Shown here piece by piece: positions 1-64,000 of a stretch of 64,000 nt of DNA (positions are counted from its first letter, which is position 1; each line of letters starts with the position of its first letter). The stretch is from NCBI RefSeq assembly GCF_056746865.1, contig NZ_CM163382.1; one strand, 5' to 3'. The notes under the pieces were generated by a model, which saw only the letters and a list, made by a program, of their open reading frames with translations, ran no database searches and had not been told where the DNA came from. A program made the translations under genes and the position numbers.

Positions 1-928
1 AACGCTGGTCGCGGTCACGACCTCCAGTTTGACAGTATTGATTGCCGCCAGCGCGATGCAGGGGATGGGCACCGGCGTTGGCGGCGTAATGGCGCGTACT
101 TTGCCGCGTGATTTATATGAACGGACACAGTTGCGCCATGCTAATAGCCTGTTAAACATGGGAATTCTTGTCAGTCCGTTGCTCGCACCGCTAATCGGCG
201 GTCTGCTGGATACGATGTGGAACTGGCGCGCCTGTTATCTCTTTTTGTTGGTACTTTGTGCCGGTGTGACCTTCAGTATGGCCCGCTGGATGCCAGAAAC
301 GCGTCCGGTCGACGCACCGCGCACACGCCTGCTTACCAGTTATAAAACGCTTTTCGGTAACAGCGGTTTTAACTGTTATTTGCTGATGCTGATTGGCGGT
401 CTGGCCGGGATTGCCGCCTTTGAAGCCTGCTCCGGCGTGCTGATGGGCGCGGTGTTAGGGCTGAGCAGTATGACGGTCAGTATTTTGTTTATTCTGCCGA
501 TTCCGGCGGCATTTTTTGGGGCATGGTTTGCCGGACGTCCTAATAAACGCTTCTCAACGTTAATGTGGCAGTCGGTTATCTGCTGCCTGCTGGCTGGCTT
601 GCTGATGTGGATCCCCGACTGGTTTGGCGTGATGAATGTCTGGACGCTGCTCGTTCCCGCCGCGCTGTTCTTTTTCGGTGCCGGGATGCTGTTTCCGCTG
701 GCGACCAGCGGCGCGATGGAACCGTTCCCCTTCCTGGCGGGCACGGCTGGCGCGCTGGTCGGCGGTCTGCAAAACATTGGTTCCGGCGTGCTGGCGTCGC
801 TCTCTGCGATGTTGCCGCAAACCGGTCAGGGCAGCCTGGGGTTGTTGATGACCTTAATGGGATTGTTGATCGTGCTGTGCTGGCTACCGCTGGCGACGCG
901 GATGTCGCATCAGGGGCAGCCCGTTTAA
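1..928 (+). CDS. emrD: MFS multidrug efflux transporter, C-terminal part (5' end off window)
   Basis: ORF 29..928 is hydrophobic multi-helix and ends ...LATRMSHQGQPV; first ATG is internal, reading frame is open to base 1; position upstream of yidF matches core synteny. Confidence 0.75.
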   Translation, partial: TLVAVTTSSLTVLIAASAMQGMGTGVGGVMARTLPRDLYERTQLRHANSLLNMGILVSPLLAPLIGGLLDTMWNWRACYLFLLVLCAGVTFSMARWMPETRPVDAPRTRLLTSYKTLFGNSGFNCYLLMLIGGLAGIAAFEACSGVLMGAVLGLSSMTVSILFILPIPAAFFGAWFAGRPNKRFSTLMWQSVICCLLAGLLMWIPDWFGVMNVWTLLVPAALFFFGAGMLFPLATSGAMEPFPFLAGTAGALVGGLQNIGSGVLASLSAMLPQTGQGSLGLLMTLMGLLIVLCWLPLATRMSHQGQPV

Positions 929-935
929 GCTCACG

Positions 936-1433
936 TCACCGCAGCATCGTCATCAGCTCCATGGGAGAACGATGCTGCTTTATCAGATCACGCATCACCC
1001 GCATATGCGGTGCGGAGTAAGAATAAAACGCCTGATAGCCCGCACATAGCACGCTGTCTGGCGTCTCCTCCCGAGCGTGCGGGCACAGCCGATGCCAGTC
1101 GCACGCCTGGCAGCCACGGCGCGGTTGCGGGTTTTCGCTGCCACACCATTTTTGTAATGTGGCGTCAAAAAGCTCAATCGAGATACGACTGATATCTGCC
1201 CGCACCCAACACTCAAACAGGGCAATTAAAAATTTCCCCCACAGCTCTGCTGTCACCGAAGCGGCCGTCAGATCGCCCCGGTCATCAAATTCAAGATGGG
1301 GAATGAGCTGTACGGAGCGGATACCCCGTTGTTTGAAATTGTGATAAAAATCGGCAGGTTGCAGAGCATCCTTGTACTCTACAACCAGTTTATGCCTGTC
1401 CTCTTCAGCATCAATGACCTGACTTCCTGTCAT
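936..1433 (-). CDS. yidF: putative sulfatase-maturase-like protein
   Basis: 165 aa Cys-rich ORF, synteny emrD-yidF-yidG. Confidence 0.7.
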   Translation of the reverse strand: MTGSQVIDAEEDRHKLVVEYKDALQPADFYHNFKQRGIRSVQLIPHLEFDDRGDLTAASVTAELWGKFLIALFECWVRADISRISIELFDATLQKWCGSENPQPRRGCQACDWHRLCPHAREETPDSVLCAGYQAFYSYSAPHMRVMRDLIKQHRSPMELMTMLR

Positions 1434-1792
1434 GCGACTCTCTCAATAAATACGATAAGTTGATGTATATGCGTTACAGCAAACAGTATTGCGAGAGATA
1501 ACACCGCGAGGGAGATCAAAAATTTGTCACGGACTACGTGAAATTGGGAAAAATCGCTATTCGTGACATCCATTAAATTGCGATTACGGGTGTAGTGCCA
1601 GAGGATCAGCGCCACGATGGCGAGAATGCCAATCGAAATCCAGAATAACATGCCCGCCTGGTGCCAGTTGTGTTTGATAGCCAACGCCATCAACGCGCCG
1701 TAGCCCAGCATGGTACGAAACCACGCCAGTGATGTGCGCTCCGGCTGCAGTCCTGGGTCGGCAATGCGTCTGGCTTTGCGGCTATCCGGCAT
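1430..1792 (-). CDS. yidG: inner membrane protein
   Basis: 120 aa hydrophobic ORF, 4-bp overlap with yidF, synteny. Confidence 0.7.
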   Translation of the reverse strand: MPDSRKARRIADPGLQPERTSLAWFRTMLGYGALMALAIKHNWHQAGMLFWISIGILAIVALILWHYTRNRNLMDVTNSDFSQFHVVRDKFLISLAVLSLAILFAVTHIHQLIVFIERVA

Positions 1793-2129
1793 ACAACACC
1801 AGTCCCATAACGATCACCGCCACGACCATCAATATTAAGCTAATGATTAATAAGCTGTTGGTGTAGGGCAGGTCCTCTTTCAGACGCATCGCTTTTTCAT
1901 TGCGTAACCAGCGCAAGTAGCCATACATCGCTAACCCGCCGGAAAACAGACACAACAACAACGCCAGCAGTTCGCGAATGACGGGCGTGGCGAAATCTGG
2001 CGCAAGTTGATCAAGCCCAACCCCCGCCGCCAGAAATCCTAGTGCAGTACGGATCCACGCCAGAAAAGTACGCTCATTAGCCAGCGAGAAGCGGTAATCA
2101 GGCGCTTCTCCGAGGCGGGAAATTTTCAT
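1782..2129 (-). CDS. yidH: inner membrane protein (DUF202-like)
   Basis: 115 aa hydrophobic ORF overlapping yidG start, synteny. Confidence 0.7.
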   Translation of the reverse strand: MKISRLGEAPDYRFSLANERTFLAWIRTALGFLAAGVGLDQLAPDFATPVIRELLALLLCLFSGGLAMYGYLRWLRNEKAMRLKEDLPYTNSLLIISLILMVVAVIVMGLVLYAG

Positions 2130-2236
2130 TGTTGCTCCTTTGCAATTTCACTAACGCTCTACCTTTAGCGGTTTTTTTAAGAATTTCGTCCGCCCGTTTC
2201 CTGATATGCTTTTGCCATCCGCTACAAGGAGGTCAG

Positions 2237-2686
2237 ATGGGTATCATAGCGCAAAATAAAATCAGTTCATTGGGCATGCTGTTCGGTGCCATCGCTTTAA
2301 TGATGGGGATTATCCACTTTTCATTCGGCCCTTTCTCCGCACCACCGCCAACGTTTGAAAGCATCGTGGCGGACAAAACGGCTGAAATTAAAAGAGGTCT
2401 TCTCGCCGGAATAAAAGGCGAAAAAATTACCACCGTGGAGAAAAAAGAGGACGTAGATGTCGATAAAATCCTCAATCAAAGCGGTATCGCACTGGCCATT
2501 GCTGCGCTACTTTGCGCATTTATTGGCGGTATGCGTAAGGAAAATCGCTGGGGCATTCGCGGCGCGCTGGTTTTTGGCGGCGGGACGCTGGCTTTCCATA
2601 CCTTGCTTTTTGGTATCGGCATCGTGTGCAGCATTTTGCTGATATTCCTTATCTTTTCCTTCCTGACCGGCGGTTCACTGGTTTAA
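2237..2686 (+). CDS. yidI: small inner membrane protein
   Basis: internal ATG at 2237 preceded by AGGAGG (2228-2233); gives 149 aa; the 185-aa track ORF is an upstream extension. Confidence 0.7.
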   Translation: MGIIAQNKISSLGMLFGAIALMMGIIHFSFGPFSAPPPTFESIVADKTAEIKRGLLAGIKGEKITTVEKKEDVDVDKILNQSGIALAIAALLCAFIGGMRKENRWGIRGALVFGGGTLAFHTLLFGIGIVCSILLIFLIFSFLTGGSLV

Positions 2687-2732
2687 GCAGCCTGAATAAT
2701 GCCCGCCGGGTGATCATCAGCGGGCATTATCG

Positions 2733-4226
2733 TCAGAACTTCTGTTTTTTCTCCTCCACCTTCACCCCTTGTGTCGGTAGGCCGGTGTCATAGTCGCGTA
2801 CAACTGGCGAATAGCCATCTTGTGGACGTGGACGAAACGCCCCCATCCAGCGCGGCCGTGCATCTTTACGCCACGGACGCAGACTCCATTGGTAACTGCG
2901 GAACGGATCGCGAATTTTGTCCATGTAATCCAATAAGGCGTCATGCATTTTGCTGCGAACGTCTGCAAAACGGATATCATCGATCAGGTTATGCATTTCA
3001 TTTGGGTCATTACGGCGATCGTAAAGTTCATCACTGGTGAAGAGGTTGAGTACCAGTTTAAAGTCATCCGTCACCCAGCAACGCACCGGAATAAAACCGC
3101 CAAAGCTGTCATGCTCAATCTCGTAGCGGTTAAATTCCACCATCACGCCGCGTGGCTCTTTCACGGCAAGGATATTTTCCCCCGGCAGAATCTCTGGTTT
3201 TTCAATATCTGCCAGCGCCATCATTGTCGGCAGTAAATCGATATGACTGACTGGCGTATCGACCTGTCGCCGCTCCCCTTGCGGCGAACGGATGATCAGC
3301 GGAATGCGGGTGATGTCGTCATACATCGCCGCTCCTTTACTGATCAGCTTATGTGCGCCCATCATTTCGCCGTGATCGGATGTATAAATAACCCACGTAT
3401 TTTCACGTTGCTCTGGCGTTAAGGCATTGATGACCCGTCCGATTTGGTCATCAACAAAGTCATTGCAGGCAAAATAGAGCGGATGGTGATAAAGCCCGCC
3501 ATCACCGACTGGCGATGGCATCGCCTGCGCCCATAAGCGGTGATGTTCCGGTTTGTTAGCCAGGTCATCCTGTGCTTTCTCGCCCAGCTCGTAGTAAAAA
3601 TCAGCGTATTTCTCTAAATACTCCACCGGACAGGTGAACGGGTGATGCGGCTCATCATACGAAACCACCATCAGGAAGGGTTCCTCGGCGCGCGCGGGCT
3701 GTTGCAGAAAATCTACCGCCCGATTGCTGATGCGGTGCGCCCAGGTGAAGGTTCCGTCGATATGGTTCGCCTGTAAATCCTCAACGCTGTTTAGGCCATT
3801 GCGCCACAGGCTGATCTCTTTTTCCGTCAGTTCGCTAAGGTAGTTCGCCCCATCGAACCAGTAATCAGCGTCCCACTCCGGCGGACACTCGCCAGTGCCG
3901 AAATAGTCATGACCGTCGAGATGCCATTTGCCGATGTAACAGGTGTGATAGCCGGCATCCTTAAAGTAGCGCCCCATAGTGGAGATGTTTTTGCCTGGCG
4001 CGACGTTGTTGGTCCACGGGCCGGACTGGTTAGCGTAGATACCGGTAAATAGTCCGGCGCGTGCAGGCGTACAAACCGGTGAACAGGTGTAGGCGGAATT
4101 AAAGCGAATACCTTCCGCCGCCAGACTATCAATATTTTGCGTATTCAGCGGTTTACCGCTATAGCAACCGACCATATTGGTGGCCTGGGTATCGGTCATG
4201 ATGAACAGAAAATTGGGGCGTTTCAT
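2733..4226 (-). CDS. yidJ: sulfatase family protein
   Basis: 497 aa; sulfatase signature CTPARAGLFTG near N-terminus. Confidence 0.85.
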   Translation of the reverse strand: MKRPNFLFIMTDTQATNMVGCYSGKPLNTQNIDSLAAEGIRFNSAYTCSPVCTPARAGLFTGIYANQSGPWTNNVAPGKNISTMGRYFKDAGYHTCYIGKWHLDGHDYFGTGECPPEWDADYWFDGANYLSELTEKEISLWRNGLNSVEDLQANHIDGTFTWAHRISNRAVDFLQQPARAEEPFLMVVSYDEPHHPFTCPVEYLEKYADFYYELGEKAQDDLANKPEHHRLWAQAMPSPVGDGGLYHHPLYFACNDFVDDQIGRVINALTPEQRENTWVIYTSDHGEMMGAHKLISKGAAMYDDITRIPLIIRSPQGERRQVDTPVSHIDLLPTMMALADIEKPEILPGENILAVKEPRGVMVEFNRYEIEHDSFGGFIPVRCWVTDDFKLVLNLFTSDELYDRRNDPNEMHNLIDDIRFADVRSKMHDALLDYMDKIRDPFRSYQWSLRPWRKDARPRWMGAFRPRPQDGYSPVVRDYDTGLPTQGVKVEEKKQKF

Positions 4227-5938
4227 AGGCTATCCTTCGCGTCGGGAGTAAAGGTTACGGCTGGGTCGTGACGATGCCGCCAGCTGTCAAAAATCAGGTA
4301 GACAATCACTACGGCGGCAATGAAATAACTGATCATCGCTAACCAGCGCGTACCGTAGCCGCCGAATTCAGCCAGCCCGGCATAGACGCCAATCATCGCG
4401 AACAGGATGCCAATTGACGCGATCTTGACGTTTCTCCACGGTTTCATGTCCACCGCAAACGCATCTTTGAAGGTGAACGGCGTGGCGCGCGGTTTGATAA
4501 AACCGATCACCAGCATCACGACCACGTTGATGCAGAACGTACAGGCCAGCACATAGAGGAAATGGAAGTCGAACTTCACCAGATAGTTGATGGTGATGTA
4601 GCTGATTATGCCAATCCCCATCGCCACTTTTGCCGCCAGCGCCGGGATGCGCGGGAAGAAAAAGCCCATAATGATGATGGTAACCAGCGGCACGTTGTGA
4701 ATGCCGTTGAGCTGTTTCATCCAGCTATACAGCCCCTGCGGCGCGTTGGCGATCCACGGCGCGACCAGCACCGAAACGATAGCGATAAAGAAACCAAATT
4801 TGCGCCCGACGGTGACCAGCTGCTGCGGCTCGGCATTCTGGTTAATGATGCGACGGTAAATACCCATACTGAATAACGTACTGGCGCTATTCAGAAAGCC
4901 GTTGAAGGTACTGATCACCGCACCAAATAACACCGCGCCGAAGAAACCCACCATTGGCACTGGCAGAACGTTATTGACCAGCGTCGGGTAGGCCATGTCG
5001 GCTTTCGGTAAATCCTGATACAGATGAAACGCAATCAACCCTGGCAGCACCAGTACCAGCGGGTCGAGCATTTTCAGCACCGCCGTTAACAGCGCCCCCT
5101 TTTGCCCTTCCGCCAGGCTTTTTGACGCCAGCGTGCGTTGCACGATGCCCTGATTTGTACACCAGTAAAAGGTGTTCACCAGAATCAAACCGGTAAATGC
5201 CGCGCCAATCGGCAAGGGATCGGTCGGGCCACCGATTGAGTTTAATTTCTCGGCGTGAACGGTGGTGAGTTGCTCAATGCCCTGCATAAAGCTGCCCTTG
5301 CCCATCGCGATCAGGCCAAATACCGGCACCATCAACCCGCCGATAACCAGCCCAATACCGTTGATGGAGTCCGCCACTGCCATTGCGCGCAGTCCGCCGA
5401 TCACCGCATACAAAATTCCCGCCAGACCAAGCAAAATTACCAGTAGCCAGATAGCCGCACCGTGAGAAATCTGTAGCGATTCCCCGACGTGAAACAGGCT
5501 GTTGAGCGCCAACGCGCCGGAGTAGAGAACAATCGGCAGAAAGCAGACGCCGGTGGCAATGAGGAAGCAGAAGTCGATGATAATACGCGTCGTTTTATCA
5601 TAACGTTCCTCCAGAAAATCGGGGATGGTGGCAATGCCGCGCTTCAGATAGCGCGGTAAAAAGATTAGCGCGAGGAAGATCAGCGTCACCGCTGAAGTCA
5701 CTTCCCAGCCCATCACCGACATGCCGCTTTTGTAGGCCTGCCCGGAAAGGCCGACCAGTTGTTCCGTGGAAAGGTTGGTTAGCATTAACGAAGCGGCAAT
5801 AACCGGCGCTTTTAGTGAACGTCCGGCAAGAAAATAGCCTTGTTGCGATCCGGTATCTGTTTTGCGGACCTTCCACCAGGTGATCACCGCCACCAGCAGC
5901 GTAAAACCGACAAAACTCAAGATTTGTAACGAATTCAT
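4223..5938 (-). CDS. yidK: sodium:solute symporter family transporter
   Basis: 571 aa polytopic membrane protein, 4-bp overlap with yidJ start (operon). Confidence 0.85.
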   Translation of the reverse strand: MNSLQILSFVGFTLLVAVITWWKVRKTDTGSQQGYFLAGRSLKAPVIAASLMLTNLSTEQLVGLSGQAYKSGMSVMGWEVTSAVTLIFLALIFLPRYLKRGIATIPDFLEERYDKTTRIIIDFCFLIATGVCFLPIVLYSGALALNSLFHVGESLQISHGAAIWLLVILLGLAGILYAVIGGLRAMAVADSINGIGLVIGGLMVPVFGLIAMGKGSFMQGIEQLTTVHAEKLNSIGGPTDPLPIGAAFTGLILVNTFYWCTNQGIVQRTLASKSLAEGQKGALLTAVLKMLDPLVLVLPGLIAFHLYQDLPKADMAYPTLVNNVLPVPMVGFFGAVLFGAVISTFNGFLNSASTLFSMGIYRRIINQNAEPQQLVTVGRKFGFFIAIVSVLVAPWIANAPQGLYSWMKQLNGIHNVPLVTIIIMGFFFPRIPALAAKVAMGIGIISYITINYLVKFDFHFLYVLACTFCINVVVMLVIGFIKPRATPFTFKDAFAVDMKPWRNVKIASIGILFAMIGVYAGLAEFGGYGTRWLAMISYFIAAVVIVYLIFDSWRHRHDPAVTFTPDAKDSL

Positions 5939-6104
5939 CTCATAGCCCTTATTTATGTTTATGTCCCGGACGCATGAATATAGGGAGAGGTAAAATGCGT
6001 CGGGTCAGGCAGTCAGATTCTTAAAATACAAACATCTTATCCCTGAACGGATTGTTTTCTGTTAAGTTCAGGTTGTGAGCATAATTCGCCGAAGGGATAT
6101 TAAA

Positions 6105-9933
<3,829 letters not shown>

Positions 9934-10228
9934 TTCCACATCCTCTTTTCTCAATTCTGTAAGTAGGAAGCCTGATTGGTTATGCGGCAGGCCTGGAGCG
10001 AGGATAGGAAGATGCGATCGGCAGAACATGACGACCCAGTGGGATTCGTGATCGCTTTCATGCTTTTCGTTGGGCGGTAGAGATCTACGTTTTCGCAAAA
10101 AAGTAGACATCTGTGAGCACAGGTACACAGCATCGAACACATCTTTAAAAAAAAGATTTTTTTTCAATCGATTAAGCAGAACTTGTGGGCGCATTACCCG
10201 GGCTTGCAGGCAAAAAAGAGATCTAGAG

Positions 10229-10945
10229 ATGATCTACAAAAGCATTGCGGAGCGATTAAGAATTCGACTTAATTCCGCAGATTTCACGCTAAACAGCCTT
10301 CTTCCCGGTGAAAAAAAGCTGGCGGAAGAATTTGCGGTATCGCGGATGACCATCCGTAAAGCCATTGACCTTCTGGTGGCGTGGGGGCTGGTGGTCCGCC
10401 GCCACGGCAGCGGTACTTACCTGGTGCGTAAAGATGTATTGCATCAAACCGCCAGCCTGACCGGGCTGGTGGAGGTGTTAAAACGCCAGGGAAAAACGGT
10501 CACCAGCCAGGTGCTGATTTTTGAAATCATGCCTGCGCCTCCGGCCATTGCCAGCCAGTTACGGATTCAAATCAACGAGCAGATCTACTTCTCCCGTCGC
10601 GTTCGTTTTGTGGAAGGGAAACCGCTGATGCTGGAAGACAGCTATATGCCGGTAAAACTGTTCCGCAACCTATCGCTGCAACATCTGGAAGGGTCGAAGT
10701 TTGAATATATTGAACAAGAGTGCGGGATTCTGATTGGCGGTAATTATGAAAGCCTGACGCCGGTGCTCGCCGATAGACTGCTGGCGCGGCAAATGAAGGT
10801 AGCGGAACACACGCCACTGCTGCGGATCACCTCGTTGTCATATAGCGAGAGCGGGGAGTTTTTGAATTATTCAGTGATGTTCAGAAATGCCAGCGAATAC
10901 CAGGTGGAGTACCATTTACGGCGACTCCACCCGGAGAAGAGTTAA
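10229..10945 (+). CDS. yidP: GntR-family transcriptional regulator
   Basis: start at [10 protein letters not shown] (238 aa); N-terminal HTH ([11 protein letters not shown]) and UTRA-like C-domain; divergent from glv operon. Confidence 0.8.
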
Positions 10946-12603
10946 CCGATACTCCAGAAGAGCACCGCCAGTAATTGGGGGGTGATAATGCGCAGGAACA
11001 TCACCAACGGATAGACAGTGGCGTAAGAGAGCGCCGCCGCACCGCTCGTTGGATGAAGATTATTAGCAAACGCCAGCGCCGGTGGATCGGTCATGGAGCC
11101 AGCCAGCATCCCGCACATGGTCAGGTAATTCATTTTGGCTAACATCCGCGCCAGAATACCAACAGTAATCAGCGGAACGGCGGTGATCAGCGCACCATAA
11201 CCAATCCAGCTTAGCCCTTCGCCATTGACCAGGGTATTCACAAAATCCCCACCAGATTTCAGCCCCACTACCGAGAGGAACAGTACGATCCCCAGCTCCC
11301 GCAGCGCGAGGTTGGCGCTTGGCGGCATAAACCAGTACAGCTTACCGATACTGCCGATACGCCCGAGGATCAACGCCATAATCAGCGGACCGCCCGCCAG
11401 CCCCAGTTTCAACGCGGCCGGGAATCCCGGCACAAAGACGGGAATAGAGCCTAACAATACGCCAAGCCCGATACCAATAAACACCGGCAACATCTGAACC
11501 TGTTGCAGTTTTTGCTGCGCATTCCCCAGCACATTGGCAACGGCATCAATTGCGGACGGACGCCCCACCAGGTTGAGAATATCGCCGAACTGCAGGCTGA
11601 TATCGCCACTGGCAACCAGTTCGACCCCGGCACGGTTCAGGCGCGAGATAACAACGTCATAGCGTTCTTTAAAGTGCAGGTCGCGAATACGCTTACCAAG
11701 CACGTTTTCATTGGTGACCACCACACGCTCGACGCGTAAATCAGTGCCTTTCGTGGACAGCGAGGTATCGACCTCCTGACCAATCACCAGTTGCGCATTA
11801 TGTAAATCCGCTGGCTGCCCCACCAGATGCAGCAAATCGCCCAGTTGGATAATGGTATCTGGCGAAGGTACTTTTAGGGTTTCTTCGCGTTTCAGACGCG
11901 AGCAGATAATTTTGTCGCCGTTGAGAATCGGTACATCTTTAATGGCTAAATCATGCAGGTTAGGGTTCTCAACGCGAATATTGATAGTCCTGATCAGCGC
12001 GCCGCCATTGGTGCGTGAAGACTCGTGCTGCTGGGCTTCGGTCTCGACATTGACGCGGAAAATAACCCGCAACATCCACATGGTGAACAAAATCCCGCAA
12101 ATGCCGAATGGATACGCCATCGCGTAACTCATCCCCATCTGATCGACCATTTCCATTGGTGTACCCAGGTCGCGCAAGATCTGCTGCCCTGCCCCCAGCG
12201 CTGGCGTATTGGTTACCGCACCGGAGAAAATCCCCAGCACTACCGGCAGTGGAATATCAAACAGTTTATGCAGGATGGCGGTAACCAGACCACCGATGAT
12301 GACGATCAGAACAGCAAACAGGTTGAGGCGTAATCCGGAGACGCGCAATGAGGCAAAGAAGCCCGGACCCACCTGAATCCCGATGGTATAAACGAACAGG
12401 ATCAGGCCAAATTCCTGAATAACATGCAGCATATCGCTACTTAATGTCATCCCCGCCTGAGAAACAAAATGGCCGACGATGATCCCACCAAACAGCACGC
12501 CGCCAATACCTAATCCTATGCCGCGAAATTTGACGTTGCCGATAAACAAACCGACGACTGCCACCAAAGCCAGAATACTGACCGTTAATGCTATATCACT
12601 CAT
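10942..12603 (-). CDS. yidE: putative transporter (AAE family, TrkA-C domains)
   Basis: 553 aa from MSDIALTV; two membrane halves separated by cytoplasmic domains. Confidence 0.8.
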
Positions 12604-12798
12604 CGTCCATTTCTCTTGAGATAACATTTTAATTGCTACGGATTATGGCTGAATCGGTGAAGCAGATTTGCCTTATAGCGCACATTATCACGGGAAAGAA
12701 CGTGCCGAAATATCTTAAACAGGCGAAAATTAACGCATTGTTGAAGAAGAAAGACAAAAAAAGCCCCACCAGAATGGCGGGGCAAAGAGAATAGCTAG

Positions 12799-13227
12799 TT
12801 AGCTATTTAACGCGGGACGTTCGCTGATAGCGATACGCTGCGCTGCGATGGGTTCAGGCTCATTACGAATTAAATCAATATGCAGTAAACCGTTTACGAA
12901 GGTTGCACCAGAGACTTCCATATTTTCAGCCAGCGTAAAGCTCAGGCTAAATGGCTGATTCATAAGCCCTTGATGCAGCCATTTTTTCTCTTCTTTTGGC
13001 TGCTCCGGCGTGCCTTTTACGCTCAGGCGCGTTCCTTCCAGTTGAATCTCTAAATCTTCCTGACGAAAACCTGCCAGCGCAAGGGTAATGCGGTAGTGGT
13101 TATCGTCGCTTTTCTCAATGTTGTACGGCGGGAAGCTCTGGCTTTCACCGGCGTTTTGCAGTGCGTTGGCCAGTTTGTCAAAACCGATCCATTGACGCAT
13201 CAGTGGGGATAAATCGAAGTTACGCAT
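12799..13227 (-). CDS. ibpB: small heat shock protein IbpB
   Basis: 142 aa, [19 protein letters not shown] alpha-crystallin type. Confidence 0.9.
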
Positions 13228-13338
13228 AGTCATTTCTCCTTCTAAGAAGCGAGTAAGTACCTGCAAATCCGAAGATTCGCATATGCTCCCTGACGGCGAG
13301 CATGGAGATGTCAGGCCGCGCCAGGCGGCCTTAAGGAA

Positions 13339-13752
13339 TTAGTTGATTTCGATACGGCGCGGTTTTTTCGCTTCCGGAATCACGCGTTCGAGATCGATAT
13401 ACAGCAGACCATTCACCAGGTTAGCACCACGAACATGAATGTTCTCAGCTAACTGGAATTTGCGTTCAAAGTTGCGTTCAGCGATGCCCTGGTACAGATA
13501 GGTGCGCTCTTTTTGTTCGTCGGCGTGAGCACCTTTCACCACCAGCAGATTATCCTGGGCGGTAATTTCCAGTTCGCTCTCAGCAAAACCAGCCACAGCG
13601 ATAGCAATGCGGTAATGGTTTTCGTCTACCAGTTCAACGTTATACGGAGGGTAGCCGCCATTACTCTGGCTCTGGTTGTTTTCTAAGTGGTTAAACAAAC
13701 GGTCAAATCCAATAGCAGAACGGTAAAGCGGGGATAAATCAAAGTTACGCAT
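13339..13752 (-). CDS. ibpA: small heat shock protein IbpA
   Basis: 137 aa, [19 protein letters not shown]. Confidence 0.9.
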
Positions 13753-13854
13753 AATCAATAGCTCCTGAAATCAGCGAGAATGTAAGACCTTCCACAATGG
13801 ACAGGTCAGGTAGCCAGAACACCCATCAGGCGCGTCCTCATCGGCTACGATGTA

Positions 13855-13883
13855 AAAATGGGTCTGGAAATGAACTTTTCAAG
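13855..13883 (-). promoter_or_regulatory. sigma32-type heat-shock promoter of ibpAB; 5' UTR 13753-13850 is the expected RNA-thermometer leader
   Basis: minus strand reads CTTGAAA (13877-13883), 14-nt spacer, CCCATTTT (13855-13862), matching the sigma32 consensus CTTGAAA-N13-15-CCCCATNT. Confidence 0.6.
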
Positions 13884-14057
13884 CCTTATCAGCGGACTTT
13901 TTTTTGCAGTTTATGGTCTATTGCATAGACTGAGGGGGCAGCACGAAACGTTAAAGTGCGATAGCCGCCACAGTGCGACGTTATGATGATGTTATTTTCA
14001 GCAAGGGATCGCTATAACTCATCAGGCCAACACCCACGATCAACAGATGAATTTATT

Positions 14058-14390
14058 ATGATAAGAAATGTGTTGTTAGCGTTCATGATATGCAGCGGAA
14101 TGACATTACTCGGAGGATGCTCCAGCGTGATGTCCCATACCGGGGGGAAAGAAGGAACGTATCCCGGCACCCGCGCCAGCGCCACCATGATTGGCGACGA
14201 TGAAACCAACTGGGGCACTAAGTCGCTGGCGATTCTCGATATGCCGTTTACCGCTGTGATGGACACGCTTTTACTGCCGTGGGATGTGTTCCGCAAAGAC
14301 AGCTCGGTGCGCTCGCGCGTTGAAAAAAGCGAAGCCAACGCGCAAGCCACCAATGCGGTTATTCCACCCGCCAGAATGCCTGATAACTGA
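14058..14390 (+). CDS. yidQ: lipoprotein
   Basis: start at MIRNVLLAFMICSGMTLLGGCSS (lipobox LLGGC), 110 aa. Confidence 0.7.
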   Translation: MIRNVLLAFMICSGMTLLGGCSSVMSHTGGKEGTYPGTRASATMIGDDETNWGTKSLAILDMPFTAVMDTLLLPWDVFRKDSSVRSRVEKSEANAQATNAVIPPARMPDN

Positions 14391-14391
14391 T

Positions 14392-15639
14392 TTAGCGCTC
14401 AGTTTCGGTGATCCACAGCTGGCCACCTTCCATCCACGCCAGCCACTGACCATCCGGCGAGAAGACCACGGCGTCCGCAGAAGGTGGATTGGCGTGGTTT
14501 TCGGTTAAATACTCAACCTCGCCACTTTGCGCATGGGCACAAGCAATTCGATTATCCAGCACAAAGCCCAACCATTCTCCTGACGGATGCCAGTTAAATG
14601 CAGACTGAATATCCGTTTTGTTATGGGTTAACTGGCGCGGCTCGCCGCCCTGTGGCGAGATAAGCCACAGTTGCACAATGCCGTTATCATCACGCATTAA
14701 AAACGCGATTTGCGTACCCTGCGGATTACAGCGCACCCAGTGGCGCGGGACGTTGACTAACCCCGGATAAGCCCGATGGTGGGTAAAGGTTAAACGTCGC
14801 TGCACAACGCCACGCGGTGGCGCGGGCAGGGTTGTTTCCGTTCCGCTTAACGGCGCATCACCTGCTACTTTCCAGCCAGCTTCATCTTGCGGTAACTCAA
14901 CGATAAACAGCTCCGGCACTTTCTCGCCCTTTGGCGAAAGTGTATCGCCAATAAACGCCAGCGCGTGATTTCCTACCCATCCTTCTTCATAAGCACGATT
15001 GATTTCATTACTGCCAGGCTGCGGCGTGGGCGTGGTTTTACTTACCAGCACGCACCAGTGGCTGCCGCTGTATTCACGCGGATGCTGCTTTTGTATGTTG
15101 ACCGGGCCAAACGGTGCAGCAATACCGACGTTTCGCAAATCCAGCGCCGGATCGAGTTCATGCATTACATGGTCGTTATAGGTAAAGCTCACCCTTTCAC
15201 CGTTCGGGCTAAAGACATGTACATGACTGCCGCCGCGCAGCGCTCCTGGAGTGTACGGTGCGGTAATATCCATTGCATCGAGATTGCTCACCTTGCCGCT
15301 TTCAGCAATCACGCCGCGACGATGATGGAAATCGTAATGCCATGTTTCATCAGGATTTTCAGGTCCGTGGATGAAGACATATTTTTCTGACTTCGGATGA
15401 ACGGTCACCACGCCGACGCGTGCGCCCTGTGACGCGCGATAGATAACCTCGACCTCGCCGGTATGGATATTCACACGCTCAATGGTCTCGCCGGTAAACG
15501 ACGCGCCAGAAGGACGCACGTCAAATACCAGCCACTGGCTGTCGGGCGTCCAGATATTGGTATTGGTGAGCAGGTGATTACGGGGAGCAAAGGTTATCTG
15601 TTTCATGGCGCGGTCCTGATACAAAACGGGTCCCGCCAT
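14392..15639 (-). CDS. yidR: beta-propeller-like protein of unknown function
   Basis: about 415 aa ORF convergent with yidQ; start codon choice (first or second Met) uncertain. Confidence 0.7.
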   Translation of the reverse strand: MAGPVLYQDRAMKQITFAPRNHLLTNTNIWTPDSQWLVFDVRPSGASFTGETIERVNIHTGEVEVIYRASQGARVGVVTVHPKSEKYVFIHGPENPDETWHYDFHHRRGVIAESGKVSNLDAMDITAPYTPGALRGGSHVHVFSPNGERVSFTYNDHVMHELDPALDLRNVGIAAPFGPVNIQKQHPREYSGSHWCVLVSKTTPTPQPGSNEINRAYEEGWVGNHALAFIGDTLSPKGEKVPELFIVELPQDEAGWKVAGDAPLSGTETTLPAPPRGVVQRRLTFTHHRAYPGLVNVPRHWVRCNPQGTQIAFLMRDDNGIVQLWLISPQGGEPRQLTHNKTDIQSAFNWHPSGEWLGFVLDNRIACAHAQSGEVEYLTENHANPPSADAVVFSPDGQWLAWMEGGQLWITETER

Positions 15640-15706
15640 CATACTTCACAAGGACTTCACTTTCAGACAATAGTCTTTCGCCATCGTGATGAATGTGAGT
15701 GAAAAG

Positions 15707-16807
15707 ATGGAACATTTCGACGTGGCGATTATTGGCCTCGGCCCGGCAGGGTCGGCATTGGCGCGAAAGTTAGCCGGCAAAATGCAGGTGATCGCGCTGG
15801 ATAAAAAGCACCAGCATGGTACTGAAGGTTTCAGCAAACCTTGTGGCGGTCTGCTGGCACCGGACGCGCAGCGATCTTTTATTCGCGATGGACTGACGCT
15901 TCCTGTCGATGTGATCGCCAACCCGCAGATTTTCAGCGTCAAAACCGTCGACGTCGCCGCATTGCTCACGCGTAACTACCAGCGAAGCTATATCAATATT
16001 AATCGCCATGCTTTCGACTTGTGGATGAAATCTCTGATCCCCGCCAGCGTTGAGGTTTATCACGACAGCCTGTGTCGAAAAATCTGGCGTGAGGATGATA
16101 AATGGCATGTCATTTTTCGTGCAGACGGTTGGGAGCAGCATATTTCTGCCCGCTATCTGGTCGGTGCCGATGGTGCCAACTCGATGGTGCGGCGACATCT
16201 CTACCCGAACCATCAAATTCGTAAATATGTCGCTATCCAGCAGTGGTTCGCAGAGAAGCATCCGGTGCCGTTCTACTCCTGCATCTTTGATAATGCGATA
16301 ACTGACTGTTACTCATGGAGTATCAGCAAAGACGGTTATTTTATCTTTGGCGGTGCCTATCCCATGAAAGACGGTCAGACGCGTTTCACAGCACTGAAAG
16401 AGAAAATGAGCGCCTTTCAGTTCCAGTTTGGCGAAGCGGTGAAAAGTGAGAAATGTACCGTGTTGTTTCCCTCACGCTGGCAGGATTTTGTCTGCGGTAA
16501 GGACAATGCCTTTCTGATTGGTGAAGCGGCGGGATTTATCAGCGCCAGCTCGCTGGAGGGGATTAGCTATGCGCTGGATAGCGCAGAGATTCTGCGTTCG
16601 GTGTTACTGAAGCAGCCGGAGAAGAGTAACGCCGCCTACTGGCGCGCCACCCGCAAACTGCGTTTAAAACTCTTCGGTAAGATAGTAAAAAGCCGATGCC
16701 TGACCGCACCGGCTTTAAGAAAGTGGATTATGCGCAGTGGTGTGGCGCATATTCCACAGTTGAAAGATTATCCAACGCGTTTCACATCGCCCACCAGCAG
16801 GATGTAA
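15707..16807 (+). CDS. cbrA: FAD-dependent oxidoreductase-like protein (colicin E2 tolerance)
   Basis: N-terminal FAD motif [15 protein letters not shown]; start at MEHFD assumed; 3' end overlaps dgoT by 40 bp. Confidence 0.65.
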
Positions 16808-18060
16808 GAGAGCGCGCCAATCAACGCGACGGCGGAGATATAAACCAGTGCCGGGGCGAAACCGTAACCCTGCGCCAGGTACCCCACCACCAGCGGAACG
16901 GTGATGCCGCCCAGACCACCGGCAAAGTTAAACACGCCGCCGGTTAAACCAATCAGGCGCATCGGTGCCAGAGAAGAGACCAGCGACCAGGTAATCGAAG
17001 CAAAACCGTTGCCGAAGAATGCCAGCGCCATCAGGCACATAATCATCATCGGGTCATTGGTGTAGTTAGCGCCCATAATGCAGGTGGAGATCAGCAAGCC
17101 GCAGATAATCGGCGTTTTACGCGCAAAGCCCAGTGAAAAGCCCTTACGTACCAGCAGATCCGCGACCCAGCCAGAGAGCAGGACGCCGACAAACGCCGCG
17201 AGGAATGGCACAGTGGTCATAAAGCCTGCTTTCAGCGCCGTGATTCCTTTTTCCTGGGTTAAATAGTTCGGGAACCAGGTTAAGAAAAACCACAGTGTAG
17301 AAGCCACCGCAAATTGCCCAAGATAAACGCCGATCAGTTTACGATGGAACACCAGCTTCCAGTCTTTGGCTGTTAACGGCTGACGTGCCTCTTTTTTCAC
17401 CGGCGCATCACCATCCACCAGACCGCCGCCATCACGAATGTAATCCAGTTCAGCTTTGCTGATACCTTTAGTCAGGCGCGGCGGCTGATAAACCTTAAAC
17501 CAAATCAGCGACCAGATAATGCCGATACCACCGGTGACAATGAACACCCAGTGCCAGCTCAACATTTCCTGAATCCAGATCAGCAGCGGAGTCAGAAACG
17601 CCAGACCGACAAACTGACCAGACGTATAAAAACCAACGGCGGAAGCGCGTTCATGTTCCGGGAACCAGCTGGTCACCATCCGGTTATTGGTCGGGAAAGC
17701 GGGCGCTTCGAAAATACCGGTTATCGCGCGCAGACCAATTAATGACATTAATCCCGTGGCAAAGCCCTGGAATAAAGTCGCCACTGACCAGCCAAATATC
17801 GCAATAAAATAAGTCACGCGTGAACCTACGCGATCTAAGAACCAACCGCCGGGGATCTGGCATAACGTATAAAGCCATGCGAAGGCCGAAAATACATAGC
17901 CCATTTCCGCTTTCGTAATGCCGAACTCTTCCTGAATATGAGCGGAAGCCACGGCCAGGTTAGCGCGGTCAACATAACAAATGACCACCGTAATAAAGAT
18001 CATCACCAGCGTCAGATAACGCCGACGCCCCGGCTTTGCTGCATTAACGGGAATATCCAT
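16768..18060 (-). CDS. dgoT: D-galactonate:H+ symporter (MFS)
   Basis: 430 aa from [18 protein letters not shown] topology; heads dgo cluster. Confidence 0.85.
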
Positions 18061-18179
18061 AGCGAGCTTTCTCCAGATTTTGGGCATAGCGAAGCCGCTC
18101 ACCATGCCCTGTAATTTACAGAGGGTTATATTTTTGTATTACTGTTTTAGTGCCCGATGAGGGGCTTACGTGGCAGGAA

Positions 18180-19328
18180 TTACCACTCTGCTACGCTGTT
18201 ATCTTCATGACGCCAGAGCGGATTACGCCAGTCCGGGGCATTTTTACTGAACTCAATAACTTTAGCTTCGTCGATTTCCACGCCTAAGCCCGGTTTCGTT
18301 AGCGGTTTAAAGAAGCCGCCAACCATGCTGAAGTCTTCTTTGTTTTTCACAAAGTCGAGTAACTCCGCGCCTTTGTTGTAATGAATGCCCATACTTTGTT
18401 CCTGAAGTACGGCGTTATAGGAAACAAAGTCGATATGCAGACAAGCCGCCAGTGCAATCGGTCCGAGCGGACAGTGCGGCGCAAGTGTCACGTCATAGGC
18501 TTCTGCCATTCCGGCAATTTTGTAGCATTCGGTAATACCGCCTGCATGAGAGAGATCCGGTTGCAGAATCGAAATACCACCCGCCTCCAGCACACGTTTA
18601 AAATCGAAACGTGAGAACATGCGCTCACCCGCCGCCAGTGGAATATGCGTTTGTGCCGCCAGTTTCGGGTAGTATTCGGCTTGTTCCGCCAGCACCGGCT
18701 CTTCAATAAACAGCGGGCGATACGGCTCCAGTTCTTTAATCAGCACTTTCGCCATCGGCGCGCTGACGCGACCGTGGAAATCAAGACCAAACTCAATCTG
18801 ATTGCCAAAAGCTTCACGAATTTGTGCCACGGTGTTGACTGCCGCATCTACCGCGCGGGAGTTATCAATTAGCCCCAGCTCTTCACAACCGTTCAGTTTG
18901 AAGGTATCGAAGCCGATTTCGCGCAGGGTTTTTATGCCGTCGATAACATCCGCCGGACGATCGCCGCCGACCCAACTGTAGGCTTTAATTTTGTCGCGAA
19001 CCAGGCCGCCCATCAGTTGCCACACCGGCGCATTCAGCACTTTGCCTTTGATATCCCATAACGCCTGGTCGATCCCGGCGATGGCGCTCATCAGGATTGG
19101 ACCGCCACGATAAAATCCGGCGCGATACATCACTTGCCATAAGTCATTGATGCGCGATGGATCCTGACCAATCAAATAGTCACCCAGCTCGTGAACTGCC
19201 GCTTCCACCGTACGGGCGCGGCCTTCAATCACGGGCTCGCCCCAGCCGACCACGCCTTCATCGGTTTCAATTTTCAGGAACATCCAGCGGGGAGGTAAAC
19301 GATACGTGGTAATTTTGGTGATTTTCAT
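18180..19328 (-). CDS. dgoD: D-galactonate dehydratase (enolase superfamily)
   Basis: 382 aa, [32 protein letters not shown]. Confidence 0.9.
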
Positions 19329-19942
19329 TGCACTGCCTCTCGATACGCCTTAACAAATGCTGCTGCCTGCTGCGCGGTGCGTTCTATGGACTGCCCGGCG
19401 CGATAGAGATCGCTGCCTAAGCCTGCCCCTGCACAACCTGCGTCTATCCACTGCGCCAGGTTTTCTGGCGTCACGCCGCCAACGGCAAAGACTGCGATGT
19501 CCGGTGGTAATACCGCTTTTAACGCTTTGATGTATTGCGGACCAAAAGCCGATGACGGAAATATTTTCAGCGCCTGAGCGCCCGCGTCGAGCGCGGTAAA
19601 GGCTTCGGTCGCCGTCGCGCAGCCGGGGCAAACGGTCATGCCGTAGCCCACCGCACGGCGGATCACTTCACTATGGATATTGGGCGTAACGATGAGCTGG
19701 CAGCCCATCCTGGCGAGCACATCGACCTGTTCAGGTTTCAGTACCGTACCTGCGCCAATCAACGCCTTGTCGCCATACGCATCAACGATGGCGGGAATGC
19801 TCTGCTCCCATTGTGGGGAATTCAGCGGGATTTCAACCGCGTCGAACCCGGCGTCAATCACCGCGCCAACATGCGCCAGCGCCTCGTCGGGCGTAATGCC
19901 GCGCAAAATGGCGATCAGCGGGAGTTTAGTTTGCCACTGCAT
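19325..19942 (-). CDS. dgoA: 2-dehydro-3-deoxy-6-phosphogalactonate aldolase
   Basis: 205 aa KDPG-aldolase-like; overlaps dgoD start. Confidence 0.85.
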
Positions 19943-20804
19943 GAGCGATGCTCCTTATACCAGCCTGAAATGCCGTGTCGCCCGCCACCGTCGCCACGTC
20001 GCAACCCATCGCCTGAAAGGCTTGCTGGTAGCGCGCGGTCAGCGATGTTCCGGCGACAAGGGTGATGGCGTGTTGATGGGTCACATAGTCGCGCATACTG
20101 GCAACCTCTGCGCCAATCAACAAACCAGAGAGAAATTCACTGACCTGTTCGCGGGGAAGTGTTCCCAGCACATGCGAGGCGCGAACTTCAAAAAGCTGCG
20201 GCAATATGGCGGGAGCATTAAGGCCACGCTCAAGGCCAGCCGCGAAGGCATCGGCAGAGTTTTCCTGCGGCGGCAAACCTGCGCCAATCAATGAGTGATT
20301 TAACAGTAAATGATGTAATTCACCGGTCATCACGGTGCGAAAATCGTTGATTTGCTGGCTATCGGCCTGCACCCATTTGCAATGGGTTCCGGGCATAACA
20401 TAAAGAGAGGAAGGAGCCAAAGTGCGCGCGCCGATCAATTGTGTTTCTTCGCCGCGCATCACATTATGGTTATCGTCATGAGAGACGCATAATCCGGGAA
20501 TAATCCAGATATTGTCGCCAACAGACGTTAATTGTTCGCCAATAGACGAAAAACGGGCAGGAACGGATAAATACGGTGCAACTTTCCAGCCGACATTGCT
20601 GCCGACCATTCCTGCCATCACCACTGGCGTATTCTCTTCATGCCAGTCGGTCGTCACTTCTGCTAACACCGCAGCCGGAGATTTTCCGTTCAGGCGCGTG
20701 ACGCCTGCTTCTGATTGCCTGCTGTCCAGGCAGTGGTCGCCCTGATAAAGCCAGGCGCGCAGATTGGTCGATCCCCAGTCAATTGCGATGTAGCGAGCTG
20801 TCAT
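19926..20804 (-). CDS. dgoK: 2-dehydro-3-deoxygalactonokinase
   Basis: 292 aa; overlaps dgoA. Confidence 0.85.
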   Translation of the reverse strand: MTARYIAIDWGSTNLRAWLYQGDHCLDSRQSEAGVTRLNGKSPAAVLAEVTTDWHEENTPVVMAGMVGSNVGWKVAPYLSVPARFSSIGEQLTSVGDNIWIIPGLCVSHDDNHNVMRGEETQLIGARTLAPSSLYVMPGTHCKWVQADSQQINDFRTVMTGELHHLLLNHSLIGAGLPPQENSADAFAAGLERGLNAPAILPQLFEVRASHVLGTLPREQVSEFLSGLLIGAEVASMRDYVTHQHAITLVAGTSLTARYQQAFQAMGCDVATVAGDTAFQAGIRSIAHAVAN

Positions 20805-21490
20805 GTGATTTCCTTTAACCTTCGTGTCGAGCTGGCGATCATGGTAAGCGCCGCCTGCTCTGCCGCATCGCCGTCCTGATGCCGTATTGCATCGAACAGC
20901 GCCTTATGTTCCTGGAGCGTTTGCGGCATGTTGGCCTCATCGCCCATCCAGGTTCGTTCAAAAACCGCCCGCTGCAGCGAACTGATCGCAATGCTAAGTT
21001 GCTGTAACACCGGGTTATGCACCGACTGCAGCACCGCCTCGTGGTAGCGAATATCCGCTTCGTTAAACGCTTCGCGGTCCTGATTGTTGGCAATCATCTC
21101 GTTCAGCGCCGATTCAATCTGCGCCAGATCGCTGGAAGTCGCGCGTTCTGCCGCCCAACGGGCAATCGCCGGTTCCACCAGATTTCGCACTTCGCTCATG
21201 GCACTGATAAGCCGTGGGTCGTAGTCGTTTTCCAGCACCCATTGCAGTACGTCAGTGTCGAGGTAATTCCACTGGTTACGCGGTGCCACAAACGCGCCGC
21301 GATAACGTTTCATTTCAATCAGCCGCTTCGCCATCAGCGAGCGGAACACCTCACGGATGATGTTGCGCGAGGTTGCAAACTCCTCACAGAGTTCCGCCTC
21401 AGCCGGAAGCGGCGAGCCTGGCACGTATTTGCCGTGAACGATCTGTTTGCCCAGCGTAATGACGATGCGATCGGTTTTATTGAGAGTCAT
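20801..21490 (-). CDS. dgoR: GntR/FadR-family repressor of the dgo operon
   Basis: 229 aa, N-terminal HTH; first gene of the dgoRKADT cluster. Confidence 0.85.
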   Translation of the reverse strand: MTLNKTDRIVITLGKQIVHGKYVPGSPLPAEAELCEEFATSRNIIREVFRSLMAKRLIEMKRYRGAFVAPRNQWNYLDTDVLQWVLENDYDPRLISAMSEVRNLVEPAIARWAAERATSSDLAQIESALNEMIANNQDREAFNEADIRYHEAVLQSVHNPVLQQLSIAISSLQRAVFERTWMGDEANMPQTLQEHKALFDAIRHQDGDAAEQAALTMIASSTRRLKEIT

Positions 21491-21767
21491 GGAGAGTCCT
21501 TGTGCTCTGTATGTTCTTCTCTACTTTACCCCGATCGATGCATAACGCGGCAACTTTGTAGTACCAGCGTGATGACGTTCGCGTTTGCTGTGTGTGTAAT
21601 GTAGTACAAACTTATATTGTTGTACTACAATTTAGATCACAAAAAGAACAATGCATAAAAAAATGACATGCGTCGGGCAGAAATCTGAAAAGGGATGTCA
21701 GGCGCTAAACAGGAGGGAAAGAAGAGTATGCTTTCAACGGCTTAGCTACTCGTTTAAAGGATTAATC

Positions 21768-22424
21768 ATGAAGTTGAATTTTAAGGGATTTTTTAAGGCT
21801 GCCGGTTTGTGTTCTTTGGCATTTGCGTTGACCGGATGTATCACCTGGGGATTGGTTTCCAATACTGCAAGCCGTCCACATGCCGAGCAATGGCGGTCAG
21901 ACACGATTAAGGGTTTATCGCTGGCTGAAGACAGTAACGGTACGAAAGGCTATGTTTTTGTTGGTGAATCGTTGGACTATCTGTTGACCACCGGCGGCGG
22001 TGAGGTGGTTAAAATGCTGAACGATCCGGCAATTCATGGTGAAAGAATCACCGTTTCTGATAACGCGAAATTTATTTTAAGCAGCAGTAATAAGAAATTC
22101 TCTGGTGCTATTACGCTCTATTACGACTGGAACAACGAAGAAGATAAGGCACTGGCAACACAATATGGTTTTATTTGTGATACCCGGCGTTGTACATGGA
22201 TGCTGGACGGTTTGAAAGGCTCAATCCACCAGAAAAATAAAAAAGCGGATTACTCAAACGTGATGGTTTTCCATCAACCCTTTACGGTGGGATTTTATGA
22301 ATACAAAGCAACAGATGGCGTCCCGCGCGGCCTCGTTAATGCGCTGCTGCCAGTCACTCTTACGCTGGATATAGTAACGTCACCACTCCAGTTCCTGATT
22401 TTATGCACGACCAGAAATTGTTAA
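21768..22424 (+). CDS. yidX: putative lipoprotein
   Basis: start at [24 protein letters not shown] (lipobox), 218 aa. Confidence 0.65.
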
Positions 22425-22467
22425 TCGCTGCGGGCAAACGCATTCATGCCGTTTGCCCGTTCACTGA

Positions 22468-23280
22468 TTAATTCAGCACATACTTCTCAATAGCAAATGC
22501 CACGCCATCTTCAAGGTTGGATTTGGTGACAAAGTTCGCCACTTCTTTCACCGAAGGAATAGCGTTATCCATCGCCACACCGACGCCTGCATATTCAATC
22601 ATTGCGATGTCGTTTTCCTGATCGCCAATCGCCATGATTTCTTCCGGTTTAATACCTAACACGTCGGCCAGTGATTTCACACCCGTACCTTTGTTAACGC
22701 GTTTATCGAGGATTTCGAGGAAGTACGGCGCACTTTTCAGCACGGTGTATTTTTCTTTCACTTCCTGCGGAATACGCGCAATGGCCTGGTCGAGGATGGC
22801 GGGTTCATCAATCATCATCACTTTCAGGAACTGGGTATTGGGGTCCATTTTCTCCGCTTCGCAGAACACCAGTGGAATGGTGGCAACGAAGGATTCATGC
22901 ACCGTGTAGTAGCTGATATCTCGGTTGGCGGTGTACAGCGTGGTGCGGTCCAGGGCGTGGAAATGAGAACCGACTTCGCGGGAGAGTTTTTCCAGGAAAC
23001 GGTAGTCGTCATAGCTGAGAGCGGTTTGCGCCACAGTGCTACCATCGGCGGCCTTCTGTACCAGCGCGCCGTTATAAGTAATGCAGTAGTCGCCCGGCTG
23101 TTCCATATGCAGCTCTTTCAGGTAGTTGTGAACGCCTGCATAAGGGCGACCCGTCGTTAGCACGACATTCACGCCACGGGCGCGAGCTGCGGCAATCGCA
23201 TTTTTAACGGCGGGTGAAATGGTGTGATCGGGCAGCAGAAGGGTGCCATCCATATCGATAGCAATGAGTTTGATAGCCAT
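22468..23280 (-). CDS. yidA: HAD-family sugar phosphatase (Cof-type)
   Basis: 270 aa, MAIKLIAIDMDGTLL HAD motif I. Confidence 0.85.
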   Translation of the reverse strand: MAIKLIAIDMDGTLLLPDHTISPAVKNAIAAARARGVNVVLTTGRPYAGVHNYLKELHMEQPGDYCITYNGALVQKAADGSTVAQTALSYDDYRFLEKLSREVGSHFHALDRTTLYTANRDISYYTVHESFVATIPLVFCEAEKMDPNTQFLKVMMIDEPAILDQAIARIPQEVKEKYTVLKSAPYFLEILDKRVNKGTGVKSLADVLGIKPEEIMAIGDQENDIAMIEYAGVGVAMDNAIPSVKEVANFVTKSNLEDGVAFAIEKYVLN

Positions 23281-23348
23281 GAGTTCCCCAGGTAGATTGG
23301 TTCCTGACCCATGCTAACGCGATTCCGCTCAAAAATCAGTACAACACC

Positions 23349-23390
23349 CGAAGGAAAAGGGGGATGCAACGCGCGTTGCGTGCTCCCCTT
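23349..23390 (-). terminator. hairpin plus T-run downstream of yidB
   Basis: GC-rich inverted repeat GGGGAGCACGCAACGCG/CGCGTTGCATCCCC followed by TTTTCC on minus strand. Confidence 0.45.
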
Positions 23391-23394
23391 TTGC

Positions 23395-23793
23395 TTAGCG
23401 GAAGAGTTTCCCTTTCAGCAGTTCCATACCTGCGGAAAGCAGATCGTTATTGGCTTGTGGTGACACTTCACCTTGCGGTGAGAGTGCATCAATAATCTTC
23501 GGCAATTGTTCTGCCAGTAAACTGGAAGCTGTACTGGTATCCACGCCAAGTTTTTGTCCAAGATCGGATACCGCGTTTGAGCCGAGTGCTGATTCCAGTT
23601 GCTCGCCGCTAACTGGTTGGTTGCCCTGTTGATTACTCAACCAGGTTGAGAGAATGGCACCTAAGCCGCCACTTTGCAGTTTTTCCAGCAGCACCTGAAT
23701 GCCGCCCTGCTCCTCAACCCAACTTAAAATAGCCTGATATTTCCCCGCATCGCCTTTCAGAAAGGCACCGACAACTTCATCAAAAAGCCCCAT
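23395..23793 (-). CDS. yidB: DUF937 protein
   Basis: 132 aa from MGLFDEVVGA. Confidence 0.7.
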   Translation of the reverse strand: MGLFDEVVGAFLKGDAGKYQAILSWVEEQGGIQVLLEKLQSGGLGAILSTWLSNQQGNQPVSGEQLESALGSNAVSDLGQKLGVDTSTASSLLAEQLPKIIDALSPQGEVSPQANNDLLSAGMELLKGKLFR

Positions 23794-23912
23794 GATAATC
23801 ACCTGTAAAGCGTTACGTGTTGACTCAAAAAGTATAGATCTGCGGGATGATAATTGCGGATTGCAGAAATAAAAAGGGCGAAGATGATCTCCGCCCTTTT
23901 CTTATAGCTTCT

Positions 23913-24022
23913 TGCCGGATGCGGCGTTAACGTCTGATCCGGCCTACAAAATCATGCAAATTCAATATATTGCAGGAGTCTCGTAGGCCTGATAAGCGTA
24001 GCGCATCAGGCACGCTCGCATT
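23913..24022. repeat. REP/BIME-type extragenic palindromes downstream of gyrB
   Basis: GCCGGATGCGGCGTTAACGTCTGATCCGGCCTAC and inverted copy GTAGGCCTGATAAGCGTAGCGCATCAGGC; canonical REP pattern. Confidence 0.65.
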
Positions 24023-24032
24023 GTTAACGTCA

Positions 24033-27548
<3,516 letters not shown>

Positions 27549-27549
<1 letters not shown>

Positions 27550-28649
27550 TACAGTCTCATTGGCATGACAACATAGGCAGCCGACTGTGATGCGGCATCT
27601 TCAATCTGCACGCTGGAAACCGAATCGGTCAGCATCATGCGCACGTTTTCACATTTCAGCGCGTTCAGAACATCCAGCACATAGCTGACGTTGAAGCCGA
27701 TTTCCATCTCCGCACCGCTATAGGTAACGTCGAGGATCTCTTCCGCTTCTTCCTGTTCCGGGTTGTTGGCGGTGATTTTCAGCTGGTTTTCGCTGACATA
27801 CAGACGTACGCCGCGGAATTTCTCGTTAGAGAGAATTGCCGCGCGAGCAAACGCCTGCTTGAGGAGATCGCAACCTGCTTCCAGATGTTTGTCCGGGTTT
27901 TTCGGCAGAACGCGACGGTAATCCGGGAAGCGACCATCCACCAGTTTCGAGGTGAAGATAAAGTCGCCAACGTGGGCGCGAATGTTGTTGCTGCCAATCT
28001 GCACGCGCAGCGGATTGTCGCCGCCGTCGAGCATACGCATCAGTTCAATCACGCCTTTACGCGGCACGATCACCGAATGGCTTGGCAAAGATTGACCAAT
28101 TGGCATTGAACAGACTGCCAGACGGTGGCCGTCGGTCGCCACGGTGCGCAGTTCTTCACCTTCGGTTTCAAACAGCATACCGTTTAAGTAATAGCGAACG
28201 TCCTGATGCGCCATAGAAAACTGGGTCGCTTCAATCAGACGCTTCATCGTCGCCTGCGGCAGGGTAAATTCGACTTCGCTCTGCCAGTCATCGAGATTCG
28301 GGAAATCCGCCGCTGGCAGGGTAGACAGCGAAAAACGGCTACGCCCGGAGCGCACCAGCATCCGCTCACCTTCCAGCTGCACGGCAATTTCCGCGCCTTC
28401 AGGCAGACCACGGCAGATATCAAAGAATTTGCGCGCTGGAACGGTCGTCGCCCCTGGTTCGTGCGGCTGAACCAGCGCAACGCGTGCCACCATTTCCATC
28501 TCGAGATCAGTACCGGTCAGCGACAACGTACCGTCAGCAACCTGTAACAGCAGATTACCGAGAATCGGTAGCGTAGGACGACCACCTAACGGACCGCTCA
28601 CCTGTTGTAGCGGTTTTAATAAATGCTCACGTTCTACGGTAAATTTCAT
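27549..28649 (-). CDS. dnaN: DNA polymerase III beta sliding clamp
   Basis: 366 aa, [36 protein letters not shown]. Confidence 0.95.
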
Positions 28650-28653
28650 AGGT

Positions 28654-30057
28654 TTACGATGACAATGTTCTGATTAAATTGGAAAAATCTTCTTTGATAT
28701 CGTGGCTCTCTTCACGCAGCTGCTCGATCTTACGGCAGGCATGAAGCACCGTCGTGTGGTCACGACCACCAAACGCATCGCCAATCTCCGGCAGACTGTG
28801 GTTAGTCAGCTCTTTCGCCAGCGCCATCGCCATCTGGCGCGGACGCGCCACCGAGCGGGATCGACGCTTGGAAAGGAGATCCGCGACTTTGATCTTGTAG
28901 TACTCCGCCACCGTCTTCTGAATATTGTCGATGGTGACCAGTTTTTCCTGCAATGCCAGCAAGTCGCGCAGCGCCTCACGCACGAAGTCGATGGTGATCG
29001 CCCGTCCGGTAAAGTTGGCGTTAGCAATAACGCGGTTCAGCGCGCCTTCCAGCTCACGTACGTTAGATCGTAGACGCTTGGCGATAAAGAACGCCACTTC
29101 GCCCGGCAAACGAATGTCGTTTTCGTCGGCCTTTTTCATCAGGATCGCCACGCGGGTTTCCAGCTCTGGCGGTTCGATCGCCACAGTCAGCCCCCAGCCG
29201 AAGCGGGATTTCAAACGATCCTCAACGCCGTTGATCTCTTTCGGATAGCGATCCGAGGTGAGAATGATCTGTTGATTACCTTCCAGCAGGGCGTTGAAGG
29301 TGTGGAAAAACTCTTCCTGAGATCGTTCTTTATTAGCAAAAAACTGAATATCGTCGATCAGCAGTGCATCTACGGAACGGTAGTAGCGTTTAAACTCTTC
29401 GATCGCGTTGTTTTGCAGGGCTTTAACCATGTCCTGAACAAAGCGCTCGGAGTGCATATAAACCACTTTGGCATTCGGCTTGCGCGCCATAATGCCGTTA
29501 CCCACCGCATGCAGCAGGTGAGTTTTACCCAGACCCGTGCCGCCATAAAGGAACAACGGGTTATAGGCACCGCCAGGGTTATCTGCCACCTGGCGAGCCG
29601 CCGCGCGCGCCAGTTGGTTAGATTTACCTTCAACGAAGTTATCAAACGTGTGTTTGACGTTTACGTTAGAACGATAGGTCGGTTCTGCCGGGGCCGGGAC
29701 GTTATCCCAACCTGAGCGCGTAGAAGGCGCAGCACGTTGCGGCTGCGTTTGCGCCACCTGTGCAGGGGCCGCGACGTTGCTCGTCACTGCCGCTTGTGGC
29801 GTTTGCGTCACCGGTTTGGTGCCGACTTCAAAACGCAGCTGTGGGGCATCCGCTCCGCAGAAACTGGTTAGCAGTCCATTGATATTATTAAGGTACTTGT
29901 CCCGTACCCAATCGAGGACAAAACGGTTTGGCGCGTACAGGGCCAGCGTGTTATCGCTCAGTTCCGCCTGCAATGGGCGTATCCACATACTGAATTCTGT
30001 GGCTGGTAACTCATCCTGCAATCGGGCAAGACACTGCTGCCAAAGCGAAAGTGACAC
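28654..30057 (-). CDS. dnaA: chromosomal replication initiator DnaA
   Basis: GTG start (plus CAC 30055-30057) giving [22 protein letters not shown], 467 aa; AAA+ Walker [10 protein letters not shown]. Confidence 0.95.
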
Positions 30058-30174
30058 GGCGGACTCCACTCGAACAAAAGTCGATAATGACTAAGGCTGA
30101 AACATTCATGATTGTTGACGTACGTCGAAAAGACCCTGCATGAGGGTGACGCACGAACCGCTGTCTGCGGTTAT

Positions 30175-30280
30175 ATGCCCGATCAAGATCCTGCAAAACG
30201 ATCGGGACCGCGGATCATAGCCTAAACTGCGCAAGAGATCTTCTGTTTCTCACAGATTTTCCCGATTTATCCACAGGACT
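30175..30280 (-). promoter_or_regulatory. dnaA promoter region: GATC cluster and DnaA box
   Basis: GATC sites clustered at 30181-30240; TTATCCACA at 30267-30275; known autoregulation and sequestration architecture of dnaA promoters. Confidence 0.7.
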
Positions 30281-30651
30281 TTCCAGAACTCGCTAAGTGT
30301 AAACGATCCTGCCGCAGGGCGGGCACGATTTACGCCGCATATTGGAAAATTTAATGACCATAGACAAAAATTGGCTTAATCGATCTAATAAAGATCCAGG
30401 ACGATCCTTGCGCTTTACCCGTCAGCCCGTATAATCCTCCACCCGGCGCGCCATGCTGGTTTTCACTGGTGTGAGGCCGTACGTTTTCCCTGCGAAAAGG
30501 TGCGGAAAAGCGCGGTAAATAAGGAAAGAGAATTGACTCCGGAGTGTACAATTATTACAATCCGGCCTCTTTAATCACCCATGGCTTCGGTGTCCATCGT
30601 TTCATTTTTCGGCGGATATCCAATAAAGCCATTGAATTTATTCAAGTTTAG

Positions 30652-30804
<153 letters not shown>

Positions 30805-30820
30805 TAAAGCTAACCCCTGA

Positions 30821-31180
30821 GTGGTTAAGCTCGCATTTCCCAGGGAGTTACGCTTGTTAACTCCCAGTCAATTCACATTCGTCTTCCAGCAGCCACAACG
30901 GGCTGGCACGCCGCAAATTACCATTCTCGGCCGCCTGAATTCGCTGGGGCATCCCCGTATCGGTCTTACAGTCGCCAAGAAAAACGTTCGACGCGCCCAT
31001 GAACGCAATCGGATTAAACGTCTGACGCGTGAAAGCTTCCGTCTGCGCCAACATGAACTCCCGGCTATGGATTTCGTGGTGGTGGCGAAAAAAGGGGTTG
31101 CCGACCTCGATAACCGTGCTCTCTCGGAAGCGTTGGAAAAATTATGGCGCCGCCACTGTCGCCTGGCTCGCGGGTCCTGA
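30821..31180 (+). CDS. rnpA: RNase P protein component
   Basis: 119 aa, GTG start, basic protein immediately after rpmH. Confidence 0.9.
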
Positions 31181-31401
31181 TAGCCCTCATTCGGGTCTAT
31201 CAACGCCTGATTAGTCCGCTACTCGGGCCGCATTGTCGTTTCACTCCAACCTGTTCAAGCTACGGAATTGAGGCATTGCGCAGGTTTGGAGTGATAAAAG
31301 GCAGTTGGTTGACGGTGAAACGCGTATTAAAATGCCACCCTTTACACCCTGGTGGTGACGATCCCGTCCCGCCCGGACCATTTGATACCAGAGAACACTA
31401 A
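31144..31401 (+). CDS. yidD: membrane protein insertion efficiency factor
   Basis: 85 aa with [10 protein letters not shown] motif; overlaps rnpA 3' end. Confidence 0.85.
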
Positions 31402-31403
31402 CG

Positions 31404-33050
31404 ATGGATTCGCAACGCAATCTTTTAGTCATCGCTTTGCTGTTCGTGTCTTTCATGATCTGGCAAGCCTGGGAGCAGGATAAAAACCCGCAACCTCAGG
31501 CCCAACAGACCACGCAGACAACGACCACCGCAGCGGGTAGCGCCGCCGACCAGGGCGTACCGGCCAGTGGCCAGGGGAAACTGATCTCGGTTAAGACCGA
31601 CGTGCTTGATCTGACCATCAACACCCGTGGTGGTGATGTTGAGCAAGCTCTGCTGCCTGCTTACCCGAAAGAGCTGAACTCTACCCAGCCGTTCCAGCTG
31701 CTGGAAACTTCACCGCAGTTTATTTATCAGGCACAGAGCGGTCTGACCGGTCGTGATGGCCCGGATAACCCGGCTAACGGCCCGCGTCCGCTGTATAACG
31801 TTGAAAAGGACGCTTATGTGCTGGCTGAAGGTCAAAACGAACTGCAGGTGCCGATGACGTATACCGACGCGGCAGGCAACACGTTTACCAAAACGTTTGT
31901 CCTGAAACGTGGTGATTACGCTGTCAACGTCAACTACAACGTGCAGAACGCTGGCGAGAAACCGCTGGAGATCTCCACCTTTGGTCAGTTGAAGCAATCC
32001 ATCACTCTGCCACCGCATCTCGATACCGGAAGCAGCAACTTCGCACTGCACACCTTCCGCGGCGCGGCGTATTCCACGCCTGACGAGAAGTACGAGAAAT
32101 ACAAGTTCGATACCATTGCCGATAACGAAAACCTGAACATCTCTTCGAAAGGTGGTTGGGTGGCAATGCTGCAACAGTATTTCGCGACGGCGTGGATCCC
32201 GCATAACGACGGTACCAATAACTTCTATACCGCTAATCTGGGTAACGGCATCGCCGCTATCGGCTACAAGTCTCAGCCGGTACTGGTTCAGCCTGGTCAG
32301 ACTGGCGCGATGAACAGCACCCTGTGGGTTGGCCCGGAAATCCAGGACAAAATGGCAGCTGTTGCTCCGCACCTGGATCTGACCGTTGATTACGGTTGGT
32401 TGTGGTTCATCTCTCAGCCGCTGTTCAAACTGCTGAAATGGATCCATAGCTTTGTGGGTAACTGGGGCTTCTCCATTATCATCATCACCTTTATCGTTCG
32501 TGGCATCATGTACCCGCTGACCAAAGCGCAGTACACCTCCATGGCGAAGATGCGTATGCTGCAGCCGAAGATTCAGGCAATGCGTGAGCGTCTGGGCGAT
32601 GACAAACAGCGTATCAGTCAGGAAATGATGGCGCTGTACAAAGCTGAGAAGGTTAACCCGCTGGGCGGCTGCTTCCCACTGCTGATCCAGATGCCAATCT
32701 TCCTGGCGTTGTACTACATGCTGATGGGTTCCGTTGAACTGCGTCAGGCACCGTTTGCACTGTGGATCCACGACCTGTCTGCACAGGACCCGTACTACAT
32801 CCTGCCGATCCTGATGGGCGTAACGATGTTCTTCATTCAGAAGATGTCGCCGACCACCGTGACCGACCCGATGCAGCAGAAGATCATGACCTTTATGCCG
32901 GTCATCTTCACCGTGTTCTTCCTGTGGTTCCCGTCAGGTCTGGTGCTGTACTATATCGTCAGCAACCTGGTAACCATTATTCAGCAGCAGCTGATTTACC
33001 GTGGTCTGGAAAAACGTGGCCTGCATAGCCGCGAGAAGAAAAAATCCTGA
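31404..33050 (+). CDS. yidC: membrane protein insertase YidC
   Basis: 548 aa; N-terminal TM, large periplasmic domain, C-terminal 5-TM core. Confidence 0.95.
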
Positions 33051-33074
33051 TTCGGTGAGTTTTCGCTAAAATAA

Positions 33075-33100
33075 GGGCGGTCAGTTGACCGCCTTTTTTC
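33075..33100 (+). terminator. rho-independent terminator after yidC
   Basis: GGGCGGTCAGTTGACCGCC followed by TTTTTTC. Confidence 0.5.
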
Positions 33101-33155
33101 TTTTCGTAGGGCGGATAAGCACCGCGCATCCGCCACACAAAGCAACAGGAACATC

Positions 33156-34520
33156 ATGAGCGATAATGACACTATCGTAGCCCAGGCCACGCCTCCGGGA
33201 CGTGGCGGCGTTGGCATCCTGCGCATCTCCGGCCTCAAAGCCCGTGAAGTTGCCGAAACCGTGCTGGGTAAACTGCCTAAGCCGCGCTACGCCGATTATC
33301 TTCCGTTTAAAGACGCCGACGGCAGCGTGCTCGATCAGGGGATTGCGCTATGGTTCCCTGGCCCGAACTCGTTCACCGGCGAAGATGTGCTTGAACTGCA
33401 GGGTCATGGCGGTCCGGTGATCCTCGACCTGCTGTTAAAACGCATTCTGACCATTCCCGACCTGCGGATTGCCCGCCCTGGTGAGTTTTCCGAACGCGCG
33501 TTTCTTAACGATAAACTCGACTTAGCCCAGGCCGAGGCGATTGCGGATCTTATCGACGCCAGTTCGGAACAGGCGGCCCGTTCGGCACTTAACTCGCTGC
33601 AAGGCGCATTCTCCGCACGGGTCAACCATCTGGTGGAAGCCCTCACCCACTTGCGCATTTACGTCGAAGCGGCAATTGATTTCCCTGATGAAGAGATCGA
33701 TTTCCTCTCCGACGGCAAAATTGAAGCCCAGCTCAATGACGTGATTGCCGATCTTGATGCAGTGCGTGCTGAAGCACGTCAGGGTAGTTTGTTGCGCGAA
33801 GGGATGAAGGTGGTGATTGCCGGACGTCCTAACGCCGGTAAATCGAGCCTGTTAAACGCGCTGGCGGGCCGTGAAGCGGCAATCGTAACCGATATCGCCG
33901 GAACCACGCGTGACGTGCTGCGTGAGCATATCCACATTGACGGAATGCCGCTGCATATCATCGATACCGCCGGGCTACGTGAAGCCAGTGACGAAGTGGA
34001 ACGTATTGGTATCGAGCGCGCGTGGCAGGAAATTGAACAGGCCGACCGCGTGCTGTTTATGGTCGATGGCACCACGACAGACGCCGTTGATCCGGCAGAG
34101 ATCTGGCCGGAATTTATCGCCCGTCTGCCCGCCAAACTGCCGATCACCGTGGTACGCAATAAAGCCGATATAACCGGCGAAACGCTGGGAATGAGTGAAG
34201 TGAACGGCCATGCGTTGATTCGTCTCTCGGCAAGGACTGGCGAAGGCGTGGACGTGCTGCGTAACCATCTCAAACAGAGCATGGGCTTTGACACCAATAT
34301 GGAAGGCGGCTTCCTGGCGCGCCGTCGCCACTTACAGGCGCTGGAACAAGCGGCGGAACATCTACAACAGGGCAAAGCGCAACTGTTGGGAGCATGGGCG
34401 GGCGAACTGCTGGCGGAAGAGTTGCGCCTGGCGCAGCAGAACTTAAGCGAAATCACCGGGGAATTTACTTCAGACGACCTGCTTGGGCGGATTTTCTCCA
34501 GCTTCTGTATTGGTAAGTAA
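33156..34520 (+). CDS. mnmE: tRNA modification GTPase MnmE
   Basis: 454 aa, G-domain [15 protein letters not shown]-terminal CIGK. Confidence 0.9.
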
Positions 34521-34761
34521 CTGCGCTTACGAAGCCGTATTCTGACTGTCAGATGCGGCTTCGCTTCATTGTTAGCACTCCTGTTATGCCTCACCCCTTT
34601 TTTAAACATTAAAATTCTTACGTAATTTATAATCTTAAAAAAAAACATTTAATATTGCTCCCCGAACGATTGTGATTCGATTCACATTTAAACAATTTCA
34701 GAATAGACAAAAATTCTGAGTGTAATAATGTAGCCTCGTGTCTTTCGAGGATAAGTGCATT

Positions 34762-34836
34762 ATGAATATCTTACATATATGTGTGACCTCAAAATGGTTC
34801 AATATTGACAATAAGATTGTCGATCATCGCCCTTGA
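34762..34836 (+). CDS. tnaC: tryptophanase operon leader peptide TnaC
   Basis: 24-codon ORF MNILHICVTSKWFNIDNKIVDHRP with Trp12 and Pro24 followed by UGA; read directly from sequence. Confidence 0.9.
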   Translation: MNILHICVTSKWFNIDNKIVDHRP

Positions 34837-35056
34837 TTTGCCCTTCTGTAGCCATCACCAGAGCCAAACCGATTAGATTCAATGTGATCTATTTGTTTGC
34901 TATATCTTAATTTTGCCTTTTGCAAAGGCCATCTCTCGTTTATTTACTTGTTTTAGTAAATGATGGTACTTACATATATATCTGGCGAATTAATCGGTAT
35001 AGCAGATGTAATATTCACAGGGATCACTGTAATTAAAATAAATGAAGGATTATGTA
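34837..35056 (+). promoter_or_regulatory. tna leader spacer (Rho-dependent attenuation region between tnaC and tnaA)
   Basis: about 220-nt untranslated spacer immediately after tnaC stop, as in the known tna attenuation mechanism; rut and boxA sites not individually mapped. Confidence 0.55.
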
Positions 35057-36472
35057 ATGGAAAACTTTAAACATCTCCCTGAACCGTTCCGGATTCGTGT
35101 TATTGAGCCAGTAAAACGTACCACTCGCGCTTATCGTGAAGAGGCAATTATTAAATCCGGTATGAACCCGTTCCTGCTGGATAGCGAAGATGTGTTTATC
35201 GATTTACTGACCGACAGCGGCACCGGGGCGGTGACGCAGAGCATGCAGGCCGCGATGATGCGCGGCGACGAAGCTTACAGCGGCAGCCGCAGCTACTATG
35301 CGTTAGCCGAGTCAGTAAAAAATATCTTTGGTTATCAATACACTATTCCGACTCACCAGGGCCGTGGTGCAGAACAAATCTATATTCCGGTACTGATTAA
35401 AAAACGCGAGCAGGAAAAAGGCCTGGATCGCAGCAAAATGGTGGCGTTCTCAAACTATTTCTTTGATACCACGCAGGGCCATAGCCAGATTAACGGCTGT
35501 ACCGTGCGTAACGTCTATATCAAAGAAGCCTTCGATACGGGCGTGCGTTACGACTTTAAAGGCAACTTTGACCTCGAAGGATTAGAGCGCGGCATTGAAG
35601 AAGTTGGCCCGAATAACGTGCCGTATATCGTTGCAACCATCACCAGTAACTCCGCAGGCGGTCAGCCGGTTTCACTGGCAAACTTAAAAGCGATGTACAG
35701 CATCGCGAAGAAATACGATATTCCGGTGGTAATGGACTCCGCACGCTTTGCTGAAAACGCCTATTTCATCAAGCAGCGTGAAGCAGAATATAAAGACTGG
35801 ACCATCGAGCAGATCACCCGCGAAACCTACAAATATGCCGATATGCTGGCGATGTCCGCCAAGAAAGATGCGATGGTGCCGATGGGCGGCTTGCTGTGCA
35901 TGAAAGACGACAGCTTCTTTGATGTGTACACCGAATGCAGAACCCTTTGTGTGGTGCAGGAAGGCTTCCCGACATATGGTGGTCTGGAAGGCGGCGCGAT
36001 GGAGCGTCTGGCGGTAGGTCTGTATGACGGCATGAATCTGGACTGGCTGGCTTATCGTATCGCGCAGGTGCAGTATCTGGTCGATGGTCTGGAAGAGATT
36101 GGCGTTGTCTGCCAGCAGGCGGGCGGTCACGCGGCATTCGTTGATGCCGGTAAACTGCTGCCGCATATCCCGGCAGACCAGTTCCCGGCACAGGCGCTGG
36201 CCTGCGAGCTGTATAAAGTCGCCGGTATCCGTGCGGTAGAAATTGGCTCTTTCCTGTTAGGCCGCGATCCGAAAACCGGTAAACAACTGCCATGCCCGGC
36301 TGAACTGCTGCGTTTAACCATTCCGCGTGCAACATATACTCAAACACATATGGACTTCATTATTGAAGCCTTTAAACATGTGAAAGAGAACGCGGCGAAT
36401 ATTAAAGGGTTAACCTTTACCTACGAACCGAAAGTATTGCGTCACTTCACCGCAAAACTGAAAGAAGTTTAA
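35057..36472 (+). CDS. tnaA: tryptophanase
   Basis: 471 aa from [23 protein letters not shown]. Confidence 0.95.
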
Positions 36473-36562
36473 TTAATACTACAGAGTGGCTATAAGGATG
36501 TTAGCCACTCTCTTACCCTACATCCTCAATAACAAAAATAGCCTTCCTCTAAAGGTGGCATC

Positions 36563-37810
36563 ATGACTGATCAAGCTGAAAAAAAACACTCTGCATTTTG
36601 GGGTGTTATGGTTATAGCAGGTACAGTAATTGGTGGAGGTATGTTTGCTTTACCTGTTGATCTTGCCGGTGCCTGGTTTTTCTGGGGTGCCTTTATCCTT
36701 ATCATTGCCTGGTTTTCAATGCTTCATTCCGGGTTGTTGTTATTAGAAGCAAATTTAAATTATCCCGTCGGCTCCAGTTTTAACACCATCACCAAAGATT
36801 TAATCGGTAACACCTGGAACATTATCAGCGGTATTACCGTTGCCTTCGTTCTCTATATCCTCACTTATGCCTATATCTCTGCTAATGGTGCGATCATTAG
36901 TGAAACGATATCAATGAATTTGGGTTATCACGCTAATCCACGTATTGTCGGGATCTGCACAGCCATTTTCGTTGCCAGCGTATTGTGGATAAGCTCGTTA
37001 GCCGCCAGTCGTATTACCTCGTTGTTCCTCGGGTTGAAGATTATCTCCTTTGTGATCGTGTTTGGTTCTTTCTTCTTCCAGGTCGATTATTCCATTCTGC
37101 GCGATGCCACCAGCACCACTGCGGGAACGTCTTACTCCCCGTATATCTTTATGGCTTTGCCGGTGTGTCTGGCGTCATTTGGTTTCCACGGCAATATTCC
37201 CAGCCTGATTATTTGCTATGGCAAACGCAAAGATAAGTTAATCAAAAGCGTGGTATTTGGTTCGCTGCTGGCGCTGGTGATTTATCTCTTCTGGCTCTAT
37301 TGCACGATGGGGAATATCCCGCGAGAAAGCTTTAAGGCGATAATCTCCTCAGGCGGCAACGTTGATTCGCTGGTCAAATCGTTCCTCGGCACCAAACAGC
37401 ACGGCATTATCGAGTTTTGCCTGCTGGTGTTCTCCAACTTAGCTGTTGCCAGTTCCTTCTTTGGTGTCACGCTGGGGTTGTTCGATTATCTGGCGGATCT
37501 GTTTAAGATTGATAACTCCCACGGCGGGCGTTTCAAAACCGTGCTGTTAACCTTCCTGCCACCTGCGTTGTTGTATCTGATCTTCCCGAACGGCTTCATT
37601 TACGGGATCGGCGGTGCCGGACTGTGTGCCACCATCTGGGCGGTCATTATCCCCGCGGTGCTGGCAATCAAAGCTCGCAAGAAGTTTCCCAATCAGATGT
37701 TCACGGTCTGGGGCGGCAATCTTATTCCGGCGATTGTCATTCTCTTTGGTATAACCGTAATTTTATGCTGGTTCGGTAACGTCTTTAACGTGTTACCTAA
37801 ATTTGGCTGA
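36563..37810 (+). CDS. tnaB: low-affinity tryptophan permease
   Basis: 415 aa aromatic amino acid permease-type membrane protein directly after tnaA. Confidence 0.9.
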   Translation: MTDQAEKKHSAFWGVMVIAGTVIGGGMFALPVDLAGAWFFWGAFILIIAWFSMLHSGLLLLEANLNYPVGSSFNTITKDLIGNTWNIISGITVAFVLYILTYAYISANGAIISETISMNLGYHANPRIVGICTAIFVASVLWISSLAASRITSLFLGLKIISFVIVFGSFFFQVDYSILRDATSTTAGTSYSPYIFMALPVCLASFGFHGNIPSLIICYGKRKDKLIKSVVFGSLLALVIYLFWLYCTMGNIPRESFKAIISSGGNVDSLVKSFLGTKQHGIIEFCLLVFSNLAVASSFFGVTLGLFDYLADLFKIDNSHGGRFKTVLLTFLPPALLYLIFPNGFIYGIGGAGLCATIWAVIIPAVLAIKARKKFPNQMFTVWGGNLIPAIVILFGITVILCWFGNVFNVLPKFG

Positions 37811-37820
37811 TCCCTTCAAG

Positions 37821-37846
37821 AAGCCAGCCATTTCGCTGGCTTATTG
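37821..37846 (+). terminator. hairpin terminator after tnaB
   Basis: AAGCCAGCCATTTCGCTGGCTT followed by T-rich tract. Confidence 0.5.
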
Positions 37847-37942
37847 CCTGTCAGGAAATCACTTATGTCCAAATGGCAACTCGCCTGATTCTCCTTCACC
37901 ACGTATGCTTTGCGTCACCTTACTATCAGGACGCTTTAGCCC

Positions 37943-39118
37943 ATGTCCCGCTTTTTGATTTGTAGTTTTGCCCTGGTTTTACTTTATCCCGCCGGGATTG
38001 ATATGTACCTCGTTGGTTTACCGCGCATCGCCGCCGATCTCAATGCCAGCGAAGCGCAGTTGCATATTGCGTTCTCCGTTTATCTGGCGGGCATGGCAGC
38101 TGCGATGTTATTTGCCGGTAAAGTGGCCGATCGTTCAGGGAGAAAGCCTGTCGCCATACCCGGCGCGGCGCTATTTATTATCGCCTCGGTGTTCTGTTCA
38201 CTGGCTGAAACCAGCACGTTATTTCTTGCAGGGCGCTTTCTACAGGGGCTGGGCGCGGGCTGTTGTTACGTGGTTGCGTTCGCCATTTTACGCGACACAC
38301 TGGATGATCGACGTCGGGCTAAAGTGCTGTCGTTACTCAACGGCATTACCTGCATCATTCCGGTGTTAGCGCCAGTGCTCGGACACCTGATTATGCTTAA
38401 ATTCCCGTGGCAGAGTCTGTTCTGGACGATGGCAACGATGGGCATCGCGGTACTGATGTTGTCTTTGTTTATTTTAAAAGAAACGCGCCCTGCGGCCCCC
38501 ACAAATTCGGACAAACCACGAGAAAATAGCGAGTCGCTGCTTAACCGGTTTTTCCTCAGCCGTGTTGTTATCACCACCCTCAGCGTTTCGGTGATCCTCA
38601 CCTTCGTCAACACGTCGCCGGTATTGCTGATGGAAATCATGGGTTTTGAGCGCGGAGAATACGCCACCATTATGGCGTTGACCGCTGGCGTCAGCATGAC
38701 CGTTTCATTCTCCACGCCATTTGCGCTGGGAATTTTTAAGCCACGTACGTTGATGATCACCTCGCAGGTATTATTCCTGGCGGCGGGCATCACCCTTGCC
38801 GTTTCACCTTCCCATGCGGTTTCTCTGTTTGGTATCACGCTGATTTGCGCCGGTTTCTCGGTAGGTTTTGGCGTAGCGATGAGTCAGGCGTTAGGGCCGT
38901 TTTCATTACGCGCGGGCGTAGCCAGCTCGACCTTAGGTATTGCGCAGGTTTGCGGTTCGTCACTGTGGATTTGGCTGGCAGCGGTGGTTGGTATCGGCGC
39001 ATGGAATATGCTGATCGGGATTCTGATTGCCTGTAGCATAGTGAGCCTGTTGCTGATTATGTTCGTCGCGCCTGGACGCCCGGTTGCCGCTCATGAAGAA
39101 ATCCATCACCACGCTTGA
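37943..39118 (+). CDS. mdtL: MFS multidrug efflux transporter
   Basis: 391 aa 12-TM MFS protein; synteny tnaB-mdtL-yidZ. Confidence 0.8.
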
Positions 39119-40052
39119 TCTCAATCTGCTGCTCTGTCTGCAACTGCTGATGCAGGAGCGCAGCGTGACCAAAGCGGCGAAGCGGATGAACGTGACCCCT
39201 TCGGCGGTGAGTAAGTCGCTGGCAAAGTTAAGAGCGTGGTTTGACGACCCGCTCTTTGTGAACTCACCGCTGGGGCTGTCGCCCACACCGCTAATGGTCA
39301 GCATGGAGCAAAATCTGGCGGAGTGGATGCAAATGAGCAACCTGCTGCTGGATAAACCGCATCACCAAACACCGCGCGGCCTGAAGTTTGAGCTGGCGGC
39401 GGAATCGCCGCTGATGATGATCATGCTTAATGCGCTGTCGAAACGGATCTACCAACGTTACCCGCAGGCGACCATCAAATTACGTAACTGGGATTACGAT
39501 TCCTTAGATGCCATTACTCGTGGTGAAGTGGATATTGGTTTTTCCGGTCGCGAAAGTCATCCCCGTTCGCGGGAGCTGTTAAGCTCGCTACCGTTAGCCA
39601 TTGATTATGAAGTGCTGTTTAGTGATGTGCCCTGCGTCTGGTTACGCAAAGATCATCCGGCACTGCATGAAACGTGGAATCTGGACACCTTTTTACGTTA
39701 TCCGCATATCAGCATTTGCTGGGAACAGAGCGATACCTGGGCGCTGGACAATGTGTTACAGGAGCTGGGGCGCGAACGTACGATTGCAATGAGCCTGCCG
39801 GAATTCGAGCAGTCACTGTTTATGGCAGCACAGCCCGACAATCTGCTACTGGCGACCGCACCGCGCTACTGTCAGTACTACAATCAACTCCACCAACTGC
39901 CGTTGGTTGCTCTTCCTCTCCCGTTTGACGAAAGCCAGCAAAAAAAGCTGGAAGTCCCTTTTACCCTGCTGTGGCATAAACGGAACAGCCATAATCCGAA
40001 GATCGTCTGGTTACGGGAAACCATTAAACATCTTTACGCGTCGATGGCATAA
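39093..40052 (+). CDS. yidZ: LysR-family transcriptional regulator
   Basis: start at [13 protein letters not shown], 319 aa; LysR HTH; overlaps mdtL 3' end. Confidence 0.75.
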
Positions 40053-40196
40053 CCGAATCGTATGAAACGCGACCCAATTTCACAATAAAATGTAAAAAAG
40101 TTGTAATAAGCTTGTCTGAATCGAACTTTTAGCCGCTTTAGTCTGTCCATCATTCCAGTAAATGATTACTCTTGTATTCATAATGGACCATTAAGC

Positions 40197-40958
40197 ATGG
40201 AGCGAAAAATGGCGACTCACTTTGCCCGAGGGATTTTAACGGAAGGACATCTGATTTCTGTTCGTCTCCCCTCCCATTGTCATCAAGAAGCCCGAAACAT
40301 TCCCCCTCATCGTCAAAGCCGTTTTCTGGCGTCCAGAGGTTTACTCGCAGAACTGATGTTCATGCTGTATGGCATTGGCGAATTGCCGGAAATCGTCACC
40401 CTGCCGAAAGGTAAACCGGTTTTCAGCGATAAAAATTTGCCTTCGTTTTCTATTTCCTATGCCGGGAATATGGTTGGCGTGGCGTTAACAACCGAAGGTG
40501 AATGTGGCCTCGATATGGAACTACAGCGTGCGACGCGCGGGTTTCATAGCCCACACGCGCCCGATAACCACACCTTTTCCAGCAATGAATCGCTATGGAT
40601 CAGTAAACAAAATGATCCAAACGAAGCGCGGGCGCAGCTCATCACGCTGCGCCGAAGCGTGCTAAAACTAACCGGTGATGTTTTGAATGACGATCCGCGC
40701 GATCTGCAGCTGCTGCCCATTGCCGGACGCCTGAAATGTGCTCATGTAAATCATGTAGAAGCGTTATGCGACGCGGAGGACGTGCTGGTGTGGTCCGTGG
40801 CGGTCACGCCCACGATTGAAAAGCTCAGTGTCTGGGAGTTAGATGGCAAACACGGCTGGAAAAGCCTGCCCGATATTCACAGCCGCGCCAACAATCCTAC
40901 CAGCCGGATGATGCGTTTTGCCCAGCTCTCTACCGTGAAGGCTTTTTCGCCAAATTGA
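40197..40958 (+). CDS. yieE: putative phosphopantetheinyl transferase-like protein
   Basis: 253 aa ORF; synteny. Confidence 0.65.
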   Translation: MERKMATHFARGILTEGHLISVRLPSHCHQEARNIPPHRQSRFLASRGLLAELMFMLYGIGELPEIVTLPKGKPVFSDKNLPSFSISYAGNMVGVALTTEGECGLDMELQRATRGFHSPHAPDNHTFSSNESLWISKQNDPNEARAQLITLRRSVLKLTGDVLNDDPRDLQLLPIAGRLKCAHVNHVEALCDAEDVLVWSVAVTPTIEKLSVWELDGKHGWKSLPDIHSRANNPTSRMMRFAQLSTVKAFSPN

Positions 40959-40979
40959 TAGACAACCACAGGAGTCATC

Positions 40980-41546
40980 ATGTCTGAAAAATTGCAGGTG
41001 GTTACGTTACTGGGGAGCCTGCGCAAAGGCTCATTTAATGGCATGGTTGCACGTACCCTGCCGAAAATTGCTCCGGCGAGCATGGAAGTCAATGCGTTAC
41101 CTTCCATTGCCGACATTCCCTTGTATGACGCTGACGTACAGCAGGAAGAAGGTTTTCCAGCAACGGTTGAAGCTCTGGCGGAACAGATCCGTCAGGCTGA
41201 CGGTGTGGTGATCGTCACGCCGGAATATAACTACTCGGTACCGGGTGGGCTGAAAAATGCCATCGACTGGCTTTCCCGCCTGCCGGATCAACCTCTGGCC
41301 GGTAAACCGGTGTTGATTCAGACCAGCTCAATGGGCGTGATTGGCGGCGCGCGCTGTCAGTATCACCTGCGCCAGATTCTGGTTTTCCTCGATGCAATGG
41401 TGATGAACAAGCCGGAATTTATGGGCGGCGTGATTCAGAACAAAGTTGATCCGCAAACCGGAGAAGTGATTGATCAGGGTACGCTGGACCACCTGACCGG
41501 GCAATTAACCGCATTTGGTGAGTTTATTCAGCGAGTTAAGATCTAA
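40980..41546 (+). CDS. chrR: NAD(P)H-dependent FMN reductase / chromate reductase
   Basis: 188 aa flavodoxin-like; LLGSLRKGSFN motif. Confidence 0.8.
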   Translation: MSEKLQVVTLLGSLRKGSFNGMVARTLPKIAPASMEVNALPSIADIPLYDADVQQEEGFPATVEALAEQIRQADGVVIVTPEYNYSVPGGLKNAIDWLSRLPDQPLAGKPVLIQTSSMGVIGGARCQYHLRQILVFLDAMVMNKPEFMGGVIQNKVDPQTGEVIDQGTLDHLTGQLTAFGEFIQRVKI

Positions 41547-41550
41547 ATAA

Positions 41551-41584
41551 AAAACCCGCCAGCAATCATGCATGGCGGGTTTTT
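41551..41584. terminator. bidirectional rho-independent terminator between convergent chrR and adeP
   Basis: AAAAACCCGCCAGCAATCATGCATGGCGGGTTTTT: stem flanked by A-run and T-run. Confidence 0.7.
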
Positions 41585-41599
41585 AACGCGCTATCGATT

Positions 41600-42937
41600 T
41601 TAGTGAGCGTCGATAAACACAATCTTCAGGATAAACAGCAGCGCAACGATGATTACGCACGGGCTTAGATCACGCAGACGTCCGGTACCGATTTTCATCA
41701 CGCAGTAGGAGATAAAGCCCAGCGCAATACCTTCGGTAATCGAGAAGCTGAACGGCATCATCACAGCGGTAATAAACGCCGGAACAGATTCAGTAAGATC
41801 CTGCCAGTTCACGCGAGCAAGACTTGAGGTCATCAACACGCCAACGTAAATCAGCGCGCCAGCTGCGGCATATCCCGGCACCATTCCCGCCAGCGGCGAC
41901 AGGAAGATAACCAGCAGGAACAGCAGACCGACAACCACTGCCGTCAGACCGGTACGACCGCCAACGGAAACGCCGGAAGAGGACTCAATATACGCCGTAA
42001 CAGAAGAAGTCCCGATAAACGAACCGGTCACCGAAGAGATACTGTCGACATACAGCGCCTGCTTCATGCGCGGGAATTTACCTTTCTCATCCGCCAGACC
42101 TGCTTTATCGGTCACGCCAATCAGCGTACCGGAGGAGTCAAACAGGTTGACCAGCATGAAAGAGAAAATCACACCTGCCAGCCCGAGGTTAAACGACCCG
42201 GCTAAATCTACATGACCCACGACTGTCATTACGCTCGGCGGCGCAGAAACGATGCCATTGTAGTGGACATCACCCAACATCCAGCCCAGCAGCGTCGTCA
42301 CCACGATGGAAACCAGCACCGCCGCGTGAATGTTGCGCGAGGCCAGAATGGCGATGATGAAGAAGCCGAGGATCCCCAGCAGCACGCTGTGAGAAGTCAG
42401 ATTACCGATGCTCACCAGCGTTTCCGGGTTAGCGACAATCACACCTGCGTTTTTCAGCCCCATCATGCCAATAAACAGACCGATACCACTGGTGATGCCC
42501 ACACGTAGACTTACCGGAATGTTGGCTATCATCCAGTAGCGAACGCGGAATATCGTCAGTAACAGCAGACCAATCGCACCCCAGAAGATTGCGCCCATCC
42601 CGACTTGCCACGGCAAGCCCATCGCCTGTACAACGACAAAAGCGAAGAACGCATTCAGGCCCATTGCCGGTGCCAGCGCAACTGGCAGATTAGCAAACAG
42701 CCCCATCATAATACTGCCGAATGCAGCAATCAGACAGGTAGTAACGAAGACGGCGCTGGTATCCATGCCAGCAACGCCAAGAATTTGCGGGTTAACAAAA
42801 ACGATGTAAACCATCGTCAGGAAGGTGGTAAAACCGGCGATCACTTCGGTCCGTGCCGTCGTGCCATGTTCGCGCAGTTTAAACACGCGTTCCAGCATCC
42901 CCTGGCCAGAAGCCTGGGTTGTGTGTTGTTGACTCAT
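41600..42937 (-). CDS. adeP: adenine permease (NCS2 family)
   Basis: 445 aa polytopic membrane protein. Confidence 0.85.
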   Translation of the reverse strand: MSQQHTTQASGQGMLERVFKLREHGTTARTEVIAGFTTFLTMVYIVFVNPQILGVAGMDTSAVFVTTCLIAAFGSIMMGLFANLPVALAPAMGLNAFFAFVVVQAMGLPWQVGMGAIFWGAIGLLLLTIFRVRYWMIANIPVSLRVGITSGIGLFIGMMGLKNAGVIVANPETLVSIGNLTSHSVLLGILGFFIIAILASRNIHAAVLVSIVVTTLLGWMLGDVHYNGIVSAPPSVMTVVGHVDLAGSFNLGLAGVIFSFMLVNLFDSSGTLIGVTDKAGLADEKGKFPRMKQALYVDSISSVTGSFIGTSSVTAYIESSSGVSVGGRTGLTAVVVGLLFLLVIFLSPLAGMVPGYAAAGALIYVGVLMTSSLARVNWQDLTESVPAFITAVMMPFSFSITEGIALGFISYCVMKIGTGRLRDLSPCVIIVALLFILKIVFIDAH

Positions 42938-43103
42938 TATCTATTTCCGAACAAGGAGGGAAAATCCGTCGCTATCGTATACCAAAATGAGACAATATGG
43001 ACGGCTGAAGATAACTTTTTTTCATTGTATTTGCTTATACGGCAACGATTGCGTCATGCGATTTGGCATGACGAAAACGTTAAACTAACGATAAAGGAAA
43101 GAC

Positions 43104-64000: not shown

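Follow-up and report, generated by a model that had tools for sequence, protein, structure and literature searches.

CbrA of Escherichia coli is an FAD protein that, when overproduced, saturates the alpha-isoprene unit of C55-P and of lipids I and II. This saturation protects C55-P and both lipids against colicin M cleavage, an activity reported by Helbig (2012) and Barreteau (2020) in the summary given by PMC8469651. The CreBC regulon includes cbrA, whose expression colicin M induces (PMC3599342). Archaeal geranylgeranyl reductases (GGRs), namely those of Sulfolobus acidocaldarius (3ATQ/4OPU) and Thermoplasma Ta0516 (3OZ2), share with CbrA the overall fold and an N-terminal FAD-binding GxGxxG motif and, in the account given in PMC8469651, a similar chemistry of isoprenoid double-bond reduction. 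They differ from CbrA in sequence (16-17% identity), in size (~450 aa) and in substrate, CbrA acting on C55-P and derivatives of it instead of on geranylgeranyl groups.

In the annotation of E. coli K-12 MG1655, cbrA (b3690, NP_418145.2, CBRA_ECOLI) is 1065 nt long, encodes 354 aa, stands in the order yidR, cbrA, dgoT, dgoD, dgoA, dgoK, dgoR, and overlaps dgoT by 4 bp. Short tail-to-tail overlaps that share stop-codon bases are common in bacterial genomes. Here we describe the same junction in a 64,000-nt stretch of DNA (assembly GCF_056746865.1, contig NZ_CM163382.1), referred to below as the window. The window agrees with K-12 in the neighbors yidR-cbrA-dgoT, in the cbrA start codon and in membership of the NCBIfam equivalog. 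It differs in having TAT where K-12 has TAG, in a 12-aa C-terminal tail that K-12 CbrA lacks, and in a 40-bp rather than a 4-bp overlap with dgoT.

The window protein scored 682.7 bits against NCBIfam equivalog NF008519 (PRK11445; cut-off 303), with residues 1-354 corresponding to positions 1-354 of the 355 in the profile, and it belongs to this equivalog by score and by near full-length coverage. Against TIGR02032 (GG-red-SF) it scored 115.7 bits, below the cut-off of 158.8, with an E value of 3e-33 over 1-292 of 297 profile positions; CbrA is clearly homologous to the geranylgeranyl reductases of that profile but falls under its trusted cut-off. The best Foldseek matches in the PDB for an AlphaFold2 model were the GGRs 4OPU, 3OZ2 and 3ATQ (E about 1e-19, TMq 0.67-0.76). 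The model has the GGR-type FAD-binding fold, and the motif GLGPAG occupies CbrA residues 10-15. A sequence search for a solved CbrA structure returned none, its sole match being a distant flavin monooxygenase (E 1e-4). The cbrA product of the window is an FAD-dependent reductase with a geranylgeranyl-reductase fold, and its 366-aa form would confer colicin M resistance.

The cbrA/dgoT junction in the window

Gene order in the window is that of K-12 and of E. coli strain 118UI, with cbrA between yidR and the dgo operon. The features of the junction are:

15707..16807, + strand: cbrA, long allele; 366 aa plus a TAA stop (ORF list)
15686..16807, + strand: maximal cbrA ORF; 373 aa from a GTG, with the ATG at 15707 giving 366 aa beginning MEHFDV
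16768..18105, - strand: dgoT (D-galactonate:H+ symporter); ORF of 445 aa with the PGAP start, an MFS transporter ending GDVKRVG
16769..16771, + strand: polymorphic cbrA codon TAT (Tyr355), TAG in K-12 (DNA alignment, codon tables)
16769..16804, + strand: cbrA run-on tail of 12 codons, antisense of the last dgoT codons
16805..16807, + strand: TAA stop of the long cbrA allele, opposite dgoT Ser-Tyr codons
16768..16773, - strand: dgoT stop TAA (16768-16770) and final Gly codon GGA (16771-16773)
16768..16807, both strands: cbrA/dgoT convergent overlap of 40 bp (4 bp in K-12)

The 40-bp overlap of the 3' ends had been pointed out in an earlier note on this DNA, and the ORF list for 14500-19000 places the shared segment at exactly 16768-16807. 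That note also gave CbrA as 366 or 373 aa depending on the start, both of which the ORF list returns, and gave a reference length of 354 aa, which is the length annotated in K-12 MG1655. The GTG start at 15686 (373 aa) was ruled out, as PGAP, the K-12 curation, the NCBIfam profile and 41 homologues begin at MEHFDV. Both genes of the overlapping pair are real and both frames are open through the shared 40 bp, according to the ORF list, the annotations and the profile; the 40-bp convergent overlap is a correct annotation and not an error.

A BLASTP alignment of the window protein with K-12 CbrA gave 341/354 identities (96%) and zero gaps, with the window protein running 12 residues further. In the DNA, the window reads GAT TAT CCA against GAT TAG CCA in K-12: base 16771 is T instead of G, and there is no indel. 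The K-12 stop lies 36 nt upstream of the one used in the window. The cause of the longer CbrA is one substitution, TAG to TAT, rather than a frameshift. The earlier note had suspected either an extension or a frameshift: the extension is there, 12 aa long, while the gap-free alignment disposes of the frameshift. In the cbrA frame the 3' end of the window gene reads CAG TTG AAA GAT TAT CCA ACG CGT TTC ACA TCG CCC ACC AGC AGG ATG TAA.

The change at base 16771 is silent in dgoT. Its last codon is GGA in the window and GGC in K-12, written TCC and GCC on the + strand and both encoding Gly, and the DgoT C-terminus (KRVG) is unaltered because 16771 is the wobble base of that codon. The terminal codon of cbrA consists of two bases of the dgoT stop plus this wobble base. 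The two frames have their third codon positions in common all through the overlap, so a base change that leaves DgoT as it is will mostly leave the cbrA run-on as it is too.

In the short (K-12) form cbrA and dgoT share TTAG, in which TTA is the reverse complement of the dgoT TAA and TAG is the cbrA stop. A purine (G or A) on the + strand at 16771 gives a cbrA stop and a pyrimidine (T or C) gives Tyr, DgoT retaining Gly in every case. With the T found in the window, cbrA would be read 12 codons further, antisense to dgoT, until the next in-frame TAA, and this read-on would yield both the 366-aa CbrA and the 40-bp coding overlap. The tail is presumably translated in vivo, given the absence of a stop ahead of it; it is most likely disordered and functionally neutral, its sequence being fixed by selection on dgoT and not on CbrA.

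Stop-stop overlaps of 4 bp are seen as TTAG in K-12 and as TTAA in Citrobacter, and the window represents the outcome when the shared base mutates; its 40-bp overlap departs from the 4-bp type in that one partner has lost its stop. Across dgoT, the + strand frame of cbrA contains 20 stops in 445 codons with a median spacing of 14.5 codons, so a run-on of 12 codons is typical of chance once the stop is lost. The extra overlap length is passive run-on and did not evolve as an overlapping coding region. We consider it highly probable that the junction carries a natural stop-codon polymorphism between tail-to-tail genes, that the long allele is common and old, and that the tail it adds is most likely neutral.

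Distribution of the alleles and direction of change

Megablast of window positions 15600-16950 located the region in 5421 of 5426 complete E. coli genomes. Alleles at the polymorphic base were counted in the 5426 genomes by megablast with 55-nt queries carrying the SNP at position 28, such that every 28-nt seed spans the SNP, and were assigned in all but about 280 genomes (5%). The T allele (TAT, Tyr) was present in at least 1376 genomes (25%) and the G allele (TAG, stop) in at least 3456. A further 308 G-allele genomes have exactly the haplotype of O157; these share with the K-12 query only a 15-nt run through the SNP, so they cannot be counted in the K-12 set. The A allele (TAA, stop) occurred in one genome, a K-12 derivative. 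No C allele (TAC, Tyr) was found at the locus in this census, the C query matching only plasmid-borne MFS paralogues. The near-empty A and C counts validate the census method.

The long allele is widespread, routinely annotated and already known, and it is not peculiar to one strain. The urinary isolate 118UI, obtained in Mexico City, matches the window at 100% identity over 15600-16950. The PGAP annotations of 118UI, ST131 strain 4993, CFT073 and O145 RM12522 give cbrA 1101 nt (366 aa), of which 40 bp are shared with dgoT; those of O157:H7 Z1812 and DSM 101139 give it 1065 nt. The RefSeq proteins of 366 aa, WP_001377132.1 (118UI), WP_001529490.1 (CFT073) and WP_001532050.1 (ST131), share the allele, the stop and the 40-bp overlap of the window; the DNA encoding WP_001377132.1 is 100% identical to the window, and the CFT073 and ST131 genes are ~4% different from it in nucleotides, elsewhere in the gene. 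The exact 366-aa protein is public on at least 1000 contigs under the name "colicin M resistance lipid reductase CbrA". K-12 is accordingly not a universal reference for CbrA length, 354 aa being one of two common alleles.

The only TAA cbrA stop among the 5426 genomes belongs to NZ_CP025268.1, a K-12 MG1655 derivative from Boston that otherwise has the K-12 haplotype (locus L059). Its TAA also turns the last dgoT codon from GGC to GGT, which is silent. Given its origin, the strain was probably engineered by recoding its amber stops to TAA. A change in a last codon that looks synonymous can be a nonsense or read-through change in a convergent neighbor sharing the stop codon; the effect bears on variant-effect pipelines and on genome recoding, the latter because the cbrA TAG is one of the K-12 amber stops.

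Outside the census, one genome per species was scanned, and the following states were recorded at the polymorphic codon:

E. albertii: TAT, CbrA 366 aa, same tail; dgoT remnant only
E. whittamii: TAC, CbrA 366 aa, same tail; 40-bp overlap, dgoT intact
Pseudocitrobacter vendiensis: TAT, CbrA 368 aa, same tail; 40-bp overlap, dgoT intact
Escherichia sp. E1V33: TAG, CbrA 354 aa; dgoT remnant only
Several Citrobacter, Enterobacter sp. ENT03 and Phytobacter massiliensis: TAA or TAG, CbrA 365-368 aa, own tail of ~14-17 aa; 4-bp overlap

Because three outgroups carry a Tyr codon, the 354-aa short form of K-12 may be the derived, truncated state, with the long form ancestral in Escherichia; this is the direction of change that we infer. 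Within E. coli, strains with T and strains with G are mixed on a cbrA gene tree, where the window groups with DSM 101139 (G), and CFT073 and ST131 (T) group with K-12 (G). The pairing of K-12 with CFT073/ST131 does not obviously match the relationships expected and suggests recombination at the locus. Both alleles are also found on the dgo-deleted background, G in O157 and T in O145. The interspersion and the presence of both alleles on this background imply, for the E. coli strains sampled, either repeated flips or recombination at the site; the direction proposed above is for the genus level.

The cbrA gene (window 15707-16768) is diverse in E. coli, with 2.6-5.2% nucleotide divergence between lineages. 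The window is only 95-96% identical to most genomes, a divergence above what we expected of a core gene.

The C-terminal tail and the shared 3' ends

Conservation of the CbrA family ends ahead of the tail. Residues 355-366 are outside the NF008519 match, which covers 1-354, and in 41 homologues conservation stops at H348-I349, the total lengths ranging from 353 to 386 aa and the tails being unrelated. The last helix of the AlphaFold2 model (mean pLDDT 83, pTM 0.83) reaches to residue 344; from 354 to 366 the model predicts coil, devoid of secondary structure, at pLDDT <50. Citrobacter cbrA has a TAA stop and a 4-bp overlap, yet the sequence past the stop still reads the tail peptide in the cbrA frame; as the peptide is conserved there though untranslated, dgoT explains its conservation. 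No independent constraint on both frames was found in the overlap, constraint on dgoT alone being sufficient to explain the conserved tail. In backgrounds with only a dgoT remnant, the tail has an R-to-C change in O145, and O157 has a T-to-G change in its untranslated post-stop region. Such changes where dgo is deleted would fit a segment under no constraint from cbrA. The tail looks inert, and we infer that it is neutral. Functional work on E. coli CbrA reportedly used K-12 strains, and hence the 354-aa form; if so, the tail is dispensable for the known activity.

Among the alternatives, the one that survives best, itself unlikely, holds that the tail is a functional C-terminal module that alters the activity, stability or membrane association of CbrA and that the alleles are under selection, for example through differing colicin M exposure across E. 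coli lifestyles. Major lineages (CFT073, ST131) do retain the long allele, as do other species of Escherichia, and both alleles recur on different backgrounds. The pyrimidine alleles of the outgroups, TAT and, in E. whittamii, TAC, both keep Tyr, which counts against a neutral reading. Many CbrA proteins of Citrobacter, Enterobacter and Phytobacter, 365-368 aa long, have a loosely similar tail (QP...GGL) of ~14-17 aa, and the closeness of the 366-aa Escherichia length to the 368-aa Citrobacter CbrA with its semi-conserved tail could hint that some tail is preferred. This evidence is met by the observation that constraint on dgoT fully accounts for the tail, the same virtual peptide being conserved where it is untranslated. 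The tail is moreover predicted to be disordered, lies outside the family profile, is unrelated across genera, and has changed on dgo-deleted backgrounds (the O145 and O157 changes above), and the 354-aa form is active if the functional work did use K-12 strains. A tail effect on CbrA, if true, would bear on natural variation in colicin M susceptibility; nothing here suggests one.

A related idea treats the shared base as an evolutionary toggle to which dgoT is blind, giving CbrA two C-terminal isoforms that differ in stability or activity and persist throughout Escherichia as a balanced polymorphism. Its two states, if it were true, would be kept by pressure from colicin M or a related lipid II-targeting bacteriocin. 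The recurrence of both alleles on different backgrounds is compatible with it; we nevertheless think it very improbable.

We attach as little weight to a role at the RNA level, in which transcription or translation converging across the common 3' ends would couple cbrA and dgoT and the longer translated overlap would alter that coupling. Neither allele leaves intergenic space for terminators, so the cbrA and dgoT transcripts must overlap, and the overlap contains one terminator-like hairpin, at 16789-16773 of the - strand. The hairpin count is, however, below the shuffle expectation (1 found, mean 1.6), and the transcript overlap is equal in the two alleles, which differ only in 36 nt more of translated sequence. 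No joint high expression is expected either, cbrA being in the CreBC regulon and dgoT under DgoR and galactonate control. A search of 15000-18500 against Rfam at E<=1 gave no match; in 16400-17200 the promoter scan found none and the terminator scan found one weak hairpin only. On the absence of an Rfam match, of a promoter and of hairpins in excess of shuffling, a non-coding element in the overlap was ruled out.

That the window contains an error of sequencing or assembly, or a pseudogenising frameshift private to its strain, has practically no likelihood: the one argument for such an artefact is the length difference from K-12, and it is opposed by the lack of an indel relative to K-12, by the 100% identical sequence in the independent complete genome of 118UI, and by the T allele in at least 1376 complete genomes and the Tyr codon in three other species.

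Under the preferred reading, a polymorphic stop codon with a neutral run-on, the long cbrA allele is ordinary and biologically of very little consequence. It is of mild interest that a wobble base silent in dgoT sets where CbrA ends and that the laboratory reference strain may have the truncated version.

Variation next to the 3' end of cbrA

The dgo operon is absent in O157:H7, O145, Escherichia sp. E1V33 and E. albertii, and an identical dgoT remnant adjoins cbrA in all of them. The remnant consists of the last 37 codons (residues 409-445), equivalent to window 16768-16881, and is followed by yidX and yidA. Its positions in the loci compared are:

L003:2669-2782, dgoT remnant in O157:H7
L058:1525-1638, dgoT remnant in O145
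L008 and L009:4065-4175, dgoT remnant in Escherichia sp. E1V33 and E. albertii

The same deletion boundary in two E. coli lineages and two other Escherichia suggests one old event spread by recombination, or an ancestral remnant.

E. coli E69 (CP089930.1), a separate species representative, has a cbrA with a different 3' end (L010:4030-4140), encoding a protein of 367 aa that ends …HISQMNCAGHYSESRVLYPK. No dgoT homologue was found within 3 kb of this cbrA. A TTAAAGGATTAA motif, like the usual cbrA end, occurs ~50 nt downstream, and the arrangement suggests a putative insertion or replacement at the 3' end.

The tails proper to several Citrobacter, Enterobacter sp. ENT03 and Phytobacter massiliensis (loci L012, L013, L021, L022, L026, L037, L040, L043 and L044, at about 4050-4107) loosely follow the pattern [ST]Q[DE][DE]QP..T.GGL[IV]K.., a segment missing in Escherichia and P. 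vendiensis. Many other genomes of the species scan, among them Kosakonia, other Phytobacter, Superficieibacter and some of the Citrobacter, have as convergent neighbor of cbrA a gene whose product of ~274-281 aa ends GVAYAIEKFVLN, at a spacing of -4 to +104 bp; this neighbor is probably YidA.

An MFS gene with a 3' end ~91% identical to that of dgoT is present on a few plasmids of E. coli and on one chromosome, four plasmid places being among the matches of the megablast with 15600-16950. The gene has the appearance of a mobile dgoT-like paralogue.

Gene starts at the locus vary by source. For dgoT, PGAP and the window ORF agree on a product of 445 aa, and the curated K-12 annotation has one of 430 aa, whose coding sequence would correspond to window 16768-18060, leaving 18061-18105 as the differing 5' end. 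For yidR, PGAP gives 404 aa, K-12 415 aa and the maximal window ORF 416 aa, the 5' end falling at 15607-15642.
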